A stretch of 64,000 nucleotides of DNA from an uncultured Eubacteriales bacterium (GTDB lineage: Bacteria; Bacillota; Clostridia; Oscillospirales; QAMX01), in the NCBI GenBank assembly GCA_959600635.1, contig CAUGMN010000003.1:6527-70526 (forward strand). Direction: 5' to 3'. A program made the position numbers and the translations under genes. How positions within the stretch are numbered: the first letter of the stretch is position 1; each line of letters opens with the position of its first letter. The notes under the pieces are model-generated. The model searched no databases and was not told where the DNA came from. It was given only the letters and a program-made list of their open reading frames with translations. Below are positions 1 to 64,000 of the stretch, one piece after another.

Positions 1-1052
1 TCGGCGTGGCCGGCTGTACGGCGCTGATGCTCACCGCGCTCGGCATCCGCGATTCCATCAGCGTCATGTCGGACCGGCAGTTCGCGGAGATCCTGCGCTA
101 TGACGCCGTCGTCAACCTCAACGGAGCCGGCTACGACGAGACGCTGGACGCTTTTCTCTCCGACAAAGCTCCGCTCTCCGTCCAAACGGAAGCGGTGACC
201 CTGCATGCCGGCGGCGAATCGGTGACGCTTACCGCCCTCGTCCCCGAGGACGCGGCGCGTTTTTCCGAATTTGTCGGCCTCTTCGACCGCAAAAGCGGCG
301 ACACGCTCGGTTTTGACGACGCTTCGGTTCTCCTGACTGAAAAAGCCGCCGAGGAGCTCGGCGTCGCGGCGGGCGATACGGTGACGCTGAAAACGGGCGA
401 TCTGAATACCGCGGTTTTCACGGTGACCGGCGTGTGTGAAAACTACGTCGGCTCCTATCTCTACATCGGCCGCGGCTGCTACGAGGCGAGCCTCGGCGTT
501 CCCGCCGATAACGCCCTGCTGCTGCGGACAGGGCTTGCCGGCGCCGCCGAGCAGAACGAGGCGTCGGAGCGGCTTTTGGAAAGCGGGGCTGTGGCCTCGG
601 TGGAATGGCTGTCGCAGACGCGCGCGACCTACGACCGGCTGCTGGAAAGCCTTGATTTCGTCGTCCTGCTGCTGGTCGGCTGCGCGGGCGGGCTGGCCGT
701 GATCGTGCTCTACAACATCACCAACGTCAACATCAGCGAGCGCACCAAGGAGCTGGCGACGCTGCGCGTGCTCGGCTACCGCCACGGCGAGGTGGCGCGC
801 TATATCTTCCGCGAGATCGCTGTTCTGACCGTGTTCGGCCTCTGCATCGGGCTGCCGCTCGGCGTTTTGCTGCACCGCTACGTCGTCGCCGTCGCCGACA
901 GCGTCGATCTCATGCTCGGCCGGCAGATCTTCACCGCCAGCTTCCTGATCGCCGCGGCTGTGACGCTGGCGTTCTCCTTCATCGTCGACCTGCTCATGCT
1001 CATCAAGCTGCGCCGCATCAAAATGGCGGAGTCGCTGAAAGCGGCGGACTGA
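1..1052 (+). CDS. ABC transporter permease, FtsX/MacB type (C-terminal part; 5' end outside window)
   Basis: Frame is open to the window edge (ORF track 6..1052). A long extracytoplasmic stretch is followed by C-terminal TM helices (LDFVVLLLVGCAGGLAVIVLYN, AVLTVFGLCIGLPLGVLL, FLIAAAVTLAFSFIVDLLML), the typical FtsX-family layout. Confidence 0.75.
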   Translation, partial: GVAGCTALMLTALGIRDSISVMSDRQFAEILRYDAVVNLNGAGYDETLDAFLSDKAPLSVQTEAVTLHAGGESVTLTALVPEDAARFSEFVGLFDRKSGDTLGFDDASVLLTEKAAEELGVAAGDTVTLKTGDLNTAVFTVTGVCENYVGSYLYIGRGCYEASLGVPADNALLLRTGLAGAAEQNEASERLLESGAVASVEWLSQTRATYDRLLESLDFVVLLLVGCAGGLAVIVLYNITNVNISERTKELATLRVLGYRHGEVARYIFREIAVLTVFGLCIGLPLGVLLHRYVVAVADSVDLMLGRQIFTASFLIAAAVTLAFSFIVDLLMLIKLRRIKMAESLKAAD

Positions 1053-1057
1053 AAAGG

Positions 1058-1086
1058 TTGCCGCCCGGCAGATTTTGTGCTATACT
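1058..1086 (+). promoter_or_regulatory. sigma-A type promoter candidate for the 1136 gene
   Basis: TTGCCG - 17 nt - TATACT with TGc extended -10, about 50 nt upstream of the ATG. Confidence 0.5.
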
Positions 1087-1135
1087 GTCATGGTGTTCCG
1101 GCGGATTGATACGATGATTCAGAGGAGGAAGCGGC

Positions 1136-1801
1136 ATGAAGCTGTATGTCAAACAGATGTATGACTGGAATTACTACGCATACTACGCGGAGGATGTCGA
1201 CGAGCCATACTGGGGCTTTTTCAAAAACGAGCTGTGGTGGCAGGTGGGAAACAGCTTTATCAAGCCGTATGACAACGTCGAGGGGTTTGAATACTGTGCG
1301 GAGAACTTCGCAAAATACGGGGAAACGGCCGTTTATCAGCTGTTGAAAATTCTCCCCGCGCCATGGGAAAAGGCGCTGGACTTCCTCATTCCCGAGATGA
1401 AAGCGCTGGGCGTCGACTGGTTTGTCCACGGCAGCGCGGCCATGGCGCTCTGGGGCATCGGCGTCGCGCCCAGAGACCTGAACGTCATCATTCCGAACGC
1501 AGCCGACTACGACAAGGTGCGAAGCCGCTTTTTCCGGCTCGCAATCAAGCCCTTTGAGCGCTGCGACAACTGGCTGATGAGCGCGCTCGGCAGCATTTTT
1601 CACGAGGCCGTGATCGGCTTTGCCTTTCAGAACGCAGCGCCCGAGCCGTTTGACATGAACCGGCTGACGCGCCTCGATTATCACGGAGAGGCGGTTTTTG
1701 TGCCGGGGTTGGAATCGCTGCGGCAGGATAACGCGGCGATGAACCGGCCGGACAGAGTTTCCATGATCGAAAAGAGAATGCGTGAAGCCGCCCGCGCCTG
1801 A
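1136..1801 (+). CDS. hypothetical protein, possibly a degenerate minimal nucleotidyltransferase fold
   Basis: ATG preceded by AGGAGGA at 6 nt. The segment VHGSAAMALWGIGVAPRDLNVII resembles the hG[GS]..D.[DE] NTase motif, but the second acidic residue is Asn. Confidence 0.6.
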   Translation: MKLYVKQMYDWNYYAYYAEDVDEPYWGFFKNELWWQVGNSFIKPYDNVEGFEYCAENFAKYGETAVYQLLKILPAPWEKALDFLIPEMKALGVDWFVHGSAAMALWGIGVAPRDLNVIIPNAADYDKVRSRFFRLAIKPFERCDNWLMSALGSIFHEAVIGFAFQNAAPEPFDMNRLTRLDYHGEAVFVPGLESLRQDNAAMNRPDRVSMIEKRMREAARA

Positions 1802-1835
1802 GCGTGCGTGCGGCTTCACAGCCAAGCGGCGGTCA

Positions 1836-3257
1836 TCATCCGATGACCGCCGCTTCGTCTTTTAAGGGTTCAGGGCTTTGCTCCGGCGCCGTTTCGGGCG
1901 GCAGCGGCTCATTTTCGGCCGGCAGGCGGCGGCGGGCGATCCAGTAGCAGAGCAGGTGCGCCGCAAAGGTGATCGCCCAAGAGACGGGATAGGAGAGATA
2001 CAGCGTCGTCAGCGTGCGGTGGTTGGCAAAGATCGTATAAATCCACAGCACGCGCAGGCCGCACGCGCCGGTCAGCGAGACGATCATCGGCAGAACGGAA
2101 TAGCCCAGCCCGCGCATCATCCCCGAGCAGACGTCCATGAGCCCGCACAAAAAATACGTCGTGACGATGACGTTCATGCGCAGCATCCCGAACTCCACAA
2201 CCGGCTCCTGATCGGTGTAGATGTGCAGAAGCGGCTTTTGCAGCAGCATTGCGATCAGGCCCAGCGCCAGCCCGACCGCCGTGACCAGAATCATACAGAC
2301 GCCGAAGACCCGGTTGATGCGCCGGTACTGCTTTGCGCCGAGGTTCTGGCTGGTAAAGCTGAGCGCGGCCTGATAGACCGAGTTCATCGCCGTGTAGATA
2401 AAGCCCTCGATGTTTCCGGCGGCGGTGTTTCCCGCCATCGCCAGCGAGTCAAACGAATTGATGGACGACTGGATTAACACGTTTGAAATCGAAAAAACGC
2501 AGCCTTGCAGGCCCGCCGGCAAGCCGATCCTCATGATTTCCCAAGCCGTTTCCCGATGAATGCGGAGCCGGCGCAGCTCCACCCGACAGGGTCCGTCCAT
2601 GCGCATCAGGCAAATCATGATCAGCGCCGCTGAAACGGCCTGTGAGATCACCGTCGCCAGCGCCACGCCGTCCACGTCCATTTTGAAAACGATGACGAAA
2701 AAGAGATTTAAAATTACGTTCAGCACGCCGGCGGCGACGAGAAAGTAGAGCGGCCGCTTTGTGTCGCCCATCGAACGCAGAATCGCCGCGCCGAAATTGT
2801 AGAGCATCGAAACCGGCATCCCGCAGAAAATGATGCGCATATAGACCACCGACAGATCGATGACGTCCGCCGGCGTATCCATCCATTCCAGCAGCGGCCG
2901 GGCCAGGATGACGCCCACGACCACCAAAATGCAGCCGCACACGAGGCTCAGCGAAACCGCCGTATGCACGGCTCTGCCGATTTTTTCCCGCTCGCCGGCG
3001 CCGTACAGCCGCGCGACGAGGACGTTGGCGCCGATCGACAGCCCGATGAAGGCGTTGACGATCAGATTCGTCAGCGCGCCGGTCGAGCCGACCGCCGCCA
3101 GCGCCTGATCTCCGGCATACCGCCCGACGACCGCGAGGTCGGCGGCGTTGAAAAGCAACTGTAAAACGCCGGAGAGCATCAGCGGCAGGGAAAACATCAG
3201 AATTTTCCCCGCCAGCGGCCCCCGGCACATATCCATCTCATACCTCTGTTTTGCCAT
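1836..3257 (-). CDS. MATE family efflux transporter
   Basis: 473 aa with 12 predicted TM helices. The N-terminus MDMCRGPLAGKILMFSLPLMLSGVLQLLFNAADLAVVGR is the classic MATE/NorM opening; the C-terminal tail is Pro/Glu-rich. Confidence 0.9.
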   Translation of the reverse strand: MAKQRYEMDMCRGPLAGKILMFSLPLMLSGVLQLLFNAADLAVVGRYAGDQALAAVGSTGALTNLIVNAFIGLSIGANVLVARLYGAGEREKIGRAVHTAVSLSLVCGCILVVVGVILARPLLEWMDTPADVIDLSVVYMRIIFCGMPVSMLYNFGAAILRSMGDTKRPLYFLVAAGVLNVILNLFFVIVFKMDVDGVALATVISQAVSAALIMICLMRMDGPCRVELRRLRIHRETAWEIMRIGLPAGLQGCVFSISNVLIQSSINSFDSLAMAGNTAAGNIEGFIYTAMNSVYQAALSFTSQNLGAKQYRRINRVFGVCMILVTAVGLALGLIAMLLQKPLLHIYTDQEPVVEFGMLRMNVIVTTYFLCGLMDVCSGMMRGLGYSVLPMIVSLTGACGLRVLWIYTIFANHRTLTTLYLSYPVSWAITFAAHLLCYWIARRRLPAENEPLPPETAPEQSPEPLKDEAAVIG

Positions 3258-3323
3258 ATCCGGCTGTTTCTCCCCGTCTGCCCGCGTTTTCTTTGGCTTT
3301 CAGCCGCTTTGCTAAGCGTATAC

Positions 3324-3352
3324 ATTATAGCATAAGCGCCGTACCGGAGCAA
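3324..3352 (-). promoter_or_regulatory. promoter candidate for the MATE gene
   Basis: Minus strand reads TTGCTC - 17 nt - TATAAT with TGc extended -10, about 65 nt upstream of the ATG at 3257. Confidence 0.55.
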
Positions 3353-3577
3353 GCCCGTTTTTGAGAATCGCCGACGCTTCCCGCCGTCACAGCCGTCGGT
3401 TTCAGGCTGGAAATCCCGCCGAACCGTGCGGTTGGGCGGCACGTTTTGTAAAATTCAAAAACGCTTTGTCGTGCCCGCATGGGCGGCCGGCACGTTTTAT
3501 GAAATTCCAAAAACGTTTCATTGTGCCCGTTCGGGCGACCGGTACGTTTCATGAAATTCAAAAAACGATCCGTTCTA

Positions 3578-3615
3578 CCCGTAGGGGCGCACCTATGTGT
3601 GCGCCCGCCCCGCCG
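3578..3615. repeat. REP-like GC-rich palindromic element (copy 1)
   Basis: CCCGTAGGGGCGCACCTATGTGTGCGCCCGCCCCGCCG; the hairpin arms are GGGCGCAC/GTGCGCCC. A degenerate inverted copy lies at 3636-3665. Confidence 0.8.
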
Positions 3616-3862
3616 CCGCGCCGAACCCTTTTCGCGGGCGGACACGCAGGTCCGCCCCTACGGATGATGGGAACGTCATATAAAACCCCAAAAACGTTTG
3701 ATTCCGCCGTACGGGTGGTTGGCGCGTTTCACGGAATGCCAAAAAAACGTTCCATTGTGCCCGTGCAAATGACCGACACGTTTCGAAAAATCCCAAAAAC
3801 GTTCCATTGTGCCCGTGCGGGTGGTTGGAACGTTTCATAGAATCAGAAAACGATCCGTTCTA

Positions 3863-3900
3863 CCCGTAGGGGCGCACCTGTGTGTGCGCCCGCCCCGCCG
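3863..3900. repeat. REP-like GC-rich palindromic element (copy 2)
   Basis: CCCGTAGGGGCGCACCTGTGTGTGCGCCCGCCCCGCCG, nearly identical to copy 1. Confidence 0.8.
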
Positions 3901-3996
3901 TGCGGGCTTCCGCACAGAACAGCGGCGGCGAAAAGCGCGGCCAAGCAAAGCGCCGCAGCTTTTCGCCGCCGTCCTGACCGCCCTGCAAGGCGGCTG

Positions 3997-5409
3997 TCAG
4001 AGCGTTTCAAGCTTAATGAGGTTGGTATTGCCCGATCTTCCGTTCGGCAAACCGCCGGTGATGACAATGTTGTCGCCCTTCTCGGCCATGCCGGAGTTTT
4101 TGGCGGCGATGATCGCGTGGTAAAAAAGCACGTCGGTGGACTGAAACTCCTCGCTCATCACCGGCTGGACGCCCCATGACAGCGCCAGCTTGCGCCATAC
4201 CTTCTCCTCGGTCGTCATGCCGATGATCGGCTTGGGCGAGCGGAAGCGGGAGACCATGCGCGCCGTCGCGCCGCTGCGCGTGCAGACGACGATGAGACGC
4301 GCGTCGATATCAATCGAGAGCGCGGCCGTCGAATGCGAAACCGCGTCGATGGTGTTGCGGATTTTGAAATTGGAGTTTCGGAACCGCTTGGCATAGTCGA
4401 TATCCTTCTCCGTTTCTTCGGCAATTCGGCTCATCGCCTCGACCGCCGCGACCGGATAACGCCCCATGGCCGTCTCGCCGGAGAGCATAATCGCGCTGGT
4501 TCCGTCGTAGACGGCGTTGGCCACGTCGGAGATCTCGGCGCGCGTCGGGCGCGGCTTCTCGATCATCGATTCGAGCATCTCCGTCGCCGTGATGACGCGC
4601 TTGCCGCGGAAGCGGCAGGCGGTAATCAGATGCTTCTGGATCGCCGGCAGCTCTTCAAAGGGGATCTCCACGCCCATGTCGCCGCGCGCGACCATGATCC
4701 CGTCGCTGTGCTCAATGATCTCCTCGATGTTGTCGACGCCCGAGCGGTTTTCGATCTTGGCGATGAGATCGATGTGTTTGCCGCCGTTAGAGTCCAGGAA
4801 TTCACGGACGTTCACCAGATCCTGCTTGCAGGACACAAACGAGCAGGCGATGAAATCCACGTCCTGCTGAATGCCGAACAGCAGATCGGCCTTGTCCTGC
4901 TCGCTCAGGTAATCCTGTTTGAGCACCTTGTTTGGAAAGCTCATGCTCTTGCGGTCGGACAGCTCGCCGCCGATCAGCACGCGGCAGACCACGTCCGCTC
5001 CCGCCAGCTCCGTGACCTCGAAGATCACAAGGCCGTTATTGAGCAGAATCCTGTCGCCCGGCCGCAGCTCTTCGGCCAAATGCTTATACGACACCGACAC
5101 GCGCCGCTCGTCGCCCTCGATCTCGTCGGCGGTAAAGGCAAACGTGTCGCCGTCGTTGAGCGTCACCTTATGCTCCCGAAACGTCTTGATCCGGTACTCC
5201 GGCCCTTTTGTATCCAGCATCAGCGCGATCGGCGCGTTCAGCTTTTCCCGCACCTTCCGCACCAGCGCCATGCGCCCGGCGTGCTCCTCGTGCGTCCCGT
5301 GAGAAAAATTGAACCGCGCCACGTTCATCCCCGCGCGCACCATTTTCGTCAGCGTCTCCTCATCAGAGCAGGCGGGACCCATCGTACAGATGATTTTGGT
5401 TTTTTTCAT
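3997..5409 (-). CDS. pyk: pyruvate kinase
   Basis: MKKTKIICTMGPACSDEETLTKMVRAGMNVARFNFSHG, MVARGDMGVEIP and other canonical PK motifs. The start is trimmed from the ORF-track 5532 to the ATG at 5409, which gives the conserved N-terminus. Confidence 0.95.
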   Translation of the reverse strand: MKKTKIICTMGPACSDEETLTKMVRAGMNVARFNFSHGTHEEHAGRMALVRKVREKLNAPIALMLDTKGPEYRIKTFREHKVTLNDGDTFAFTADEIEGDERRVSVSYKHLAEELRPGDRILLNNGLVIFEVTELAGADVVCRVLIGGELSDRKSMSFPNKVLKQDYLSEQDKADLLFGIQQDVDFIACSFVSCKQDLVNVREFLDSNGGKHIDLIAKIENRSGVDNIEEIIEHSDGIMVARGDMGVEIPFEELPAIQKHLITACRFRGKRVITATEMLESMIEKPRPTRAEISDVANAVYDGTSAIMLSGETAMGRYPVAAVEAMSRIAEETEKDIDYAKRFRNSNFKIRNTIDAVSHSTAALSIDIDARLIVVCTRSGATARMVSRFRSPKPIIGMTTEEKVWRKLALSWGVQPVMSEEFQSTDVLFYHAIIAAKNSGMAEKGDNIVITGGLPNGRSGNTNLIKLETL

Positions 5410-5522
5410 ATTTTTTCGACACTCCATGTTATTTCCCCATTTTTGCTGTCGAATCGTAAAGAATCTCACGCCGTTCTCATCGCAAAAACGCCAAATCGGC
5501 CATATTAAAATCAATCGAGTAC

Positions 5523-5551
5523 ATAATACCACACTTTATTGTTTTTTTCAA
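5523..5551 (-). promoter_or_regulatory. promoter candidate for pyk
   Basis: Minus strand reads TTGAAA - 17 nt - TATTAT, about 110 nt upstream of the pyk ATG. Confidence 0.5.
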
Positions 5552-5571
5552 GAGGCAGAGGGGCATTCAGC

Positions 5572-5614
5572 AAAAGAAACCGGCGCGCTCCTCAGAGGCG
5601 CGCCGGTTTCTTTG
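5572..5614 (-). terminator. rho-independent terminator after the SLH protein gene
   Basis: GAAACCGGCGCGC / GCGCGCCGGTTTC stem followed by a T-run on the minus strand, about 35 nt after the stop at 5648. Confidence 0.8.
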
Positions 5615-5647
5615 CTCTCCGCGCCGTTCTTCACGGCGCCGGACGGG

Positions 5648-8600
5648 TTATTTCAGAATTTTTTCCGCATAGCGGCGGATCAGCGCCGCCGCTTCGGAGC
5701 GCATCGCTTCGCCTTTCGGTTCCAGCGCCATGCTGCCGCGGCCCTCGATTAAGCCCGAGGCGACCGCCCACTCCATCGCGTCTTCGGCGTAGGGGGCGAT
5801 TTCATCCGCATCCTTGTATGCCGCGAGATCGGTCCGGGCCGATGTATCGCACTGCCTCAGCGCGGCGTAGCGGCAGAAAATCAGCACCATCTGCTCGCGC
5901 GTGATCAGATCATCCGGCCCGAAACGGCCGCTGCCGTCGCCGTAACCGAGGACGATGCCCTCGGCGGCCGCCCAATCGACCGCGTCTGTATACCACGCGC
6001 CGGACGCGAGATCGGTAAAGCACGCCTTGGGGGAGCCCGCCGGGTTTCCTTCCATATTCCAGAGCATCTGAACGATCATCGCGCGCGTCAGCAGCAGGTC
6101 GGGCTCGAACCGGTCTCCGCCCGTGCCCTCCATCACGCCGCTGCGGAAGACGTACATCACGTCGTCATAGAACCAGTCGTCCTTGTCCACGTCGCTGAAC
6201 GGATTGGTCGCAAACGCCGCGTCTATCGCAACCGCCCCGGCAGGCATGACAAACCGATATTTGCCGTCGGCTTCGGTCGCTTCGATCGCCTTGCCGTCGG
6301 CTCCGGTCACGGTGATTTCGCTCAGCCAGTAGTTCTCCAAGGGTATGGCGGTGATCTCCACCAGCGTCCCCGCCGCGGCCCTGTTGACCGAAACGGTCAC
6401 GGAACCGTTTTGCATCTCTTGAATGGATATGGGGTAAGTGACGACGATTCCGCCCGGTGTATTGGCGCTCCATTGGGCGGTCAGGACGGCGTCGGCATCC
6501 CCTACGGTATAAGCCGCTCCGCCGCTGTAAATCTGGCCGTCGCCGTCTTGCCAGCCTTTAAAGGAGTATCCGGCACGGCTGGGGACAGGCAGGTCAAAGC
6601 TGTCGCCTGCGGCCCGCTGTTCATATACGATATCGGCGGAATATCCCGTTTTCAACGTGACCGTAAGCGTACCGGTTCCCACCGGCACCTTCAAATCGCG
6701 CACGACGCCGCCGGCTCCGGCCGCCGCAACGGCCTCTTGCAGGGTGTCATAGAAAGCCATGTTCCACTGGTCGATTACGACGGCGGCCGCCGGGGCCAAA
6801 TCATCCTCGTCGATGTCCGCCTGGCTTCTGGCGGGGAAGATCATGTCGGTTGCGTTGACCGTATCTCCCAACGGGCCGAGCGCAATGCTGGCGTAATTGG
6901 GGTCGCTCAGGTAATTGCCGGTGAAATCCAGCTCCTCATCGTCTTTTTCAAGGTAATAGATCCCCATGGCGGCGTTATTCAGATTGTCGGTGTCCATCAC
7001 GTTGTCTGTGACCGTCACGGAGACGTTTTCGCTGTAATACGCTCCGCCGTTGTTTTTCGGCGCCTCTATGTGGATAAAGCGCTGCTGCCGAACGGCGGGG
7101 TCGGAATCCCGGAAGCTGTTGCCGCGAATGACAATCCGGCTGCCTGCCTCCGGCGTGATCTGAATGGCGTCCCAGTCCACGTTGTCAAAGGTACAGCCGG
7201 TGACGCTGATCTCGCCGGTCAGGCGGGAGGCATAGATCGCGGAGAGCTTGTTCTGGATGTTGTTGATATCTTGAAAGACGACGTTCTGAACCGTCCCGCC
7301 GCTTTTGTCGAAATGGACGGTGATGTTGCCGCTGAGAATGTGGTTTTCACCCGTCTCCGGGTCTTTGCCGTCCAGAACCGCGCCCGCGGGCAGCTTCACA
7401 TCCAATACATTCGAGCGGTCTGCGTTGTGAACGTCGGCCAGCAGAAGAATGGTTTCTCCCGGCTGCACGGCGTTGACGGCGGCGAGCAGCGTTTTGTATT
7501 CCTGATCGTTGATCTTTGCGACAGCGGGCGCGCTCTCAGCGACAACGCCGTAGCTGCCGCTGCCGTTATCGACCGGTTCAAAACCCTCGGCGCAGAGCGA
7601 TTCCTCCACCGCGGCGGCAAAAATACCGCCGGAGACCTTCACCGGCGTGCCGGTCGCGGCAGACAGCTTATCCTTGAAATTGCCGCCTGAAATTTCGACC
7701 GGGCCGCTGAGATCCGCGGAAATATCCGTCTTCCCGCCGCTGGTCACCTTGTTTTCAAACGTGCCGCCTTCGATCTGAATCGTACCCGTACCGCCGTTTC
7801 CAAAAAACGCGTTGTTGTTCGGCACATTCCGCGTAAAGACGCCGCCGCGAATGACGACAGAGCCTTCTCCCGAGGTATAAACCATGCGATAGGAGGTGCC
7901 TGCGCCGCCGTTCCCCAGTGTGTATGTGCCGCCGTTGACGGTCAGAACGCCGCCGTCGGAAGCGATCGCGCCGTTCATCCTGCCGTATACGGTGGCGTTG
8001 TTGATCGTCATAACGGCTTCGCCCGAACCGCCGCCGTTGGCGATGGCGTAAGCATAGCCGCCATTCACATAGTTATCGCAGGCCGTAAAGAAGCCTCCGT
8101 TGATGGTCGCCGTGCCGAAGTTGCGCAGGGCGTTGCCGCGCTGCACCAAGTTAGCGTCCGTGCGGTCGGTATTTTCATCGCCGAAGGTTCCGCCGTTAAT
8201 GGTCAGGACGCCGTAGTTTTCAACGGCATGACGGCCCTGATCCTCGACATTGGTGGTATAAATGGCGCCGGTTTTCGCCGCGCTGCTGTCGTTGATCGTC
8301 AGATCGCCCTGGTTTTTGATAAAGGCGTCTTGATTGACGCCGATCAGCCGGCAGCCGTTCAGATCCAGCGTGACCGTCATGCCCTCGGGAATTCCAATGT
8401 ACTGGCCCTCGGTGCCCGTAACATCCGCCAAAAGGACGAGCTCCACCGTCCGGCCGGCCTCAGCCTCCCGAACCGCGGCTTCCAGCGCGCCTGTCAGCGA
8501 CGCATAGCGCGTTCCGTTCACTTCGGCCAGGAACAGATCGACAATGGCGTCAAAGATCTCTTCCTCACTTTTCGCCTCTCCGCCTACCGTCCATGTGTTG

Positions 8601-9562
8601 CCCTGGACGGAAACCGCGGCGTCGGCCGCCAGACCGCCGGCTTTGATCAGCTCGCCGCCGTCGTCTTCAACGTCCGTAAAGCTGTTGCCGGAAATCGTGA
8701 CAACGCTGCCCTCCCCGATGTGGCCGAACCGGATCGCGCGGTCGTTTCCGTTAGCGATATCGTTGTTCTCGATGACAATTTGACCCTTGCTGGGGCAGGG
8801 GGTTCCGCCTAAGGAGCCGTCCTGTACGGCGATGGCGTTATGCCCCAGTCCGTCGAAGGAGCTTTCCCGCACCGTTATGCCGTCGACCGCCTGCACATAG
8901 ACGCCCTGGAAGGCCGTCTGCACCGCGCAGTTTTCAATGACGAAATTTTTCAGCGGGTTGGTCGTGTTGCCCACATGGAGCAGCTTGTTGCGCAGGTTGT
9001 TGACCGACGAGTCGTTCCCCGTATAGCTGCAATTTCTGATGGTAAATCCGTCGATCTCGCAGAAAGGCGCGGAATCGGCGCCGATATAGACAGACTTTGT
9101 AAAGTGGATGTTTTCCAGCGTGAGATTGCTGATCTCCCAGTAGCTGTAATAGCTGTTGGCCGTGCCGTTGAGCGGCTGTCCGTTCACAGGATGGGTGCCC
9201 TCGCCGTAAATATGGCCCGTAGCGATATCCAGACCGTCTATCACCGTCTTTTCCGAGCCCTCGGCGCCTCTGATGGTGACGTCCGTTAAGCTCCGGTGCA
9301 AATGCATCGGACCGCTTTCCGCGCTGTTGCTGCTTTTCTCGGTCTGCCGCAGCGCGCCGGCTCCCAGCTCGCCGGCGGCCAGCTGAATGACATCGCCGTC
9401 GCGCGCCGCGTCCAGAGCCTCTTGGAGAGTCTCATACGGTGTCTGCACGCCGCCGCGCGTAATGGTGGCCGCGACGGGGCCGTCCGACGCCAGCGCAGCG
9501 ACGGGCAGCACGCACAGCAGCGCCGTCAGCACGGCCAAAACCGATAGTATACGCCTTTTCAT
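5648..9562 (-). CDS. cell-wall-anchored (3x SLH) protein with parallel beta-helix repeats and a Listeria-Bacteroides type repeat
   Basis: Signal peptide MKRRILSVLAVLTALLCVLPVAALA, preceded by an AGGAGGAAGGAA RBS. Many G/N/T-rich beta-helix-like repeats. GYSFKGWQDGDGQIYSGGAAYTV repeat. C-terminal SLH-type segments (FSDVDKDDWFYDDVMYVFRSGVMEG, FTDLASGAWYTDAVDWAAAEGIVLGY, YKDADEIAPYAEDAMEWAVASGLIEG). Confidence 0.9.
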   Translation of the reverse strand: MKRRILSVLAVLTALLCVLPVAALASDGPVAATITRGGVQTPYETLQEALDAARDGDVIQLAAGELGAGALRQTEKSSNSAESGPMHLHRSLTDVTIRGAEGSEKTVIDGLDIATGHIYGEGTHPVNGQPLNGTANSYYSYWEISNLTLENIHFTKSVYIGADSAPFCEIDGFTIRNCSYTGNDSSVNNLRNKLLHVGNTTNPLKNFVIENCAVQTAFQGVYVQAVDGITVRESSFDGLGHNAIAVQDGSLGGTPCPSKGQIVIENNDIANGNDRAIRFGHIGEGSVVTISGNSFTDVEDDGGELIKAGGLAADAAVSVQGNTWTVGGEAKSEEEIFDAIVDLFLAEVNGTRYASLTGALEAAVREAEAGRTVELVLLADVTGTEGQYIGIPEGMTVTLDLNGCRLIGVNQDAFIKNQGDLTINDSSAAKTGAIYTTNVEDQGRHAVENYGVLTINGGTFGDENTDRTDANLVQRGNALRNFGTATINGGFFTACDNYVNGGYAYAIANGGGSGEAVMTINNATVYGRMNGAIASDGGVLTVNGGTYTLGNGGAGTSYRMVYTSGEGSVVIRGGVFTRNVPNNNAFFGNGGTGTIQIEGGTFENKVTSGGKTDISADLSGPVEISGGNFKDKLSAATGTPVKVSGGIFAAAVEESLCAEGFEPVDNGSGSYGVVAESAPAVAKINDQEYKTLLAAVNAVQPGETILLLADVHNADRSNVLDVKLPAGAVLDGKDPETGENHILSGNITVHFDKSGGTVQNVVFQDINNIQNKLSAIYASRLTGEISVTGCTFDNVDWDAIQITPEAGSRIVIRGNSFRDSDPAVRQQRFIHIEAPKNNGGAYYSENVSVTVTDNVMDTDNLNNAAMGIYYLEKDDEELDFTGNYLSDPNYASIALGPLGDTVNATDMIFPARSQADIDEDDLAPAAAVVIDQWNMAFYDTLQEAVAAAGAGGVVRDLKVPVGTGTLTVTLKTGYSADIVYEQRAAGDSFDLPVPSRAGYSFKGWQDGDGQIYSGGAAYTVGDADAVLTAQWSANTPGGIVVTYPISIQEMQNGSVTVSVNRAAAGTLVEITAIPLENYWLSEITVTGADGKAIEATEADGKYRFVMPAGAVAIDAAFATNPFSDVDKDDWFYDDVMYVFRSGVMEGTGGDRFEPDLLLTRAMIVQMLWNMEGNPAGSPKACFTDLASGAWYTDAVDWAAAEGIVLGYGDGSGRFGPDDLITREQMVLIFCRYAALRQCDTSARTDLAAYKDADEIAPYAEDAMEWAVASGLIEGRGSMALEPKGEAMRSEAAALIRRYAEKILK

Positions 9563-9837
9563 ATTCCTTCCTCCTGATATTTGGATATTCAGATCCTCTT
9601 TTGCGGATCGGTATCGCCTTAAAACGACATGGGCCGCTTCGCTGCGGCGTCCGGTTTTCAGCATAGACATGCTCCGGTTTTTGGGTTTTTCCACCCGTTC
9701 AGCCGCCGAATGCGCGCGTTACACATTTCAGTGTTATTTGGTGTTAAAATGAAACATGAAATATTTTTAGCGACGCTTCATCGGTAAATAATAATTTTTT
9801 ATTATGCCACAGTTCAAGGTCCAAAAGCTTTTTATTT

Positions 9838-9866
9838 ATTATAATCGCGCCCATCTTCCGTGTCAA
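9838..9866 (-). promoter_or_regulatory. consensus promoter for the SLH protein gene
   Basis: Minus strand reads TTGACA - 17 nt - TATAAT (a perfect consensus); it implies a ~270-nt leader. Confidence 0.65.
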
Positions 9867-9927
9867 ATCCCGTATGTCGCGAAAAAAGTTGATTTTTTCG
9901 TCGCTTTTTGCAATAAATGAAAGTTTA

Positions 9928-9938
9928 CCCCCCCCCCC
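9928..9938. repeat. C11/G11 homopolymer tract
   Basis: 11 consecutive C on the plus strand, about 60-70 bp upstream of the -35 at 9861-9866, followed by a phased A/T-rich tract. Confidence 0.95.
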
Positions 9939-10117
9939 GTATTTTTATATTTTTTTATATTTTTTTGTTCATCTCTATTTGTCGTTTTTATTCTTTATTC
10001 GTCGTACGGGCGGGGGTTTTTATGCGGGCGGGCAATCGTTGGCGCCGTGCTGCGGCATACTGCCCGCCCGCAGATCATATAGTGGATATAGCGCCCGGTC
10101 CGCCGATACAAAATCCG

Positions 10118-10145
10118 TGCAAACGGCCGGTGGATGTGGTATAAT
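10118..10145 (+). promoter_or_regulatory. promoter candidate for the flavoprotein gene
   Basis: TGCAAA - 16 nt - TATAAT with TGg extended -10, about 100 nt upstream of the ATG at 10247. Confidence 0.45.
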
Positions 10146-10246
10146 ATTTTTGACTGTAACCCTGTGTCCCGCTCCGCCTTAGCCGTTCCCGGCAGGGAAC
10201 GGAGCGGCGGCCGGAATCCAGACAAATCGATTGGAGGAACGAAACG

Positions 10247-10870
10247 ATGAAGGTTTTGCTGATTAACGGCAGTCCGCACGAGCGGGGCTGTACCTATACC
10301 GCGCTGTCCGAGGTCGCCGCCGCGCTTGAACGCGAGGGAGTCGGAACGGAAATCGTCCACATCGGCGGCGGCGCCATCGCCGGCTGTTCCGGCTGCGGCG
10401 GCTGCCGAAAGGGCGGCGGCTGTATTCACCAAAACGACAGCGTCAACCGGATTTCGCAGAAAGCCATGGAGAGCGACGGCTTCGTCATCGGCTCGCCCGT
10501 CCACTATGCGGCCGCCTCCGGCGCGCTTACCGCGCTGCTCGACCGCTGCTTCTATTCCAACAGCGCGGCCTTTGCGTATAAGCCCGCGGCCTGCGTGCTC
10601 TCGTGCCGCCGCGCCGGGGCGACGGCGGCGTTTGAACAGCTCAACAAGTATTTTACGATCTCAAATATGCCCGTGGTTTCCTCTAATTATTGGAACATGG
10701 TGCACGGCAACACGCCCGAAGAGGTCCGTCAGGATCTCGAAGGCATGCAGATCATGCGCATCCTCGGCAGAAACATGGCGTGGCTGCTCAAATGTATCGA
10801 CGCGGGCAAGCAAAACGGCGTCGGCCGCCCGGAGAGCGAGCCGAAAATCAGGACGAATTTCATCCGCTGA
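10247..10870 (+). CDS. flavodoxin-like fold NAD(P)H-dependent FMN reductase / iron-sulfur flavoprotein-like
   Basis: MKVLLINGSPHERGCTYTAL opening, Cys cluster CSGCGGCRKGGGC, GSPVHYAAASG motif, GGAGG RBS. Confidence 0.85.
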   Translation: MKVLLINGSPHERGCTYTALSEVAAALEREGVGTEIVHIGGGAIAGCSGCGGCRKGGGCIHQNDSVNRISQKAMESDGFVIGSPVHYAAASGALTALLDRCFYSNSAAFAYKPAACVLSCRRAGATAAFEQLNKYFTISNMPVVSSNYWNMVHGNTPEEVRQDLEGMQIMRILGRNMAWLLKCIDAGKQNGVGRPESEPKIRTNFIR

Positions 10871-10957
10871 GCCGCGCCGTCCGGCGCGCCGGAGCGGAGC
10901 GGCGGGACGGAGACGGCCGCCGCGGCAGCTTCACGCCATCTGCCTAAAATAGAAAGC

Positions 10958-10999
10958 AAAAACGCGCCGGGGAAAGCGCTTTTCCCCGGCGCGTTTTCT
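10958..10999. terminator. bidirectional terminator between convergent genes
   Basis: Perfect 17-bp palindrome AACGCGCCGGGGAAAGC/GCTTTCCCCGGCGCGTT, flanked by an A-run and a T-run. Confidence 0.8.
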
Positions 11000-11049
11000 G
11001 ATTTTATTGTTATCTGCCGCCGCCAACGAGACGACGCCCGCAGAACCGC

Positions 11050-11478
11050 TCAGGCATTCAGGATTGCTAACGCCGACCGGTATTTTTCAGCGCGTTTCAA
11101 GTCTTTTTCGGTGATGCGGTCCAGCCTTGTCAGATCCAAATTGTGCGTCAGATCGGCAATCTTCACTCTTCTGGCAAGGTCGTTTTCCCTGATTTTCCGG
11201 ACGTAATCAAGGTACGGAACGCTTTTGTCATGCGTCATCAGCGCAACTGCGGCCACGACCTCATCCGGAAAGCCCATCGCCCTTAAAGCCTGAAAGGTGA
11301 CGTCCGTATCTTCAACGATGTCATGGAGCAGCGCGACGCAGGCGGAAGCTTCATCCGTCATGGACTCCGCGACATGGAAGGGATGAAAGGGATACGGTAT
11401 ACCGCACTGATCCGATTGACCCTTATGCTTCTCAAAGCACAGCTTCATCGCCTTCTTCGTCAATTCCGTATAAATCAT
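11050..11478 (-). CDS. HD-domain protein, small alarmone ((p)ppGpp) hydrolase-like
   Basis: 142 aa with KHKGQ..., HPFHVAE and LLHDIVEDT motifs, as in the RelA/SpoT hydrolase domain. Confidence 0.75.
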   Translation of the reverse strand: MIYTELTKKAMKLCFEKHKGQSDQCGIPYPFHPFHVAESMTDEASACVALLHDIVEDTDVTFQALRAMGFPDEVVAAVALMTHDKSVPYLDYVRKIRENDLARRVKIADLTHNLDLTRLDRITEKDLKRAEKYRSALAILNA

Positions 11479-11700
11479 CGTTCCGATTCCCCCAGTCGTC
11501 TGCCGCTCCCTTTACAGATTGATTATATCGGTCTGTTTCAGCGATGTCAACAGCCTTCATCCGGTTTCTGTGAAAAAATTCGTTTCCGGCAGAATACCTC
11601 GCAGAGTTTCCCGGAGAGATATAAGCGGCGCGCGGCTCTTAGCCGCGCGCCGAAAAAATTCGCATAAGCCTTACGGGCAGAAATCCGCCTCTTTCAACGC

Positions 11701-11913
11701 TCAATGAAAAAAGAACAGATATCCGACGCCGGCCATAGCCAGCAGGATCAACAGCACCACGGGGACAATGACCAGCAGCGCCGACAGAATCATCGCCAGA
11801 AGATCGCCCTTTTCCATGCTGTCTTTCAGCGGCGGCTGCTCCGTTTCGCCGTTTTTCCGCTTTTTGTCGCGCAGCGCGTTGAGCTGACCCTCAAATTTTC
11901 TGCGGAAAAGCAT
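11701..11913 (-). CDS. small membrane protein (70 aa) trailing the ABC operon
   Basis: GAGAGGAAGGGA RBS, 27 nt after the ATPase stop; one clear TM helix (LLAMILSALLVIVPVVLLILLAMAGVGYLFFF). Confidence 0.5.
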   Translation of the reverse strand: MLFRRKFEGQLNALRDKKRKNGETEQPPLKDSMEKGDLLAMILSALLVIVPVVLLILLAMAGVGYLFFFH

Positions 11914-11940
11914 CGCGTCCGTCCCTTCCTCTCCCGCCGC

Positions 11941-13470
11941 TCACGCTTCGCCGCGCTTGATTTCCTCGGCGCGGTGGCATGCGACGAAATGCTCCGGTTT
12001 CAGCTCGCGCCATTCGGGCGCGACGTGCCGGCAGATCTCGGCGCAGTAGGCACAGCGCGTGTGGAATTTGCAGCCCTGCGGCGGATTGACAGGGCTGGGG
12101 ATGTCGCCTTCCAGAATGACGAGATCCTTGCCGCCGTCCGCGTCTGTGGTCGGGATCGCCGCCAGCAGCGCCTGCGTATACGGGTGAAGCGGGTCGGCAA
12201 AGATCTCCCCCGAGGCCGCCAGCTCGACCATATTCCCCAGATACATCACGCCGATACGGTCGCTGATGTATTTGACGACCGAGAGGTCATGCGTGATAAA
12301 GAGATAGGTCAGGTTTTGCTGCTCGCGCAGATCCTGCAAAAGGTTGATAATCTGCGACTGAATCGAAACGTCGAGCGCGGAGACCGCCTCGTCGCAGACG
12401 ATGAATTTCGGCCGCACCGCGAGGCTGCGCGCGATGCCGATGCGCTGGCGCTGTCCGCCCGAAAACTGGTGCGGATAGCGGTGCAGAAAGTACGGCTGCA
12501 AGCCGCACTCGTCCATGACCCGCAGCACCTCCTCCTGCATCCGCTCGTCGTTTTTTCTGAAATAGCCGTGCGCGAGCATTCCCTCGCCAACGATCTGTCC
12601 GACCGTCATGCGCGGGTTCAGCGACGAATACGGGTCTTGGAAAATCAGCTGCAAGTCGCAGCGCAGCGCGCGCATCTCCTCGGTCGTGAGCCGCGCCAGA
12701 TCGATGCCGTCGTCGAGATAAGCTTCGTACCGTGCAAACTCGGCGTTGCCCGCATAGGCGGCGCGCATGGAATCAATCTTCGCCTCAGCCGCGCCCAGCT
12801 CCGCGTCGATTGCGCCGAGCGCTTTGTCGGCCGCGGCGAGCGCGGCGTCAAGGCGTTTCAGCTTTTCTCCGCCCTTTCCGCTCTTCTGACACCGGTAGGC
12901 GCAGTCGTCATGATCGAGCTGGAGTTTCTTTTTCCGGTTCAGCGCGTCGCGCCGTTTGAGGCTGAGGCGGTAAACGGCCATGAACGCCTCCTCCACCGGC
13001 CGGTAGTCCTCGGCAATCAGGAAACCGCCGATGAGATTGGCGAGATCGAGCAGAGCGTCGTGCGCCTCCTTGACGGCGCGGTCGTATGCATCGTGCAGCT
13101 TGAAGCGGCCCTGTTCGTCGGCCTCGTCATAGAGCTTTTTCATCGCGTCGCGCTTGGATTCGCAGATTTGCAGCTGTCTGCGCTTTTTCGTCAGGCTTTT
13201 CAGCGTTTTTTTCACATACTTCGGCGCGATGTCTTTCAGGGAGCGGCCGTAATACATGGTGCGCCCGTCGGTCTGGCGGTAGAGCTGCAAAAGCGTCCGG
13301 CCGAGCGTCGACTTTCCGCAGCCCGACTCGCCGACCAGCCCGAAGACCTCGCCCTCGTAGATATCGACGGATATCCCGTCGTTGGCCTTGACATAGAGGC
13401 CGCGCTTTTTCAGCGGAAAATACTGTTTCAGTCCGCTGATGCGCAGCAGAACCTTTTTATCGTTCGCCAT
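11941..13470 (-). CDS. Opp/Dpp-type ABC ATP-binding protein (OppF-like) with a ~185-aa helical insert
   Basis: Walker A GESGCGKST, FQDPYSSLNP, LSGGQRQR signature, Walker B FIVCDEAVSALD and the C-terminal oligopeptide-type Cys/His tail. 509 aa, versus about 320 aa typical. Confidence 0.9.
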   Translation of the reverse strand: MANDKKVLLRISGLKQYFPLKKRGLYVKANDGISVDIYEGEVFGLVGESGCGKSTLGRTLLQLYRQTDGRTMYYGRSLKDIAPKYVKKTLKSLTKKRRQLQICESKRDAMKKLYDEADEQGRFKLHDAYDRAVKEAHDALLDLANLIGGFLIAEDYRPVEEAFMAVYRLSLKRRDALNRKKKLQLDHDDCAYRCQKSGKGGEKLKRLDAALAAADKALGAIDAELGAAEAKIDSMRAAYAGNAEFARYEAYLDDGIDLARLTTEEMRALRCDLQLIFQDPYSSLNPRMTVGQIVGEGMLAHGYFRKNDERMQEEVLRVMDECGLQPYFLHRYPHQFSGGQRQRIGIARSLAVRPKFIVCDEAVSALDVSIQSQIINLLQDLREQQNLTYLFITHDLSVVKYISDRIGVMYLGNMVELAASGEIFADPLHPYTQALLAAIPTTDADGGKDLVILEGDIPSPVNPPQGCKFHTRCAYCAEICRHVAPEWRELKPEHFVACHRAEEIKRGEA

Positions 13471-14455
13471 GCCTGTCCTCCTCCCTCGGATAGAAGCAGC
13501 GGATCTGCTGAACGTCGGAAACCTTCGTCAGTTCCGGCTCCTCCTCGCGGCACCGCTCGGTCGCAAACTTGCAGCGAGGCGCGAATTTACAGCCTTTCGG
13601 CAGGTCGAGCGGATGCGGCACGGCGCCCGGAATCGCTTCCAGCCGGACGTTCATGGGCGTATCCAGCCGCGGGACCGACATCATCAGGTCGTGCGTATAG
13701 GGGTGCGAGTATTCCGGCTTGGAAAACAGCACGCGCGCGGGCGACATCTCGACGACCTGCCCGCAGTACATGACCGCCACGTCGTCGGCCATCTGGTTGA
13801 TCACGCCCAAATCGTGGGTGATAAACAGAATCGACGTGCCGTGCTCCTTTTTGAGGTCGTTCATCAGTTTTAAAATCTGCGCCTGAATCGTGACGTCAAG
13901 GGCGGTCGTCGGCTCGTCCGCGATCAGCAGCTTGGGGCGGCATGCGAGCGCCATGGCGATCATCACGCGCTGCCGCATTCCGCCGGAGAGCTGATGCGGA
14001 TACTGCCTGGCGACGATTTCGGGGTTGGGAATTTTGACGTCGGCGAGCATCTCGACAACGCGCTTCTCCGCCTCTTTTTTGGAAAGCCCCTGATGGATCA
14101 GAAACGGCTCCTGCATCTGGCGCATGATTGTAAAGACCGGATTCAGGCTCGTCATCGGCTCCTGAAAGATCACAGAGATATCGTTGCCGCGGATCTTGTA
14201 CATCTGCTCGATGCTCAGCTTTGTGAGGTCGGTGCCGTTGAAGAGGATTTCGCCGCTGTCGATATAGCCGTTGCCGTCGAGCAGGCGCAGAATGCTCATC
14301 GCTGAGACGCTCTTGCCCGAGCCGGATTCGCCGACGACGCCGAGCGTTTTCCCCGCCTCGACGCTGTACGAGACGTCGTTGACCGCCTTAACGGTGCCGC
14401 GCCGCGTTTTGAAGAAGGTTTTCAGATGTTTTAATTCCAAAAGCGCCATATCCAA
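13457..14455 (-). CDS. Opp/Dpp-type ABC ATP-binding protein (OppD-like)
   Basis: [16 protein letters not shown] and [12 protein letters not shown] motifs; 332 aa; overlaps the downstream ATPase gene by 14 nt. Confidence 0.92.
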
Positions 14456-14463
14456 ACTCCTCC

Positions 14464-16305
14464 CTACCGTTCACGCGACTTTGGATCGATGGCGTCCCGC
14501 AGGCCGTCGCCGATGGTGTTGATACAGATCGTACAGATGCCGAAGATCAGCGCCGTAAACACCCACTGCCACCAGTACTGCTGGATGACGATGGAGTTGT
14601 TCGCGCCTTTGAGCATGTTGCCCCAGGTCGGCTGCGGCGGCGAAACGCCGAAGCCGAGATAGGAGAGCGAGGATTCCGTCAGCATGCTCGTGGCAAAGTC
14701 GAGCGTGGCGCTGACGACGACGATTGAAATCACGTTGGGCAGAATGTGCCGGAAGAGAATCTTGCGCTCGCGCACGCCCATGGCCTTTGCAGCGGTCACA
14801 TATTCGCTCTCTCTCGCTGAGAAAATCTGCGCGCGCACCAGGCGGCAGATGCTCGTCCATGACAGCACGCCGAGAATCACCATAATCAGATAAATCCGCT
14901 GCGATTCGCTCATCAGCGAGCCGACCACCGCCGACATAATCATCGCAAACGGCAGGAACGGCAGACCGCCGACAATCTCGGCGACGCGCATGATCACCGT
15001 GTCGACCTTTCCGCCGAAGTAACCGGCCAGAGAGCCGAGCAGAACGCCGATAATCGTCGAGATAATCACCGCGACGGCGCCGACCGTCATCGTCATACGG
15101 CCGCCGTTAATCAGGCGTGTCAAAACGTCGCGGCCGAGCCCGTCGGTGCCGAGAATATAGCCCTTCAAGCCCCATTTATACAGCTCGCCGCTCTCGGTAA
15201 CCGCGTAATTCTGGTAATAGTCGGTATAAAAAGCGGCGGTCGTTTCCTTTGCAAGCCCGGACGGTACGCTCGCCTGGCCGAAGCTGTCGTCGCCCCAGCA
15301 GTAGAGCTTACCGGTATCGGTCAGAGCCGTATAGTGGTATTTCCCGCCCTGAATTTTCACAAATTTCCCGTCGGTCTGCTGGGGAATCTGCTGTTCGCCG
15401 TGCATGGTGTTGCCCCAGACCACAATCGACCCGTCTTTCAGGAGCGCGGCGCAGCTCGAATCGCCGGCCGCGATGTCGACGACGTTGCCGCCGCTGGCAA
15501 TCGCTTCCGGAATCGTCGAAATCGAGCTGCTCTTCATGCCCGTAAAGGCGACGTTTCCGTCGTTGAGCAGCGAGATATAGCCAAACGAGGTCAGCGCTAC
15601 CTTATCGATGCGGCCCTGAAATTCCTCCTTGACCTTGGCATCCACGTTCAGCATGTTGCCCCACATATAGAGATAGCCGTCATGGGTGACGACCGCCGAG
15701 ATCTGGTTTCCGGCTTCGAGCTGCTTGACGTCCTCCGCTTTCAATTTGCCGAGGGAGTTGGGCATGACGTCCTGCCCGTTCATCGTGGAGCCCCAGACGT
15801 AGAAGTCGCCTCTGTCGTCCATGGCGACGACATGGTCGACGCCCGCCGCGACGCGGATAATTTTGGCGTTCTTCACCGCCGTTGGAATTTTGGCGACGTT
15901 GCGCGTGCGGCTCATCTTCGTCTTGCCCCATGTATAGACCGTGCCCTCGCTGTCTATGCCTACACCGAAGCGCGCGGACGCGGACAGCTGTACGATGTCC
16001 TTTTCCAGCGCCGACGGCACGCTCATCATGTTCTTTCCGGGCGCGATGTTGCTCTGCGAGTTGTCGCTGTATCCCAGATCAAGAGGAAAAAAGAGCGGTC
16101 CGATCATGACGAACAGGAAAATCAGCAAAAAGACCACGAGCGCTGTCATCGCCAGCTTGTTGTGCAGAAAGTGCTTGATAATGGTTCGGATCGGGCTTTG
16201 AACCTGTTCTTCCTCAAAGACGTTCATCTCATTCTGAGCGCCGAAAAACAGACGTCTGAACCACCCGAAACGCTTCGGATTCTTTTTCTTCTCGGATTTT
16301 TCCAT
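14464..16305 (-). CDS. Opp/Dpp-type ABC permease (OppC-like) with a ~300-aa RCC1-like beta-propeller inserted after TM1
   Basis: TM1, then repeated G.vY.WG.n..GQ...P blades (TVYTWGKT, DFYVWGSTMNGQDVMP, YLYMWGN, SIVVWGNTMHGEQQIP, KLYCWGDDSFGQASVP, ELYKWG), then the canonical GTDGLGRDVLTRL motif and permease core. ATG at 16305 with a GAGGGGA RBS is preferred; a GTG at 16320 is possible. Confidence 0.88.
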   Translation of the reverse strand: MEKSEKKKNPKRFGWFRRLFFGAQNEMNVFEEEQVQSPIRTIIKHFLHNKLAMTALVVFLLIFLFVMIGPLFFPLDLGYSDNSQSNIAPGKNMMSVPSALEKDIVQLSASARFGVGIDSEGTVYTWGKTKMSRTRNVAKIPTAVKNAKIIRVAAGVDHVVAMDDRGDFYVWGSTMNGQDVMPNSLGKLKAEDVKQLEAGNQISAVVTHDGYLYMWGNMLNVDAKVKEEFQGRIDKVALTSFGYISLLNDGNVAFTGMKSSSISTIPEAIASGGNVVDIAAGDSSCAALLKDGSIVVWGNTMHGEQQIPQQTDGKFVKIQGGKYHYTALTDTGKLYCWGDDSFGQASVPSGLAKETTAAFYTDYYQNYAVTESGELYKWGLKGYILGTDGLGRDVLTRLINGGRMTMTVGAVAVIISTIIGVLLGSLAGYFGGKVDTVIMRVAEIVGGLPFLPFAMIMSAVVGSLMSESQRIYLIMVILGVLSWTSICRLVRAQIFSARESEYVTAAKAMGVRERKILFRHILPNVISIVVVSATLDFATSMLTESSLSYLGFGVSPPQPTWGNMLKGANNSIVIQQYWWQWVFTALIFGICTICINTIGDGLRDAIDPKSRER

Positions 16306-16316
16306 AGCTTTTCCCC

Positions 16317-17306
16317 TCACTTGTCAACCCGGACGCGCGGGTCGACGAGTCCGTAGCTGAGATCCGTCAGCAGGATTCCGACAAGGCTGACGACCGTGTA
16401 AAACATCTGCATGGCAAGCACGAGCTCATAGTCCTGATTGGTCAGCCCGTTATAATACAAAACGCCCATGCCGTTGAGGGCAAACGTCGTCTCGATGATG
16501 ATGGAACCGCTGAAAATGCTCAGGAACCATCCGATCACCAGCGTGATAACCGGCAGCAGCGCGTTCCGCCACGCGTGGGAGTAAATCACGACCTTTTCGC
16601 GCAGGCCCTTGGCCCGCGCCGTGCGCACATAGTCCATGCTGAGCGCCTCGATCATGGAAGCGCGGACGTAGCGCGTCATGCCGCCCAGCGAAGCCATGGT
16701 CATAACGATCAGCGGCAGCGCGATGTAGTAGAGCTTATCGACGAAAGCGCGCAGCCCCGTATAGGAGGAGCCGGGCGTTTTGATGCCGCTGACCGGAAAA
16801 ATCTGGATCAGCACGCAGAAGAGATAGATCATAATCAGCGCGATAATATAAATCGGGATACTGTATCCGACGATCGAGCTGACCTGCACGGCGTTGTCGA
16901 ACTTCGAGCCCCGTTTGACCGCGCAGCGGATCCCGAGCGGAATCGTAATCGCCAGCGCCAGAATCGTTGAGAAAATGTTGATGAAAATCGTCGTCTTCAT
17001 CGGTTCCTTAATGACGTTGACGACCTCCGTCTTATAAAAGCTGGATGTGCCGAAATCTCCGGTAATCAGGTTTCCAAACCATTTCCCGAAGCGGGCGATC
17101 ATCGGATCGTTGAGGCCGAGCCGTTCCCTTGCGGCCTGATATTCCTGCTCATAGGTGCCCGATTTAATCAGCTCCTGCCGGCGGCTTTCCAGTTCCGCGC
17201 GCGCCGGGTCGCCGGGGATCAGGTTGTACAGATAAAACATCAGAAAGCCGATCACCGTAAAAACTATGGCGATGTACAACAGCCGTTTTAAAATGTATTT
17301 CGTCAT
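16317..17306 (-). CDS. Opp/Dpp-type ABC permease (OppB-like)
   Basis: MTKYILKRLLYIAIVF opening, 6 TM helices, and an EAA-like loop (YVRTARAKGLREKVVIYSHAWRNALLP). Confidence 0.92.
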   Translation of the reverse strand: MTKYILKRLLYIAIVFTVIGFLMFYLYNLIPGDPARAELESRRQELIKSGTYEQEYQAARERLGLNDPMIARFGKWFGNLITGDFGTSSFYKTEVVNVIKEPMKTTIFINIFSTILALAITIPLGIRCAVKRGSKFDNAVQVSSIVGYSIPIYIIALIMIYLFCVLIQIFPVSGIKTPGSSYTGLRAFVDKLYYIALPLIVMTMASLGGMTRYVRASMIEALSMDYVRTARAKGLREKVVIYSHAWRNALLPVITLVIGWFLSIFSGSIIIETTFALNGMGVLYYNGLTNQDYELVLAMQMFYTVVSLVGILLTDLSYGLVDPRVRVDK

Positions 17307-17375
17307 CCGATCACCAAATTTCTAAAAATAATCCTGTTATATGGGGCAGGCAGCGGAGCCATTTCTTTGCCGGCG

Positions 17376-17431
17376 CCGTTCCTTTTGCTTTCGAAGCCGC
17401 GCTCTGCCGGCTCCGAAAGCAAAAGGAACGG
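17376..17431 (-). promoter_or_regulatory. intercistronic stem-loop after the binding-protein gene
   Basis: 18-bp arms CCGTTCCTTTTGCTTTCG / CGAAAGCAAAAGGAACGG with no clean U-tract. Its position between the SBP and permease genes is typical of differential mRNA stability or attenuation elements. Confidence 0.5.
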
Positions 17432-17507
17432 GGAAGGACGGCTCGTTTGATCGTCCCTCCCCGTCGAATTGCGTCAGCAGGTTATGCCAATTTGATCTGA
17501 TTGCTGT

Positions 17508-19430
17508 TTATTCTTCGACCCATGCGTAGAGCAGGCCGTAGGAGAGATCCCAGAATCCGTCGACGTCCCAGTTCTGGAGCTTGTCGTTGTAGACGTCGTG
17601 ATAAATATTGGAGTACAGCGGAATCTCCGGGAGCAGCTCGTTCCAGTGGACGATGAAATCGAACCAATACTGGGCGTAGCTTTCCTTATCGCCTGGCTCA
17701 ACCGCGTAAACCATATCCATGGAGAGCTGGTCGAGCTTTTCGTCGAAGATGTAGTTGGTGTTGTAGCCGGCCGCGACGAGGTCGGGATCCAGCGTAAAGT
17801 TGTACGACTGGTCATAGGCCGGATAGAAGCCGGTCGCCAGGTTGTACATGCCGTAGGTCGGAACGCCGTATGCCTCGCCCTGGGAGGAGTCGCGGTACAT
17901 CCAGTTCAGCAGCTCGGTAAACGTCATGATCTGCTGCTTGATCTGCATACCGGCGTTTTTGACGTTGTCGCTGTTGGCGAGCATGACGCTGAGCAGGTCG
18001 GAGACAGGGTTGCCCTCCGTAGACGCCCACTCGACGATCAGCGGCATCAGGATCGTGCCGTCGGCCAGCGTGACATTGTGCTTGTAGGTGCCGGCTTCCT
18101 CGGCCGTGACCTTCTTATAACGGATGCCGGATTCATAGGCGCCGCCCTCGGCGTTCAGCGTCCAGCCGTCCTCTTCAAGGAGCTTGGTCGCCTCGTCCAT
18201 GCTGAAAGCGTATGTATCGAGCGTCGTGTTGAGCTGGTCTTCCTTTTCCTTATACATCCACATGGCAAAGCCGTAGGGGCCGTGGACAACGGTGCCGAAG
18301 CCGCCGCAGAAGGTGTCGGCAAAGGCGTTGCGGTCAAAGAGATGCGCGATGGCCTTGCGGACGTTGACAAACTGCGTCGGGCCAAAGTCGCACTGGAACT
18401 GGATCTTGCCGTAGCCGTTGCGCTCGTATTTCGTAAAGTCGAAGCCGCCGTTGTCGACGAGCGCGAGCGCCTCCTTGATTTCATCGCCTTCGGAGAGCTG
18501 AACCAGGAAGTCGACCTGACCCGTTTTCAGCTCGTCGATCATCGTCTCAGAGGTGACCTTTTTATAGACCAGCTTCTCGATATTCGGCTTCTGGCCGGTG
18601 TAGTCGCCCTTGTAGTTGTCGTTGATCACAAGCACGGCTTCCAGCGCGGTCTTGTCAAAGCTTTGCAGCGTGTAGGGACCGCAGGAGAGACGGTTTTCAT
18701 TCGCATAGCGGGCGTTTTCAATTGTCTCCGAGCAGTGCTCAAACGTAAATTTGTCGTTGAAGTGCGCGCCTTCGCCCTCGTCGGAGAGATCGACGTCGGC
18801 CGGCAGCCACAGAGCGCGCGGGATCGGCGTGATATCGACGTAGGTGATTTCAAAATAGTACGGCAGGTAATCCGTGGAAACGGTCACGGAGAATTCATAG
18901 TTCCCGAGCAGACGGACGCCGGAGAAAACCCGCGTCGGCTCTTCTTCACCGATATAATTGCCGTCCGCATCCTTTTCTCTGGACGCGGAGTACTCCTGCC
19001 AACCGACAAACGACATGCCATAGGTGCCGCGGGCGCCCATATCCTTAATGATCGGCGAGGAGAACAGCAGGATCTTAGCGACATAGTCCTTGGCGGTGAT
19101 CGGCGTTCCGTCGTTCCATTTCAGGTCTTCCACGAGCTTGACGGTAAACGTCTTGGTGCCGTCTTCGTTGGTCTCCTGGGTAACGGTGGCGACCTTGTCA
19201 TTGTAGACATACTCGGCCTGGCGCGTCAGAGCCACCGGCGAATAACCGTTGATCAGCTCGCGGATATCCGCGTCCGCCGCGTTGTTCTGCCACTGAGCCT
19301 CGCCGAAGTCGCCGGCAAGCTCGGTCGTGTTGCCGATGATCAGCTGGCCGCCGCGGTGATTGGTGCAGCCGGTCAGACCCATTGGGATGATCATGGCAAT
19401 TACGAGCAGGATCAGAATTGCCTTTTTCAT
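17508..19430 (-). CDS. ABC substrate-binding lipoprotein, family 5 (OppA/DppA-like)
   Basis: Lipobox MKKAILILLVIAMIIPMGLTGC; 640 aa; it is the first gene of the operon. Confidence 0.9.
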   Translation of the reverse strand: MKKAILILLVIAMIIPMGLTGCTNHRGGQLIIGNTTELAGDFGEAQWQNNAADADIRELINGYSPVALTRQAEYVYNDKVATVTQETNEDGTKTFTVKLVEDLKWNDGTPITAKDYVAKILLFSSPIIKDMGARGTYGMSFVGWQEYSASREKDADGNYIGEEEPTRVFSGVRLLGNYEFSVTVSTDYLPYYFEITYVDITPIPRALWLPADVDLSDEGEGAHFNDKFTFEHCSETIENARYANENRLSCGPYTLQSFDKTALEAVLVINDNYKGDYTGQKPNIEKLVYKKVTSETMIDELKTGQVDFLVQLSEGDEIKEALALVDNGGFDFTKYERNGYGKIQFQCDFGPTQFVNVRKAIAHLFDRNAFADTFCGGFGTVVHGPYGFAMWMYKEKEDQLNTTLDTYAFSMDEATKLLEEDGWTLNAEGGAYESGIRYKKVTAEEAGTYKHNVTLADGTILMPLIVEWASTEGNPVSDLLSVMLANSDNVKNAGMQIKQQIMTFTELLNWMYRDSSQGEAYGVPTYGMYNLATGFYPAYDQSYNFTLDPDLVAAGYNTNYIFDEKLDQLSMDMVYAVEPGDKESYAQYWFDFIVHWNELLPEIPLYSNIYHDVYNDKLQNWDVDGFWDLSYGLLYAWVEE

Positions 19431-19513
19431 GGTTTTTCCTCCCTTGAACCGTTCGCGCTTTTCGCCGTTCCGTTCCTCCCGTCAAAAAAACACGCCGGTT
19501 TCTGTTTTCAGTC

Positions 19514-19542
19514 ATTATATCACACTCACAACCAAATTACAA
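19514..19542 (-). promoter_or_regulatory. promoter candidate for the Opp-type operon
   Basis: Minus strand reads TTGTAA - 17 nt - TATAAT with TGa extended -10, about 85 nt upstream of the ATG at 19430. Confidence 0.55.
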
Positions 19543-19812
19543 TCAAAAATCCCGCATTTTGTCGATATCTATCACAAAAATTTTTTTTAGTTACACACTG
19601 TTCATCTGTATTTTGAGGCTTTGTGCAACAAATAACGATATGAGGTATTTTGAATCCGGCACAAAACATCATTCGGAGGATATTTTTTATCTCTCTACTG
19701 CTGTAAAGCGTTCCATCCCGCTGTTTCGGCGGCGGGAACGGGCTTTTCCTCCGAAATGGATTTCCCGGCGGCGCCGAACCGCCGGGCCTGCCGCAGAGCT
19801 CCTGATTTTCCG

Positions 19813-19856
19813 CAAAAAATGTGCCGGAGCGGGTGGGCAAAGCCCCCGCTCCGGCA
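19813..19856 (-). terminator. rho-independent terminator after the nitroreductase gene
   Basis: GTGCCGGAGCGGG / CCCGCTCCGGCAC stem followed by TTTTTT on the minus strand. Confidence 0.8.
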
Positions 19857-19919
19857 CGGTGCGCAAGCCGGTCAGAGCCGGCTTTCCTGTTGATTTTCTT
19901 TTCTCAAAGCCGGCGCATG

Positions 19920-20438
19920 TTACAGCCAGGCGACGGCGTCGTCCTTTCGCTGTGCGGCGGCGTTTTTCTGCGCCGCATAGCCGAGCGCGGCGCAGCCCCA
20001 GACGCTGTGATCGTCGGGCAGGCCGAGCGCGCGCAGCGCCGCGCGGACGGCGGGCCGGCCGCACAGCCCCTTGAACTGGTTGATCCAGACCGAGCCGATC
20101 CCCAGCGCGTTGGCCGCTAAAAAGAGATTTTCCAGCGCGCAGGCGCAGTCCTCGACGGCCAGCGGATTGGCGTCGGTGTCGGAGACGAGAATCAGCGCGT
20201 CGGGGCTGTAAAAATCATACGACGCGCCCGCGCCCGTCTCCTCGCCGAGCACGGCGGCGAGGCTGCGAAGCCGCGTTTTGTCCTGCACGACCGTAAAACG
20301 CCGCGTATGCCGGTTGCGGCCGCTCGGCGCGCGCATTCCGGCGAGGACGATCTCTTCCAGTTCGGCGCGCGCGATCGGCTTTTGCTGAAACGCGCGGTCG
20401 CTTTTCCTACTGACGATGCTTGCGATGATCTCGTTCAT
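19920..20438 (-). CDS. nitroreductase family protein
   Basis: MNEIIASIVSRKSDRAFQQKPI...APSGRNRHTRRFTVV. The start is trimmed to the ATG at 20438, which has an AAGGAGGA RBS. Confidence 0.88.
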   Translation of the reverse strand: MNEIIASIVSRKSDRAFQQKPIARAELEEIVLAGMRAPSGRNRHTRRFTVVQDKTRLRSLAAVLGEETGAGASYDFYSPDALILVSDTDANPLAVEDCACALENLFLAANALGIGSVWINQFKGLCGRPAVRAALRALGLPDDHSVWGCAALGYAAQKNAAAQRKDDAVAWL

Positions 20439-20492
20439 TTTATCCTCCTTTTGATATGGGTGGGGGGGGAGATAGGCAGGCGCCCCGGCACA

Positions 20493-20523
20493 GCGGGCGC
20501 GCACACAGGTGCGCCCCTACGGC
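20493..20523. repeat. REP-like GC-rich palindromic element (copy 3, inverted)
   Basis: The reverse complement reads CCGTAGGGGCGCACCTGTGTGCGCGCCCGC, matching the elements at 3578 and 3863. The adjacent CTACGGCATCAAACGGTTTT resembles part of the 52-bp unit. Confidence 0.75.
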
Positions 20524-20698
20524 CGCCGGCGCGCTCCCGCTACGGCATCAAACGGTTTTACCTCCCCGTCGGGGGGGGCGAGTCTATGCGGCCGCCCGAT
20601 CATCCCGCGCCCGACTCTTTGGCGTACCGATTTACGCGCTTGCCGGAACATACGCGCCCCATTCGGCAGGCCGGTTCACGCGCCCGCCGCCGCGTCCC

Positions 20699-22009
20699 CT
20701 ACGGTTTCAGAAACAGCTCGACGACGGGGACGATCACCTCCGGCTTGACGACCGGCAGGTTCAGCACCGTCACGTCCGGATCGCCCGCGGCCGCGTCGCG
20801 CAGCCGCTTATCCTCGAAGAGGATCTCGCTGGCGTCGTGCAAAAACTGCGCGTACCGGACTCTCCCCGTCATGCCTCTGAGGATCAGCGCCTTGAACGGG
20901 TACGCATAGATGTGGACGTAGAGGCGGCTGCCGTCCTCGCTCTGGGTCAAGCGGCAGTCGGCGGGCGCGGTAAATTCCGGCTCGGCCATCGTGCAGCCGT
21001 AAATCGAGCGGCTGTGATACTTCATCCAGCCGGCGTAGACGTTCAGCGCCGCCTCGGCGCGGTGGTCGAAATAGCCGCGCGCCGTCGGGCCGACGTTCAT
21101 CAGCAGGTTTCCGCCGCAGGAGACGGTGTTGATCAGCATTTGAATCAGCATCTCCGGCGACTTCCACGTCGTCTCGTCGCGGTAATAGCCCCACGAGCCG
21201 GAAAAGGTCTGGCACGCCTCCCATGTGACGAGCTCGTTTGTCCGCTCATGGCGGATCCACTGGGTCGGCTGATACTGCTCGGGCGTCCAGAGATCCTGCT
21301 CGATCTCGGTGCGGTTGTCGATGATGATGCCGGGTTGCAGCTCGCGCGCCAGCGCGATCAGCTTTTCAGCCTCCCAGTCGTCCTTGCCCTTGCCCTTCAT
21401 CCAGGCTTTGTCGCCCTCTCCCTTGGCGCCGCTGTAAGAAAAATCAAACCAGAGGATGTCGATTTTGCCGTAGTTTGTCAGCAGCTCGCGCACCTGATTG
21501 CGCATGTACTCGGCGTATTTTTTGATGTCGCGGCCCTTGCTCTGCTCAAAGGCGTCCGGGTCGTCGCGGCGCGGGTGGAGCATGTCGATGGGAAATTCCG
21601 GATGATGCCAGTCAATGAGCGAATAGTAAAAGCCGACGCGCAGCCCCTCGGCCCGGAACGCCTCGACGTATTCGCGCACGAGGTCGCGCCCGGCCGGCGT
21701 GTTCGTGGCCTTATAGTCGGTATATTGGCTGTCGAACAGGCAAAAGCCCTCGTGGTGCTTGGTGGTCAGCACCGCGTATTTCATGCCCGCGGCCTTGGCC
21801 TGCCGCGCCCACTCCTTTGCGTCGTAAAGGTCGGGGTTAAAATGCTCAAAATAGAGCTCATAGTGCTCCTCCGGCGTCTTTTCATGGTTCTTGACCCATT
21901 CGTGCCGCGCCGCCTGCGCGTACAGCCCCCAGTGGATGAACATCCCGAAGCGGTCGTGGGTAAACCATGCGGTGTCTCCCGGCGTCTTTTTCGCCACATA
22001 GCTCGACAT
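20699..22009 (-). CDS. alpha-L-fucosidase (GH29)
   Basis: WFTHDRFGMFIHWGLYA signature, YAVLTTKHHEGF, 436 aa. Confidence 0.9.
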   Translation of the reverse strand: MSSYVAKKTPGDTAWFTHDRFGMFIHWGLYAQAARHEWVKNHEKTPEEHYELYFEHFNPDLYDAKEWARQAKAAGMKYAVLTTKHHEGFCLFDSQYTDYKATNTPAGRDLVREYVEAFRAEGLRVGFYYSLIDWHHPEFPIDMLHPRRDDPDAFEQSKGRDIKKYAEYMRNQVRELLTNYGKIDILWFDFSYSGAKGEGDKAWMKGKGKDDWEAEKLIALARELQPGIIIDNRTEIEQDLWTPEQYQPTQWIRHERTNELVTWEACQTFSGSWGYYRDETTWKSPEMLIQMLINTVSCGGNLLMNVGPTARGYFDHRAEAALNVYAGWMKYHSRSIYGCTMAEPEFTAPADCRLTQSEDGSRLYVHIYAYPFKALILRGMTGRVRYAQFLHDASEILFEDKRLRDAAAGDPDVTVLNLPVVKPEVIVPVVELFLKP

Positions 22010-22044
22010 TTTTCCGCATCCTCCTTATAAAATAAAAAGATTCG

Positions 22045-22073
22045 TCGATTGTAAAACGCAGTTTTACAATCGA
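22045..22073. promoter_or_regulatory. 13-bp-arm perfect palindrome upstream of the fucosidase gene (operator candidate, possibly also a terminator)
   Basis: TCGATTGTAAAAC-GCA-GTTTTACAATCGA, 36 nt upstream of the ATG at 22009. The core TGTAAAAC..GTTTTACA resembles LacI/CcpA-type sites. Confidence 0.5.
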
Positions 22074-22307
22074 GAGACTCGCGCTGATCGCCCTCGCTGC
22101 GCTCGTTTGGCCGGCGCGAGGGCTCGAATTTGAATGGGAAAGCGAGAGTTTTCCAATCGCCTAAAATCAAAAGATCAAAATAAATCGCTCAGTCGTTTCT
22201 GTGGTTTTCCGCCCTGCGCCGACCGCGCGGCGCTGCGGACTATCCGAACCGTCATGAGGCAAACGCGGCGTTTTTTCTTCGCCGCAGGGGATTCGGCGTC
22301 TTTCTTT

Positions 22308-23891
22308 TCAGAACATCATCTGCTCGACGTAATGATCCATAAAACGCGGATCGGCCGACAGCTCGATATACTCCATGCGGTCTCTGAGCCGCGTGAGCGC
22401 CGCGCGCGCCGACGCAGAGCAGAGCGCCGCCGCCGCGCCCGCGCCCGCGCCGTTGCCGACGGAGACGGCGCGCGCCGCCAGCTCCGCCGGATAGAGGCCG
22501 ATTTTCCCGGCGTTAACCGGATCGATCTTGTTGCCGAAGCCGCCGGCCAGATACAGCGTCGTGACCGCTTCGGCGCCGAGGCCCGCCTCGTCCAACAGCG
22601 TCTCGATGCCGCCGGCGATGGCCGCCTTGGCGAGCTGGAGCTGGCGCACGTCGCGGCCGCTGACGAACACATCCTCCGCCACGTAAAACGCCGCTTCTCC
22701 GTCCTCCTGCTCCCGTATGTAGGGCAGCGCCGCCTCCGGCGCTTCGTCCGGCGGCAGCAGCCTGCCGGTCTCGTCGACCGCGCCGAGGTCAAGCATCGCC
22801 GCCAGCAGGTCGATCAGCCCCGAGCCGCAGATGCCGCGCGCTTTTCCGCCGCCGATGACCTCGCAGGCCAGCGCCCCGTTTTGAAGCGCCGCGCGCGCCA
22901 TGGCCCCGTCCGTCCCGCCCATGCCGCAGGCGATGCCCGCGCCCTCGAAGGCCGGTCCGGCCGCTGTGGCGCAGCAAAAAATCCGCCCGCCGGCGGCGAG
23001 GGCCATCTCCCCGTTGGTGCCGATGTCCAGAAGCAGAACCGGCGCGCCGGCGCGGTCCAGCCCCGCCGCCAGCGCCGCGGCGACGATATCGCCGCCGACG
23101 TAACCGGAAACGGCGGGAACGATCAGCATTTCCGCATCCTCCGCAAGCCCCAGCTCCGCGCCGAAGTCCGCCGCAAAGCCCTCGCCGAACAGGCTCTCCG
23201 GCGTAAACGGCAGCTTTGACAGCCGCGCCGGAGAAAGCCCTGTGAAGAGGTGCGCCATCACGGTGTTGCCCGCCACGGTCACGGCGCGGATCTCCGCGGC
23301 GGAGCGCCCCGCATCCGCGGCAGCCGCGGCGAACAGATCGCGGAGCTGGCTGCGGATAAAGCCGGTCAGCCGCAAAAGCCCGTCCGGCTCGGTCATCGAA
23401 TAGGAGATCCGCGAGATCACGTCGGCCCCGCAGCTCCTCTGCCGGTTCGCCGCGCCGCGCACGGCCAGCCGCGCGCCGGTATCGAGATCGTAGAGATAGA
23501 CGACGACCGTCGTCGTCCCGATGTCGACGGCCGCGCCCAAGCCGCCCGCCGCCCAAGGCCGAAACGGGAACGCCGCCGCCGCGCCCTCAGTCAGCACGGC
23601 ATAGCCGGCCGAACGTTTCCCTTCGTCGAGCCGCACCGTGCAGTCGCCCTCGACGCGGGCGCGGCAGGCGAGCCGCCTCCCCGACGGCAGCCCCTGTTCC
23701 TCGGGCGTCGCGGCCGACAGCGCGCCCTCGGCCGCAACCTCGCACTTGCCGCATGTGCCGTTGCCGCCGCAGGGCGCCTCGACCGCATAGCCCGCTTCGG
23801 TCAGCACCGCGTGCAGCGTTTTGCCCTTCGGCGCATGCAGCGCCGTCCTGCTGCCGTCGGCTTCGATGATCGTGATCACTGCTTCCGTCAT
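22308..23891 (-). CDS. RACo-like ASKHA ATPase with an N-terminal 2Fe-2S ferredoxin domain (corrinoid reductive activase family)
   Basis: N-terminal plant-type ferredoxin motif APCGGNGTCGKCEV, a second Cys region, then an actin-like ATPase region (VDIGTTTVVVYL, LLLDIGTNGEMAL). Confidence 0.75.
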   Translation of the reverse strand: MTEAVITIIEADGSRTALHAPKGKTLHAVLTEAGYAVEAPCGGNGTCGKCEVAAEGALSAATPEEQGLPSGRRLACRARVEGDCTVRLDEGKRSAGYAVLTEGAAAAFPFRPWAAGGLGAAVDIGTTTVVVYLYDLDTGARLAVRGAANRQRSCGADVISRISYSMTEPDGLLRLTGFIRSQLRDLFAAAAADAGRSAAEIRAVTVAGNTVMAHLFTGLSPARLSKLPFTPESLFGEGFAADFGAELGLAEDAEMLIVPAVSGYVGGDIVAAALAAGLDRAGAPVLLLDIGTNGEMALAAGGRIFCCATAAGPAFEGAGIACGMGGTDGAMARAALQNGALACEVIGGGKARGICGSGLIDLLAAMLDLGAVDETGRLLPPDEAPEAALPYIREQEDGEAAFYVAEDVFVSGRDVRQLQLAKAAIAGGIETLLDEAGLGAEAVTTLYLAGGFGNKIDPVNAGKIGLYPAELAARAVSVGNGAGAGAAAALCSASARAALTRLRDRMEYIELSADPRFMDHYVEQMMF

Positions 23892-24062
23892 AGTTCGTCT
23901 CCTCCGCGCGGTTCGCGCCGGACAGGGCGCGGGAATTTGTATCCCGCGCTTTTCGCCGCGCAGGCCGCCGCCTCATGCTTTTTCCGGATGACGGGCTCAA
24001 AACCCCTTGCATCCGCGCCAAAAACGTTTGCCCCCATTTTTCAGAGCCCCGTTCTTTTCCAC

Positions 24063-24091
24063 ATTATAGCAACATCGGCCCGCAAACGCAA
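24063..24091 (-). promoter_or_regulatory. promoter candidate for the RACo-like gene
   Basis: Minus strand reads TTGCGT - 17 nt - TATAAT; the leader would be about 165 nt. Confidence 0.5.
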
Positions 24092-24252
24092 GCCTTTTCT
24101 GTTGGCGGATGCAGATCCCGCCGGAGCCGGCTGGCCGTGCCTCTCTCCGGCCGGGCTCCGCCAAATGCCCGCGCGGCTGCGCGGCTCTCTCGCCGGTCTT
24201 TGCCGGCCGTTTTTTTGTTTTCCAACTGAAATTCTTTTCAGAACAGCCCGCG

Positions 24253-26796
24253 TCATCTCTGTCCAAACGCGATAAAATCGATCTGCGGTTCAAACGCGGG
24301 CGTATCCGCATATTCGTCGAAGCCGTAGCGGAATTTGGGATACGCGGTCACCGAAACCTCGCGGGCTTCGCCGGGGAAAAGGGTGAAATACCCCGCGTCG
24401 GCGAGGATGTTGGCGCAGTCGTTCCGCTCCTCCGCGCGGACGTGCAGAGCGGCCTCCGCGCCCGTGTTGGTCACCCGGTAACGCGCCGTATTGCCCTCGC
24501 GGCCGAGCTCTTTGACCTGAATCCGCGGGGAAAGCCGGCGCGCCGGCGCGTACAGGTGATCGCGGTCCGTCGAGAAGAAGTAGCAGCCCGTGGCTTCGCT
24601 CTCCCCCGCCCGCACCGTGACCCGCACGCAGAAAAGCGCAGCCTCCTGTTCGGGGATCCGGAAGCAGACGTCTCCGCACCGAACGGAGCGGTTGGGCAGA
24701 ATCTCCGCCGCCGTCTCCTCCCGGCCGAGCACGGTTCCGCGCATGTCCAGCAGCTCGCAGCAGACGGCCGCCGCCTGCCGCGGCAGACACCCGTCCGCGC
24801 TGACCCAGACGGAGCCGTTCAGCGTCCCGCCCGGGCATACATACAGATTCTCATAGGCAAAGCTGGGGTGCAGCGCGGAAAAGGCGTCCCGCGCCCAGTA
24901 ATACGCCATTTTCGGCTGGTCGAAATAAGTATACAGGTTTGTGCAGGAGACGTTCGGCCACGGCTCGTTGAACTGCCAGATCATGCTGCCGCTGTTGTGA
25001 AACTGCCGCCGGCGGTTGGCTTCCAGAATGAAGCGGAGCCCCTCCGCCTGCATCCACTGGCTGGCCGCGACAAACTCTTCAATCTCCGTCAGCGCGCCGA
25101 AGATCTCCGTGTCTCTCTGCCAGGTGCACCACCAGTCGCCGTGAAAGCGCCAGCTGTCGTTTTCATCCATGGAGACCGGCTTCTGGTTTTCCGCAGCGAA
25201 AATTTTCGGGATCGTCCGCAGCCCGCTCATGCCGTCGCAGCCGAATTCGCTGTGAAAGAGGTTGTCGCTCTGCGCATAGCTCTGATAATGGCGCGGATTG
25301 CCCCGGTATTTCCAGTCGCCGTGGATATCGTGGCTCTTCCCCGGTTCCGAAAGCTGCCATTCGCTGGGGCCGGAGGCCGACGTGGGCAGGAACATGCGCG
25401 CCGGGTCAAGCTCCTCCACAATCGATTTGAGCAGGGCGATATTGGCGTCGTCATAGGTCGCCGGAACCCCGTCCGCATCCGTCAGCTCGTTGCCGCCGCT
25501 CCAAACGGTCAGGCAGGTGTGATTCCGGCGCTCTTTCACGGCGCAGCGGGCCGTTTTCTCCAAAAGCGCCAGAAATTCCGGCCGTTTCGAGGGGATATTA
25601 TCTATGCCGGAGCTGGACTGGATAAATTCCTGCCAGACCATAATGCCGTATCGGTCGCAGAGGCGGTAGAATTCCTCTGTTTCGATGATGCCGCCGCCCC
25701 ATACGCGGATACAGTTGACATGCATATGCGCCGCCGCGCGCAGCGTCGCCTCATACCGCTCCGGCGTCACGTCGCTGTACATCAGATCCAGCGGGACCAT
25801 GTTGACGCCCTTGACATAGATTTTGCGGCCGTTCACCTCAAACGTATAGGGAAACGCGCCCTCCGGCGCGTCTTCGTTCTGCACATAGCGCAGGCGGCGG
25901 ATTCCCTGTTGGTATTCTCTTTCTTCATATATGTACCCGTCCCCGTCCTGCAAGGTCAGGCGGACGTCATACAGCGGCTGCGCGCCCGCGCCGTTCGGAT
26001 ACCAGAGCTGCGGGTCGGCGACGGAGAGGCTGCCCCGCCAGCCAGACGCCTGAACCGGAAAAACCGCCGAAGCCGCGGCTTTCCCGCCCAGAGAGGCCGC
26101 CATTTTGACAAACAGCCGCTCCGGCGTCTCCGGCAGGGAAAAGACGGTTCCGCTTCCGTGCAGAAGGCCGGTGCCGCCGCTGTCCACGTCGCTTGTCAGA
26201 GCGACGTCTTCAAAGCCATACGCCTCGTCCGCTATAATCTCCGCCTTCTGCCAGATGCCGAGGTGAACCAGCCGGGTTGAAAAATCCCATTTATAGTTAA
26301 AGCGGCTCTTCTGCGTGTGCGTCTGCGAGGTCATTCCGATCTGCCCCATCTCGTCCGGCGCATTCCTCAGCAGCACGCGCAGGGTGAGCTGTTCGTTTTC
26401 CTCAAACAGCCGGGTGATATCGAACGAAAAGCGCTCGTACATGCCGGTATGCTCGCCCAGCAGAACCCCGTTCAGATACACCGCGGCCTCATAGTCCACG
26501 CCGTGGAACACCAGCCGGTACCGTTTGCCCCGAATGGCCGGGCGCGCAAACGCGGCCTGACAGACCCACCATTTGTTTTCCAGCCACTCGCAGCGGAGGC
26601 TGTTCTTTTCATAATACGGATACTCGATCCATCCGGCGCGGTACATGGCGAGCGCCACGCTGCCGGGCACGGTATAATCCACCCACGGCGTGATGCCGCG
26701 CAGCTCCTGCCCCGTCTCCATGCTGTTTCCCATCAGCGGGACATACGGATCCATCGCTTTCAGCTGCCACTTTGCGTTCGACAGATCAAAATTCAT
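24253..26796 (-). CDS. glycoside hydrolase family 2 (beta-mannosidase / exo-beta-glucosaminidase-like)
   Basis: 847 aa; GH2 sugar-binding N-terminus, TIM-barrel segment with VWSGGNE acid/base motif. The start is trimmed to the ATG at 26796, which has an AGGAGG RBS. Confidence 0.85.
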   Translation of the reverse strand: MNFDLSNAKWQLKAMDPYVPLMGNSMETGQELRGITPWVDYTVPGSVALAMYRAGWIEYPYYEKNSLRCEWLENKWWVCQAAFARPAIRGKRYRLVFHGVDYEAAVYLNGVLLGEHTGMYERFSFDITRLFEENEQLTLRVLLRNAPDEMGQIGMTSQTHTQKSRFNYKWDFSTRLVHLGIWQKAEIIADEAYGFEDVALTSDVDSGGTGLLHGSGTVFSLPETPERLFVKMAASLGGKAAASAVFPVQASGWRGSLSVADPQLWYPNGAGAQPLYDVRLTLQDGDGYIYEEREYQQGIRRLRYVQNEDAPEGAFPYTFEVNGRKIYVKGVNMVPLDLMYSDVTPERYEATLRAAAHMHVNCIRVWGGGIIETEEFYRLCDRYGIMVWQEFIQSSSGIDNIPSKRPEFLALLEKTARCAVKERRNHTCLTVWSGGNELTDADGVPATYDDANIALLKSIVEELDPARMFLPTSASGPSEWQLSEPGKSHDIHGDWKYRGNPRHYQSYAQSDNLFHSEFGCDGMSGLRTIPKIFAAENQKPVSMDENDSWRFHGDWWCTWQRDTEIFGALTEIEEFVAASQWMQAEGLRFILEANRRRQFHNSGSMIWQFNEPWPNVSCTNLYTYFDQPKMAYYWARDAFSALHPSFAYENLYVCPGGTLNGSVWVSADGCLPRQAAAVCCELLDMRGTVLGREETAAEILPNRSVRCGDVCFRIPEQEAALFCVRVTVRAGESEATGCYFFSTDRDHLYAPARRLSPRIQVKELGREGNTARYRVTNTGAEAALHVRAEERNDCANILADAGYFTLFPGEAREVSVTAYPKFRYGFDEYADTPAFEPQIDFIAFGQR

Positions 26797-26979
26797 ACGC
26801 CTGACCCCTCCTGCGGCTTTTCCGTTAGTATAGCACATTCCCGCGCCGATTCCAAGCCTTTCCGGCAAAACCGGATTCGCCTGACCGCCTTTCGGAATCT
26901 TCCATGCGCCTGTTTGGTTTTCTTGACCCGTATGGTCCGCCGCAGACGCGGCGAAAAAACCGCCCCTTTTCCCCGCTCT

Positions 26980-27348
26980 CTATTTTTTCCCCTTCGATTT
27001 TTTAAAAATCTGCGCCAGTCCCGCGGCGATGAGCAGCACGCCGAAGAGCTTGCGCAGCACGCCTGTCTCCAAAACGTTGGCGAGCAGACTGCCGCCGATC
27101 GCCGCGGCGACGCCGGAGACCGAGCAGATGACGAATACGCGCAGGCGGATCAGCTTGTTTTTGATATGCGAGATCAGGCTCGACGCCGCCACGGGCAAAA
27201 AATAGAGCAGGTTAATGCCCTGCGCGGAGATCTGCTCCACATGGGCGAAATTCACCATATAAATTACCAAAAGCGTTCCGCCGCCGATCCCCATACCGCT
27301 CAAAACCCCTGTGACCGCGCCGACCGCCACGGCGAGCACCTCCGCCAT
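26980..27348 (-). CDS. half-size TSUP (TauE/SafE) family permease, second half
   Basis: 122 aa, 4 TM helices, GMGIGGGTLLVIYM motif, own RBS (GGGGGTGAGG). Confidence 0.8.
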   Translation of the reverse strand: MAEVLAVAVGAVTGVLSGMGIGGGTLLVIYMVNFAHVEQISAQGINLLYFLPVAASSLISHIKNKLIRLRVFVICSVSGVAAAIGGSLLANVLETGVLRKLFGVLLIAAGLAQIFKKSKGKK

Positions 27349-27363
27349 CCGCCCTCACCCCCC

Positions 27364-27738
27364 TCAAAAAAACATGCGCACGCCCGCGACGACCATGATC
27401 GCCCCGAACAGCTTGATAATCCACTTCGACGGCACCTTGCCGAGCAGCCATCCGCCGGCCGTGCCGCCGACAAGGCCGCCGAGGCAATACCACAGCGTAT
27501 GCTCCGGAAACGGGTTGCCCGCGCAGAAATAGATGACGGCCGAGACCACGCAGAACGGCGCGATCACCGCCACCGAGGTCGCGCAGGTCTCGCGTTCCGG
27601 AAGCCTGCACCAGAACAGCAGCAGCGGCACGAGCACCATGCCGCCGCCCGCGCCGAGCAGACCGTTGACGAGCCCCGTGGCCAGACCGGTCAGAATCAAT
27701 TTATAATCGTCTTTTTTGAGCTGAATACAACACTTCAT
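27364..27738 (-). CDS. half-size TSUP (TauE/SafE) family permease, first half
   Basis: 124 aa, 4 TM helices, GLLGAGGGMVLVPLL motif; the stop lies 15 nt before the next start. Confidence 0.8.
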   Translation of the reverse strand: MKCCIQLKKDDYKLILTGLATGLVNGLLGAGGGMVLVPLLLFWCRLPERETCATSVAVIAPFCVVSAVIYFCAGNPFPEHTLWYCLGGLVGGTAGGWLLGKVPSKWIIKLFGAIMVVAGVRMFF

Positions 27739-27784
27739 ACAAGCTATTTTTCCTGAAAGCGCGATAAGTTATACTGGATTTGCG

Positions 27785-27813
27785 TTGACAAAAGCGTGTT
27801 TTTTCGTTAAAAT
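27785..27813 (+). promoter_or_regulatory. promoter candidate for purL
   Basis: TTGACA - 17 nt - TAAAAT, about 150 nt upstream of the ATG at 27963. Confidence 0.55.
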
Positions 27814-27962
27814 AATAAGCGAGTCAAAATACGATCGGCCGCCTGGCCTCAGGTCGAATTTTATAAAAGGAACCGCAGCGCGCAGGCTTCGCTTTTCTGC
27901 CGTGCCCTTTGTCTCCCGTCGGAGTCTGCAAAAAAACAAACGAAAGATTGGGTATCGTAAAA

Positions 27963-30900
27963 ATGGCTGTTTACAGATGCTATGTCACCAAGAAAACCGG
28001 CTTTGACTCGGAGAGAACCGCGCTTTTCCGCGATCTGTCGGAGCTTTTGGCGCTCAAATCGCTCCAAAGCGTCGATATTGTTAACCGCTACGACGTCGAA
28101 GGCGTCACGCCGGAAAGCTTTGAAAGCGCCTGCCAAAGCGTTTTCGCCGAGCCGCAGTGCGACGACTGTTTCCCCGAAACGCTGCCCGCAGAGCTGCTGC
28201 GGCAGCCCTGCCGCGTGCTCGCGGTGGAATCGCTGCCCGGCCAGTACGACCAGCGCGCGGACTCCTGCGCCGCGTGCATCCAGCTTTTGTCCGGCGGCGA
28301 GCGCCCGCGCGCGGCCTACGCGCGCATCTACATCCTGCGCGGCGAGCTGAGCGACGCGGATTTTGACCAGTGCAAAAACTGGCTGATTAACCCCGTGGAA
28401 TGCCGCGAGGCGTCGATGGAAAAGCCCGAAACGCTTGCGGCGGCCTACGGCGCGCCCGCGCCGGTCGAAACGCTCGCAGGCTTTACGCAGCTTCACGAGA
28501 CAGAGCTTGCCGCCTGCGTCGCCGAATACGGCCTCGCCATGGACGCGGCCGACCTCGCCTTTTTACAGGCCTATTTCCGCGACGCCGAGCGCCGCGACCC
28601 GACGATCACCGAGCTGCGCGTTCTCGACACCTATTGGTCCGACCACTGCCGCCACACGACGTTTTTGACCCGCCTCTCCGTCGACGGCATCGAGGACGAG
28701 GTCGTCGCCGAGGCGTTCGACCAGTATCTGGCGCTGCGGCGCGAGGTCTTCGGCGACAAGGCCGAGCACCGGCCCGTCACCCTGATGGATATCGCCACCA
28801 TCGGCGCAAAGGCGCTGAAAAAGCGCGGCGTTCTCAAAAACCTCGACGAATCCGACGAGATCAACGCCTGCACCGTCAAGGTCAAGGCCGTCGTCGACGG
28901 CGAGGAGCAGGACTGGCTTCTTCTTTTCAAAAACGAGACCCATAACCATCCAACGGAAATCGAGCCGTTCGGCGGCGCGGCGACCTGCCTCGGCGGCGCG
29001 ATCCGCGACCCGCTCTCCGGCCGCGCCTATGTCTATCAGGCCATGCGCGTCACCGGCAGCGGCGACCCGCGCACGCCGCTGGCCGAGACGCTGCCCGGCA
29101 AGCTCCCGCAGCGGCGGCTGACGAAAACCGCCGCGCGCGGCTATTCCTCCTACGGTAACCAGATCGGCCTCGCCACCGGCTTTGTCGACGAGATCTATCA
29201 CCCCGGCTACGTCGCCAAGCGGCTGGAAATCGGCGCCGTCGTCGGCGCGGCTCCGGCCGAAAACGTGCGGCGCGAGGAGCCCGCGGCAGGCGACGTCGTC
29301 GTCGTGCTCGGCGGGCGCACGGGGCGCGACGGCTGCGGCGGCGCGACCGGCTCCTCCAAGAGCCACAGTGCGGCCTCTCTCTCCGTCTGCGGCGCCGAGG
29401 TTCAGAAGGGCAACCCCCCTGAGGAGCGCAAGCTTCAGCGGCTTTTCCGCAGCCCCGACGTTTCCAAACGCATCAAGCGCTGCAACGATTTCGGCGCCGG
29501 CGGCGTCTCCGTCGCCATCGGCGAGCTGGCCGACGGCCTGAAAATCAACCTCAACGCCCTGCCGAAAAAATACGAGGGCCTGTCCGGCACGGAGCTTGCG
29601 ATCTCCGAATCGCAGGAGCGCATGGCCGTCGTCGTCGCACCAGAGGACGTCGAGGCGATTCTGCGCGCCGCCGCGGCCGAAAACGTCGAGGCGAGCCTTG
29701 TCGCCGTCGTCACCGCCGAGCCGCGGCTGGTGATGGAGCTGAACGGCGAAAAGATCGTCAACCTGTCGCGCGAATTTGTCAACTCCAACGGCGCGCCCAA
29801 AAACGCGGCCTTCGCCGTCCCCGATCTTCCGGAACCGGCCGCCGAGTTCCCGCATGTCTGCGGCGGGCCGGCGCGGCGGCTGGAAGCGCTGCTCGCCGAC
29901 CTCAATATCTGCTCCAAGCGCGGCCTCGTCGAGATGTTCGACTCGTCGATCGGCGCTTCGTCGGTGCTCGCGCCGTTCGGCGGCAAAAACCAGCTCACGC
30001 CGGCGCAGGTCATGGCCGCTCTGCTGCCCGTTCAGAACGGGGAGACGACGACGTGCTCGGTCATGAGCTACGGCTTCAACCCCAATATTTCCGAGCAAAA
30101 CCCGTTTGCCGGCGCCGTTCTGGCCGTGACCGAATCGCTGGCCAAGCTCGCCGCCGCAGGCTGCGACATCGGCAGCGCCTATATGACCTTTCAGGAATAC
30201 TTCGAGCGCCTCCGCGACGAGCCGGCCCGCTGGGGAAAGCCGGTCTCCGCGCTGCTCGGCGCGCTGAGCGCCCAGCTCGGCTACGGCGTCGCCTCCATCG
30301 GCGGCAAGGACTCGATGTCCGGCTCGTTTGAAGACCTCGACGTGCCGCCGACGCTCGTCTCCTTTGCCGTCGCCACCGCCGACGCCTCCGCGCTCGTAAC
30401 CCCCGAATTCAAGGCCGCAGGCAGCACGGTCTGCCTCTTCGCCGCGCCGGTCGACGCAAACGGCCTGCCGGTTTACGCATCTGTGCGCAGTATGTGGGCG
30501 CGCTTCCATGAATACGTCAGAGCCGGCCGGATCAAGGCCGCGTTCGCGCTCACCGCGGGCGGCCTCGGCGAGGCCGTCGCCAAGATGGGCTTCGGCAACG
30601 ACATCGGCTTTGCGCTCGACGAATCGATCGATATTTTCGAGATCTGCCGTTTAAATTACGGCGCGATCCTCGCCGAAACGGACGGGGCGCTCGAAGGCGC
30701 GGTCGTTGTCGGCAAAACGACGGCGGAGCCGGTCATTTCCATGCCGCGCTGCCCCGACGTTTCGCTCGAAACGCTCAAAACGCGCTGGGAGTCTACCCTT
30801 TCCGGCGTCTTCCCCGTCTCCGAGCCGGTCGGGGGCACGGCCGAGCCGGTCGGCTATGCCGAGCGCAACACGGCGCGGCCGCTCGTCAAATGCGCGCGGC

Positions 30901-31694
30901 CGACCGCGGTCATCCCCGTCTTCCCGGGCACCAACTGTGAATTTGACACCGCGCGCGCCGTCGAGCGCGCCGGCGGCATCGCCGAGACGGTCCTCGTCCG
31001 CAACCTGAACCCCGCGCTGCTCCACGAATCGGCCGAGGCGCTTCTCAGCGCCGTCAAGCGCGCCCAGATGCTGATCTTCCCCGGCGGCTTCTCCGGCGGC
31101 GACGAGCCGGAGGGCAGCGGCAAGTTCATCGCCTCGTTTTTCAGAAATCCCGCCCTGCGCGAGGCGACAAACGACCTGATATTAAACCGCGGCGGGCTGA
31201 TTTTAGGCATCTGCAACGGCTTCCAGGCGCTGATCAAGCTCGGCCTCGTGCCGTTCGGCGAGATCCGCGATTTGGACGGCACCTGCCCGACGCTGACCTA
31301 CAACGCCATCGGCGCGCACCGCTCGCGCTATGTGCGCACGCGCGTGGCCTCGGTCAAGTCGCCGTGGCTGGCCAAGTGCTCGCTCGGCGAGGAACACGTC
31401 ATCCCCATTTCGCACGGCGAGGGCCGCTTCGCCGCCGATGATGAGACGCTGGAGCGCCTCATCGCAAACGGCCAGGTCGCCTTCCAGTACGTTGACGCGG
31501 CCGGAAATCCGTCGATGGAGACCGGCGCGAACCCGCCGGGCAGCCTCTTTGCCATCGAGGGCATCACCAGCCCCGACGGCCGCGTGCTCGGCAAGATGGG
31601 ACACACCGAGCGCCGTGGCGCGCTCGTCGGCCGCAACATCCCGGGCAACAAGTTCCAGCCCCTCTTTGAGGCGGGCGTGGAGTATTTCAGGTAA
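27963..31694 (+). CDS. purL: phosphoribosylformylglycinamidine synthase, single-chain (large PurL)
   Basis: 1243 aa. FGAM synthase motifs (HNHPTEIEPFGGAATCLGGAIRD, DFGAGGVSVAIGE) and a C-terminal glutamine amidotransferase domain (LILGICNGFQALIKLG, HGEGRF). Confidence 0.95.
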   Translation: MAVYRCYVTKKTGFDSERTALFRDLSELLALKSLQSVDIVNRYDVEGVTPESFESACQSVFAEPQCDDCFPETLPAELLRQPCRVLAVESLPGQYDQRADSCAACIQLLSGGERPRAAYARIYILRGELSDADFDQCKNWLINPVECREASMEKPETLAAAYGAPAPVETLAGFTQLHETELAACVAEYGLAMDAADLAFLQAYFRDAERRDPTITELRVLDTYWSDHCRHTTFLTRLSVDGIEDEVVAEAFDQYLALRREVFGDKAEHRPVTLMDIATIGAKALKKRGVLKNLDESDEINACTVKVKAVVDGEEQDWLLLFKNETHNHPTEIEPFGGAATCLGGAIRDPLSGRAYVYQAMRVTGSGDPRTPLAETLPGKLPQRRLTKTAARGYSSYGNQIGLATGFVDEIYHPGYVAKRLEIGAVVGAAPAENVRREEPAAGDVVVVLGGRTGRDGCGGATGSSKSHSAASLSVCGAEVQKGNPPEERKLQRLFRSPDVSKRIKRCNDFGAGGVSVAIGELADGLKINLNALPKKYEGLSGTELAISESQERMAVVVAPEDVEAILRAAAAENVEASLVAVVTAEPRLVMELNGEKIVNLSREFVNSNGAPKNAAFAVPDLPEPAAEFPHVCGGPARRLEALLADLNICSKRGLVEMFDSSIGASSVLAPFGGKNQLTPAQVMAALLPVQNGETTTCSVMSYGFNPNISEQNPFAGAVLAVTESLAKLAAAGCDIGSAYMTFQEYFERLRDEPARWGKPVSALLGALSAQLGYGVASIGGKDSMSGSFEDLDVPPTLVSFAVATADASALVTPEFKAAGSTVCLFAAPVDANGLPVYASVRSMWARFHEYVRAGRIKAAFALTAGGLGEAVAKMGFGNDIGFALDESIDIFEICRLNYGAILAETDGALEGAVVVGKTTAEPVISMPRCPDVSLETLKTRWESTLSGVFPVSEPVGGTAEPVGYAERNTARPLVKCARPTAVIPVFPGTNCEFDTARAVERAGGIAETVLVRNLNPALLHESAEALLSAVKRAQMLIFPGGFSGGDEPEGSGKFIASFFRNPALREATNDLILNRGGLILGICNGFQALIKLGLVPFGEIRDLDGTCPTLTYNAIGAHRSRYVRTRVASVKSPWLAKCSLGEEHVIPISHGEGRFAADDETLERLIANGQVAFQYVDAAGNPSMETGANPPGSLFAIEGITSPDGRVLGKMGHTERRGALVGRNIPGNKFQPLFEAGVEYFR

Positions 31695-31703
31695 CGCTTT
31701 CCG

Positions 31704-31745
31704 AAAAACAGAGCCGCTGATAGAATCAGCGGCTCTGTTTTGTTT
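31704..31745 (+). terminator. rho-independent terminator of purL
   Basis: ACAGAGCCGCTGAT / ATCAGCGGCTCTGT stem followed by TTTTGTTT. Confidence 0.85.
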
Positions 31746-31790
31746 GCGGCGGCAAAACGGGCCGGCAAAGGCGCGGAAGCGTTTGACAAC

Positions 31791-31839
31791 AAAAAAACAA
31801 ACCGCTGCGCTCTCCGTATCGATGCGGAGAGCGCAGCGG
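31791..31839 (-). terminator. rho-independent terminator closing the XRE array (minus strand)
   Basis: CCGCTGCGCTCTCCG / CGGAGAGCGCAGCGG stem followed by TTTGTTTTTTT on the minus strand. Confidence 0.75.
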
Positions 31840-31965
31840 TTCAGCGCCAGCTGGTTCGCTTTAAGGGTGATTTCGGACGCGCCTGCGCGAGCTCGCTTCC
31901 ATTCATCTCATCCGCCAGAGCGAAAACGCTCCGCAGACCGTTCTTTCAGAAAACCGTTGCCCCGC

Positions 31966-32334
31966 TCATGCTTTCCCGGCTAAGCCTCGCAGCATATCGA
32001 GTACGACTGCTCTCTGTTCCGGCGACAGCTCTGCAATCAGGGCGTAAATCTCCGCGGCCTCGCCGTCTCCGGACGGTTCCCCTTTTCCGGCCTCCGGCGG
32101 TCTTTGCGCTTGGTCTGTCTGGCCGGTCAGGTATTCAACCGTCGTGTTGAGCTTGTCGGCAATGATAGAGAGTTCGTTGGCGTCGATGTGATCTTTGCCC
32201 AGCCTGACATCCGCTAAAAAAGTAGCTCGTTTGCCAATCAGAGAACATAAATATGTCATCGTCAACCCTTGCGTCTTAGCCAATGTCTTTATTCTATTCA
32301 CGTCTATATTGTGCACTGTGCCCAAAATAATCAC
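31966..32334 (-). CDS. XRE-family HTH protein, paralog A (weak RBS, GTG start; possibly decaying)
   Basis: The HTH_3-like N-terminus (IKTLAKTQGLTMTYLCSLIGKRATFLADVRLG) diverges from copies B and C; the C-terminal ~75 aa are nearly identical to them. The RBS is degenerated relative to copy C. Confidence 0.65.
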   Translation of the reverse strand: MIILGTVHNIDVNRIKTLAKTQGLTMTYLCSLIGKRATFLADVRLGKDHIDANELSIIADKLNTTVEYLTGQTDQAQRPPEAGKGEPSGDGEAAEIYALIAELSPEQRAVVLDMLRGLAGKA

Positions 32335-32360
32335 GTCCGATTTGTATATAATACCAAATC

Positions 32361-32402
32361 CGATAAAATTATCGAATTGCTATTGACATTCGATAATTTT
32401 AT
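32361..32402 (+). promoter_or_regulatory. operator/promoter A: inverted repeat around a TTGACA box; -10 and downstream gene deleted
   Basis: CGATAAAATTATCGAA - 12 nt including TTGACA - TTCGATAATTTTAT (14/14 complementary). Confidence 0.6.
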
Positions 32403-32435
32403 TAGAAAACGGCCATAGCCGAAGCCGCACCCCGC

Positions 32436-32804
32436 TCATGCTTTTCCGGCTAAGCCCCGCAGCATGTCGAGCACGACCGCTCTCTGCTCCGGCGACAGCT
32501 CTGCAATCAGGGCGCAGATCTCCGCGGCCTCGCCGTCTTCGGCCGGTTCCCCTTTTCCGGCCTCCGGCGGTCTTTGCGCTTGATCTGTCTGGTCGGTCAG
32601 GTATTCAACCGTCGTGTTAAGCTTGTCGGCAATGATAGAGAGCTCGTTGGCGTCGATGTGATCTTTGCCAAATCGCACTTCGTTTAAAAAGCCACTTCTT
32701 TTCCCAATACAATCACACAAAAATTTCAATGTAATTCCTTGACTTTTCGCCAACATCCTTATCTTGTCAATATTGACATTAGTAATATTGCACAATTCAA
32801 CCAC
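32436..32804 (-). CDS. XRE-family HTH protein, paralog B
   Basis: IRMLAKSQGITLKFLCDCIGKRSGFLNEVRFG plus the conserved C-terminus. AAGGAG RBS; the true start is probably the TTG a few codons inside the ORF-track GTG. Confidence 0.75.
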   Translation of the reverse strand: MVELCNITNVNIDKIRMLAKSQGITLKFLCDCIGKRSGFLNEVRFGKDHIDANELSIIADKLNTTVEYLTDQTDQAQRPPEAGKGEPAEDGEAAEICALIAELSPEQRAVVLDMLRGLAGKA

Positions 32805-32828
32805 TCCTTATTTGTGCAAAACGTATAA

Positions 32829-32881
32829 CCACTTAATTCTGTGGAAATTTCATTGACTTCCATAAAATTCAGTGGTATATT
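32829..32881 (+). promoter_or_regulatory. operator/promoter B: inverted repeat embracing TTGACT - 17 nt - TATATT
   Basis: Arms CCACTTAATTCTGTGG and CCATAAAATTCAGTGG (13/16 complementary). The second arm fills the promoter spacer. Confidence 0.6.
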
Positions 32882-33161
32882 ATTGTCGCGTCGAGAGACA
32901 AACGCAGCAGTTTCGGCACGGATGCCGCGTGCGGCGCGCCTATGCAGGCGCGGAAAACGCCTTCCAAATAAAACGGTTCGTTGAAAGCGGCTCGCTTCGC
33001 TCAGCCGCGCCCGTTTCGGCCGCATTTCAAAATTAAGCGGTCCGCAGCGGCAGTTCCGTCCGGCCGCGCCGGAAAAATGCGCAAAACTGCCCATATTATA
33101 GTCAGTATACCTGATCGCCTAATCCCTGTCAAGCGTCAAGCGCTTTCCCCCTCCTTTTGAA

Positions 33162-33335
33162 GAGGAGCGTTTTAAGGACAAGCTCCCCGAAGAGCTGCGC
33201 AAAGAGCTGGCCGAGCTCGAAGACTGCTGCGGCGCCGTACACAGCGCGGATCTCGCGCCGGCCTTTTCCGACGGCTTCCGGTTCGGCGCGAGACTCGCCA
33301 CCGAGATTTTTGGCGGCGAGAGCCTCATGGATTAG
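33162..33335 (+). pseudogene. 5'-truncated copy of the small helical protein gene (lacks start and first ~35 codons)
   Basis: In frame it reads EERFKDKLPEELRKELAELEDCCGAVHSADLAPAFSDGFRFGARLATEIFGGESLMD*, nearly identical to 34121..34294. The upstream ~130 bp with the RBS and ATG is deleted. Confidence 0.8.
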
Positions 33336-33363
33336 AAAACGTCCCCCGCCATTTGCACCCCGC

Positions 33364-33756
33364 TCATGCTTTCCCGGCTAAGCCCCGCAGCATATCGAGC
33401 ACGACCGCTCTCTGTTCCGGCGACAGCTCTGCAATCAGGGCGTAAATCTCCGCGGTCTCGCCGTCTCCGGCCGGTTCCCCTTTTCCGGCCTCCGGCGGTC
33501 TTTGCGCTTGGTCTGTCTGGCCGGTCAGGTATTCAACCGTCGTGTTAAGCTTGTCGGCAATGATAGAGAGTTCATTGGTGTCGATGTGATCATAGCCAAG
33601 CCTGACCTGTGATAAAAAGGCACTCCGCTTTCCAATACAATCGCATAAATATTTCATCGTTATTCCACGCAATTTGGCAACTTCTTTTATTCTATCTACG
33701 TTTACATTTTTTACATTGTAAAACTTGCCCAAAAATGACACCTCCTTTTTGTGCAA
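33364..33756 (-). CDS. XRE-family HTH protein, paralog C
   Basis: IKEVAKLRGITMKYLCDCIGKRSAFLSQVRLG plus the conserved C-terminus. Strong AAGGAGGTG RBS; the likely start is the TTG 8 nt downstream of it (protein begins GKFYNVKNVNV). Confidence 0.8.
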   Translation of the reverse strand: MHKKEVSFLGKFYNVKNVNVDRIKEVAKLRGITMKYLCDCIGKRSAFLSQVRLGYDHIDTNELSIIADKLNTTVEYLTGQTDQAQRPPEAGKGEPAGDGETAEIYALIAELSPEQRAVVLDMLRGLAGKA

Positions 33757-33766
33757 AATAGAGATT

Positions 33767-33819
33767 CGGTAAAATTCTTCCGAAAGCCCATTGACTTCGA
33801 AAGAATTTTACCGTATACT
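33767..33819 (+). promoter_or_regulatory. operator/promoter C: inverted repeat embracing TTGACT - 17 nt - TATACT
   Basis: Arms CGGTAAAATTCTTCCG and CGAAAGAATTTTACCG (15/16 complementary). The second arm fills the spacer. Confidence 0.65.
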
Positions 33820-34015
33820 ATTGTCGTGCCGAGAGACAAACGCCGTGGTTTCGGCAGCGTTTCAAAATCAAGCGGTCCGCGGCGGCAGTTCCGTCCGGCC
33901 GCGCCGAAAAATGCGCAAAACTGCCCATATTATATTTAGTATACCTGATTGTCTAACCTCTGTCAAGCATTCGGCGCTTTTCCCCTCATTTTGATTAAAA
34001 AAGGATGGGTCTGTT

Positions 34016-34294
34016 ATGACAACACTCGAAGAGCTCTACTACGGAAATATCGTCCCCCACGATATGCGGCACCGCCCGACGCCCCAGCAGAGACGCCGGG
34101 AAAAGGAGCTGTTCGCGGCGGAGGAGCGTTTTAAGGACAAGCTCCCCGAAGAGCTGCACAAAGAGCTGGCCGAGCTCGAAGACTGCTGCGGCGCCGTACA
34201 CAGCGCGGATCTCGCGCTGGCCTTTTCCGACGGCTTCCGGCTCGGCGCGAGACTCGCCGCCGAGATTTTTGGCGGCGAGAGCCTCGCGGATTAG
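34016..34294 (+). CDS. small helical protein of unknown function (LYYGNI-P family seen beside XRE regulators in Clostridia)
   Basis: 92 aa: MTTLEELYYGNIVPHDMRH...EERFKDKLPEELHKELAELEDCC...FSDGFRLGARLAAEIF. It is the only intact copy of three and is followed by a terminator. Confidence 0.7.
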   Translation: MTTLEELYYGNIVPHDMRHRPTPQQRRREKELFAAEERFKDKLPEELHKELAELEDCCGAVHSADLALAFSDGFRLGARLAAEIFGGESLAD

Positions 34295-34307
34295 ATTACA
34301 GCCACAG

Positions 34308-34353
34308 CCGAAGCCGCGCCCCGTCAAAAGCGCGGGGCGCGGCTTCGGTTTTA
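34308..34353 (+). terminator. rho-independent terminator of the small helical protein gene
   Basis: CCGAAGCCGCGCCCCG / CGGGGCGCGGCTTCGG stem followed by TTTT. Confidence 0.8.
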
Positions 34354-35250
34354 TTTCCGGTTCAGCTTGGGCTTGCGCGTCCGTTTTTGTTCGTAGATCT
34401 CGCCGGTTTCGAGATAGATTGCGCTTTCAAAGTCCGCGCCGCCGCCGATATCGATGATGCGCGCGCCCTTGGCGTAGCCCTCCAAGCCGTAGCACTGGTA
34501 GCCCGACCCTCTGCCGTAGCAGAGCCGGATGCCGTGCAGCGTGCCCTCGTAGTCGTTGATGTGATCGTGTCCGACAAAGACGCCGCGCATCGCCCCGCCC
34601 CGCACCATGGCGGCGAAGAGCCCGTCGTTGCAGTCGGTGGCGCAGACGCGCTCCTGATTAAAGCCCTTGCACGGCTCATAGTCCCAAACTTCGATGTATT
34701 CAGGCACCGGCACGTGGAAAAACGCCAGCTCTCTGTGCCCCTCGCCCAGCGCCGCCGACGTTTCGGCATACCAGAGAATCTGATTGAGCGCGAAGTGTCC
34801 GCGGTGCGAATCGATCATATAGAGCGCCCAGTCGGGCTTTTCGGCCGTGCCTCCGACGGTGACAAGATAGTTTCCCCAGCCGTCCGCCGATTCCGGCCCC
34901 ATCTCAAACAGGCTGTTTTTGCGCCCGAGCAGCATTTCCGCAAACAGGCGCCGCCCGCCCTCGGCGCGGTCGCCGAGGCGCTCTCCGTCGTGATTGCCGA
35001 GCACCGGCGCCCACGGAATCCCGAAGGCGTCCAGTTCGTCGACCAGCCGGTCGACGGCCTCGCGGTCGCCCGTTCCCCATGCGATATCGCCGGTGATCAC
35101 GATCAGATCCGGCGACGTGTCGCGCAGCGTCTGGCGAATGAGCGCGAAGGTCTGCTCATACTCTTCAAAGCGTTCGGTCGAGTCGAGGTGAATATCGGTC
35201 AGCTGGCAGATACGGAACCGGCCTCCGGCCGGAATTGAAAAATGTGTCAT
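34351..35250 (-). CDS. calcineurin-like metallophosphoesterase
   Basis: ICQLTDIHLD, VITGDIAWG, VLGNHD and VGHDHINDY motifs. The start is trimmed to the ATG at 35250, which has a GGGAGGAAA RBS. Confidence 0.88.
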   Translation of the reverse strand: MTHFSIPAGGRFRICQLTDIHLDSTERFEEYEQTFALIRQTLRDTSPDLIVITGDIAWGTGDREAVDRLVDELDAFGIPWAPVLGNHDGERLGDRAEGGRRLFAEMLLGRKNSLFEMGPESADGWGNYLVTVGGTAEKPDWALYMIDSHRGHFALNQILWYAETSAALGEGHRELAFFHVPVPEYIEVWDYEPCKGFNQERVCATDCNDGLFAAMVRGGAMRGVFVGHDHINDYEGTLHGIRLCYGRGSGYQCYGLEGYAKGARIIDIGGGADFESAIYLETGEIYEQKRTRKPKLNRK

Positions 35251-35566
35251 AGCGTTTCCTCCCGATGGATGAAGATGGATGAAATGGATAAAAAAATCCG
35301 CGCGGATTCTATACCGTCTGCTGCGCCTTCGCCCTGCGGCAAACGCAGAACAGACGGCGAACCCGGCCTTGCGGTTCCGCAAATATTATACCATAAACCG
35401 GCGGCGCTGTCCCGCCGGTTTTTGATTTTTTTCGATCGGTTCCGCGTTTTTTTCGTCCGGCCGAACCGCTGCGCGCCGGTCGCAAAGCGCGAAAGGCGCG
35501 CAGCGCCGTTTTTGGGAGGCCCGCTCCGCAATCCCGCCGTTTCTTTTATAAATTCCGGCGTTTGAT

Positions 35567-35595
35567 TTGCCAAACGCCAACATTTGTGCTATAAT
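35567..35595 (+). promoter_or_regulatory. promoter candidate for the ThyX-like/PHP/galET gene string
   Basis: TTGCCA - 17 nt - TATAAT with TGc extended -10, about 90 nt upstream of the ATG at 35683. Confidence 0.6.
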
Positions 35596-35682
35596 ATAGA
35601 AAATCAGCCGCCCGCCTCTGCCGGACGGCGTTTGTTCGGCTGAAAAAACAGCTCCTTCCAATTTGAAAACAGGAGAATCATT

Positions 35683-36312
35683 ATGCTCAAAACCGACAAA
35701 ACCTGCGTTATGAATCTGGACAACGCCATCCGCGGGGCGCGAAACCCCATGAACTCATGGGCGAAATCCGACAGCGGCTACGACAGCAGGGGCAACTTCG
35801 TCCTCGGCGATGCGGATCTCGCCCTCGCCGTCAAGCTCTGCACGGCGGGCAGCGACCACCGCAAATTCATCCGGCAAATCTTTGTCTCCGTCGATATCAC
35901 CGCGCCGCTGTACTGGTGGAAAGAGTTCGACACCTATAAGGTCGGCACCGTCGCCAACTCCACGAGCACGATGCACCGTATCCACGCCAAGCCCATCGAG
36001 CTGTCGGATTTCAGCACCGATCAGATGACCGGAGAAAGCCTGACGCGCTTCGAGGGCTATATCGCCTACCTCGAACAGCTTCGCCGCCGCTATACCGAGA
36101 GCGGCGACCGCATCTGGTGGGACGATCTGATTCAGCTGCTGCCGTCGAGCTACAACCAGCTCCGCACGGTGACGATGAACTATGAAAACCTGCGCAATAT
36201 GTACCATTCGAGAAGCCGCCACAAGCTCGCCGAGTGGCATGTGCTCTGTGACTGGATCGCCTCGCTGCCCTATGCGGCCGAGCTGATCATCGGCGCGGCC
36301 CGGCCTCAGTAG
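35683..36312 (+). CDS. ThyX-fold (flavin-dependent thymidylate synthase-like) protein lacking the RHR motif
   Basis: Aligns by eye to ThyX: GSDHRKFIRQIFVSVDITAPLYWWKEF vs [26 protein letters not shown], and LLPSSYNQLRTVTMNYENLRNMYHSRSRHKLAEW vs [33 protein letters not shown]. RHRxxxxxxxS is replaced by DTYKVGTVANS. Confidence 0.6.
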   Translation: MLKTDKTCVMNLDNAIRGARNPMNSWAKSDSGYDSRGNFVLGDADLALAVKLCTAGSDHRKFIRQIFVSVDITAPLYWWKEFDTYKVGTVANSTSTMHRIHAKPIELSDFSTDQMTGESLTRFEGYIAYLEQLRRRYTESGDRIWWDDLIQLLPSSYNQLRTVTMNYENLRNMYHSRSRHKLAEWHVLCDWIASLPYAAELIIGAARPQ

Positions 36313-36414
36313 ACATGCAGGCAGCCGCCGCATGAGCCGGCGATCTTTCAAACTATATTCCATCTATATCCCGTGGGAAAATTCTGACAGACAGACAAGA
36401 AGGCTTATACAACC

Positions 36415-37095
36415 ATGTATCTTTTCGACGTACACACGCATACCTCCGAGGTCAGCCCCTGCGGCGTCCTCACCGCCGAAGAAACCGTAGAGGTCTACTG
36501 CGGGCTGGGCTACGACGGCATCTGCGTCACCGACCATTTTAACGCTCATTCGCTGGCTCGGCTCGGCAAATCCACCTGGGAGGAAACGGTCGAGGCTTTC
36601 GTCTCCGGCTACCGGCTGGCCGAGGCGGCGGGCCGCAGGAAGGGACTCACCGTGCTCTTCGGCGCGGAGATGAAGGTCTGCGACTACGCCAACAACGAAT
36701 ATCTGGTTTACGGCATCACGCCGGAGTTTCTGGCCGCGCACCCGCGCCTCTACGAGCGGACGCTGGCCGAGCTCTCCGCGCTCGTCCGCGCGGCCGGCGG
36801 CATGATCTTTCAGGCGCACCCGTTCCGCTCCGGCATGGAGCTTTCGCCCGCCGCGCTGCTCGACGGGATCGAGGCCTATAACGGCAACCCGCGCCACAAT
36901 TCCGTCAACGACGTCGCCATCGCCGCCGCCAAAAGGGAGGGCTATTTCATGCTCTCCGGCTCCGACTCGCATCAGACCGGCGACGCCGGCCACGGCGGCA
37001 TGGCGCTGTATACGCTGCCGCGCACGGCAGACGAGCTGCTCTCTGCCATCCGCTCCAACCGCTACGCGATCCTCGCCTCGCCGGACAAGATGTGA
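36415..37095 (+). CDS. PHP-domain phosphoesterase
   Basis: MYLFDVHTHTSEVSPCG, ICVTDHFN, QAHPFR and SGSDSH metal-ligand motifs. Confidence 0.8.
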   Translation: MYLFDVHTHTSEVSPCGVLTAEETVEVYCGLGYDGICVTDHFNAHSLARLGKSTWEETVEAFVSGYRLAEAAGRRKGLTVLFGAEMKVCDYANNEYLVYGITPEFLAAHPRLYERTLAELSALVRAAGGMIFQAHPFRSGMELSPAALLDGIEAYNGNPRHNSVNDVAIAAAKREGYFMLSGSDSHQTGDAGHGGMALYTLPRTADELLSAIRSNRYAILASPDKM

Positions 37096-37179
37096 GGCGG
37101 GTTTTGATTCTGAAAACCGCGCCCGCGTTTTTTTCGGCGGGCGATATTTGTTCACCAAACAAAAAGGAGGCAATCCTTT

Positions 37180-38178
37180 ATGATTCTCGTTACCGGAGGG
37201 GCCGGCTACATCGGCAGCCACTGCGTGAGAGAGCTGCTTGCGCAGGGCTTTGAGGTCGCCGTCGTCGATAACCTTCAAACCGGCCACCGCGCCGCCGTGG
37301 ATCCGCGGGCGCGCTTTTTCGAGGGCGATATCCGCGACAAAGCGTTTTTGGACGAGGCGTTCGCCGCCGTCAAACCCGAGGCCGTGATTCATTTTGCCGC
37401 GTTTTCACTCGTCGGCGTTTCCATGCAGCAGCCGCTGGCCTATTACAACAACAACGTCCACGGTTCGGAGACGCTGCTGACCGCCATGCAGGAGCACGGC
37501 GTCAAAAAAATCGTCTTTTCCTCGACTGCGGCCGTCTACGGAGAGGCGAAAAGCGAGAAAATCTCCGAAACCTGTCCGACCGAGCCGACCAACACCTACG
37601 GCGAGACAAAGCTCGCCATCGAAAAAATGATGAAATGGTGCGATTTGGCCTACGGGATCAAATATATCGCCCTGCGCTATTTCAACGTCGCCGGCGCCGA
37701 CGCTTCCGGCGAAATCGGCGAGGATCACAGCCCCGAAACGCATCTGATCCCGATTATTTTGCAGGTTCCGCTCGGCCGCCGGCCGCAGCTCTCCGTCTTC
37801 GGCGACGACTACGACACGCCCGACGGCACCTGTATCCGCGACTATATCCACGTCTCCGACCTCGCCCGCGCCCATGTTCTGGCGCTGCGCCGTCTGCTCG
37901 GCGGCGCGGAGAGCGACGTATACAACCTCGGCAACGGCAGCGGCTTTTCCGTATTTGAAATGCTCGAAGCGGCGCGGCGCGTCACCGGACACCCGATTCC
38001 GGCCGTTGTCGAGAGCCGCCGCGCCGGAGATCCGGCCCGGCTCGTCGCCTCGTCGGACAAGGCGCGCGCCGTCCTCGGCTGGGCGCCGGAGTACGCTTCG
38101 GTCGAGCAGATCATCGCCGACGCATGGCGCTGGCACAAGGCTCACCCGCAGGGCTACGGCGGAGGCGCGCGGCAATGA
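37180..38178 (+). CDS. galE: UDP-glucose 4-epimerase
   Basis: MILVTGGAGYIGSH Rossmann motif, YGETK catalytic motif, 332 aa. Confidence 0.93.
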   Translation: MILVTGGAGYIGSHCVRELLAQGFEVAVVDNLQTGHRAAVDPRARFFEGDIRDKAFLDEAFAAVKPEAVIHFAAFSLVGVSMQQPLAYYNNNVHGSETLLTAMQEHGVKKIVFSSTAAVYGEAKSEKISETCPTEPTNTYGETKLAIEKMMKWCDLAYGIKYIALRYFNVAGADASGEIGEDHSPETHLIPIILQVPLGRRPQLSVFGDDYDTPDGTCIRDYIHVSDLARAHVLALRRLLGGAESDVYNLGNGSGFSVFEMLEAARRVTGHPIPAVVESRRAGDPARLVASSDKARAVLGWAPEYASVEQIIADAWRWHKAHPQGYGGGARQ

Positions 38179-39689
38179 ACGACCAGAAGATCAATTTAAG
38201 CCTCGAAATCGGCCGCCTCGTGCAGTTCGCGCTGCAAAACGGGCTGATCGAAGCCGCGGACGTCCCGTATGCGAAAAACCGCCTGCTGGCGCTGCTGCAC
38301 GTTGACGTTCTCGACCCGTGCGACGTGCCGGAAGAGCGCCTCGACTCGCCCGCTCCGATTCTGGAACGGCTGCTCTCTTTCGCCTATCAAAACGGCACGC
38401 TCGAATCCAACGCCGCTTACAGCCGCGACATCTTCGACACCGAGCTGATGGCGGCGCTGACGCCGCGCCCCAGCGAGGTCATCCGCCGCTTTCATGAGCT
38501 TTACGCCGTCTCCCCCGAGGCGGCGACGGACTGGTATTATCATTTTTCCCGCGCCACCAACTATATCCGCACCGACCGCGTCGCGCGCGATTTGAAATGG
38601 CGCTACCGCTCGCAGTACGGCGATCTCGTCATCACCATCAACCTCTCCAAGCCGGAAAAGGATCCGACGCTCATCGCGCTTCTCAAAAAACAGAAAGACG
38701 CGGTCTATCCGCGCTGCGCGCTCTGCTTTGAAAACGAGGGCTACCGCGGCACGGCGCAGAACGCCGCGCGCGGCAACCACCGCATCATCCCCATCGCCCT
38801 GAACGGCGAGGACTGGTATATGCAGTATTCGCCCTACGTCTACTACAACGAGCACTGTATCGCGCTCAATAAGCGTCACGTTCCCATGAAGATCGACGGC
38901 GCGACTTTCCGGCGTCTGCTCGATTTTACCGACCGGTTTCCGCATTATTTCTTAGGCTCCAACTCCGACCTGCCCATTGTCGGCGGCTCGATCATGGCGC
39001 ACGACCATTTTCAGGGCGGCCGCTTCACCTTTCCCATGGAGCTCGCGCCCGACGATTTTCGTTTTACCGTCGCGGGCTTTCCCGGCATCGCCTGCTCGGC
39101 TATCAAATGGCCGCTGTCGGTCATCCGCATCCGCGGCGGCGACCGCGAGCGGCTCGCGGAGCTTGCGGAGCACATCCTTGCCGCGTGGCGCGCGTATTCC
39201 GATGAAAGCGTCGGCGTGCTCGCCGAAAGCGGCGGAGAGCCGCACAATACCATCACGCCGATCGCGCGGCGGCGCGGCGCGGAATACGAGCTCGACCTCG
39301 CGCTGCGCAACAACCGCACCAGCGAGGAGCACCCGTTCGGGATTTTCCACCCGCACATTGAGCACCACCATATCAAAAAAGAAAACATCGGCCTGATCGA
39401 GGTCATGGGGCTGGCGGTTCTGCCGCCGCGCCTCAAAGACGAGCTCGGCGTCATCCGCGCCTGCCTGCTCGGCGACCGCGAGGCGTTTTACGCGGACGAA
39501 ACCATGGACAAGCACTGCGACTGGTACCGCGCGCTCTGCGAGCGCACCGACGTCACCGAGGAAAACGTGGACGAGATCCTGCGCGGCGAGGTCGGGCGGA
39601 TTTTCACCTGTGTGCTCGAAAACGCCGGAGTGTTCAAGCGCGACGCGGACGGCCGCGCCGCCTTCCGCCGTTTTGCGGAGTCGCTGTAA
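38175..39689 (+). CDS. galT: UDP-glucose--hexose-1-phosphate uridylyltransferase (Firmicutes long type)
   Basis: ~504 aa. ATGA overlap with the galE stop. YPRCALCFENEGY and GGSIMAHDHFQGG motifs typical of type-2 GalT. Confidence 0.88.
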   Translation: MNDQKINLSLEIGRLVQFALQNGLIEAADVPYAKNRLLALLHVDVLDPCDVPEERLDSPAPILERLLSFAYQNGTLESNAAYSRDIFDTELMAALTPRPSEVIRRFHELYAVSPEAATDWYYHFSRATNYIRTDRVARDLKWRYRSQYGDLVITINLSKPEKDPTLIALLKKQKDAVYPRCALCFENEGYRGTAQNAARGNHRIIPIALNGEDWYMQYSPYVYYNEHCIALNKRHVPMKIDGATFRRLLDFTDRFPHYFLGSNSDLPIVGGSIMAHDHFQGGRFTFPMELAPDDFRFTVAGFPGIACSAIKWPLSVIRIRGGDRERLAELAEHILAAWRAYSDESVGVLAESGGEPHNTITPIARRRGAEYELDLALRNNRTSEEHPFGIFHPHIEHHHIKKENIGLIEVMGLAVLPPRLKDELGVIRACLLGDREAFYADETMDKHCDWYRALCERTDVTEENVDEILRGEVGRIFTCVLENAGVFKRDADGRAAFRRFAESL

Positions 39690-39706
39690 AATTTTATCGT
39701 TATCAT

Positions 39707-39740
39707 AACAGGTTCGGATTTAAAAATCCGAACCTGTTTC
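39707..39740 (+). terminator. stem-loop after galT (weak terminator)
   Basis: AACAGGTTCGGATTT / AAATCCGAACCTGTT, followed by only a short T-run. Confidence 0.45.
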
Positions 39741-39817
39741 GGCAGAGGCAGGCGGCGAAAGCGCGCTGCGCGCATCTGCGCAAAGAGATATAAGACGTAT
39801 AAAAGGAGGAAGTTCCC

Positions 39818-41836
39818 ATGAGCGTTTCCCAGCCCCGCCCGTTTCGGGGCAGCCGGTGGTTCAAGGGCAACCTGCACGCGCATACCGAGCTGTCCGACGG
39901 CGCTTTGAGCCCTGCCCGCGTCGTGGAAATCTACAAAAAGCACAACTATGACTTTCTCGCCGTCACCGACCACGATCTGTACGACGCCTGTCCCGAGCTG
40001 TCGGATGAGGACTTTCTGATTCTCCCCGGCGGCGAATTCGCCATCAACAATCTGCGCGGCGAACGGACGCCGCAGCGGCCCGAGCACAGCTTTGACATCG
40101 TCTTCTATCTCAAAGACCCCGATTTTCCCAATCGCCTGCCGGCAGGCTATCGTTTCCGCGACCCGCGCGGCTCCGAGGGCTTTGACGCGCGCCTGCGGGA
40201 GCACCGGCGCTTTGCCGATGAGACCGGCAATTTCTGCGTCCTCGCGCACCCGTCCGGCAGCGGTCACTTTGAGGTCACGCCGTCGTATGCGCCCGTGTTC
40301 GGCGCCATCGAGGTCTATAACCACTCCGCCGAGGTGAGCGGCGGCCGCGGCAGCAGCGAGCACCAGTGGGATTATCTGCTGCGGCAGGGACACAGAATCT
40401 GGGGAATCGCCTCCGACGACGCGCATTTTAAAGACGCGGACGGCTGCGGCGGATGGATTATGGTCTCATGCGACCGGCTGGATACCAAAAGCGTGATGTC
40501 GGCCATTGAGGCGGGCAGCTTTTACGCCACGACCGGGCCGCAGATCTTTGAGCTGTACGAGGAAAACGGCGAGATCGTCGTCAAATGCTCGCCTTGCAGC
40601 GAGATCCGCTTTGTCCAGTTTGAACACCGCGGCAAAGCCTTTCACAGCGGCGGCGGAGAAGAGCTGACCGAGGCGCGCTTCGCCTATGACGAGGGCGCCA
40701 AATACGTCCGCGTCGAGTGTATCCGCGCCGACGGCCGCAAGGCATGGTCGAACCCGTTTTTCGTCTGCGGCGAGGCGGCGGCCGACCCGCAGTTCACAGA
40801 ACGCACCGACCCCGCGCGCGAGGCGCCCGCCGCGCTCTGCTCAGGCGTCGCCGTGCGGACGGCGGGCGGGGCATACCTTGGGAACCCAACGCCGCTTCAT
40901 AACGGCGGCAAGCGCTTCAAGGGCAACCTCCACGCGCACACGACAAATTCCGACGGCGACACGCCGCCGGATCAGCTTGCCGAGCTCTACCGCAAAAACG
41001 GCTACGCGTTTTTGGCCATCACCGACCACCAGCGCTATACTAACACCACAGCCTTTAACCGCGACGGCTTTATCACCCTGCCGGGCGCGGAGCTGAGCTT
41101 CGGCTGCGGCAGCTTTGACCGCGCGGCGGATGAGACGGCGCGGCAGTACACCTACCACATCAACGGCGTCGCCTATACCGACAGCGGCCTTTTGCCCGAC
41201 GGCTATCTCTTTGAACGGCCGGGCTGGTCGCCGGAGTGGCTGGAAAAGCCGCTGCGCGGCCGTGTGCAGGAGGCGATTGACTTTTTGGCGGCGCACGGGA
41301 ACCTCGTGATGTTCAACCATCCGAACTGGTCGCGCAACCGCGAGAGCGACGTCTTCGGTTACGAGGGCCTGTTCGCCATGGAAATCTACAACCACCTCTG
41401 CGAACACAGCCGCGGCAACGGCTATTCGCAGCATTTTTACAGCTTCTGCCTCCGGAACCATATGCCGCTGTTCTGCACGGCCACCGACGACACGCATAAG
41501 CGCGCCGCCGCCTGCGGCGGCTGGGTCGTCGTCGACGCCGATTCGCTCTCGCGCGCATCCATCGGCGACGCGCTGCGCCGCGGCTGCTTCTACGCCTCAA
41601 ACGGCCCCGAGATCCACGACTGGCGTTTGGATCCCGACGGCTTTGTCCGTCTCGAATGCAGCGGCGCGCGCAGCATTCGTTTTTGGTCAAACGGCCTCGG
41701 CTGCGCGCGCTTTGCCGACGACGACATCCCCCTCACCGGCGCGAAGCTGCGGGCCGAGCCGGGCGCGCTCGTCTGCGCCGAGGTCGCCGGCTTTGATAAC
41801 ACCTTCGCGTGGACCAATCCCATCCGCGTTCGCTGA
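39818..41836 (+). CDS. tandem double PHP-domain metallohydrolase (CehA/McbA-like)
   Basis: Two homologous halves, each opening with FKGNLHAHTxxSDG...(Y)DFLAVTDHD / YAFLAITDHQ; AGGAGGAAG RBS. Confidence 0.8.
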   Translation: MSVSQPRPFRGSRWFKGNLHAHTELSDGALSPARVVEIYKKHNYDFLAVTDHDLYDACPELSDEDFLILPGGEFAINNLRGERTPQRPEHSFDIVFYLKDPDFPNRLPAGYRFRDPRGSEGFDARLREHRRFADETGNFCVLAHPSGSGHFEVTPSYAPVFGAIEVYNHSAEVSGGRGSSEHQWDYLLRQGHRIWGIASDDAHFKDADGCGGWIMVSCDRLDTKSVMSAIEAGSFYATTGPQIFELYEENGEIVVKCSPCSEIRFVQFEHRGKAFHSGGGEELTEARFAYDEGAKYVRVECIRADGRKAWSNPFFVCGEAAADPQFTERTDPAREAPAALCSGVAVRTAGGAYLGNPTPLHNGGKRFKGNLHAHTTNSDGDTPPDQLAELYRKNGYAFLAITDHQRYTNTTAFNRDGFITLPGAELSFGCGSFDRAADETARQYTYHINGVAYTDSGLLPDGYLFERPGWSPEWLEKPLRGRVQEAIDFLAAHGNLVMFNHPNWSRNRESDVFGYEGLFAMEIYNHLCEHSRGNGYSQHFYSFCLRNHMPLFCTATDDTHKRAAACGGWVVVDADSLSRASIGDALRRGCFYASNGPEIHDWRLDPDGFVRLECSGARSIRFWSNGLGCARFADDDIPLTGAKLRAEPGALVCAEVAGFDNTFAWTNPIRVR

Positions 41837-42074
41837 GCGGCGCGCTCCGGTTGTTTGAATCCGTCAGGCGGCCAATCAATCCGGCGGAGCAGGCGGCGCA
41901 TGAAACGCTCCGAAGCCGTAAAGCGGTTTCGTGACGGCGGCATGCGGCCTGTTTTCCATGCAACTCCGCGCTTCGAATGATCGTATTCGCTTGTTATCAA
42001 TAAAATAGTTTTACAAAATAACTTATCAAAAAGATTGAAGGGCGCACTTCTATACACCCTTCGGCGTATCGTGC

Positions 42075-42265
42075 GGTGTGCTGTTTGGCAGCGCACCAAA
42101 GCCTCCCTCTGATGAGGGAGGTGGCAAAAATCTTTGATTTTTGACGGAGGGAGAGAAAATAAAGGACTACCACAAAGCGAATATTCCGCTTGCAAAAACG
42201 TTGCGGTGCAGGAATCTCTCCCTCAGTCAGCTTCGCTGACAGCTCCCTCATCAGAGGGAGCCGCG
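42075..42265. repeat. highly structured intergenic element (nested palindromes), probably a member of a dispersed repeat family
   Basis: CCTCCCTCTGATGAGGGAGG at 42102 and its inverse GCTCCCTCATCAGAGGGAGC at 42242, plus GTCAGC-TTCG-GCTGAC and GGTGTGCTG/CAGCGCACC hairpins. Confidence 0.4.
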
Positions 42266-42289
42266 GTAGATTCCTATCAGCACAAATAA

Positions 42290-42325
42290 CAAACCCTCCC
42301 TATGGCCGAAACCATAGGGAGGGTT
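42290..42325 (-). terminator. terminator-like hairpin downstream of the binding-protein gene
   Basis: AAACCCTCCCTATGG / CCATAGGGAGGGTTT stem followed by GTTATTTGTG on the minus strand. A second hairpin lies at 42388-42417. Confidence 0.55.
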
Positions 42326-42459
42326 TACTGTCTTACGAACACCCGGCTAAATGGCGGGGCAATTTGAAACGCCGCCGAACAGATTATACGGCGCGGCAGT
42401 TTTTACTGCCGCGCCGTATTTTTAAAAACCGGTCTGCGAAACGTTTTCTATCGCGCCGT

Positions 42460-43902
42460 TTACTTGTTAAATGTGCCGTCGAGGATACTCTGCACCTGCG
42501 TCGAGACCGCCTCGGCCGCCTGCGCCGGCGTCAGCTCGCCCGCCTGAACCTTCCAGTAAACCTCGTTTTCGATCAGCGTTTCCATCTCGGCGCTCAGCTT
42601 ATAGGTCGCCAGACGGAGGTTGGGGAGGATATACTCGGTGAGCATTTCCATGTCCTCGTCGCTGCCGCGGAAGAAGTCTTCTTTCACCGGCTCGACCCAG
42701 TTGTCCTCGCTGTTCATGACCGCGCACCAGAGGCTTAAAATCGGGATGTTGACGTCGTAGTCGGCCTTGCCTGCGAAGATGATCATCTCGCTCGGCGAGG
42801 AGATCGCGTCGACGTAGCCCTCAACGTCGTCGCCCTTCGGCATCGGGATCAGGCCGTATTCAAATTCGCAGCCCTTGATGGTGTCGTTTTGGAGATAGAA
42901 ACCGGCCGCCCAGAGCATACCGACCTGTTCCTGCGCAAAGGCCGTTCTCGAATCGCCGGCGCCGCCGATCAGACGGTGGCCGGAATTAAAGACGTCGTAC
43001 ATAAATTGAAGGCCCTGAATGGAATTCGCCTCGTTGAGCGTATAGACCCATTTGCCGTCGCGCTCCTCAATCGCCGAGCCGCCCGCCAGCAAAACCTCCG
43101 AGCCGTACGGGTTCTTGCCGCCGCCGGCGGAGTAGACGTCCCACTGGCCGTCGCCGTCGTTGTCCTTGGCGATCTTGTCGGCGAGGTCTTTATAGGCCGT
43201 GAAGTTCCACTCGCCGTCGCGCACCATCTGGTACAGCGTTTCGGCCGGATAACCGGCGTTGGCGACCATATCTTTGTTAAAGAGGATGCCGTAGCCGAAT
43301 TCGGGGAGATCATACTTCGAGCAGCAGCGGATGCCCCACTGTTTGCCGGCGATGACCGACAGTCTCGACAGCGGGATGTTGACCAGCGCCGGATCGTCGA
43401 CGTCGAGACCGGCGGCCTTCATCTCCTCGGAATCGTAGTTGACAAGGTAATTCTGCACCGCGAGCGGGAAAAACTGCGCCGTCTTCATCTCAAAGACATC
43501 CCACGGCACGTCGCCGCCCATGACAACGGGCATGACGTTCTCAATCAGGTTGTCGGCCTGAACCACGTTGATGGTAAAGCCGTACTGCTCTTCGAGCGCG
43601 GCGTATTCGTCGAGCAGCTCGTCGTCGAGCGTGTTGACGCCCGCCGCTGGCATCCACTTCTCAACCCATTCCGCCGAAGCGCCCATGGTGAACTCATAGC
43701 CGTTGAAATTCAGCTCCGTGGTTTCCGGCGCGGGCGTTGTCTCCGCCGGCGTCGAATCCGCGGGGGCGGAACCCGTCCCGGAGGCGTCGGGCGTCGAATT
43801 CGACGTGCTCTGCGGGTCTTTCCCGTCGGAACAGCCTGCAAAAATCGCTGCCAAGAGGCAGAGAACGAGCAGGAAGCCAACCATGCGTTTTTTCTGCAAC
43901 AT
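42460..43902 (-). CDS. orphan ABC sugar-binding lipoprotein (family 1 SBP)
   Basis: Lipobox MLQKKRMVGFLLVLCLLAAIFAGC, S/T/P-rich linker, AAGGAG RBS. No permease or ATPase genes are adjacent. Confidence 0.85.
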   Translation of the reverse strand: MLQKKRMVGFLLVLCLLAAIFAGCSDGKDPQSTSNSTPDASGTGSAPADSTPAETTPAPETTELNFNGYEFTMGASAEWVEKWMPAAGVNTLDDELLDEYAALEEQYGFTINVVQADNLIENVMPVVMGGDVPWDVFEMKTAQFFPLAVQNYLVNYDSEEMKAAGLDVDDPALVNIPLSRLSVIAGKQWGIRCCSKYDLPEFGYGILFNKDMVANAGYPAETLYQMVRDGEWNFTAYKDLADKIAKDNDGDGQWDVYSAGGGKNPYGSEVLLAGGSAIEERDGKWVYTLNEANSIQGLQFMYDVFNSGHRLIGGAGDSRTAFAQEQVGMLWAAGFYLQNDTIKGCEFEYGLIPMPKGDDVEGYVDAISSPSEMIIFAGKADYDVNIPILSLWCAVMNSEDNWVEPVKEDFFRGSDEDMEMLTEYILPNLRLATYKLSAEMETLIENEVYWKVQAGELTPAQAAEAVSTQVQSILDGTFNK

Positions 43903-44446
43903 TTTGTCACACTCCTTTTTCTTTGTGGGCAGGCCATCTATATAGACGGAAACGCTCGTGAGGGACAAGGATTTCCGAATCTATCTGGAAGCCTCCGCGC
44001 TCGGAAAGCGGAAGCGCTTTCGTCGGATTCAACAAATACGGCAGCGCAACGGCAAAATATATTTTATATTATTATATAGCAATACCGCTGTTTGTCAAGG
44101 CCGATTTCATATAATTTATCAGCCGCCCAGATATGGCCTTCTTCGGGCATTCAGCGCATGTGCCAAGCCGGTTTTTGCCGCATGCAGCGGTCTTTTTGAG
44201 GCGGTTAAAGTTCTGCTCACCGTGTGCAGTAAGCCTTTGATTTCTATTAATCACCGTTTTTTTGAATCCATTCGATTTTTCTGAAAACATTTCTGTTTTC
44301 AAAACTCCTCAATGATAAAGGGCGTCTGCGGTCGCTTCGACCGTTTTTGGGGATTTCGTGTCCCGCTATTTCTTTTTTTCGGGCCTTTTTTCCGGTTTTT
44401 GTCCCTATCCGCCGCGGTTGATATATGAACGCCGCCGGATTCGGCG

Positions 44447-44491
44447 CAAAAGAAAGGGTATCCGCATATTTCCCATCAAAATGCGGATACC
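44447..44491 (-). terminator. rho-independent terminator after the Asp-box propeller gene
   Basis: GGTATCCGCAT / ATGCGGATACC stem followed by CTTTCTTTTG on the minus strand. Confidence 0.7.
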
Positions 44492-44586
44492 TTTCCAATT
44501 GATAGTATTATTTTTACAAGAACATATTTTTGATCAAGCCGATATCAGAGGCCGCCCCTTGTCCGGCTGGCCGCGTTCTCCGCGTG

Positions 44587-45645
44587 TCATTTCAGCTCGT
44601 CAAAACCGATTTTTGTGATCTTGACGCCGCTGAGCGGCACGCCGGTATCGCCGCCGTGACAGTACGCGAGCAGCACGCCGTCGGCCCGCGGCAGAATGGC
44701 GGTATAGCAGCAGCCCGCCGACGGATCGTCTTCGATCGCCAGAGGCGGCCCAAAGGAAGCGCCGTTATCCGGCGAAAGCGCGCAGACGAGCGGCGTGCGC
44801 CCCCATGTGCGGGCCGTGTCGCGCCCCGTAAACTCGGGGATCGGGTTAAACACCGCCAACAGCCGCCCGTCGGTCAGACGCTTGACCGACATCGGCGCGC
44901 ACGGCGAGGTAAAAAACCGAGACGGCTGCGGCGGCGACCAGGTTTCGCCGCGGTCGCGGGAGAAAAAGACGAACTGGCAGCCGTGCCCCGTGCGGCCCCA
45001 GCCCCAGAGCGTCTCGCCGTCCAGCGCGCAGGCGCCCGACTCCTGCAAGCCCGTCCAGCTCTTTTCAAACGGCAGGCGGAGAATGGAGCGCGATTCGCGC
45101 CATGTCGCGCCGTCGTCGTCGGAGAGCAAAAAATGCCCTTCTCCGACCGCCGACACCGAATCCAATTCGCCGGCCGCGTGCAGGTTGGCGGGCATGACCA
45201 GCCGCCCGCACGCCAGCCGCACGACCCGGTCGTTGTTGACGACATAATAGCCGCCGCCCTCGATACAGCGGGCCGGCTCGCTCCACGTCTCCCCCTCGTC
45301 GCGCGAGCGCGCCAGCTCCGGGATACAGTCGGCGGGCGGCGTTTTGCGCAGAAAAACCATGCCGAGGTCGCCGTTTTGCAGCCGCAGCAGCGAAACGCTC
45401 ATGATGTTGGCGTCGCCGGAGCGCTTTTTCAGCAGCGTGCGCGGGCTGCCGAAATGCTCTCCGCCGTCTTCGGAGACGATCGCGGCAATCTCAGCCTCGC
45501 AGTGGTCGCCCCAGCCGCCGCCGGTGTAGCGCGTGTAGGCGAATAAAATCCGCCCGTCGCGCAGCTCGATAAACGCGCCCTCGCTGTTGCGCGGGTTGCC
45601 CGCCTGCGGGCGCAGAAAACAAATCTCGCGGCCGACCTTACGCAT
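44587..45645 (-). CDS. BNR/Asp-box beta-propeller, sialidase-like glycosidase
   Basis: Four Asp boxes (SRDEGETW, SDDDGATW, SRDRGETW, SPDNGASF). The start is trimmed to the ATG at 45645, which has an AAGGAG RBS. No signal peptide. Confidence 0.82.
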   Translation of the reverse strand: MRKVGREICFLRPQAGNPRNSEGAFIELRDGRILFAYTRYTGGGWGDHCEAEIAAIVSEDGGEHFGSPRTLLKKRSGDANIMSVSLLRLQNGDLGMVFLRKTPPADCIPELARSRDEGETWSEPARCIEGGGYYVVNNDRVVRLACGRLVMPANLHAAGELDSVSAVGEGHFLLSDDDGATWRESRSILRLPFEKSWTGLQESGACALDGETLWGWGRTGHGCQFVFFSRDRGETWSPPQPSRFFTSPCAPMSVKRLTDGRLLAVFNPIPEFTGRDTARTWGRTPLVCALSPDNGASFGPPLAIEDDPSAGCCYTAILPRADGVLLAYCHGGDTGVPLSGVKITKIGFDELK

Positions 45646-45931
45646 AAAAACGCTCCTTTTGTGCCCAATTTCGGATTTTTTCAACTTTTTTAACGCCAAA
45701 TGCGCAGAACGTCCCGCAGGGTTCTGCGCATTTGGGCTGTTGAATCGCGTATGGAAATCTAATCCCCCGCTGAAAAAAACGCTATGATAACCGCACAATG
45801 CCCCGTTCTCCGGCGGCCGCAAGCGCCCCATCTTTCCGGCTGAGAGCCTCGACAGCGCCAAGATGCGCTGAAAATGCGGTTTCTTTCGGGCGCGGCCGCG
45901 GCCCCTGTGCGCGGGGCTTTTCCCGGCCGGC

Positions 45932-47209
45932 TCAATAGACGTATTTTGAGGTATAGGTATATTTGCTGGAAAAATCGCCGATGTCCGGGTTGCCGGCGGC
46001 GTAGGTCGGATCCATGTGGTTCCACTTGGATCCGTCGAAGTAAATGACGCTGTTGACCCATCCCTGCCCCTCGACGTAAACGTTGATCCACGCGTGGTAC
46101 GCCGTGCCGCAGTAACCGACGACGAGCTTGGTCGGTATACCGAGGCTGCGGAGCATCGCCGACATCACTGCGGCATAGTCAAAGCAGATCCCCTTCTTTT
46201 TGACCAGAACGTCGTCGATGTTCGGCAGATAGCCGCTCTGCACCGTCGCGGCGCGGTCATAGTCATACGCGATGTTCTTGATGACATACTCGTAGACCGC
46301 GTCGACTTTTTCGAGCGTTCCGGATTTTCCCGCGGTCAGCTGCGCGGCGAGCTTGACGGCCTGACTGTTCGAGGTAAAATTGACGTATTGGTTGGCGTGC
46401 AGGAAAGCGGCGAAGGCGTTTTTCATTTTCACCGAGACCGTGGCCTTATACGCGGTCGAATACTTCGTCCCCGCTGTGTTCTGATACACGCCGATGGTAT
46501 AGCTCCCGTCGCCGTCCGAGAACGGGAAGACCTCGTAATTGCCCTTGTTGTTGAGATTATAGTTATAAGTCGTCCCGCTCGGGCCGGTGATCAGCACCTT
46601 GATGCGCGTATCGACGCCGCCGGTGTATTTGACCATCACATACCCCTCGGCCTTGTTCGATGCGTCTACGACCGCTTTCTCGTTGGAGTACACCTCGCTT
46701 CCGCCCGCCGTGCCGTCGCCGGGATCGATCGGCGTGTTGCCGAGAAACGGCGTCTCCATCGACATCGCCGCAGTCGTCGCAGGCGCGGCGGTGGTCTGCG
46801 GCGGCGCGGTCGTCGCGGGCGCAGCGGTGGTTCGCGGCGGCGCGGTCGTCGCGGGCGCGGCAGTGGTCGGCGGCGGCGTGGTCGCCGCGAGCGGCGTCGA
46901 GGTTTCATCCGTGATCTGCACCGGCGGCTCGGTCGTCACAGCCGTTTCGGCGGGCGACGTCTCTTCCGGGGTCGTCAGCGGCGGTTCTTCGGTCTGCGAG
47001 CCGGCCGTTTCGTCCGGCTTTCCGTCGTTGGGCGTCGTCGCCGGATCGCCCGCAGCGGGCGAGGAAACCGTCGTCTGCGCCGTGGTTTCCGGCTTATCTC
47101 CGGAAAAAGAGCAGGCCGCAAGCAGCGCGGCGGCCAAAGCCGCGAGCGCCGTCAAAGCGATCCGATTCCACGAAAGCGTTCTGCGTTTGGAAATTTCCTG
47201 GTTTTTCAT
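45932..47209 (-). CDS. transglutaminase-like (Cys-His-Asp) lipoprotein with a T/P/A-rich linker
   Basis: Lipobox LAALAAALLAAC; core KKGICFDYAAVMSAMLRSLGIP...GTAYHAWINVY...HMDPT. Confidence 0.85.
   Translation of the reverse strand: MKNQEISKRRTLSWNRIALTALAALAAALLAACSFSGDKPETTAQTTVSSPAAGDPATTPNDGKPDETAGSQTEEPPLTTPEETSPAETAVTTEPPVQITDETSTPLAATTPPPTTAAPATTAPPRTTAAPATTAPPQTTAAPATTAAMSMETPFLGNTPIDPGDGTAGGSEVYSNEKAVVDASNKAEGYVMVKYTGGVDTRIKVLITGPSGTTYNYNLNNKGNYEVFPFSDGDGSYTIGVYQNTAGTKYSTAYKATVSVKMKNAFAAFLHANQYVNFTSNSQAVKLAAQLTAGKSGTLEKVDAVYEYVIKNIAYDYDRAATVQSGYLPNIDDVLVKKKGICFDYAAVMSAMLRSLGIPTKLVVGYCGTAYHAWINVYVEGQGWVNSVIYFDGSKWNHMDPTYAAGNPDIGDFSSKYTYTSKYVY
46765..46875. repeat. 36-bp in-frame tandem repeat (about 3 copies) encoding TTAAPATTAPPx
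   Basis: GCGGCGGCGCGGTCGTCGCGGGCGC recurs at 46798 and 46834 (period 36 nt) inside the linker of the transglutaminase-like gene. Confidence 0.8.
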
Positions 47210-47254
47210 GGGTTCCTCCCTCCGCCCGCTTCAAAGCCACGGCGGGCGGATATT

Positions 47255-48319
47255 TTACGATATGCGGATTTTTTTCTGCAACAGTTCGAGGTTCACAGCG
47301 TGACGCAGCGCGGCGCTTTCGCTGATGATTCCGTTTTTATACAGCGCCAGAAGGCTCGCGTCCATCGTCGCCATGCCCTCCGCCGCCGAAGAGGCGATCA
47401 GCGTGTCGAGCTGGTGGATTTTGGCGTCGCGGATCATATTCCGCACGGCGTTGTTGGCGTGGAGAATCTCAAAAGCCGGATAAACCGCGCCGTCAAGCGT
47501 CGGGATCAGCTGCTGGGAAAACACCGATTGCAGCAGCATGGAGAGCTGAATGCGGATCTGCGGCTGCTGATTGGGCGGAAACACGTCGATGATGCGGTCG
47601 ATGGTGCTGGCCGCGCCGACAGTGTGCAGCGTCGAGATGACGAGATGCCCCGTCTCCGCCGCCGTCATCGCGGTCCTGATCGTCTCATAGTCGCGCATCT
47701 CGCCGACGAAGATGACGTCGGGCGCCTGCCGCAGCGCCGCCCGCAGCGCCGAGACGTAATTCTCGGTGTCCAGCTCGATCTCGCGCTGGCTGACAATGCT
47801 TTTTTTGTTGCGGTGCAGGTATTCAATCGGGTCTTCGAGCGTGATGATGTGGCCGCTGCGCGTCTCGTTAATGCGGTCGATGAGACAGGCGAGCGTCGTC
47901 GATTTGCCGCTTCCGGCCGAGCCGGTGACGAGGATCAGGCCCTTGGTGCGCTCGGCCGCGTCCATGACCGTTTCGGGGATATGCAGGGCGCGGTAATCGG
48001 GGATGCCGAACGAGACGACGCGGATGACCGCCGCCAGCGAGCTGCGCTGCTTATAGGCGCTGACGCGGAAACGCGAGAGCTTCGGGATCGAAAAGGAAAA
48101 ATCGTCGTCTCCTGTGCGCAGAAAGCGCTCCATATCGCGGCCGGCAAGCTGGTAGAGCTTTGTAATCAGCGCCTCCGAGCGGTCGGGCAGGATGCGCTCC
48201 TCCCCCTGCGGGGAAATCCGTCCGTTCTGCTTGAACGCCACGGGAAAACCGGCGACGATGAAAATATCCGACGCGCCGCTCCGGACGGCGCCGTCCAGCA
48301 TGGTCTGAATCTCGGTCAT
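47255..48319 (-). CDS. pilT: PilT-family type IV pilus (retraction-type) ATPase
   Basis: Walker A GSAGSGKSTT, Walker B DVIFVGEMRD, His box TGHLVISTLHT, and the PilT-specific AIRNLIRE-like motif AVRNMIRDAKIHQL; 354 aa. Confidence 0.88.
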   Translation of the reverse strand: MTEIQTMLDGAVRSGASDIFIVAGFPVAFKQNGRISPQGEERILPDRSEALITKLYQLAGRDMERFLRTGDDDFSFSIPKLSRFRVSAYKQRSSLAAVIRVVSFGIPDYRALHIPETVMDAAERTKGLILVTGSAGSGKSTTLACLIDRINETRSGHIITLEDPIEYLHRNKKSIVSQREIELDTENYVSALRAALRQAPDVIFVGEMRDYETIRTAMTAAETGHLVISTLHTVGAASTIDRIIDVFPPNQQPQIRIQLSMLLQSVFSQQLIPTLDGAVYPAFEILHANNAVRNMIRDAKIHQLDTLIASSAAEGMATMDASLLALYKNGIISESAALRHAVNLELLQKKIRIS

Positions 48320-48416
48320 AAAATGGTAACTCCTCTCTGAGCGCCGCGCCCGCCGTTTCGCCGGCGCACGCGCAGATCGATTTTTCTGCGGGGAACCGTA
48401 TCGCTTCGCCGTTTTT

Positions 48417-48854
48417 TCATTCGCCGTCCCAGAGCTTGATATCCGTATCCGGCGACCATGTGCCCGCGTCCGTCACGCGCAGGGCATCCACGGCAATCGC
48501 CCCGCCGCGCATGACGGCGCGGACGGAGAGCAGGCGTTTTTCGTCGATTGGCTCCGCCCATGTCATCACAACCGCGCCGTCCCGCTCCTCTGAGACCACG
48601 GCCTCGGGCAGCAATCTGCGAAACGTCTCCGGCTCGCGCGGTTGGATCGCCGCGACCGCGGCGAGCGTTTCATAGGCGCGCGCCTCGGCGGCGTAATACG
48701 CGGCCGTCGAATCGGCGGCGGCCTGCGCCAGCTTTTTCTCAGAATTCGCCGAAAGCAGCGTCAGGACCGCGAAGATCGTCATACACAGCACGGCGAACAC
48801 CGTCACAATCGTCGCGCTGCCGACATGCAGCTTCATCTCCCGTTTTTCCGTCAT
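48417..48854 (-). CDS. small N-terminally anchored protein (PilX/ComGG-like minor pseudopilin candidate)
   Basis: ATGA overlap with the upstream gene. MTEKREMKLHVGSATIVTVFAVLCMTIFAVLTLL gives a single N-terminal TM helix. The start is trimmed from the ORF-track 49028. Confidence 0.6.
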   Translation of the reverse strand: MTEKREMKLHVGSATIVTVFAVLCMTIFAVLTLLSANSEKKLAQAAADSTAAYYAAEARAYETLAAVAAIQPREPETFRRLLPEAVVSEERDGAVVMTWAEPIDEKRLLSVRAVMRGGAIAVDALRVTDAGTWSPDTDIKLWDGE

Positions 48855-49321
48855 CGCGCCGCCTCCCCCGTATAGCCGGACGCGGTGATCTCCATCAGCG
48901 GCCGCTCTTCGCCGCAGGCCGTCACGGAAACCGCCGCCGTCCGAACCGGAGACGCCGCCGCGCCGGCCGAGGGCCGCGCCGACAGCGTCAGCACATAGGC
49001 CGCTTCGGCCGCGCCGGTTATCCGCCACTGTTCGTCATAATAAATCCGCAGCGCAGCGCCGTTTTCATCCATTTCCGCGCCGAGCACAGCGGCGCAGCGC
49101 GCCAGATCGCCCGACTCGGCCTTAAAGCATTCGGCCGCCGACTGCGCCGACAGCGCAGCGCCGTTCAGCGCCGTACTCTCCGCCGTCATGCGCTTTGCCG
49201 ACGCAAACAGGCTCAGACACACGGCGGCGCAAAGCGAAAACACGCCGACGGCGACAATCAGCTCGATTAAAAACAGCGTCGTTTTGGAGCGTCCCGATCT
49301 CCTCATACTATGTCCTCTCAT
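48851..49321 (-). CDS. pseudopilin-like protein with a near-canonical prepilin N-terminus
   Basis: RSKTT/LFLIELIVAVGVFSL has Glu at +5 and a hydrophobic helix but Thr instead of Gly at -1. An alternative ATG lies at 49306. Confidence 0.65.
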   Translation of the reverse strand: MRGHSMRRSGRSKTTLFLIELIVAVGVFSLCAAVCLSLFASAKRMTAESTALNGAALSAQSAAECFKAESGDLARCAAVLGAEMDENGAALRIYYDEQWRITGAAEAAYVLTLSARPSAGAAASPVRTAAVSVTACGEERPLMEITASGYTGEAAR

Positions 49322-49799
49322 CCTGCGCGCCGACCGTTGCGACGAGCGCGGCCGCGCGGCCGCCGTTGCCCGTTACCGAAATCTCCAACAGGCCGTCGCC
49401 CGCCATTTGAAACGAAAGCCCCTCCGCAGGCGCGACGGCCTCGCCGTCCTCCGGCGAAAAGCGCAGCCCCGCCTCGGCGTACAGCTCGCAGAGGCTGCCG
49501 TCATGGCAGTAGATCGTCGTGACAAAGTCGATCCCGTCCAGCGTTTCGGTCATTTCCAGCGCCGCGCCGTCGCCGAACTGCGTGATACGGATCATGCCGC
49601 TGCCGTTATAGGCGCGCACGCGCGCCGTCAGATAGGCCAGCGTCGTCCGCTCTCCGAAGCGCGCGTCGATCTCGTCTACGGTGCGGCGGTAGACGTTGGC
49701 GCCCATCATCAGGCACAGCAGCACGCAGCCGGCGTAGACGCAGAAAAGGATCAGCGCCGCCGCCAAATCGACTGACGCCGTGTTTTGCGTTTTTCTCAC
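49308..49799 (-). CDS. small N-terminally anchored membrane protein of the pilus-like cluster
   Basis: GTG at 49799 with a GAAGGGGG RBS is preferred (ORF track: TTG at 49823, no RBS). Contains the TM helix VDLAAALILFCVYAGCVLLCLMMG. Confidence 0.55.
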   Translation of the reverse strand: MRKTQNTASVDLAAALILFCVYAGCVLLCLMMGANVYRRTVDEIDARFGERTTLAYLTARVRAYNGSGMIRITQFGDGAALEMTETLDGIDFVTTIYCHDGSLCELYAEAGLRFSPEDGEAVAPAEGLSFQMAGDGLLEISVTGNGGRAAALVATVGAQDERT

Positions 49800-49856
49800 T
49801 GCCGCCGCGCCCCCTTCACACAATGTCGACTGCCGCTGTACATGCCCCGCCGCTTG

Positions 49857-50165
49857 TCACCGTTTTAAAATCGTCACGTCCGGCATAATGTTGGAGGCAA
49901 ATACGCTGTACATCACGGCGTATTTTTCCTCGTCGACGCGCACGCCGTAATGCCGCTTCAAATATTCATAGCTCTCCGGATAGCTGCCCTCGACGGCGTA
50001 GCAAGTGACGACGGCGCGCCGGATGCTGTCATAGGCGGCGTTCAGCTCCGCCTCGGCGTTTTTCTCCGCCGCGTTCGACACGCCGACCAGCACGCAGGCC
50101 GCGACGACGGCAAACAGCAGCAGCGAGAGCAGGTTCTGCCAAAAGGTTCCGAATGCCTTTTTCAT
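49857..50165 (-). CDS. small N-terminally anchored protein, possible pilin-like subunit
   Basis: MKKAFG/TFWQNLLSLLLFAVVAACVLVGV has a basic N-terminus, then Gly, then a hydrophobic helix (class III signal-like, no Glu+5). GGAGGCGGAG RBS; starts 22 nt after the GspF-like stop. Confidence 0.6.
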   Translation of the reverse strand: MKKAFGTFWQNLLSLLLFAVVAACVLVGVSNAAEKNAEAELNAAYDSIRRAVVTCYAVEGSYPESYEYLKRHYGVRVDEEKYAVMYSVFASNIMPDVTILKR

Positions 50166-50187
50166 AGCCCTTTTCTCCGCCTCCGCC

Positions 50188-51213
50188 TCAAATCGCCGAC
50201 ATGATCGACATCAGCGGAATCATCACCGAAATCAAAATCGCCGCGACGAGCACGGTCATCACAATCACGATCGCCGGCTCAACGCGGGAGAGCGCCGCCT
50301 CGGTCTCCTCGGCGACCTCCTGCTCGCTGCGCCGCGCGATTTCCTCCATCACCGTATCGCCGCTGCCGGCGCGGATCCCGACGGCCAGCATCTGCGCGTT
50401 GAGCGGCGACAGCACGCCGCTCTTCGTCACCGCGTCGCCGAAGCTTTGCCCTTCGCCGCACAGGGACCGGCAGCGCCGGATCCTCGCGCGCATTTTCGCG
50501 TTGGCGGTCACGCGTTCGGCCATTTCCAGCGATTCCTCCATGTCGAGCCCGCCCGCCATCGTCATCGCCATTGCCGAGGCGAACTGCGCCGAGGCGACCG
50601 TCTTGCCGAGGTGGAAGGAAAACGTCAGGGAGCCGAATTTCCCGCGCACGGCCGGGACGCGTGCCAGAACCAGACCTGCGGCGAGCAGCCCCGCGAAGAT
50701 CAGCGCCGGGATTTCCCAGTTTCGGCTCAGCCCCTCGCCGAAGCGCAGAATCGAAACCGCCACCGGCGACATCGAGCCGCCGAGCTGCGCGAACACGTCC
50801 GCAAAGATCGGCATGACCTTTGTCACCAGCACGACGACGACAAACAGCATCATCACCAAAAGGATCGCCGGATAGACCACGGCGTTCCTCACCGTTTTGG
50901 AAATGCTCTCGCGGCGGTCATAGTAGCCGGAAAGCGCGAGCGTCACCGCTTCGAGCTTGCCGGTCTTTTCGCCGATATCGATCATGTCGAGCATATATTT
51001 CGGAAAAATCCCCGCGGCCGCGGCCGCGTCGGAAAAGCGCTCGCCCAGTTCAAGCTGCCCGCAGACGCCGGTCAGCGCGGCTTTGACCCGTTTGTCCCGC
51101 TCGTTTTCGGCGATCAGCGAAACGCCCTCGGCCAGCGGGATGCCCGCTTTTAAAATCAGCGAAAGCTCGTAGCAAAAGCCGGAGATATACGCCGGCGAGA
51201 GTGTCTTTTTCAT
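50188..51213 (-). CDS. type II secretion system F family platform protein (PilC/GspF/ComGB-like)
   Basis: 341 aa with two T2SSF-type repeats (KYMLDMIDIGEKTGKLE / PLNAQMLAVGIRAGSGD) and 3 TM segments. Confidence 0.85.
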   Translation of the reverse strand: MKKTLSPAYISGFCYELSLILKAGIPLAEGVSLIAENERDKRVKAALTGVCGQLELGERFSDAAAAAGIFPKYMLDMIDIGEKTGKLEAVTLALSGYYDRRESISKTVRNAVVYPAILLVMMLFVVVVLVTKVMPIFADVFAQLGGSMSPVAVSILRFGEGLSRNWEIPALIFAGLLAAGLVLARVPAVRGKFGSLTFSFHLGKTVASAQFASAMAMTMAGGLDMEESLEMAERVTANAKMRARIRRCRSLCGEGQSFGDAVTKSGVLSPLNAQMLAVGIRAGSGDTVMEEIARRSEQEVAEETEAALSRVEPAIVIVMTVLVAAILISVMIPLMSIMSAI

Positions 51214-51302
51214 AACGCGCTCCCTTTATCTTTCGGTTTCACGGGTTTAGGATCCCCTTTTCCAACCCTGACGGCCGCTTTGATTCCGCTCTCCCAGCCG
51301 GT

Positions 51303-52175
51303 CTATCCTTCGATCCGCTTGGCGTGAACGACAAAGCGGATCTGTTTGCCGGTATTGGTGCAGGTCGAAAGGGTGACGATCTCGTCGCCCGCGCCGACCG
51401 TTACGCCGGTATTGTAGGCGCTGCGCATGAGGATTTTGCTCAGATACGCCTCATACGCCGCATCGTCCTCAAAGGCGAACGTATAGGTGTCGCTGTCAGT
51501 CGTGACCTGATAGGCCGCAAAGATCTGGTATTTCTTCGTGCCCGCTTCGGTCATGATATAAAAATACGGGTTTGCGTCGTAATAGGCGCGGCTTTTGTAT
51601 TTGACGAGCGTGGCGAACATCTTGCCGTTTCCGGCGTTGTGCCCGTAGATGACGGCGTTGCGCCCGCCAAGCTCCGAGCGGTAGTCGAGAAAAATGCTGC
51701 CGAGCTTGCTGGATTTGTGGTTGTAGGTGGTTCGGAGGTATTCTTCGTTATCCTCGCCTTTTAAAAGCGGGTAGTTGATCGTCGTGCCCGACTGCCAGAT
51801 CCAGCCGCCGATGTCGGGGTTGACCGCTCGGAGCGCCGCCCAGTCCGGCGCAAAATCCGGCGCGGCCGGCGGCGGCGCGCTCGTCTCCGGCGGCGTCTCA
51901 GCCGTCTCCGGCTCCGATACCGTCCCGGACGGCGCGGTTCCGCCGCTTTCGTCTGTCTCCGTTTGCGGCGGCGCGGCAGTCGTATCCGGAGGCGAAGGTT
52001 CCTCACCGCTACCGGCGGGGGTGGTATAGATCAGAAACTGCTCCGCCGCGTCGTCGTAAATTTTTTCGTTTTCGCTGTATGTCGTCCAAATGCCGATCAG
52101 CTTCACCGCCGAGTAGCAAAATACCGCGGCGAACAGCGTCATCAGCGTCAGCCGAATGATTTTTCCCTTGTCCAT
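51303..52175 (-). CDS. class B sortase
   Basis: N-terminal TM anchor, P/T/E-rich linker, NPDIGGWIW...INYPLLKG, VIYGHN and TLSTC catalytic motifs typical of SrtB. Confidence 0.85.
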   Translation of the reverse strand: MDKGKIIRLTLMTLFAAVFCYSAVKLIGIWTTYSENEKIYDDAAEQFLIYTTPAGSGEEPSPPDTTAAPPQTETDESGGTAPSGTVSEPETAETPPETSAPPPAAPDFAPDWAALRAVNPDIGGWIWQSGTTINYPLLKGEDNEEYLRTTYNHKSSKLGSIFLDYRSELGGRNAVIYGHNAGNGKMFATLVKYKSRAYYDANPYFYIMTEAGTKKYQIFAAYQVTTDSDTYTFAFEDDAAYEAYLSKILMRSAYNTGVTVGAGDEIVTLSTCTNTGKQIRFVVHAKRIEG

Positions 52176-52339
52176 GCTTCTCCAATCAAATCCGCTGCAA
52201 GTCGGGCCGACCTGCCGGAAAAAGCCGTTTCTGTCGTTCCGCGTCCACGAGGGTTCGCAGGCTTGATCAACTCTATTATAGCATATTCAGCCCCAAAATG
52301 CTATCCGCCGCATTGAACCGTTTCCGAACTTTTCCACAG

Positions 52340-52378
52340 AAAAAACGAATCGGCGGGGAACATTTCGCTTCCCCGCCG
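52340..52378 (-). terminator. rho-independent terminator after the adhesin gene
   Basis: CGGCGGGGAA / TTCCCCGCCG stem followed by ATTCGTTTTTT on the minus strand. Confidence 0.75.
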
Positions 52379-52406
52379 GTTCGTTTATCTCAGCGCTTCG
52401 CGCAGA

Positions 52407-55400
52407 TTACTTTTTGCCTTTCTTTCTGCCGCGGAAGGTCAGAACCACAAGACCCATGGCAGAGAGAACCGCGGTCGCCGCAAACAGCGCGATGTTGGAA
52501 GAATCGCTCGTGTCGGGGATATCTCCGCCCGGATCGAGCGGAACGTCGGGATCGTCGATGTCGATCTCCGGTTCCGTCGTCGTCTCGGCCGGCTCGGTCA
52601 TCGGAGGCTCAGTCGTCGTTTCCGGCGGATCGAGCGGCACCGAGGGCTCGGTGATCTCGATCTCCGGCTCGGTCGTCTCCGGCGGCTCGGTGGTTTCCGG
52701 CTCCGTCACCGGCGGCGTGGTCACCGGCGGATCCAGTCTCAGCTCGAAGTAGATGTCCAGAACATGGAGCGCGTTCGCGTTCGTCAGCTTCATCTCGGTT
52801 GCGCCGCCGACAAACGCATAGGTTTCGCCGTTATAATCGGTGTGGTTATCCGGATTGGCGGAAACGATCTGGTTCTTGTATCCGTTATACGGGCCGACGC
52901 TCTTGCTGCCGGAATCGATTACGGTGTCGCCCATATACTTGGTGTAGTGGTAAACGATCTTGTAGAAGTAGTCGTCCTCATCCACCGGCGGGGGCGTCGG
53001 CGTCTCGGTCAAACGCTCGTAGCGGAGCGTGATCGTGTAGCTGCCGTTCTCTTCGCTCAGGGTGATGCTTGCCGGGTCAGCGGAAACATAGGCGTAGGTA
53101 TTGTCGCCGTAGGTCAGCTGCTTGGCAATATCGGAGCCTGTAATCGTCGTGCCGAGCGGCGCGCTTCCGTTGCCGCTCGTCTCGCCGTCCTTCACAGGTT
53201 CACCGCCGTCGGTGGACGTGTAGTACTCGTGAATGATCGTGTAGGAGACGCTCGGAATCGTCTTCGTCGCGTAGTACACCTTGATAACCGTGTTGTTGTC
53301 GTGAATCGTCGCCGGCAGGCCGTTGACGCTCGTTCTCACATAGCCCGCTTTCAGCGCGTCGGAATCCGCAACGTTTTCGACCTCCGTGCCGTAGGCGATG
53401 TTGGTGAAGGAATCCGTATCAAACGGGGTATTTTCTCCGACGTAGTAGTGCTCAACCGTGTAGCTCAGGTCGCCGCGCAGGTCGTAGTAGACCTCAATGA
53501 CCGTGCTGTTGTCGTGAATCGTCGCCGGCAGGCCGTTGACGTTCGTTCTCACATAGCCCGCTTTCAGCGCGTCGGAATCCGCAACGTTTTCGACCTTCGT
53601 GCCGTAGCTGATGTTAGCGAAAGAATCCGTATCAAACGGGGTATTTTCTCCAACATAGTAGTGCTTAACCGTGTAGCTCAGGTCGCCGCGCAGGTCGTAG
53701 TAGACCTCAATGACCGTGCTGTTGTCTTGAATCGTCGCCGGCAGGCCGTTGACGTCCGTTCTCACATAACCCGCTTTCAGCGCGTCGGAATCCGCAACCT
53801 CGTTTACCGGCGTGTCGTAGGCGATGTTGGTGAAGGAATCCGTATCAAACGGGGTCTCTTCTCCGACGTAGTAGTGCTTAACCGTGTAGCTCAGGTCGCC
53901 GCGCAGGTTGTAGTACACCTTGATAACCGTGCTGTTGTCGTGAATCGTCGCCGGCAGACCGTTGACGCTCGTTCTCACATAGCCCGCTTTCAGCGCGTCG
54001 GAATCCGCAACCTCTTTTACCTTCGTGTCGTAGGCGATGTTGGTGAAGGAATCCGTATCAAACGGGGTCTCTTCTCCAACGTAGTAGTGTTCAACCGTGT
54101 AGCTCAAATTGGTCGGCTGATTGGCCCGGTAGTACAGTTTCAGCGTCAGGCTGGCGCTGTCAAACGCAATCTCCGTCACGCTGCCCGCAACCGACGCATC
54201 ATAGGCAAAGCCTTCAACCGTTTTCACATATGGGGCGGCAAGCTTCGTCTCGCCGTATTTGATGACGCCGCCCTCGTCGGGATAGCTCGTCAGGTTCTGT
54301 TCATACGCTCCGGTGTTGTAGCCCGTCTCAAACCAGTGCTCGACTGTGAAATTCTTGTCCGCAGGCTGATTGGCCCGGTAGTACAGTTTCAACGTCAGGC
54401 TCGCGCTGTCAAACGCAATCTCCGTCACGCTGCCCGCAACCGACGCGTCATAGGCAAAGCCTTCAACCGTTTTCACATACGAGGCGGCAAGCTTCGTCTC
54501 GCCGTATTTGATGACGCCGCCCTCGTCGGGATAGCTCGTCAGGTTCTGTTCATACGCTCCGGTGTTGTAGCCCGTCTCAAACCAGTGCTCGACTGTGAAA
54601 TTCTTTTGCAGCAGCTTGTTTTCCACGCCGTTGGCCGGAACCGTAGAGTTCTTGACTTCGCCGTAAACGACGTCGAAGGTGTAGGAAGCCGCCTGGCTCT
54701 GATCGTAACCCGCGGCGACCGTTTCCGTCAGCGTGAAGCTGTGGCCGCTCGGGATCCCCGTGAAGCTGACCTGCGTTTCGCCGCCGCTGAGCGTCACGGT
54801 TTTCGACCAGCTGCCGCTCGTCAGCGTGAACGCCGTCCCGTCGAGAGAAACGCTGTTTTCGCCGAGTTTGGCAAAGCTGAGGCTGCCGAGGTAGCCCTTA
54901 ACGGTCGGGACTTTGAGGTTTGTCGAATACAGCGTCGGCTGCAACTGGCCGTTCACGGTCAGCATATAAGTCAGCGATGTGGTCTTGTTGGCGGCGTAAG
55001 CCGTTTCCGCCGTAAAGCCCTCCGCCTTGGTATCCAGCGTGACCGAGTAGGTCATCGTATAGGTGTACCAGCCGTCGACCGGGCCGGTGCGGGAGATATC
55101 ATTTTTCAAATCCCAAATCAGGGTATCGGTATCGGTATTGAACTTGCGGACCGCGTCGCTGTCGGCCGCCGTGGCGTTGGTCACTCTGGCAACCGATGCG
55201 TTGGCGCCGAAATCGATATAATCGCCCATCGGATCGGTAAGGATCCACGCCTGCGCCTGGTTGACGATGATCTGCGCGATGCTCTGCAAGCCGCTGAAAA
55301 TATCGTCGCCCGCGGCGATGCTCTGCGTCGCAAAGGAGCTCAGCCACGCGTCGATGCTCTGGCCGTTGACGGTTTTGCCGTTGATATCGCTGCTTTTATA

Positions 55401-56471
55401 GGAAACGGTGTACAGCTTGGCGCCCTTGTCCTTGATCTGCTTGGGGAGGTTGTCGCCGTGCCGGACATGATTATTGCCTACGTTTCTTGTTTGGGTGCAG
55501 TAGATGTCATGGTAATCGTCGTGCTCAGCTTCGTTGCCGCCGCCCCGGCTGCCGGAGATAAAATTAACGTCGCTGGGCTGTCCGTCTACATGGTACGTCG
55601 GTACGCCGTCGGTCATCATGACGACATACTTGTTCCCGATCGCAGAGACGAGCGTCTCGCTCAGGAGGTTGTTGGCGAGGCGGAGGCCGGCCTCGATATT
55701 CGTGCCGCCGCCGTCCGTCGTTCTCTCACCGCCGTGCGGGCCGGTATAGGTGTTTATCGTCGTCCCCGTCTGGTGATTATGTCTCTTGGCCTGCTTGTCA
55801 TCTTGCGTCGTATAATCGCAACCCTCATAAGTGCATTGATAATGGCCGCCCAAATAACCGTCGCCGAGATAGCCGTCTGTCCACTCCATGAAATTCTCAT
55901 AGACGGCTTCCTCATGCGTATGTGTGCCGGTCGTGTTGCAGGCGCCGTTGCCGGAACGGTAGGCAAAACCATTTTGAACCGCGTCAATTCCGTTGTTGAC
56001 GGCAGTCAAGTTGCCGTTTGCATCCGTCCAGTAGAGGGTGGTTTTGCCGTTAGAGCCAAACTCGACGACCGCGACATAGCGCAGCCCGTCGCCCGCCTCC
56101 TTGACGAACTCCGCGACAAAGTTTTTCGCCGCCGTCTTGGCGTTCGCCATATCGGTGCTGCTCATGCTGTTCGAAGCGTCCAGCACAAGAACGACCGCCG
56201 CGTCCTTGGACACGACCTGCGTCTGGACGTCCTCCTTGGTTTTTGCTGTGAGAGTAATCTCAAAGGTATTCTCTCCGGTCTGCTCGATCGTCTTGGCGTG
56301 CTGGACCTTTCCGTCAGCGGTGGTCTGCCATTCGCCGTTGGAGACGATCTGGTTTTTCCCCGTCGGTTCTCCTGCCGCAATGATGCCGCCGGTCAAAACC
56401 GGGGTCAGCACCATAACGACCGCGAGGAAAAACGAAAGCGTACGCTTCCAGGGGGTGTTCAAATTCTTCAT
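52407..56471 (-). CDS. 1354-aa surface adhesin: signal peptide, vWA domain, repeat modules, P/T/E stalk, C-terminal sorting-signal-like anchor
   Basis: MKNLNTPWKRTLSFFLAVVMVLTPVLTG signal; MIDAS VLVLDASNSMS; 2x83-aa and 4-5x71-aa (MucBP-like YTVxHYY...VYY) repeats. The C-terminus is IPDTSDSSN + hydrophobic helix + RGRKKGKK. Confidence 0.9.
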   Translation of the reverse strand: MKNLNTPWKRTLSFFLAVVMVLTPVLTGGIIAAGEPTGKNQIVSNGEWQTTADGKVQHAKTIEQTGENTFEITLTAKTKEDVQTQVVSKDAAVVLVLDASNSMSSTDMANAKTAAKNFVAEFVKEAGDGLRYVAVVEFGSNGKTTLYWTDANGNLTAVNNGIDAVQNGFAYRSGNGACNTTGTHTHEEAVYENFMEWTDGYLGDGYLGGHYQCTYEGCDYTTQDDKQAKRHNHQTGTTINTYTGPHGGERTTDGGGTNIEAGLRLANNLLSETLVSAIGNKYVVMMTDGVPTYHVDGQPSDVNFISGSRGGGNEAEHDDYHDIYCTQTRNVGNNHVRHGDNLPKQIKDKGAKLYTVSYKSSDINGKTVNGQSIDAWLSSFATQSIAAGDDIFSGLQSIAQIIVNQAQAWILTDPMGDYIDFGANASVARVTNATAADSDAVRKFNTDTDTLIWDLKNDISRTGPVDGWYTYTMTYSVTLDTKAEGFTAETAYAANKTTSLTYMLTVNGQLQPTLYSTNLKVPTVKGYLGSLSFAKLGENSVSLDGTAFTLTSGSWSKTVTLSGGETQVSFTGIPSGHSFTLTETVAAGYDQSQAASYTFDVVYGEVKNSTVPANGVENKLLQKNFTVEHWFETGYNTGAYEQNLTSYPDEGGVIKYGETKLAASYVKTVEGFAYDASVAGSVTEIAFDSASLTLKLYYRANQPADKNFTVEHWFETGYNTGAYEQNLTSYPDEGGVIKYGETKLAAPYVKTVEGFAYDASVAGSVTEIAFDSASLTLKLYYRANQPTNLSYTVEHYYVGEETPFDTDSFTNIAYDTKVKEVADSDALKAGYVRTSVNGLPATIHDNSTVIKVYYNLRGDLSYTVKHYYVGEETPFDTDSFTNIAYDTPVNEVADSDALKAGYVRTDVNGLPATIQDNSTVIEVYYDLRGDLSYTVKHYYVGENTPFDTDSFANISYGTKVENVADSDALKAGYVRTNVNGLPATIHDNSTVIEVYYDLRGDLSYTVEHYYVGENTPFDTDSFTNIAYGTEVENVADSDALKAGYVRTSVNGLPATIHDNNTVIKVYYATKTIPSVSYTIIHEYYTSTDGGEPVKDGETSGNGSAPLGTTITGSDIAKQLTYGDNTYAYVSADPASITLSEENGSYTITLRYERLTETPTPPPVDEDDYFYKIVYHYTKYMGDTVIDSGSKSVGPYNGYKNQIVSANPDNHTDYNGETYAFVGGATEMKLTNANALHVLDIYFELRLDPPVTTPPVTEPETTEPPETTEPEIEITEPSVPLDPPETTTEPPMTEPAETTTEPEIDIDDPDVPLDPGGDIPDTSDSSNIALFAATAVLSAMGLVVLTFRGRKKGKK
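53264..54115. repeat. four tandem 213-bp (71-aa) repeats inside the adhesin gene, plus a fifth divergent copy downstream
   Basis: CGTAGTAGTGCT(C/T)AACCGTG recurs at 53441, 53654, 53867 and 54080 (period exactly 213 nt). Confidence 0.9.
54117..54614. repeat. two near-identical tandem 249-bp (83-aa) repeats inside the adhesin gene
   Basis: CTGATTGGCCCGGTAGTACAGTTTCA starts at 54117 and 54366; the two copies differ at only a few positions. Confidence 0.9.
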
Positions 56472-56655
56472 TGCCAACGTCCTTTCTTTTCGCTTTGCTT
56501 GATATCGCTCTGACAAAGGACGAATTTTGGCTGCCGGACTGCCGTCGCCTTTCGGCCTTAGGCTCCTGAGCTTTGCGTCCCGCAGTTTCCCGCGGTTTGC
56601 CGTTTCAGTATTCGACTGTCATTGAAACGTTTTGATGTCTGCGGTGTTTTTTTTG

Positions 56656-57147
56656 CTACTCTTCCTTGATACTGCTTTCGTCGAGCGCGCTGTCGATCAG
56701 TTTCAGCAGCTCCAGCGCGCTTCGGAACCGCTGCGTCTTGTTTTTCTCCGCCCAGACGACGGAGCCCTGCCACGTTGCGTTTTGCCGGTACTGTACATGA
56801 ACCACAAAAGTAGCCTTGTCGCCCCGCTGGCTTGTGACCTCGTTTTCGCTCATAAGCTTTGTTCTCTCCCTTACGGCCGGCCGCGGCGTTTTTTCCTCCT
56901 GCTTTCTGCCGAACGTCCTACTCTCTGTGGATGCCTGCGGATACCGCGTCTCGTCAAAGATTCCGTCCGCTCTGAGCAGCAGCTCTCCAATCTCCGAAAA
57001 ACAGACCGGCTCGCCCGCGTAACAGTGATACAGTCTGTAACTCACGCCGTTTTCCGCGCCGTCAACACAGATACAAAGGATATTCGGTGCAACCCTTCCT
57101 ATCCTTCTCTGTATCAAGCTCTCATCACCTCTCACGCGCCGTTTCAT
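56656..57147 (-). CDS. conserved hypothetical protein (Clostridia family with C-terminal F(V/A)V.V.YRQNATWQG...RSALELLKLIDSAL)
   Basis: 163-aa ORF. The ATG at 57147 lies only ~14 nt from the -10 box, so the mRNA would be near-leaderless; alternatively, translation starts at the TTG at 57117, which follows an AGAGGTGA RBS. Confidence 0.65.
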   Translation of the reverse strand: MKRRVRGDESLIQRRIGRVAPNILCICVDGAENGVSYRLYHCYAGEPVCFSEIGELLLRADGIFDETRYPQASTESRTFGRKQEEKTPRPAVRERTKLMSENEVTSQRGDKATFVVHVQYRQNATWQGSVVWAEKNKTQRFRSALELLKLIDSALDESSIKEE

Positions 57148-57160
57148 ATCGTATGATACA

Positions 57161-57207
57161 ATTATACTACGCGCGCCGTTACACGAGCGTTACATAAACG
57201 CATTACA
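57161..57207 (-). promoter_or_regulatory. TATAAT -10 box preceded by three direct TGTAA(T/C)G heptamers (SARP-type activator site candidate)
   Basis: Minus strand reads TGTAATG-N6-TGTAACG-N4-TGTAACG-N10-TATAAT, with repeat starts 13 and 11 nt apart and no -35 hexamer. Confidence 0.5.
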
Positions 57208-57255
57208 ACACGAGAAACATATGCCAATTTTGACCTTTTGATGTAATTTATTCCA

Positions 57256-58491
57256 TCACCATCTGACGGTCCCGATCGTCTTGCCCTCGCTGGGGCCGGA
57301 CGCTGAAATCATCTTAAAGCGCATACGCACGCCGCGCGGACGGCAGTTTTCCCGGAAAATCCGCTCGACGCGCGTCGAAACGATCGAGCAGTTCTCCTGG
57401 CTGATGCCGATCAGCAGCACCAGAAAACGCCCCGGCGACAGGCAGGTGTACATGTCGCCGCGGCGCAGCGCGCCTTTGAGCGAAGCGGAAGCCGCGTCCG
57501 AAGCGGCGCGGAGCTTGTCTCCCTCCTCCAGCGGCCGGCCGGAAAGGTCGGTCAGCGTACAGAGCATCAGGTAGACCGACTGCCCGCTCCGCTCGACGAT
57601 GCGGATCACATAGCGGTAGCTCTCGGTAAACGTCAGGTAGTCGCAGAAAAACGCGCCGCGGGTTTCGCCCTCTTCGTCGAGGAGCTTTTTGACGCTGTCG
57701 ATCGAGACGTCGTGATCCGGGATCTGCTCGGCGATTCTGGCGTGCAGCGCGATCATCTGGTCGCTGGGCTTTAAGCCCAGCTCCGTGTAATACGTATCCG
57801 TCACCGATTCAAACGCCGCGAGCGCCTCTCTTGGGCGGCGCAGATCGATCAGGGCGGCAATGCGCATCAGGTGCAGGCTCTCGTCATACGGATAGATCGC
57901 GCTCGCCGTCGTGGAGATCGCATAGATCTTTTCCAAATCGCCGGCCGTTCGCAGAGCCGCCGCCGCGTCTTCGATACAGCCGAGATAGAGGTTTTTCAGG
58001 CGCGCCGACTCGACCGCAACCCAATCCTCGGCGAGAAAATTGGGCAAAAGCTCGCCCTTATAGAGTTCCAGCGCGTCGAGGCGGTGATTCAGCGCCGTCT
58101 CCGCGTCGCCCGCGGCCGCGGCCGCCGCGGCTTCATCGAGCAGCGCCTCAAAACGGCGGACGTCCGTATCGACCGGGATCTCCCCGTTCCAGCCGCACAT
58201 GCCGTTTTTGCTGGTGATATACGTCTCATCCGGCAGCCCCGACGAAACCAGCAGTTTCCGGAGCCGGTGCAGCGTTACTCGGAACGTGTTCGACGGATCC
58301 CCGCATTCGTCGTCGCTGTACAGCATGTCGTACAGCTCTTCCTTATGAAAAGATTTTCCCTGATAAAAAATTAAAAATTGCAGCAGGCCGACCACGCGGC
58401 TGCCCCGATTTTGCCACAGCATCAACGGTTTTCCGTTCATCTGCATGGAAAAACCGCCGAACATCGCGGCCGCCAGCGCCGTATCCTCCAT
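57256..58491 (-). CDS. SARP-type winged-helix + BTAD regulator with a degenerate GGDEF-like C-terminal domain
   Basis: FGGFSMQMNGKPLMLWQNRGSRVVGLLQFLIF...TFRVTLHRLRKLL (OmpR/SARP wHTH), then TPR-like BTAD, then a C-terminal RRGDMYTCLSPGRFLVLLIG where GGDEF would sit. ATG at 58491 with a GGGAGAG RBS is preferred over the ORF-track 58521. Confidence 0.8.
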   Translation of the reverse strand: MEDTALAAAMFGGFSMQMNGKPLMLWQNRGSRVVGLLQFLIFYQGKSFHKEELYDMLYSDDECGDPSNTFRVTLHRLRKLLVSSGLPDETYITSKNGMCGWNGEIPVDTDVRRFEALLDEAAAAAAAGDAETALNHRLDALELYKGELLPNFLAEDWVAVESARLKNLYLGCIEDAAAALRTAGDLEKIYAISTTASAIYPYDESLHLMRIAALIDLRRPREALAAFESVTDTYYTELGLKPSDQMIALHARIAEQIPDHDVSIDSVKKLLDEEGETRGAFFCDYLTFTESYRYVIRIVERSGQSVYLMLCTLTDLSGRPLEEGDKLRAASDAASASLKGALRRGDMYTCLSPGRFLVLLIGISQENCSIVSTRVERIFRENCRPRGVRMRFKMISASGPSEGKTIGTVRW

Positions 58492-58535
58492 AAAAATCTC
58501 TCCCGTCATGGAAACATTCAAATTATCTCATTTAT

Positions 58536-58564
58536 ATTATACAAGATGAAATTTATAAACGCAA
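58536..58564 (-). promoter_or_regulatory. promoter candidate for the SARP-like regulator
   Basis: Minus strand reads TTGCGT - 17 nt - TATAAT. Confidence 0.55.
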
Positions 58565-58667
58565 CCCTCCTTTTCTGTCTTTTTTGAAAATTCTATCCTC
58601 TCCGGCGCAGCCGCCGGTAAACGCTTTTTTTCGCCTTGCCGGGCGAATGCCCATGGCGTCAAAACGC

Positions 58668-58708
58668 AAAAAAAGCGCCTCCGAAAAACGTCGTTTCCCG
58701 GAAGCGCC
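58668..58708 (-). terminator. rho-independent terminator of the infC-rpmI-rplT operon
   Basis: GCGCUUCCG / CGGAGGCGC stem (one G-U pair) followed by TTTTTTT on the minus strand, about 40 nt after the rplT stop. Confidence 0.8.
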
Positions 58709-58746
58709 TTCTGTTGTGTTTGCCAAAGCCACGCGCGCGACGCGCC

Positions 58747-59100
58747 TTACAGCGCCGCTTTCGCCGCGGCGACCAGCTGGGCGAAGCCCGCCGGATCGCT
58801 GTGCGCCATGTCCGCGAGGACCTTGCGGTTCAGCGTGATGCCGGCTTTTTTCAGGCCGTTGATAAAGCGGGAGTAGTTGATATCGTTGGCCTTGCAGCCC
58901 GCGGAAATCCGCGTGATCCAGAGGCGGCGGAAGTCGCGCTTTTTCAGGCGGCGGCTGATGTAAGCGTATTTCAGCGATTTCATGACCGCCTGGTTCGCCA
59001 TCTTGAAATGCTTGGATTTGGCGCCCCAGTAGCCCTTCGCGAGTCTCAGGGTCTTGTTTCTTCTCTTGCGGGTCATCATCGCGCCCTTAATTCTTGCCAT
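58747..59100 (-). CDS. rplT: 50S ribosomal protein L20
   Basis: [47 protein letters not shown]; 117 aa. Confidence 0.97.
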
Positions 59101-59144
59101 ATCTGTTCAATCCTTTCAATAACCTCAAATTGTGCCGCCGGTTC

Positions 59145-59342
59145 TTACGCGTAGGGGAGCATTTTCTTGACGGCGGGCGCGTTGGACTCCGACGCATACG
59201 CCTGCTTGCGCAGCGATCTCTTTTTCTTGGTGCTCTTATGGGTGAGGATATGGTTTCTGAGCGCCTGCTTGCGCTTCACCTTACCGGTCTTTGTAAACGA
59301 AAACCGTTTTTTCGCGCTGGAACGAGATTTTAACTTGGGCAT
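59145..59342 (-). CDS. rpmI: 50S ribosomal protein L35
   Basis: [42 protein letters not shown]; 65 aa. Confidence 0.97.
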
Positions 59343-59450
59343 AATTGTTGACTCCTTTCATATGTCAAGCAAGGTTCGGACAAAAAATCGCCTGCGCCCG
59401 ACGCTGAAACGCAGCGGGCGGCATTTTTGTTCTGTTTGCCTTTTCAGCCG

Positions 59451-59969
59451 TTATTTCCCGGATTTGGAATTGATGATCAGGCTCATCTGCCGCCCTTCGA
59501 GCTTCGGGGGCTTTTCGACGCTGCCGAATTCCTCGCAGTCGGCGGCAAAGCGTTTGAGCAGCGCGGCGCCGAGATCCGTATGCGTCATCTCGCGGCCGCG
59601 GAAGCGAATCGAGGCCTTGACCTTGTCGCCGTCGCTTAAAAACTTCTGCGCGCCGCGCAGCTTGAAATCATAGTCGTGCGCGCCGATGCCGACGGACAGC
59701 TTAACCTCTTTGATCTCGACGATGTTCTGGTTTTTCCTCGTCTCGCGCAGCTTTTTCGACTGCTCGAACTTGAACTTGCCGTAATCCATAATCTTGCACA
59801 CCGGCGGAACCGCCCCCGGCGCAATCTTGACGAGGTCCAGCCCGGCGTTACGAGCCGCCGCCTGCGCCACAGCGTTGGTGACGACGCCCTTCTGCTCTCC
59901 GTTTTCGTCGATGAGACGGACGGACGGGTCGCGGATCTCCGCGTTGATCATATGCTCGTTTTTCGGGAT
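59451..59969 (-). CDS. infC: translation initiation factor IF-3, probably with a non-AUG (ATC) start
   Basis: INAEIRDPSVRLIDENGEQKGVV...PPVCKIMDYGKFKFE...IRFRGREMTH. GGAGGTG lies 8 nt before an in-frame ATC at 59969. The first ATG is at 59951; the ORF-track start at 60017 has no RBS. Confidence 0.9.
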   Translation of the reverse strand: MPKNEHMINAEIRDPSVRLIDENGEQKGVVTNAVAQAAARNAGLDLVKIAPGAVPPVCKIMDYGKFKFEQSKKLRETRKNQNIVEIKEVKLSVGIGAHDYDFKLRGAQKFLSDGDKVKASIRFRGREMTHTDLGAALLKRFAADCEEFGSVEKPPKLEGRQMSLIINSKSGK

Positions 59970-60022
59970 ATGAAACACCTCCAAAAATTTTCCCGCTCCC
60001 CGCCGGCCCCATGACAAAGGCG

Positions 60023-60175
60023 AAAAAACGGCGGGGCATACGCGCGCCCCGCCAAAGAAAACGACTCAAAATACAAAGGAGGTCTGAAACATCCTGTTCA
60101 AGCGTTTATCGTATCGACCGCCGTCGCGCTGAGCTCCGGGGTGAGGGCGGGAAGCACCTACTTTATTGCTTAAAC
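60023..60175 (-). promoter_or_regulatory. infC operon leader with an intrinsic attenuator hairpin (L20-leader-like)
   Basis: About 200 nt between the predicted TSS and infC. GGCGGGGCGCGCGTATGCCCCGCC followed by TTTTTT lies at 60023-60053 on the minus strand, upstream of the RBS. Confidence 0.45.
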
Positions 60176-60204
60176 AGTATAACACAATCGGCCAACGTTG
60201 TCAA
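60176..60204 (-). promoter_or_regulatory. promoter candidate for infC-rpmI-rplT
   Basis: Minus strand reads TTGACA - 17 nt - TATACT. Confidence 0.6.
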
Positions 60205-60308
60205 GCGTTTTTGCGCCGATTTTTTTGCCGTCCTGCCGGGCGCTATGGGAAACAGGCTTGTGCGCGCGCCCATTCCGCGCCGGAAGGCAAAGCATCCGTT
60301 AACGCTCC

Positions 60309-63300
60309 TCACAGCTCAAACAGCGAGAACTGGCTGCTCGCAGGGATATCGCCGAAGGCGCCGGCCATGCGCAGCGCGTCGACCACGGCGAGAGAACAGT
60401 GCCGGCAGCGCGCCATAAACTCCTCGACGGAGGAAAACGGCTCTTTTTTTCGCTCCTCGGCGATCTCGGCGGCGGCGATGTCGCCGAGGCCGGGCACCGC
60501 GCGGAACGGCAGCCGCAGCGCGTTTTCTTCCTTATATATTTTGAAATACGCCGGCTCCGAGTCGTAGATATCGACGGGCAGGAAGTGGAAGCCGCGCAGA
60601 TAGTATTCGTGCACGATTTCCAGCGTGCGCCGCAGCTCCTTGTCGTTCTGCGTCATTTTAAACGACGGGATCTGGTTGATCTCGGCGAGCTTGCGTTTGA
60701 CGGCCTCGTCGCCGCCGAGCATGGCCTCGCCGTCGAGCGCGACGGCCTTGATCGAGAAAAACGACCCGTAGTAGGCGAGCGGATGATAGACCTTGTACCA
60801 GGCGATGCGGATCGCCATGAGCACGTAGGCCGTCGCGTGCGCCTTGGGAAACAGGTAGCTGATCAGGTTACAGGAATCCAGATACCACTGCGGGACGCCG
60901 TGGGCGAGCATTTCCTTTTCCCATTCGGCGGTGAGCTTTTTGCCGTCGGGCTGGCGCTTGGGCTTTCTGACCTTTTCCATGATCGTAAACGCCAGCTTCG
61001 GCTCCATGCCGACGCTGATGAGGTAGTTCATGATATCGTCGCGGCAGCAGATGCACTCGGAGAGCTTCATGCCCTTTTCCTTGATGAGCATTTCGGCGTT
61101 GCCGAGCCAGACGTCGGTGCCGTGCGAGATGCCGGAAATGCGGATCAGGTCGGCGACGTTTCTCGGCTGCGTGTCGTCGAGCATGGCGCGGACGAAGCCG
61201 GTGCCGAATTCCGGGATGCCCAGAGCGCCGTTCTTGCCGGTGATCTCGTCGCCCTCGATGCCGAGCGGCTCTGGGGTCGTAAAGATGTCGAGCGCGCCGC
61301 GGTCGTCGAGCGGAATCTCGGTAAACGGGACGCCGGTGTTGTCTTCCAGATAGCGCAGCACAGTCGGGTCGTCCTTGCCCAGAAGGTCGAATTTGAGCAG
61401 GTTGGTGTCGATGGAATGGTAATCGACATGGGTGATGACCGTGTCGGCGTCGGTTTTGTCGGCCGGATGACAGACCGGACAGAATTCATAGATCTCCTTG
61501 CCCTTGGGCACGACGATCAGGCCGCCGGGGTGCTGGCCGGTCGTGCGCTTGACGCCGACGCAGCCGGCGGCGAGGCGCGCTTCGTCGGTTTTGGTAAACT
61601 GTTTTCCGGTCTTTTCCTCATAGCTCTTGACATAGCCGTAGGCCGTGGCCTGCGCGACGGTCGAAATCGTCCCGGCGCGGAAAACGTTCTGCTCGCCGAA
61701 GAGCTCGATGGTGTGTTTATGCGCCATCGCCTGATATTCGCTGGAAAAGTTCAAATCGATATCCGGGTCCTTGTCGCCGTCGAAGCCCAGAAAGGTCGCA
61801 AACGGGATCGCGTAGCCGTCCTTGACCATGCGCGTCCCGCATTTGGGACAGTCCTTGTCCTCCATATCCACGCCGCAGTCGTCGTATTCGGGGTGAAACT
61901 CCGAAAAGCGGCAGGATGGGCAGCGGTAGTGCGGCGGCAGCGCGTTGACCTCGGTGATGCCGGAGAAAAAGGCGACGATGCTCGAGCCGACCGAGCCCCG
62001 CGAGCCGACGACATAGCCGTTTTCCTCGCTGCGCGCAATCAGCTTCTGCGCGAACATGTACATGACGTCGAAGCCGTGGCCGATAATGGCGTCGAGCTCG
62101 CGCTGAACCAGGCTCTCGACGATCTCCGGCAGCTCGTCGCCGTACATGGCGTGCGCGCGCGTCCACGTCAGATTGCGCAGCTCGTCGGCCGAGCCGGGCA
62201 GCTCGGGCGGGAAGAGCCCGTCGGGAAACGGCTTGATCGGCTCGCACTGGTCGGCGATCAGGTTGGTATTCTCAACGACGACCTCATAGGCCTTCTTCGG
62301 CCCCAGATAGTCGAACTCCGCGAGCATCTCGTCGGTCGTCCGCAGATAGAGCGGCGCCTGATCGTCGGCGTCGGGAAAGCCCTCGTTGGTCATGATGACG
62401 GCGCGGTAAACCGCGTCTTCTGCGTCGAGAAAATGCACGTCGCCGGTGGCGACGACGGGGATATGCAGCTCGTCGCCGAGCCTGACGATGGTGCGGTTAA
62501 AATTGATCAGGTCCTCATGGGTATATTTGACGACCTCGGTCTTTGATTTTTTATAGCCGCTCTTGGTGAGAAATTCGTTGTTTCCCAGCGGCTGAATTTC
62601 GAGAAAATCATAGTATTTGGCGATCTTTTTCAGTTCCTGATACGATTTTCCGTCCAGCATGGCGCGGAACAGCTCGCCCGCCTCGCAGGCGCTGCCGACG
62701 ATCAGACCCTCGCGGTACTTGTCCAGCTCGTGCCGCGGCACAACCGGCTGCTTGCGGCGGTTCATGTATTTCAGGTGTCCGTAGGAGACGAGGCGGTAGA
62801 GGTTGACAAGCCCCGTCCTGTTTTTGGCCAGCAGGATGATGTGGCGCACCGGCAGCGTGCCGAGCCCCGAGCCGCCGTAAACGTTTTCGCGCCGCAGATC
62901 CGACATGCGCGCGTTGATTTCCGAGACGCGCTCCACGCCGAGCGCGCGCATGCGGCGGACAAATTCAATGAAGATCAGCGCCAGCACTCTGGTGTCCTCG
63001 GAGGCGCTGTGGTGCCGGAATTTCGGCAGCTTCAAGCCCTCGGCGACGACGTTCAGCTTGTGGCGCGACAGCTCCGGCATCAGCGTCCTCGCCAGCTCCA
63101 GCGTGTCGATCGAGGTCATCTCCCACGGATTTCCGCTGTCGGCGCTGACCTTTTCGATAAACGAGGTATCGAACTGGGCGTTGTGCGCGACGACGACGCG
63201 GTCGCCGCAGAATTCGCGGAACCTCGCCACGCCCTCGGCCTGCGAGACGGCGTCGGCCACGGTCGCGTCGGAAATGCCGGTCAGCTCGGTGATAAAGGCC

Positions 63301-64000
63301 GGGATGGGGCGGCCGGGGTTGGTATAGGTCTGAAACGTCTCGCAGATCTCGCCGTCGCGGACGAGCACGGCGGCGATCTCGGTGATGCCGTCGGTCTGCG
63401 GGTTTGTCCCCGTCGATTCGATGTCAAAGCAGACGAACTCGCCGCTCAACGCCTCGTCCGCCGTTCCGCGCACAAAGGTGATGTCGTGCATGTCGTTGAC
63501 GAAATAGCCCTCCATGCCGTAGAGAACCTTGATGCCCTTGGCGGTGTGCAGCGCTTCGGGGTAGCCCTGCGTGACGCCGTGGTCGGTGACGGCGACGGCG
63601 GTATGCCCCCACGCCATCGCGCGGGAGATCAGGTCATGGGCCGTGGAAACGCCGTCCATGCGGCTCATCGACGTGTGCATGTGCAGCTCGACGCGCTTTT
63701 TCTCGGCGTTGTCGGGGCGGATCTTCTTCTTGGATATGTAGAGGTCGATGGGCTTCATCGTATAGTCTTCGTAAAACCGGTCGTATTCCATGTCGCCGCG
63801 CACGCGCAGATACGTTCCCACGTCGACCTTTTGCAGCAGCAGCTCGGCGTCGGCCTTGGGCAGGATGCGCTTGATGCGCACCGCGCCCTTTTTGTCGGTG
63901 ATGTCGAGGTTGATCACCACCGAGCGCCCCTCCTGGATTTCGCGCGTGTCGACGGCGAAGACTGCGCCCTCGGCGGCGATGCGGCCGTTCTGGTTCTGGA
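60309..64000 (-). CDS. polC: DNA polymerase III PolC-type (C-terminal ~1230 aa; N-terminus beyond window end)
   Basis: OB-fold segment, PHP domain (VELHMHTSMSRMDG), inserted DEDD exonuclease (FVCFDIESTG), Zn finger (CPSCRF...CPKCG) and polymerase core. The frame stays open from 63920 to position 64000. Confidence 0.95.
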   Translation of the reverse strand, partial: QNQNGRIAAEGAVFAVDTREIQEGRSVVINLDITDKKGAVRIKRILPKADAELLLQKVDVGTYLRVRGDMEYDRFYEDYTMKPIDLYISKKKIRPDNAEKKRVELHMHTSMSRMDGVSTAHDLISRAMAWGHTAVAVTDHGVTQGYPEALHTAKGIKVLYGMEGYFVNDMHDITFVRGTADEALSGEFVCFDIESTGTNPQTDGITEIAAVLVRDGEICETFQTYTNPGRPIPAFITELTGISDATVADAVSQAEGVARFREFCGDRVVVAHNAQFDTSFIEKVSADSGNPWEMTSIDTLELARTLMPELSRHKLNVVAEGLKLPKFRHHSASEDTRVLALIFIEFVRRMRALGVERVSEINARMSDLRRENVYGGSGLGTLPVRHIILLAKNRTGLVNLYRLVSYGHLKYMNRRKQPVVPRHELDKYREGLIVGSACEAGELFRAMLDGKSYQELKKIAKYYDFLEIQPLGNNEFLTKSGYKKSKTEVVKYTHEDLINFNRTIVRLGDELHIPVVATGDVHFLDAEDAVYRAVIMTNEGFPDADDQAPLYLRTTDEMLAEFDYLGPKKAYEVVVENTNLIADQCEPIKPFPDGLFPPELPGSADELRNLTWTRAHAMYGDELPEIVESLVQRELDAIIGHGFDVMYMFAQKLIARSEENGYVVGSRGSVGSSIVAFFSGITEVNALPPHYRCPSCRFSEFHPEYDDCGVDMEDKDCPKCGTRMVKDGYAIPFATFLGFDGDKDPDIDLNFSSEYQAMAHKHTIELFGEQNVFRAGTISTVAQATAYGYVKSYEEKTGKQFTKTDEARLAAGCVGVKRTTGQHPGGLIVVPKGKEIYEFCPVCHPADKTDADTVITHVDYHSIDTNLLKFDLLGKDDPTVLRYLEDNTGVPFTEIPLDDRGALDIFTTPEPLGIEGDEITGKNGALGIPEFGTGFVRAMLDDTQPRNVADLIRISGISHGTDVWLGNAEMLIKEKGMKLSECICCRDDIMNYLISVGMEPKLAFTIMEKVRKPKRQPDGKKLTAEWEKEMLAHGVPQWYLDSCNLISYLFPKAHATAYVLMAIRIAWYKVYHPLAYYGSFFSIKAVALDGEAMLGGDEAVKRKLAEINQIPSFKMTQNDKELRRTLEIVHEYYLRGFHFLPVDIYDSEPAYFKIYKEENALRLPFRAVPGLGDIAAAEIAEERKKEPFSSVEEFMARCRHCSLAVVDALRMAGAFGDIPASSQFSLFEL

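Follow-up and report, generated by a model that had tools for sequence, protein, structure and literature searches.

The Opp and Dpp importers are textbook systems. Solved representatives, namely OppBCDF (8z21) and DppABCDF (8z1v-8z1z) of E. coli and OppABCD (8j5q-8j5t) of M. tuberculosis, pair an OppC-type permease, comprising an OppC_N TM1, a GTD.LGRD junction and a BPD_transp_1 core with its EAA loop, with an OppB partner, two oligo_HPY ATPases and a family-5 substrate-binding protein (SBP). The permeases of the solved Opp/Dpp structures matched here have short external loops only. To our knowledge, only one type I importer permease with a large folded domain on the outside has been well studied, namely MalF with its P2 loop, an extracytoplasmic domain that contacts the SBP in the E. 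coli MalFGK2-E transporter. The beta-lactamase inhibitory protein II (BLIP-II), which binds class A beta-lactamases via one face of its propeller, comes from outside the transporter world and bears on the locus described below.

The SBP of E. coli DppABCDF sits as a cap over the two permeases, and DppF is the partner of DppC (PMC12136057). The periplasmic region between TM1 and TM2 of DppB forms a scoop motif that enters the SBP cleft, touches the SBP and seals the outward-facing cavity (PMC12136057).

The window analysed here is a stretch of 64,000 nucleotides from an uncultured Eubacteriales bacterium of the gut, a member of the Clostridia. With a probability of about 0.95, positions 11,626 to 19,542 of its minus strand constitute one six-gene Opp-type (PepT family, type I) ABC importer cassette, whose cargo is most probably oligopeptides and whose OppC bears a complete seven-bladed RCC1/BLIP-II-like propeller where a short extracytoplasmic loop would otherwise join TM1 to TM2; such cassettes form a single clade in gut and rumen Clostridia and Erysipelotrichaceae. 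Our literature search, over about 8.4 million texts, returned no paper that links RCC1 to OppC or to any oligopeptide ABC permease.

An OppC permease with an inserted propeller

All features of the cassette are collected in Table 1. The OppC ORF encodes 618 residues when counted from its GTG; since M6 is invariant in the alignment, the true start is suggested to be the ATG at 16,305, which would give 613 residues. Pfam recognizes the two ends of the protein, with OppC_N (PF12911) matching residues 42-94 (40.4 bits against a cut-off of 23.9) and BPD_transp_1 (PF00528) matching residues 425-616 (117.2 bits), and the EAA-loop columns E506, A510, A511, G515, I526 and P528 are all invariant. None of the NCBIfam equivalog cut-offs tried (Opp4C, OppC, DppC and others) is reached, the best being Opp4C with 313.8 against 350, in a match that is split into two stretches by the propeller insert. 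As judged by these models, this OppC is a superfamily member lying outside every named equivalog tried.

Table 1. Features of the importer cassette (positions in the window)
Feature	Position	Strand	Basis
Promoter-like site TTGTAA-17-TATAAT with extended TG, ahead of the SBP gene	19514..19542	-	Consensus match only
Family-5 substrate-binding lipoprotein, 640 aa	17508..19430	-	LTGC lipobox; SBP_bac_5 135 bits; AF2 pLDDT 93.9
OppB-type permease, 329 aa	16317..17306	-	BPD_transp_1, BPD_transp_1_N; NCBIfam Opp4B 261.8, under cut-off
OppC-type permease with inserted propeller	14464..16320	-	ORF, Pfam, NCBIfam, alignment, AF2 model, structure-sequence alignment
OppC cytoplasmic N-terminus and TM1	16090..16320	-	OppC_N match; AF2 helices (TM1 helix 55-77); 12 K/R in 54 residues
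TM1-to-propeller linker, 28 residues (78-105), consensus LDLSYQDNTQ.NVPPG.NMMSVP	16006..16089	-	Mean column conservation 0.65, several residues invariant
Seven-bladed RCC1/BLIP-II-like beta-propeller, residues 106-385	15166..16005	-	RCC1_2, AF2, Foldseek, phmmer
OppC core membrane domain, TM2-TM6 with EAA coupling loop E506..A510 A511..G515..I526.P528	14467..15165	-	BPD_transp_1, 8z21_B comparison, invariant columns
OppD ATPase, 332 aa, normal length	13457..14455	-	C-terminal oligo_HPY domain with four Cys
OppF ATPase, 509 aa	11941..13470	-	ABC_tran in two stretches; 1-83 and 255-504 align to solved OppF/OppD
OppF insert, ~170 residues (~84-254), K/E/A/L-rich, Walker A to Q-loop region	12709..13221	-	No PDB match; cleanly absent in L072 and L075; fastest-evolving partition
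Sixth gene: 70-residue single-pass membrane protein, basic N-terminus, EKGD..AM motif, one TM helix	11701..11913	-	ORF and homologues
Strong GC-rich hairpin after the small gene, 12 pairs, 11 G-C	11626..11652	-	Pattern match only

An earlier note, made from the letters of the window, had proposed that about 300 residues between TM1 and the GTDGLGRD motif form an RCC1-like propeller of six to seven blades. The motifs that it quoted (TVYTWGKT, DFYVWGSTMNGQDVMP, YLYMWGN, SIVVWGNTMHGEQQIP, KLYCWGDDSFGQASVP and ELYKWG) are all present in the OppC ORF, where its interval 15,138-16,038 corresponds to residues 95-394, and the extra length of this OppC comes to ~297 residues. The Pfam model RCC1_2 matches five stretches of the protein (107.9 bits against a cut-off of 22; E 1.4e-31) and RCC1 passes with 21.9 bits against 21.7, while the whole-domain model WD40_RLD, at 130.4, stays under its cut-off of 150. 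In the AF2-predicted structure of OppC (pLDDT 82.9, pTM 0.71, most of the propeller above 90), the strand groups begin at residues 111/118, 154, 198, 238, 280, 320 and 361; these seven groups make seven blades, and a six-bladed form falls away. Foldseek matches the propeller to BLIP-II (1jtd, 3qhy, 3qi0) with a target-normalized TM-score of 0.75-0.77, an rmsd of 2.5-2.8 and 26% identity, and phmmer links the two at E 7e-22. Both are compact seven-bladed RCC1-type propellers with blades of ~40 residues that lie outside the cytoplasm; however, BLIP-II is a free secreted protein of Streptomyces, whereas here the fold sits inside the chain of a polytopic membrane protein, with no evident link to beta-lactamases. 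The presence of a propeller inserted in OppC is far above chance expectation.

The E. coli OppC chain 8z21_B, whose membrane domain is 42% identical and superposes with an rmsd of 2.5, aligns through its residues 29-68 to query residues 47-88 and through 80-302 to 386-616. Thus the insert takes the place of ~11 residues of the periplasmic TM1-TM2 loop. Homology to the solved OppC and DppC proteins, along with the positive-inside rule applied to the 54-residue N-terminus, puts the propeller in the first extracytoplasmic loop, as had been supposed, and leaves no cytoplasmic placement for it. Its last strand runs directly into the invariant WGLKGY..GTD.LGRD junction ahead of TM2, without a flexible linker, and this, taken with the conserved 28-residue entry linker, implies a fixed mounting.

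The remaining genes of the cassette conform to the family: OppB and a family-5 SBP occur alongside two ATPases that both end in an oligo_HPY domain, and OppF would by homology be the partner of OppC. The mature N-terminus of the SBP has a conserved G..I.G.TTE..GD...W.NN..D motif; the modelled fold of the protein comes nearest to AppA of B. subtilis (1xoc) and OppA of L. lactis (3drj), and its closest solved sequence is the OppA 9p48. The earlier description of this 640-residue protein as unusually large was overstated, in that it exceeds its relatives by only ~30-50 residues and has no extra domain. In 19 of 80 loci, peptidase genes of the M3, M20 or M29 families are found no more than 6 kb away; the genes flanking the cassette across these 80 loci are otherwise variable and not conserved. 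Given these peptidase neighbors and an SBP fold nearest AppA, known in complex with a nonapeptide, and OppA, the cargo is probably peptides, an assignment that is new here. The GC-rich hairpin is a probable end of the transcription unit, and an Rfam scan of the operon gave nothing credible.

Phyletic distribution and integrity of the cassette

The propeller region is matched by 1,163 clusters at 90% identity, nearly all of which are listed with the same architecture, and 542 relatives occur in species-representative genomes. Among the best 80 species-level loci of these 542, which include three cultured isolates, every one has an intact OppC of ~600-657 residues and the same gene order, SBP-OppB-OppC-OppD-OppF. 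The propeller-bearing OppC proteins are monophyletic (SH-aLRT 100) and their carriers are gut and rumen Clostridia and Erysipelotrichaceae. The clusters, the fixed cassette order across 80 loci and the separate clade bear out the earlier suggestion of a distinct, conserved transporter subtype.

The long ORF could in principle be an annotation or assembly artefact, be it a fusion of two genes, as the earlier note had allowed for, or a chimeric contig. Nothing in the window speaks for this; what might be cited for it is that propeller-less OppC proteins with a 65-74% identical membrane domain occur in metagenome assemblies. However, no interruption of the ORF is seen in any of the 80 loci, which come from independent genomes and include the cultured isolates, the AF2 model is one confident chain, and the propeller-less contigs themselves look chimeric, which leaves the artefact a practically negligible prospect. 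Those propeller-less relatives (P0140, P0155, P0161/164/172, P0180/181, P0187/199) are probably assembly chimeras and were not used as evidence: the contigs examined are short with 1.7-9x coverage, and in three of four the divergent N-terminal part sits at a contig end, while the fourth (L082) has an OppB only 30% identical next to an OppD that is 79% identical.

A genuine propeller-less counterpart, recognized here for the first time, is by its sequence and gene content the sister cassette found in Treponema denticola and some Clostridia, including Sporosalibacterium faouarense (L087) and one further locus (L088). It shares the six-gene order, including a homologue of the small protein (HMM E 5e-17 to 2e-11), and has an SBP with a shared N-terminal GDF..WTN..D..IR motif, and OppD and OppF cores 59-63% identical to those of the window; the T. 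denticola OppA is closest to the solved 9p48/9p49. However, the sister OppC is a protein of 338-347 residues with a short loop, a Lys-rich C-terminal tail and no propeller, its OppF has 330-392 residues with either no insert or one of 55 residues at another site, and these cassettes form a separate clade (SH-aLRT 99). Since they presumably take up peptides with no propeller at all, the basic function does not require one, which counts against the platform role discussed below.

Possible roles of the propeller

We tentatively favor the idea, rated somewhat short of an even chance, that the propeller serves as a rigid platform on the outside, next to where the SBP docks, comparable to the MalF P2 loop. 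This reading draws on the Dpp structures, in which the SBP caps both permeases and the TM1-TM2 region of the sister subunit enters its cleft. The propeller would be rigidly mounted outside on the OppC side of the translocator, adjoining the SBP cap over OppB and OppC, where it could offer the SBP an additional docking surface; alternatively, it might close the OppC-side flank of the chamber between SBP and translocator during the hand-over of long peptides. Its role would be analogous and not homologous to that of both MalF P2 and the DppB scoop. MalF P2 is an Ig-like domain in the TM3-TM4 loop of another transporter family and has no sequence kinship with the propeller, so that the comparison is an analogy only. 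The scoop (alpha1-loop-alpha2) occupies the same TM1-TM2 periplasmic position in the pseudo-symmetric partner subunit; however, it is flexible and has ~30 residues, as against a rigid domain of 280.

A family-specific SBP domain that arose with the propeller was sought and only scattered indels of 3-10 residues were found, which counts against the platform. The evolutionary rates of eight partitions, compared on a fixed tree of 49 operons, gave a propeller-SBP covariation of rho 0.35 under one normalization and a non-significant one of rho 0.13 (p 0.22) under the standard normalization; the only stable blocks are an outer one (SBP, OppB, propeller) and a cytoplasmic one (OppD, OppF core, OppF insert). 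Charge complementarity between propeller and SBP was considered and rejected: propeller and SBP alike are acidic, and the correlation between their charges is positive (rho 0.69). We likewise considered whether unanchored SBPs might point to retention of the SBP by the propeller. Of 58 family SBPs, about 25 have no lipobox Cys and possess AxA-type signal peptides instead, a state that arose at least twice. However, at the same loci other SBPs or exported proteins also have no lipobox (e.g., L061:19450, L033:149), and at loci of the lipoprotein clade the other exported proteins do have lipoboxes; the trait is therefore lineage-wide and was set aside as evidence.

A second line of thought is that the propeller itself binds a ligand or acts as a tether, capturing peptides, muropeptides or a host or wall polymer, and thereby concentrates the substrate or anchors the transporter. 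Its blades share 30-41% identity with the blades of giant surface proteins that combine many propellers with SLH, Ig-like and cadherin-like domains, suggestive of recruitment from surface binding modules. The conserved polar and aromatic loop residues form a ring over blades 6-7-1-2-3, and the domain is acidic in every member, with a net charge of -1 to -27. The conserved polar loop residues D162, H163, Q206, H329, Q370, N371 and Y372 could equally well mark a ligand site or the surface packed against the membrane domain, a point that counts against the platform. As for a binding or tethering domain, the cassette already has a dedicated SBP of typical peptide-binding fold, the propeller sits in a rigid mount on the membrane with no stalk reaching the wall, and it matches no known carbohydrate- or peptidoglycan-binding family in Pfam; hence, we regard a binding or tethering role as unlikely. 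As to the origin of the domain, a propeller-only search of 1.84 billion representative proteins returned giant multi-repeat proteins as its top 150 matches; their scores sum many blades and so give no help in finding the donor.

Alternatively, the propeller might dock a partner other than the SBP, such as a surface protease or peptidase or an enzyme of the penicillin-binding fold, and so feed proteolysis or wall turnover into uptake. BLIP-II is the nearest solved relative in both fold and sequence, and RCC1-like propellers are generally protein-binding platforms, with UVR8, RCC1 and HERC2 among the fold matches. Still, identity to BLIP-II is only 26%, and no candidate partner gene is conserved beside the cassette, its recurrent neighbors being the M3, M20 and M29 peptidases, which makes such docking rather unlikely. 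A stronger version seems quite improbable, in which the propeller would be a built-in docking receptor that keeps a partner at the translocator mouth, be it the SBP, through the whole transport cycle, or an enzyme of surface proteolysis or wall turnover, such that long peptides are channeled from capture or cleavage to import unreleased. If true, this version would set up a new subclass among the type I ABC importers, with the permease joining the SBP in outside recognition.

In any case, OppC has a fixed propeller of 280 residues in at least the 80 species-level loci examined, all from anaerobes of gut and rumen, among them cultured carriers such as Hungatella effluvii DSM 24995, Erysipelotrichaceae NK3D112 and Falcatimonas MSJ-15. 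Should it dock the SBP or another partner, the picture of substrate hand-over would change for Gram-positive peptide importers and there would be a handle on the peptide nutrition of abundant gut Clostridia. Natural controls are provided by the propeller-less sister cassette, for whose SBP type a structure is known, and by a propeller lineage devoid of the OppF insert.

The OppF insert and the small membrane protein

The solved Opp/Dpp systems have neither the 170-residue OppF insert nor the sixth small gene. A homologue of the small protein is found by HMM directly 3' of OppF in 64 of 69 loci. The earlier expectation that propeller and OppF insert are co-inherited is right for most loci (64 of the 69) and wrong as a strict linkage, as L072 and L075 show. 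These two loci branch first inside the propeller clade and retain the propeller, but the OppF insert is cleanly absent, as is the small protein. With two propeller lineages thus devoid of both, propeller and insert are separable modules, a point that is new here.

One could still picture the propeller, the OppF insert and the small protein as a single transmembrane axis of sensing and regulation in that half of the transporter which OppC and OppF make up. All three co-occur in the same 64 of 69 loci, and the pairing of OppC with OppF by homology to DppC-DppF (PMC12136057) would place both large additions on the same half. Against this, besides the early-branching L072 and L075, the small protein occurs without a propeller in T. 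denticola, Sporosalibacterium and L088, the last with an OppF of normal length, and the rates of propeller and OppF insert do not covary (rho 0.07 and -0.15). A common axis is accordingly highly improbable. We infer that neither the OppF insert nor the small protein belongs to the mechanism of the propeller; both would be separate additions in the cytoplasm or membrane. The small single-pass protein matched no Pfam family and the OppF insert had no match in the PDB; the insert is the fastest-evolving partition of the operon, with a tree length of 25 against 9 for the OppF core.

The OppC propeller and its place in the cassette

By every structural criterion applied, the OppC of the window cassette belongs to the OppC/DppC superfamily; its scores stay below every NCBIfam equivalog cut-off. 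Its Pfam OppC_N domain (residues 42-94) is followed by five RCC1_2 repeats (E 1.4e-31; 107.9 bits, with the cut-off at 22) and then by BPD_transp_1 (residues 425-616). In a phmmer search of the PDB, residues 29-68 and 80-302 of E. coli OppC (8z21_B) align with query residues 47-88 and 386-616, and hence 297 extra residues replace about 11 of the periplasmic TM1-TM2 loop. Together with an N-terminus carrying 12 K/R in 54 residues, which is consistent with an N-in topology, this places the propeller outside the membrane, in the first extracytoplasmic loop as the earlier note had proposed. The AlphaFold2 model, built from a 52-sequence alignment (pLDDT 82.9, mostly >90 in the propeller; pTM 0.71), places seven blades after helix 55-77 (TM1) and before helix 399-435 (TM2). 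The blade count, "six to seven" when first read from RCC1-type motifs, is seven; the six motifs quoted all occur in the translation, and the propeller insert between TM1 and GTDGLGRD is confirmed.

The top Foldseek match in the PDB is BLIP-II (3qi0, 3qhy, 1jtd; target-normalised TM-score 0.75-0.77, rmsd 2.5-2.8 Å, 26% identity), with UVR8 next, and the membrane part is matched by E. coli OppC at 42% identity. The repeat HMMs and the predicted fold assign the insert to the RCC1/BLIP-II fold class. It is entered through a conserved 28-residue linker, and at its exit the chain passes straight into the WGLKGY..GTD.LGRD junction, which is invariant and precedes TM2; the propeller is thus rigidly mounted on the membrane-proximal surface of OppC.

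Gene and signal positions in the window cassette
Feature	Length	Position	Strand	Remark
Family-5 SBP	640 aa	17508-19430	minus	
OppB	329 aa	16317-17306	minus	
OppC	618 aa	14464-16320	minus	
OppD	332 aa	13457-14455	minus	
OppF	509 aa	11941-13470	minus	
Small single-pass protein	~70 residues	11701-11913	minus	directly after OppF
Promoter-like site		19542-19514	minus	pattern match; upstream bracket of the six genes
Strong hairpin		11652-11626	minus	pattern match; other bracket of the six genes

The longest OppC ORF begins with the GTG at 16320, and the ATG at 16305 is M6. Since M6 does not vary across the family alignment, and since a database protein 98% identical to the window OppC (P0001) is 613 aa long, the true start is probably 16305. 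The C-termini of OppD (13457-13560) and OppF (11941-12060) carry Cys-rich motifs, GCKFAPRC...C...C and GCKFHTRCAYCAEIC...C, which are similar to the four-Cys sites where E. coli DppD and DppF bind [4Fe-4S] clusters (PMC12136057). The N-terminus of the small protein is basic, and the protein carries an EKGD..AM motif. The cassette is flanked by genes for an FMN reductase and a nitroreductase (10247-10870, plus; 19920-20504, minus); both families also occur just downstream of a propeller-less cassette in Sporosalibacterium (L087:16484-17854), which may be a coincidence.

Distribution and a sister cassette

When the propeller region was used as the query, 1,163 clusters at 90% identity matched it; among the 120 listed, most are ~596-619 aa long and combine OppC_N, RCC1_2 and BPD_transp_1. 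Relatives numbered 542 in a scan limited to one genome per species. The best 80 of these 542 loci all have OppC as a single uninterrupted ORF of ~600-657 aa, in the order SBP-OppB-OppC-OppD-OppF, and the architecture is not a fusion artefact; three cultured organisms are among these 80: Hungatella effluvii DSM 24995, Erysipelotrichaceae bacterium NK3D112 and Falcatimonas sp. MSJ-15. With a family-built profile, the small-protein gene is found after OppF in 64 of the 69 OppF-containing loci. The OppC-propeller combination is widespread and apparently undescribed: the literature searched yielded no account of this architecture.

Among solved SBPs, the closest in sequence is the "OppA" of 9p48/9p49 (E 3e-46 with the family profile), which shares the N-terminal hallmark motif GDF..WTN..D..IR; no paper on these entries was found in the literature searched. 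This OppA shares 86-96% identity with Treponema proteins, including one from T. denticola (L085:9001-15246, CP051302.1; 86% over the 407 residues compared). There the operon encodes, in order, OppA (591 residues), OppB (341), OppC (338, with no propeller), OppD (330), OppF (385) and a 69-residue protein matching the small-protein profile (E 5e-17). This operon belongs to a sister family that also has the small single-pass protein. In its OppF, a 55-residue insert lies before Walker A, a site different from that of the insert in the window OppF. The same layout occurs in Sporosalibacterium faouarense and in a further locus (L088) with an OppF of normal length (330 aa) and an M3 peptidase gene after the cassette. 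In a tree of the OppC membrane domain, OppD and the OppF core, the propeller cassettes form one clade (SH-aLRT 100) and the sister cassettes another (99).

Several individual loci show further peculiarities. In two, a pair of paralogous SBP genes stands in tandem upstream of a single translocator (L001:4453-8801, L079:4256-8828). In another (L048:1259-5902), a second, unrelated Opp operon adjoins the propeller cassette; its OppC (630 aa) has an insert of ~355 residues in the same TM1-TM2 loop, with no match to a Pfam family or PDB sequence, and there are inserts in its OppD (498 aa) and OppF (422 aa) too. The TM1-TM2 loop of OppC seems to be a hot spot at which insertions recur. Apparently propeller-less OppC genes on low-coverage ENA metagenome contigs (L081-L084) have unrelated N-terminal halves and C-terminal halves of the propeller-family type, ~65-74% identical to that of the window OppC; several have one C-terminal sequence in common. 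We discounted them as probable assembly chimeras, with the join at the conserved GTD.LGRD region.

Separability of the features and possible roles of the propeller

Two loci of uncultured Lachnospiraceae (L072, L075), the first branches inside the propeller clade, keep the OppC propeller and lack the small-protein gene, and their OppF is of normal length with the 170-residue insert cleanly absent. As the small protein in turn occurs without the propeller in sister cassettes, the three features are separable. Co-inheritance of the propeller and the OppF insert, which the earlier note listed as a point to check, therefore breaks down in these loci; both lie on the same half-transporter, given that OppC by homology pairs with OppF as E. 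coli DppC does with DppF (PMC12136057). The SBP, singled out there for its size, is unremarkable in this respect and differs from sister-family SBPs only by scattered 3-10 residue indels. The evolutionary rates of propeller and OppF insert show no covariation (rho 0.07 or -0.15), which together with the separability makes a single transmembrane signalling and regulatory axis very unlikely.

Both permeases of E. coli DppABCDF are capped by the SBP; the periplasmic TM1-TM2 region of DppB, the pseudo-symmetric partner subunit, is a scoop motif that reaches into the cleft of the SBP and closes off the outward-facing cavity (PMC12136057). In OppC, a folded domain at the corresponding position would be next to the SBP when it docks, where it could provide an additional docking surface or enclose the hand-over chamber on the OppC side, comparable to the way MalF-P2 embraces MalE. 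We would give such a role a probability of roughly 40%. Direct binding of a ligand or the wall, toward which the likeness of the blades to those in giant surface proteins with SLH and Ig domains points, is unlikely, and docking of some other protein, in the manner of BLIP-II, a little less likely still. RCC1_2 blades 30-41% identical to those of OppC are very common in giant multi-propeller proteins of 1,400-7,000 aa (P0241-P0390), of which the six that were scanned carry surface domains (Ig-like, SLH, cadherin-like or others); at E <= 0.001, the matches extend to 80,625 library proteins.

The cargo is probably peptides: the SBP model (pLDDT 93.9, pTM 0.90) has as its nearest solved folds the nonapeptide-bound B. 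subtilis AppA and L. lactis OppA, and in the otherwise variable flanks peptidase genes recur (M3 in 10 loci, M20 in 8, M29 in 4), with at least one of these within 6 kb of the cassette in 19 of the best 80 of 542 loci.

Many family SBPs lack a lipobox (L010, L011, L017, L025-L063). We rejected the missing lipid anchors as a pointer to the propeller's role, this being a lineage-wide rather than a family-specific trait: SBPs and other exported proteins (for example, L061:19450-20595 and L033:149-2200) of two clades, one Christensenellales-like and the other the large rumen/gut 'Clostridia bacterium RGIG' clade, have AxA signal-peptidase-I type signals without a lipobox cysteine, and neighbouring clades use lipoboxes. 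These signal sequences suggest an unusual envelope or anchoring mode in the two lineages.

Follow-up and report, generated by a model that had tools for sequence, protein, structure and literature searches.

Three stacked XRE repressor cassettes with one DUF6809 gene, a putative phage-derived immunity-type switch in a gut Clostridia lineage

Genes of the array and their flanks

The array lies between purL and a metallophosphoesterase gene of a gut Clostridia chromosome, within the 64-kb stretch of DNA that was analyzed as a whole (the window). Three XRE genes are present on the minus strand where the first-pass annotation had placed them (A, 31966-32334; B, 32436-32804; C, 33364-33756), and the units have the stated periods of 470 and 928 bp. 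Based on the position of the Shine-Dalgarno sequences and on homologues, the likely starts are TTG codons at 32325, 32795, and 33732, giving proteins of 119 aa for XRE A (31966..32325, minus strand), 119 aa for XRE B (32436..32795, minus strand), and 122 aa for XRE C (33364..33732, minus strand). The flanking housekeeping genes (purL, metallophosphoesterase, PHP, epimerase, and GalT) are syntenic in all relatives, and no integrase was found at the locus or in the syntenic relatives, in agreement with the orphan status proposed for the array. The related claim that integrase, phage, and conjugation genes are missing nearby held for integrases but not for phage genes, since the gene at 35683-36312, which encodes 209 aa, is a member of phrog_6721 (E value of 7e-66). 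This was the sole phage-family gene around the locus, where no recognizable prophage remnant was found. The GC content is 31 to 36% in the head and operator segments versus 60 to 70% in the flanks. To the left, a strong terminator hairpin (31798..31843, minus strand, inverted repeat I1; 19 pairs followed by a T-run) would end a minus-strand XRE C-B-A transcription unit. An Rfam scan of positions 31000 to 35500 at an E value of ≤1 returned two subthreshold matches only, both at the purL terminator, and matched the leaders to no known riboswitch or sRNA. A candidate fourth remnant to the left of unit A (31843-31975) was rejected (local alignment score of 19 versus 16.6 ± 2.5 in shuffles), and a search of the window for further XRE or DUF6809 copies was negative.

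Nucleotide identity among the units splits at codon 48/49. Codons 1 to 48, with helices 1 to 3, are only 62 to 68% identical, as is the adjoining operator/promoter region, while from codon 49 to the stop the 3' halves are nearly identical (93.5 to 96%). The three genes scored 20.2, 14.1, and 18.6 bits against Pfam HTH_3 (PF01381), below the gathering cutoff of 23, so by sequence the DNA-binding domain is a divergent member of this family. The AlphaFold2 model has helices at residues 9-18, 23-29, 36-41, 49-58, and 63-66 (pLDDT of 83 to 91), then a disordered linker, and finally a pair of C-terminal helices (88-98 and 102-117). Its N-terminal domain matched those of SinR, lambda cI, 434, P22 c2, and CapH with a Foldseek probability of 1.0 (rmsd of ~2 to 3 Å over ~60 residues), placing it in the five-helix HTH fold of the lambda cI/434/SinR type. 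The best Foldseek matches, both full length, were AimC (9iaq, E value of 6e-5) and SinR/SinI (1b0n, E value of 4.5e-3), which share this repressor architecture, and DdrO was matched as well. PADLOC matched the XRE proteins to capH along their full length (E values of 1e-7 to 2.5e-4), which together with the AlphaFold2 model indicates a CapH-type combination of HTH repressor and C-terminal oligomerization domain. The XRE profile had no match among PDB sequences, NCBIfam gave nothing useful, PHROGs gave generic "transcriptional regulator" matches for A and C only, and a profile search of the genome contigs retrieved only seven distant loci.

The partner gene is intact only in unit C (34016..34294, plus strand), as described in the first-pass annotation, and is the sole gene behind an outward promoter. 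Its 92-aa product, a small acidic protein predicted to fold as a helical hairpin, belongs to DUF6809 (PF20648; 72.5 bits versus a cutoff of 27, with residues 1 to 84 covering positions 1 to 85 of the 85-position model). It is followed by a terminator hairpin (34306..34350, plus strand, inverted repeat I4) shared with the convergent metallophosphoesterase gene. In unit B, a 5'-truncated pseudogene (33162..33335, plus strand) retains the last 57 codons and the stop, lacks a ribosome-binding site and start codon, and carries five amino acid changes, including L to P. In unit A, only the last bases (ATTAG) and the 3' flank with the left terminator arm are left (32401..32432, plus strand). The "three stages of decay" once read into the array thus apply to the DUF6809 copies and not to the XRE genes, all three of which have intact frames. 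A DUF6809 profile search retrieved 2,318 related clusters; elsewhere, family members on integrative elements show translational coupling to an HTH_17 protein, and DUF6809 is also found next to defense cargo, including Shedu and Type ISP restriction-modification genes. No PADLOC model matched DUF6809, its model had no meaningful Foldseek match in the PDB, and no paper mentioning it was found in the literature searched. A SinI-style homology of DUF6809 to the XRE tail was tried and rejected (hhalign probability of 0.3%).

Operators, promoters, and leaders

Operators and promoters are described here as consensus-level predictions. The control region of unit C (33765..33819, plus strand, inverted repeat I2) comprises the putative operators O1(C) (33765-33784) and O2(C) (33796-33815) and the outward promoter P_out(C) (TTGACT-17-TATACT, 33791-33819, plus strand). 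Unit B has the equivalent elements at 32827..32881 (plus strand), namely, O1(B) (32827-32846), O2(B) (32858-32877), and P_out(B) (TTGACT-17-TATATT, 32853-32881, plus strand). What is left in unit A (32359..32406) is an inverted repeat (I7; 15 nt, 100% complementary) with O1(A) (32359-32376), a TTGACA -35 box (32383-32388), and O2(A) (32389-32406); the deletion junction runs through O2(A), and no -10 box is left. Facing the outward promoters are predicted minus-strand distal promoters for XRE B (33104..33132) and XRE C (33938..33966, from the promoter scan), both TTGACA-17-TATACT and matching 11 of 12 consensus positions (10 to 11 of 12 when the two P_out are included). The scan found eight promoter-like sites versus 1.4 ± 1.3 in shuffled sequences. 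The hexamers of the XRE B distal promoter are kept in L002, a single-copy relative, and in other relatives, with variable spacers, and the P_out-distal pair also occurs in L002 and in phage L030, so that the predicted convergent geometry with its near-consensus hexamers is conserved among relatives. The predicted convergent transcripts of unit C overlap by ~105 nt. A 103-bp leader segment (32919..33021), flanked by GTTTCGGC direct repeats, is present in unit B and missing in C; since single-copy relatives carry it, the difference is best explained as a deletion in C between the GTTTCGGC repeats and not as an insertion in B.

The same gapless order, AGTATA, O2, GTCAA, ~7 nt, O1, TTTGCACAAAAAGGAGGTG, N6, and TTG, is conserved in seven head types, including those of prophages L010, L033, L030/32, and L011. 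Relative to the conserved outward promoter, the repeat always flanks the -35 box and overlaps the -10 box, and its arms covary, with 13 of 18 pairs changed on both sides (covariation of 0.45 versus 0.20 ± 0.05 when shuffled). Within the 64 kb, each operator type is found only in its own unit. In IMG/VR, the A-type operator pattern gave 62 single matches, about the estimated chance number, the B-type 8, and the C-type none; no match lay beside an XRE gene of this family. XRE A has no distal promoter of its own and its Shine-Dalgarno sequence is weakened (GGACGTG), indicating that this gene may be on its way out. It lies downstream from B with only a weak terminator in between, and cotranscription of A is therefore possible.

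Phage relatives and allelic states of the locus

Relatives of the XRE genes lie in prophage lysogeny modules with the same promoter and operator layout, where they adjoin tyrosine or serine recombinases, a ParE toxin-antitoxin pair, or an M78 peptidase and face early-gene operons. This supports the suspicion that the array is of an immunity-switch type. The phage relatives of the XRE genes do not pair with DUF6809. Serine-recombinase phages carry a second CI/Cro-like pair, and therefore the XRE protein need not be their master immunity repressor. The A-type head (recognition helix GKRATFLxDVRLG) is common to the window and phages L030 and L032, and so is the A-type operator, with 16 of 18 bases and an identical GTCAATAGCAAT; the other types share neither, so the repeat sequence tracks the recognition helix. 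Between XRE A and the L030 homologue, 30 synonymous and 9 nonsynonymous codon differences were counted, and XRE C is 78% identical in nucleotides to the homologue of prophage L010 over positions 33595 to 33764. Heads and tails are found in different combinations: P0009 has a head 100% identical in amino acids to the B type with a phage-type tail, and L011 and L030 have a common phage backbone with different heads and operators. The relatives with tail type 3 (L011-14 and L030-31) adjoin the M78 peptidase, while the tail in the window is type 1.

The relatives are metagenome-assembled genomes of Eubacteriales, Acutalibacteraceae, and Ruminococcaceae. At the syntenic site, one, two, and three units were all found, and the array is not universally single copy. 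The B-type unit occurs alone in L002/3/5-7/9 and the C-type unit in L111, while L001 carries B and C without A, with the same truncation as the window (97.7% identity). All three units are present in the window and in L015, an independent metagenome contig of 59.8 kb that matches it in unit order, spacing, and truncations (98 to 99.6% identity). L016 has the same C-B-A order, and its contig ends inside XRE A. The N-terminal part of XRE B has no differences in 144 nt from that of L002, and the B-type head is the one carried by the L002 group. The description of the array as a tandem triplication therefore stands as to the three units but not as to divergence in place, since heads and operators differ and B and C exist singly. 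With B-type and C-type units found elsewhere as single-copy alleles, the array probably represents a set of allelic specificity cassettes that were stacked by unequal recombination and then trimmed by deletions. Only the partner gene and its promoter were affected by these deletions, and the repressor genes were spared every time.

A possible immunity switch, its alternatives, and its counterparts

We interpret the locus, with moderate confidence, as an orphan immunity-type switch of phage origin that combines three DNA specificities with one common tail, in one high-GC gut Clostridia lineage. As predicted from sequence features, a complete cassette would have five parts: a SinR/AimC/CapH-like XRE repressor (a five-helix HTH joined by a disordered linker to two helices at the C terminus); a strong outward promoter, P_out, immediately upstream of the repressor start codon; two ~20-bp operator copies, 30 to 31 bp apart, around the -35 box of P_out; a leader of ~190 to 300 nt followed by DUF6809 as the sole outward gene; and a strong distal promoter by the DUF6809 start, firing back face-to-face through P_out into the repressor gene. 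The repressor would bind its own operators and shut P_out, silencing DUF6809. This shutoff would also relieve convergent-transcription and antisense interference on the repressor mRNA, the outcome being a self-reinforcing "off" state that would flip once the repressor is inactivated. Three allelic cassettes, differing in heads (helices 1 to 3) and operators and with nearly identical tails, are stacked in this strain. Through deletions, A has lost its DUF6809 copy along with part of P_out, and B has lost the 5' end of its copy. The three repressor genes are left in a predicted codirectional transcription unit (C-B-A) with three putative DNA specificities, next to one DUF6809 gene.

An unlikely, if serious, competitor is pure relic decay, with C functional and A and B dying duplicates without a role that persist through youth alone. 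The deleted or truncated partner genes of A and B, the changes in the DUF6809 remnant of B (L to P among them), the state of unit A (no -10 box, no distal promoter, and a weakened Shine-Dalgarno sequence), and the variable copy number among close relatives, with L001 lacking A, are all what decay would leave behind. Against it, the XRE frames are intact in every assembly that covers them fully (A, B, and C in the window and L015; B and C in L001), no deletion touched a repressor gene, B is the sole copy kept in another lineage with an identical head (144/144 nt), and A can be cotranscribed from B. The comparison of XRE A with that of L015 (11 synonymous and 3 nonsynonymous codons) points the same way, although it is weak evidence, as some differences may be gene-conversion tracts.

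Distinctly less probable is a toxic or abortive-infection module guarded by a repressor, as in RacR/YdaS-YdaT or DicA/DicB, in which DUF6809 would be a growth-arresting effector silenced by the XRE protein and the extra XRE genes a backup. The repressor/target layout is that of such cryptic-prophage modules (PMC11879457; bioRxiv 10.64898/2026.09.06.749655), a single DUF6809 copy is tolerated while repressor copies accumulate, and the family has neighbors such as Shedu and Type ISP genes elsewhere. Yet DUF6809 is a small acidic helical hairpin with no PADLOC or PDB-fold match, its usual context is translational coupling to the HTH_17 protein rather than repressor guarding, and there is no sign of toxicity at the locus.

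That the inverted repeats are RNA or DNA hairpins, stabilizing the 5' untranslated region (5'UTR) of the XRE mRNA or attenuating it, instead of operators, with head variation unrelated, seems quite improbable. The XRE-sense 5'UTR does fold stably (z = -4.2), chiefly via the O2/O1 stem, which is kept across types by compensatory changes, and internal dyads are weak in three of the seven types; the sense-strand DUF6809 leader is not unusual in stability (z = -0.64). Contrary to this reading, the repeat always sits around the -35 box and over the -10 box, its sequence follows the recognition helix in window A and L030/32, and significant internal dyads in four of the seven types (O1 arms that are 20-bp dyads, p of ~0.01 to 0.02) are unneeded for an RNA stem. 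Both roles are compatible, and the repeat could also act at the RNA level as a hairpin in the XRE 5'UTR.

Lastly, an assembly artifact (an expanded repeat or strain-variant chimera) is scarcely credible: the source of the window is probably an assembly of metagenome type and 93 to 96% identical stretches of ~220 bp could mislead an assembler, but L015 reproduces its structure independently, L016 and L001 do so in part, junction sequences are unit specific, and each unit has unique AT-rich segments, which makes collapse or expansion very unlikely.

Returning to the stacked immunity-type switch, DUF6809 might act as an antirepressor and the array might protect against phages. One more ambitious version, which we hold as unlikely, is a host-domesticated, multispecific immunity stack, in which the heads of three heteroimmune temperate-phage groups would preemptively silence phages with matching operators and the common tail would let DUF6809 switch all of them off in an AimX/SinI-like manner. 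If so, this would be the first function for DUF6809, and repressor stacking via allele capture a new route to phage resistance. If the repressors recognize phage operators, the array would amount to a simple heritable multiphage immunity in gut Clostridia. More generally, the repressor family appears to be built of two exchangeable modules joined at the invariant core NELSIIADKLNTTVEYLTGQTD, an AT-rich head-and-operator cassette that would set DNA specificity and a tail that would determine the input or partner, which would be DUF6809 in the window and, in phages, either an M78 peptidase or a toxin-antitoxin/integrase setting. Three heads on one tail in a chromosome represent a natural experiment in the diversification and capture of immunity specificities, and provide, in compact form, three repressor/operator pairs that appear orthogonal and have predicted convergent promoters. 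The locus also offers a first, testable approach to DUF6809, whose thousands of members have no assigned function.

Among known systems, the arbitrium repressor AimC with its small antirepressor AimX (PDB 9iaq and 9sf2; bioRxiv 10.1101/2025.11.23.689978) and Bacillus subtilis SinR/SinI (PDB 1b0n) have the same type of repressor, in which an unstructured linker connects a five-helix HTH to a C-terminal oligomerization domain of two helices, and a small, mainly helical partner encoded beside it; in arbitrium, the partner transcript is antisense to the repressor gene. Unlike them, the array shows no sequence homology to AimC, AimX, SinR, or SinI (PDB sequence search; hhalign of the tail versus DUF6809, 0.3%), has no AimR/AimP genes, and combines three different heads with one tail and one candidate partner.

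The predicted promoter arrangement recalls the face-to-face switches of coliphages 186 (pR/pL) and P2 (Pe/Pc) (PMC5001618, PMC7708051), with strong convergent promoters, overlapping transcripts, and a repressor gene downstream of one promoter that is read through the other. The predicted operators likewise lie on the outward ("lytic") promoter, so that transcriptional interference should be relieved by repression as well. This similarity is one of function only: the repressor is XRE/SinR-like and not a homologue of 186 CI or P2 C, neither of which was among the best 50 Foldseek matches listed. The predicted overlap is ~105 to 210 nt versus ≤62 nt, and in place of a lytic operon, the outward promoter is followed by one DUF6809 gene and a terminator.

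ImmR/ImmA, CapH/CapP, and DdrO/IrrE, in which a repressor is coupled to a protease (bioRxiv 10.1101/2022.04.27.489752), also have an XRE repressor with a C-terminal dimerization domain, in line with the PADLOC capH (E value of 1e-7) and Foldseek DdrO matches, and the tail-type-3 phage relatives adjoin an M78 peptidase as these systems do. The type 1 tail of the window differs from the protease-linked one, and no M78/COG2856 peptidase was found in the 64-kb window (tblastn with the phage M78 peptidase, best E value of 0.17).

Finally, as in RacR-YdaS/T and DicA-DicB, a repressor and its target promoter persist in a chromosome without the rest of the phage, although those cryptic-prophage modules differ in that no recognizable prophage remnant surrounds this locus. 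As in the mosaic immunity regions of heteroimmune temperate phages, head and operator move together as a swappable cassette. A description of such a stacked array was not found in a limited literature search, an absence that is no proof of novelty. What sets the locus apart from these orphan and mosaic modules is the presence of three heterospecific repressors in tandem at one syntenic host site, polymorphic in copy number.

Mosaic structure of the three-unit array

Three cassettes are stacked between purL and a metallophosphoesterase gene, and direct reading, an ORF listing of positions 31500-35000 and a three-way alignment confirmed the anatomy described in the first-pass annotation: three minus-strand XRE genes (A, 31966-32334; B, 32436-32804; C, 33364-33756), an intact 92-aa gene on the plus strand (34016-34294), unit periods of 470 and 928 bp and a graded loss of the partner gene. 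The 92-aa product is a DUF6809 protein (PF20648, E 5e-20); the HTH_3 matches of the three XRE proteins were weak, under the Pfam cutoff. The likely XRE starts are TTG codons (32325, 32795 and 33732), each 6 to 8 nt past a Shine-Dalgarno sequence, a start also found in the homologues. The DUF6809 remnant of unit B (33162-33335) retains only the last 57 codons, lacks both ribosome-binding site and start codon, and has 91% amino acid identity to the intact copy, with five replacements that include a leucine to proline. In unit A, the -35 box of the predicted outward promoter facing the partner gene (P_out) is retained and, about 17 nt on, is joined to the remains of a lost DUF6809 copy, namely its ATTAG stop region and 3' flank.

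The units are a mosaic rather than simple duplicates. Among the paralogues, nucleotide identity is 62 to 68% over codons 1 to 48, which encode HTH helices 1 to 3 (the head), and switches sharply to 93.5 to 96% from codon 49 to the stop. The divergent segment runs on through the promoter region, with a GC content of 31 to 36% against a background of 60 to 70%, so that three clear dips are seen. In every unit, the P_out -35 box lies between the arms of a unit-specific inverted repeat (32359-32376 and 32389-32406 in A, 32827-32846 and 32858-32877 in B, 33765-33784 and 33796-33815 in C), with arm centers 30 to 31 bp apart, and a scan of the 64-kb window found each repeat sequence type confined to its own unit.

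Alleles at the purL site

Exact-protein look-ups and blastn comparisons showed that the site flanked by purL and the metallophosphoesterase gene exists in four allelic states. Related contigs L002, L003, L005-7 and L009 carry a single B-type unit with an intact DUF6809 gene and a full leader, and L111 a single C-type unit, also with intact DUF6809. Units B and C occur together in L001 (GCA_964329885.1), with 97.7% identity to window positions 32430-34400 and the truncation in common. The A+B+C state was found independently in L015, with equal spacing and 98 to 99.6% identity, and L016 has likewise the order C-B-A, its contig stopping inside XRE A. Since the three-unit state recurs independently and belongs to an allele series in the relatives, the array is real, and its copy number is very unlikely to be an assembly artifact.

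The array is best explained, judging from these alignments, by pre-existing alleles having been stacked through unequal recombination. The B-type head segment of single-unit relatives matches window B at 144 of 144 nt, and at the unit junctions the terminator arm carries microhomology of the GCCCCG type. As the leader is full in single-copy relatives, the 103-bp leader difference is due to sequence that C has lost by deletion between direct repeats (GTTTCGGC). The deletions limited to DUF6809 and P_out are best explained as having come after stacking.

Similarity between the window and L002 varied along the locus. The B head (32652-32795, 144 nt) was 100% identical, the DUF6809 coding sequence about 92% (23 differences in 279 nt), a wider DUF6809 segment including the leader and 3' flank about 88%, and the segment toward purL, made up of the flank and the 3' half of the neighboring XRE gene, only about 80%. 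That the B head is identical between diverged lineages suggests that the AT-rich cassette was either exchanged recently or kept under extreme constraint.

The repressor heads have evolved under constraint. The A head differs from that of phage L030 by 30 synonymous and 9 nonsynonymous codon differences; against L002, the XRE B head is unchanged, its tail (the C-terminal part) has 8 synonymous and 5 nonsynonymous differences, and DUF6809 has 9 and 10, respectively. Between the window and L015, the few synonymous/nonsynonymous counts (A, 11/3; B, 3/3; C, 4/5), part of which are probably gene conversion patches, hint that XRE A might still be maintained.

Phage relatives and head/operator covariation

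Protein searches delineated a small XRE family in which helices 1 to 3 are variable, with at least seven head types, around an invariant core, NELSIIADKLNTTVEYLTGQTD, with 80 to 92% nucleotide identity even between phage and window copies. Heads and three tail types are shuffled: A-like heads are joined to any of the three tails (tail 1 in window A and protein P0006, tail 2 in P0011, tail 3 in P0019). A B head of 100% amino acid identity is attached to tail 2 in P0009, as are C-like heads in P0007 and P0008. In these searches, tail 1 was confined to the purL locus, where it occurs with DUF6809. Elsewhere, the relatives lie in prophage lysogeny modules, with either a tyrosine integrase and a ParE/DUF6290 pair (L010 and L033) or a serine recombinase and an adjoining M78 peptidase (L011-14 and L030-31). 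The 4.6-kb contig L032 carries tail type 2 and a DUF6290-like gene; it has no integrase within its length, and is probably a member of the L010 and L033 group.

A second, independent instance of tandem heterospecific repressors is the prophage L112 (OIXH01002306.1), where two XRE paralogues (3980-4345 and 4494-4847) with near-identical C-terminal tails and different heads accompany an integrase (6761-7882). Phage contigs L011 (XRE at 8001-8390) and L030 (4067-4456) have a backbone in common (M78 peptidase, Cu_amine_oxidN1, DUF4160, two DUF2442 genes and the serine recombinase) and different heads and operators. They look like a heteroimmune pair, different head/operator combinations on one backbone being the classic signature of heteroimmunity. 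A tandem pair of genes for 109-aa membrane proteins (7010-7339 and 7558-7887) lies just upstream in L011.

The control region has equal order and spacing upstream of every XRE homologue: a -10 box (TATACT, in reverse complement) comes first, then some 18 variable bases (O2), GTCAA (the -35 box), about 7 nt, O1, TTTGCACAAAAAGGAGGTG, N6 and TTG, where O1 is the reverse complement of the O2 variable bases. Head and putative operator (the O1/O2 arms) co-vary. Window A and phages L030/32 have the same recognition helix and an identical GTCAATAGCAAT, and their operators match at 16 of 18 bases; other types share neither helix nor operator. Of the 18 repeat pairs compared over seven types, 13 were altered on both sides, and the covariation score was 0.45 versus 0.20 ± 0.05 in shuffles, with a register ambiguous by 1 nt. 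Two results qualify the operator reading: single repeat arms formed significant dyads in only four of the seven types, and the repeat can also fold as a stable hairpin in the 5' untranslated region (z = -4.2).

Predicted transcription and a candidate switch

A promoter scan returned 8 promoter-like sites versus 1.4 ± 1.3 in shuffles. P_out is predicted on the plus strand in B (TTGACT-17-TATATT) and C (TTGACT-17-TATACT), and each of these units has, shortly before the ribosome-binding site of DUF6809, a predicted distal minus-strand promoter (TTGACA-17-TATACT; 33132 to 33104 in B, 33966 to 33938 in C) directed toward the XRE gene. In C the predicted facing transcripts overlap by ~105 nt, and in B by ~210 nt. 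Relatives keep the hexamers and vary in the spacer sequence, and the distal facing promoter is present in phage L030 as well. No strong minus-strand terminator was found between XRE C and 31843-31798, and we infer that XRE C, B and A form one co-directional transcription unit. The predicted P_out(B) transcript (32888-34306, plus strand) would cover the DUF6809 remnant, run antisense through XRE C and enter the intact DUF6809; with no plus-strand terminator found between P_out(B) and 34306, it would couple units B and C. The predicted XRE C 5' untranslated region (33733-33931, minus strand) folds unusually stably (-70.9 kcal/mol, z = -4.2), chiefly through pairing of the two operator arms into a long hairpin that lies right before the Shine-Dalgarno sequence.

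The AF2 model of XRE A comprises a five-helix HTH (pLDDT about 83 to 91), a disordered linker (77-89) and two C-terminal helices. Its best full-length PDB matches were the arbitrium repressor AimC (9iaq, E 6e-5), the SinR/SinI complex (1b0n), DdrO and the phi106 repressor with AimX, and PADLOC matched the XRE to capH over its full length. DUF6809 is a predicted helical hairpin (pLDDT 75) that had no match in the PDB and no homology to the XRE tail. Its family is large (2318 clusters) and usually occurs in translationally coupled HTH_17-DUF6809(-TnpV) arrangements at the edge of integrative or mobilizable elements, beside Shedu (SduA_C) and Type ISP restriction-modification genes; the HTH_17 partner has 194 to 198 aa, and TnpV is sometimes next (L105-L110, 4420-5303; L113, 841-2195; L021 and L022). 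Given this usual partner, the pairing of DUF6809 with an XRE gene is specific to the purL locus. A DUF6809 homologue (38% identity) also lies near the end of a 48-kb contig of an uncultured phage from human feces (L117, MT835506.1; 3995-4276), where it overlaps the stop codon of a 91-aa ORF and precedes a 171-aa HTH-like gene; its neighborhood had no XRE of the window family. Two genes from the array, with synteny kept in all relatives, a 209-aa plus-strand gene (35683-36312) matches phrog_6721, of unknown function (E 7e-66), and weakly the ThyX (Thy1) Pfam family.

In the mechanism we propose, each XRE dimer or tetramer would occupy its own O1/O2 and occlude P_out, which would silence DUF6809 and free the XRE transcript from collision or antisense interference. 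The outcome would be a self-sustaining state, as in coliphage 186 or P2, which a signal on the shared tail could flip. DUF6809 might be the effector of that signal, as an AimX/SinI-like antirepressor; this would explain both one DUF6809 for three repressors and tails that stay near-identical despite diverging heads. In the arbitrium case, the small helical antirepressor AimX binds AimC at its C-terminal oligomerization domain and is transcribed antisense to aimC (bioRxiv 10.1101/2025.11.23.689978). Also tentatively, the stacked heads could confer immunity against phages with matching operators. The first-pass view of an orphan, amplifying and decaying immunity-type switch is supported in part: the prophage-type switch and the decay of the DUF6809 copies stand, recombination of alleles explains the array better than simple triplication, and immunity stays a tentative reading. 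Only if the immunity stack or the antirepressor proves true would the locus be of high significance.

CapH, ImmR and DdrO are inactivated by an M78 peptidase that cuts the C-terminal domain (bioRxiv 10.1101/2022.04.27.489752); no such peptidase was found within the 64-kb window. The locus is a new version of familiar systems: orphan switches of prophage type, mosaic immunity cassettes and repressors resembling SinR and AimC. It stands out by its three heterospecific repressors in tandem, which have one tail in common and a single DUF6809 partner, and by its polymorphism among strains.

Follow-up and report, generated by a model that had tools for sequence, protein, structure and literature searches.

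In this work, a 64-kb stretch of DNA from a gut-type Clostridia genome (hereafter the window) was found to carry what is probably a tandem array of three paralogous repressor/operator cassettes of phage type, located in the host chromosome, with predicted operators. The three repressor genes (A, B, and C) lie in tandem on the minus strand and encode proteins of 119-122 aa. The array is placed between two housekeeping genes, in the order purL-[A,B,C]-DUF6809-metallophosphoesterase (Table 1). An assembly artefact was ruled out, since the same three-unit array occurs in an independent sample and one- and two-unit variants occur elsewhere.

Table 1. Features of the repressor array and its flanks (window coordinates).
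Feature	Position	Strand	Details
Terminator-like hairpin downstream of repressor A	31798..31843	-	19-pair stem, then T run
Repressor A	31966..32325	-	119 aa, TTG start; XRE-type HTH head, invariant core, shared GC-rich tail; ORF and translation
Unit A operator region	32360..32405	+	O1 32360-32375 = CCGATAAAATTATCGA; TTGACA 32383-32388; O2 32390-32405
Repressor B	32436..32795	-	119 aa, TTG start; ORF and translation
Unit B outward promoter and predicted operators	32829..32881	+	O1 32829-32844; -35 TTGACT 32853-32858; O2 32860-32875; -10 TATATT 32876-32881
Consensus promoter TTGACA-17-TATACT toward repressor B	33104..33132	-	Promoter scan, 11/12 consensus positions; kept in L050 and L044
DUF6809 remnant, 5'-truncated	33162..33335	+	57 codons, without start codon; 94% to intact copy
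Repressor C	33364..33732	-	122 aa, TTG start after AAGGAGGTG; AF2 model
Unit C outward promoter and predicted operators	33767..33819	+	O1 33767-33782; -35 TTGACT 33791-33796; O2 33798-33813; -10 TATACT 33814-33819
Consensus promoter TTGACA-17-TATACT toward repressor C	33938..33966	-	Promoter scan, 11/12 consensus positions
DUF6809 gene, intact	34016..34294	+	92 aa; Pfam PF20648 72.5 bits, cutoff 27
Terminator hairpin 3' of DUF6809	34306..34350	+	Left arm repeated at A/B unit junction

Repressor proteins

In the AF2 model, the repressor has a five-helix Cro/C1-type fold (helices 12-22, 26-32, 39-45, 52-61, and 66-69, pLDDT ~90). Residues 70-90 are disordered and are followed by two C-terminal helices, linker and helices together making up a C-terminus of ~50 residues; the two helices probably mediate oligomerisation. 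Foldseek returned the N-terminal domains of SinR, 434 Cro, P22 c2, and ImmR (target TM 0.67-0.77, rmsd ~2-3 Å). The top full-length structural match was AimC, the arbitrium-phage repressor (9iaq, E=4e-4), followed by SinR (1b0n, E=3e-3), C-proteins, DdrO, and ImmR. At the sequence level, HTH_3 (PF01381) scored under the 23-bit cutoff for A (20.2 bits) and C (18.8 bits) and did not match B; a precomputed PF01381 match is present in some relatives. The PADLOC capH profile gave a weak full-length match (E=2.5e-4, 20.1 bits, residues 7-119 against 3-99 of 103). The best PDB sequence match, 7t5u, was also weak (E=0.046); we take this entry to be the CapH HTH domain, which its title does not say. 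The Peptidase_S24 domain of the lambda-CI/LexA self-cleaving type was not matched in the repressors.

The initial annotation had placed the differences between the three proteins mainly in the HTH helices. Instead, they are spread across the whole N-terminal 47 residues: among ~34 variable columns, ~17 lie before helix 2 and ~12 in helix 2 to helix 3, with the rest in the tail. The variable columns include recognition-helix positions 37, 38, 41, and 42, which presumably align with the base-contacting residues of 434 repressor, judging from an alignment and the AF2 model. Purifying selection acts on all three repressor genes. Comparing orthologs of A, B, and C gave a pN/pS of 0.09-0.17 in most cases (~0.09 for repressor A against L010) and of up to ~0.4 in the closest C pair. 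The protein sequence of the heads does not vary among orthologs.

Predicted operators and promoters

Each repressor gene is preceded by two 16-bp AT-rich sites, which differ between units A, B, and C as first described. O1 lies ~8 bp upstream of the TTGAC(A/T) box and O2 takes up the 17-nt spacer. The centre-to-centre distance of the two sites is ~31 bp, or about three turns of the helix. O1 and O2 are inverted copies of each other at 14/16 (A), 13/16 (B), and 15/16 (C) positions. This agrees with the inverted repeat originally noted for each unit, with its second arm in the 17-nt spacer, and all of the arm, box, and HTH sequences quoted at that time were recovered at their positions. On the other hand, the proposed shared core TAAAATT does not hold: the common core is AATT, and AATT itself is not universal in the wider family. 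A search with every arm found no further copies in the 64-kb window beyond 3-mismatch chance matches, and the remaining short inverted repeats there are GC-rich and resemble terminator hairpins. The hairpin downstream of repressor A is likely the end of the repressor transcripts.

The outward promoters of units B and C match 10/12 consensus positions in the promoter scan, with 17-nt spacers. Unit A has no -10 box (32406-32411 reads AAAACG), and the same truncation is present in L010; its promoter is incomplete because the unit is cut off at the ATTAG duplication junction. Thus, of the promoter-bearing layout attributed to all three units, the operators are found in all three and a complete promoter only in B and C. 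The description of these promoters as divergent also needs revision. Outward promoters are predicted, but opposite each one there is a consensus promoter on the repressor strand (33966..33938 and 33132..33104), and the predicted transcripts of the facing promoters overlap by ~210 nt in unit B and ~105 nt in unit C. The promoter directed at repressor C has a counterpart in the phage loci L021, L027, and L042. A weak TAYNTT -10-like motif is also present just upstream of each repressor ribosome-binding site. Because this motif has no usable -35, we prefer the facing consensus promoter as the candidate repressor promoter.

The operator region would lie inside the repressor transcript from the facing promoter, and the repressor strand folds well in unit C (-29.1 kcal/mol, z=-7.1), unit B (z=-3.5), and L021 (z=-4.7). 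The inverted repeats could then work mainly at the RNA level, as hairpins of the repressor mRNA 5' leader with a role in stability, processing, or attenuation, and the covariation of the arms would reflect compensatory pairing. We regard this as very improbable. In L002 and L030, where direct or self-palindromic sites occupy the same positions, the strand folds no better than shuffles (z=-0.9 and -0.8), which together with the internal near-palindromy of the arms mostly rules it out. Furthermore, arm-arm mismatches include transversions (arm pairs read by eye), and RNA pairing leaves unexplained the near-palindromy, the exact fit of O2 to the spacer, and the correlation with the recognition helix. 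An Rfam scan of 31600-34500 at E<=1 gave sub-threshold chance matches only, with no known RNA family in the leaders.

Relatives and HTH-operator covariation

The closest relatives of the repressors form 20 clusters among 5.8 billion proteins. They are located in prophage lysogeny modules with tyrosine integrases or serine recombinases, ImmA-like M78 peptidase, ParE toxin pairs, and phage replication genes. The lysogeny module lies beside an integrase or recombinase for relatives P0005, P0014, P0016, and P0017, and a Peptidase_M78 gene lies beside the relatives in L016-L023. No integrase was found near the window genes, as judged from the part of the window ORFs that was scanned and from neighbours at syntenic loci, which carry housekeeping Pfam families only. 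No M78 peptidase was found in the 64-kb window, where tblastn with the L016 M78 protein gave a best E=0.16.

By comparing 19 distinct HTH types, the -35, the -10, and the 17-nt spacer are seen to be fixed, while the two flanking 16-bp sites vary together and remain mirror images. Among the 19 family members, cognate O1/O2 mirror identity was 13.4/16, whereas non-cognate pairs scored 7.9 +/- 1.5. The arms also show a weak palindromy of their own, with at least 6/8 pairs in 12/19 O1 sites against 17.6% of shuffles. The Mantel correlation between operator distance and HTH distance was r=0.48 (p=5e-5), whereas that with adjacent flank DNA (r=0.11) was not significant. The nearest operator pairs are those with the nearest recognition helices: window B with L039, L015 with L027, window A with L021, and window A or L021 with L029. 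The proposal that A, B, and C are heteroimmune repressor/operator pairs of differing specificity is therefore supported, as a reading of sequence, by the prophage context of the relatives, the layout in 19 types, and the HTH-operator correlation.

The same covariation could also be expected from linkage and co-inheritance alone, because the HTH and the operator are ~100 bp apart and travel as one cassette. Moreover, mixed oligomers are expected because the three proteins share one tail, and these may blur or defeat separate specificities. In several phage relatives (L015, L016, and L024), lysogeny genes on the same strand lie in the path of the outward promoter and there is no ORF that it would obviously drive, so "lytic promoter" would be an unsafe label.

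Mosaicism and proposed growth of the array

The repressor genes are mosaics of three modules: a variable head with its operators, a 22-residue core that does not vary, and a tail that can be exchanged. The head DNA of repressor B is 99-100% identical to that of the phage-tailed L039 up to the QTD codons and then falls to ~45%; L044 and L039 have 0 differences in 298 nt, followed by an unrelated tail. L039 is a contig of only 541 nt, so its phage origin is assigned by tail type. L021 carries a prophage copy whose head and operator half-site (CCGATAA) match those of repressor A. The tails are shuffled between paralogues and strains, and the tail in the window is unique to this locus, with a GC content of 62-66% against 53-57% for phage tails.

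The copy number at this site is polymorphic in related strains. The three-unit locus is present in the same order in L010, two units (B and C) are present in L050, and one unit (B) in L044-L049. The unit junctions, ATTAG and CCCCG, are internal. In-place divergence after duplication was ruled out for B, as its head is identical to that of a phage-tailed copy. At least B, and probably all three, arose by import or exchange of a head-plus-operator cassette with phage genes at the conserved core. The array thus seems to grow through cassette exchange with temperate phages: units would be duplicated through their near-identical 3' halves, and the AT-rich head-plus-operator cassette would be swapped with temperate-phage homologues at the invariant core (NELSIIADKLNTTVEYLTGQTD).

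Alternatively, prophages or mobile elements might have inserted repeatedly at one hotspot and left the units behind as decaying remnants, with autoregulation as their only present function and their differences a historical accident. The relatives are indeed prophage genes, A and B have lost the downstream gene, A has lost its -10 box, and DUF6809 is found elsewhere in mobile-element-like contexts. We nevertheless consider decay improbable. The flanking synteny is identical in one-, two-, and three-unit strains, and att-like ends, an integrase, or other phage genes were not found there. None of the three ORFs is disrupted, their pN/pS is low, and their heads do not vary. In addition, the internal position of the ATTAG and CCCCG junctions is expected from duplication/deletion and not from insertion.

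DUF6809 and the predicted targets of the outward promoters

The only intact predicted coding target of the outward promoters is DUF6809 in unit C. The copy in unit B is 5'-truncated, and in unit A neither the -10 box nor the gene is left. Residues 1-84 of the protein align with 1-85 of the 85 positions of PF20648, and 153 representative clusters were found at E<=1e-3. There were no matches in PHROGs, PADLOC, or PDB, the gene is absent from the fetched phage loci, and a literature search found no paper naming DUF6809. No homology of DUF6809 to the repressor tail was detected (BLASTP E=14, hhalign probability 0.35%), and its reading as a SinI/AimX-like paralogue of that tail was rejected.

We tentatively consider, as a possible but rather doubtful reading, that the array is an anti-phage device: phage repressor heads captured on a host-specific tail would silence temperate phages with matching operators and give superinfection immunity without a prophage. 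DUF6809 may then be an effector that is induced by titration or inactivation of a repressor. That all three genes are under purifying selection, though A and B control no intact gene, would fit such a device. The identity of the B head and operators to a phage-tailed copy, the match of the A head and half-site to L021, the tail unique to the locus, and a copy number of 1, 2, or 3 at one constant site among housekeeping genes, in a window where neither an integrase nor an M78 peptidase was found, point in the same direction. However, no phages with A-type or C-type heads were found among protein clusters, the cultured-phage collection, and IMG/VR, and no C-type operators were found in IMG/VR phages. 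The cultured-phage collection holds relatives at 40% identity or less only, and IMG/VR and the representative genomes hold distant relatives only. The shortness of the L039 contig, the lack of a DUF6809 match in defence-system and phage-family libraries, and a possible weakening of immunity by mixed oligomers also count against it.

Comparison with known systems

Co-variation of repressor and operator and mosaic immunity cassettes are textbook features of the lambdoid phages. In the lambdoid immunity regions (lambda, 434, P22, 21; CI/Cro, OR operators, imm cassettes), the repressor HTH and operators likewise co-vary and move as a mosaic cassette, and the operators overlap a sigma-70-type promoter, as here. 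The differences are that the present repressors lack an S24 autocleavage domain, that no cro lies next to them in the window, and that two mirror-image sites surround one promoter, whereas the lambdoid regions have three tandem sites between two back-to-back promoters. Moreover, the present array is in the host chromosome outside any prophage, as three tandem copies with one tail.

The CTX-phi/RS1 rstR/ig-2 modules of Vibrio cholerae reportedly carry divergent repressor alleles and matching divergent operator regions beside conserved flanks, in tandem in one chromosome. Divergent alleles with matching operators can thus lie in tandem there as here, but the proteins are unrelated, and whole prophages or satellites are repeated there, whereas here the unit is a ~0.5-1 kb repressor-promoter segment without replication or integration genes.

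On the basis of the model, AimC and SinR share the domain plan of the present proteins (five-helix HTH, unstructured linker, and two antiparallel C-terminal helices), although sequence identity is only 15-20%. The C-terminal helices of AimC were reported to form dimers and tetramers (bioRxiv 10.1101/2025.11.23.689978). AimC and SinR are inactivated by the small antirepressors AimX and SinI, whereas no antirepressor candidate and no arbitrium genes were found here, and DUF6809 would be a target and not a controller. With the M78-cleaved HTH repressors (ImmR/ImmA, CapH/CapP, DdrO/IrrE), the likeness consists of the weak full-length CapH profile match and of phage relatives of one tail type that have an adjacent Peptidase_M78 gene. 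No such peptidase was found in the window, and the tail of the window repressors differs from the peptidase-accompanying type.

In coliphages 186 and P2, a lysogenic promoter is opposed by a strong promoter in a face-to-face pR/pL arrangement, and the repressor relieves the interference by acting on the opposing promoter (PMC3675496, PMC5001618). The converging arrangement is like that described here, where interference is predicted from consensus promoter matches only; the CI protein and operators of 186 are unrelated to this repressor family.

Proposed mechanism

From the sequence, we infer a scheme of DNA binding, specificity, oligomeric state, promoter activity, and interference as follows. 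Each repressor dimer would bind each of its two cognate 16-bp quasi-palindromic sites and occlude the strong outward sigma-A-type promoter, while the facing consensus promoter would drive the repressor gene. Repression of the outward promoter would relieve convergent interference on repressor synthesis and so give positive feedback. That a repressor can relieve convergent interference is well established (PMC5001618; for phage 186, PMC3675496). In addition, repressor bound in its own leader could limit read-through.

A wider, speculative reading, which we consider unlikely, is that the array is an expandable host-owned library of phage immunity specificities. Cassettes would be captured from infecting temperate phages via the invariant 66-nt core and the shared 3' tail and stacked by unequal crossing-over (from one to two to three units), each head silencing its immunity group, as a heritable repressor-based defence memory without a prophage. 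The host tail may in this case be immune to the phage's own induction machinery. If so, heteroimmune phages of one tail type could disturb each other's repressors via mixed oligomers.

Significance

The ~19 matched HTH/operator pairs on one fixed promoter scaffold provide a data set for the recognition code of this XRE subfamily, and the same series is a source of orthogonal repressor/promoter parts for Clostridia. The locus also shows clearly that a cassette has been exchanged at the level of domains between a chromosomal gene and phage genes, with the breakpoint at the end of the 22-residue invariant core. It is a tandem array of variable copy number outside any prophage, and all of its members are kept by selection though two have lost the target gene. 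Should the array indeed make its host immune to several phage groups, gut Clostridia would have a simple, previously undescribed route of anti-phage defence, and the spread of immunity specificities would become directly testable.

Array anatomy and putative operator sites

The three tandem phage-type repressor genes A, B and C lie between a purL-type gene and a metallophosphoesterase gene (see table). Each repeat unit has the order repressor, outward promoter (the one holding operator O2 in its spacer), leader of ~190 nt and DUF6809 gene, and it is complete in unit C only. The DUF6809 remnant of unit B still has an open frame of 57 codons with 94% identity to the intact copy, and lies antisense inside the C-to-B read-through region. 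The back-to-back strong hairpins between purL and repressor A are probably the terminators of two converging transcription units. On the far side of the array, a 209-aa ORF with no match in Pfam or PADLOC is retained beside a PHP-domain gene at all syntenic loci (L010, L044–L050). No M78 peptidase and no additional member of the repressor family was found anywhere in the 64-kb window.

Features of the repressor array and its flanks (window coordinates)
Feature	Position	Strand	Remark
purL-type gene	27909-31694	+	one flank of array
Hairpin	31705-31741		17 bp, perfect; between purL and repressor A
Hairpin	31798-31843		21 bp at 95%; between purL and repressor A
Repressor gene A	31966-32325	-	tandem with B and C; 119-122 residues across A-C
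Repressor gene B	32436-32795	-	tandem with A and C; 119-122 residues across A-C
B head	32649-32795		compared with L010, L013, L044, L050, L039
TTGT(C)-N8/9-(G)ACAA repeat	32888-32905		also L015, L016, L021, L024, L027, L042
Leader insertion, unit B	~32919-33001		~83 nt, GC-rich
Facing promoter, unit B	33132..33104	-	11/12 consensus positions
DUF6809 remnant, unit B	33162-33335		first 35 codons missing, no start codon
Repressor gene C	33364-33732	-	tandem with A and B; 119-122 residues across A-C
TTGT(C)-N8/9-(G)ACAA repeat	33826-33843		as for the first copy
Facing promoter, unit C	33966..33938	-	11/12 consensus positions
DUF6809 gene, unit C	34016-34294		intact; Pfam 72.5 bits
Metallophosphoesterase gene	34351-35382	-	other flank of array
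209-aa ORF	35683-36312	+	

All sequences quoted in the initial annotation were found in the window. In every unit a 16-bp putative operator site, O1, lies 7–8 bp 5' of TTGAC(A/T), and a second, O2, fills positions 2–17 of the 17-nt spacer; the two are inverted copies with reverse-complement matches of 14/16 (A), 13/16 (B) and 15/16 (C). The arrangement had been assigned to all three units, which is real for the operators but not for the promoter of unit A, where the unit terminates at an ATTAG junction sitting in place of the -10 box. The proposed TAAAATT-like shared core was not borne out, as the arms have only AATT in common. By comparing all sites against all among 19 family members, cognate O1/O2 pairs agreed at a mean of 13.4/16, against 7.9 ± 1.5 for non-cognate pairs. 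The arms do not occur elsewhere in the window, and its remaining short inverted repeats are GC-rich, terminator-like hairpins. The layout (O1, ~8 nt, TTGAC(A/T), one base, O2, then TATACT or TATAAT) is found at a constant start-codon distance 5' of every close relative, and also in several distant ones (L002, L004, L025, L029, L030, L032). Across relatives the promoter boxes do not change and the spacer is always 17 nt long, and the sites are wholly different between HTH types.

The sites are also weakly self-palindromic (at least 6/8 pairs in 12/19 O1 sites, versus 17.6% of shuffles), and in L002 and L030 O1 and O2 are direct, not inverted, copies. We therefore read each 16-bp sequence as a predicted dimer site, with the paired sites about three helical turns apart. 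The alternative that the inverted repeats act as RNA hairpins is weakened, since L002-type and L030-type members retain the sites without folding. A separate inverted repeat, TTGT(C)-N8/9-(G)ACAA (e.g., ATTGTCGTGCCGAGAGACAA), stands directly 3' of the outward -10 box in nearly all close relatives, and a related TTGTGCAAAA lies on the far side of O1, immediately 5' of the repressor ribosome-binding site. Its stem sequence is conserved and does not covary, so the repeat could bind a second factor that acts independently of type, or form a hairpin in the 5' RNA.

Covariation of operators and HTH domains

Operator distance was correlated with the distance between HTH domains (Mantel r = 0.48, p = 5e-5) and with that between recognition helices (r = 0.46), and adjacent non-operator DNA showed no correlation (r = 0.11). 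The closest operators pair with the closest helices: winB (window copy of B) with L039, L015 with L027, winA (window copy of A) with L021, and either of the latter two with L029. The recognition helices of winA and L021 are KRATFLADVRLG and KRATFLSDVRLG, respectively, and both share a CCGATAA half-site. Helix positions 37, 38, 41 and 42 vary, flanking the conserved core-facing F39, L40 and V43; on our alignment these four would be the counterparts of the base-contacting residues in 434 repressor. The protein differences had been described as concentrated in the HTH helices, but they extend over the whole N-terminal 47 residues, with about half of them before helix 2. The comparative evidence supports heteroimmune repressor/operator pairs in an amended form, in which specificity was acquired, at least for B and probably for all three units, via cassette exchange and not by divergence in place.

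Mosaic origin of the repressors

Protein alignment resolved a variable head (residues 1–48), an invariant 22-residue core (NELSIIADKLNTTVEYLTGQTD) and a tail that belongs to one of several mutually unrelated types. A given head can carry differing tails: the B head matches relative P0006, and an A-like head is present in P0008 and P0016. At the DNA level, the 3' halves of A, B and C are 93–95% identical over ~240 nt (62–66% GC), and identity falls abruptly to ~55–60% in the 5' halves (35–44% GC) and upstream regulatory DNA. The head module is likewise AT-rich in phage copies, so low GC is a trait of the module and no proof of recent import. Over the stretch that starts with the operators and includes the QTD codons, unit B and L039, a 541-nt contig with a phage-type tail, are 99–100% identical, and beyond it ~45%; L044, a strain with one unit, matches L039 at all 298 nt that precede the divergence of the tails. 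In the full set of B copies, differences number 0–1 in the 147-nt head, 0–9 in the upstream 110 nt and 2–12 in the tail (of 147). The coding head of B changes more slowly than its operator arms and lacks even synonymous differences between lineages with differing operator regions and tails. This near-invariance may reflect either very recent cassette spread or nucleotide-level constraint. Core-plus-tail variants are shuffled between paralogues and strains, the tail nearest to that of window A being a B tail from another sample. It follows that copies recombine with one another in the 3' half that they share, and that the core is the edge of cassette exchange.

The family is rare (20 clusters in 5.8 billion proteins), and its closest different-tail members are inside prophage lysogeny modules. 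Their neighbours in L015 and L024 are a tyrosine integrase and a ParE pair; in L016–L023 they are an M78 peptidase and a serine recombinase, and these loci also have phage replication genes close by and host cotJ genes further out. In these prophages a 109-aa predicted membrane protein gene, tandemly duplicated in L016 (5010-5339 and 5558-5887) and single in L017, lies immediately upstream of the repressor, and the outward promoter is directed into it in antisense. In the AF2 model a five-helix HTH is predicted with confidence, followed by a disordered linker (residues 70–90) and two C-terminal helices. The top full-length structural matches were AimC (arbitrium-phage repressor), SinR, C-proteins, DdrO and ImmR; CapH matched weakly at full length. 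The counterpart C-terminal helices of AimC make dimers and tetramers (bioRxiv 10.1101/2025.11.23.689978).

Facing promoters and a possible switch

Opposite each complete outward promoter, the repressor strand carries a consensus TTGACA-17-TATACT promoter, and the phage loci L021, L027 and L042 have an equivalent facing promoter. The convergent transcripts are predicted to share ~105 nt in unit C and ~210 nt in unit B; the leader insertion of unit B, missing in unit C and also seen in the L010, L044 and L050 B units, doubles the overlap between the facing promoters. We hypothesize that repressor on O1 and O2 would turn the outward promoter off and so free its own synthesis from interference, and that repressor bound within its own leader could limit read-through. 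Both behaviors are established in convergent phage switches (PMC5001618, PMC3675496). Unit A lacks its own facing promoter; its transcription probably reaches it by read-through from unit B, or starts at a TG-extended TATTAT box. As read from ORF translations, the outward promoter leads to a Cro-like small HTH gene in L002 and a Bro-N-like ORF in L027, with nothing obvious downstream in L015, L016 and L024. The name lytic promoter is not applied, because these targets vary among phages. A DUF6809 homologue (38% identity) in L051, an unverified gut 'phage' contig (MT835506.1, 2995-3276), is followed by excisionase-like HTH and replication-initiator-like ORFs and has no XRE repressor 5' of it, so DUF6809 is not linked to the present repressor family elsewhere.

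Maintenance and significance of the array

This chromosomal site holds one unit (B with intact DUF6809) in L044–L049, two (B, C) in L050 and three in the window and the independent sample L010. Across strains, pN/pS is 0.09–0.17 in most ortholog comparisons and at most ~0.4 for the closest C pair, and the heads are identical at the protein level. Hence A, B and C are all maintained, including the two without an intact controlled gene. That the units are decaying remnants is weakened by this low pN/pS, the conserved synteny and the intact ORFs. An anti-phage immunity library, as judged from sequence, would be consistent with the retention of A and B and with a B cassette that is identical to a phage copy, although no phage with A-type or C-type heads was found. 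The underlying principle is already known; what is new is a tandem array in the chromosome whose copy number varies, together with the shared tail and the facing promoters.
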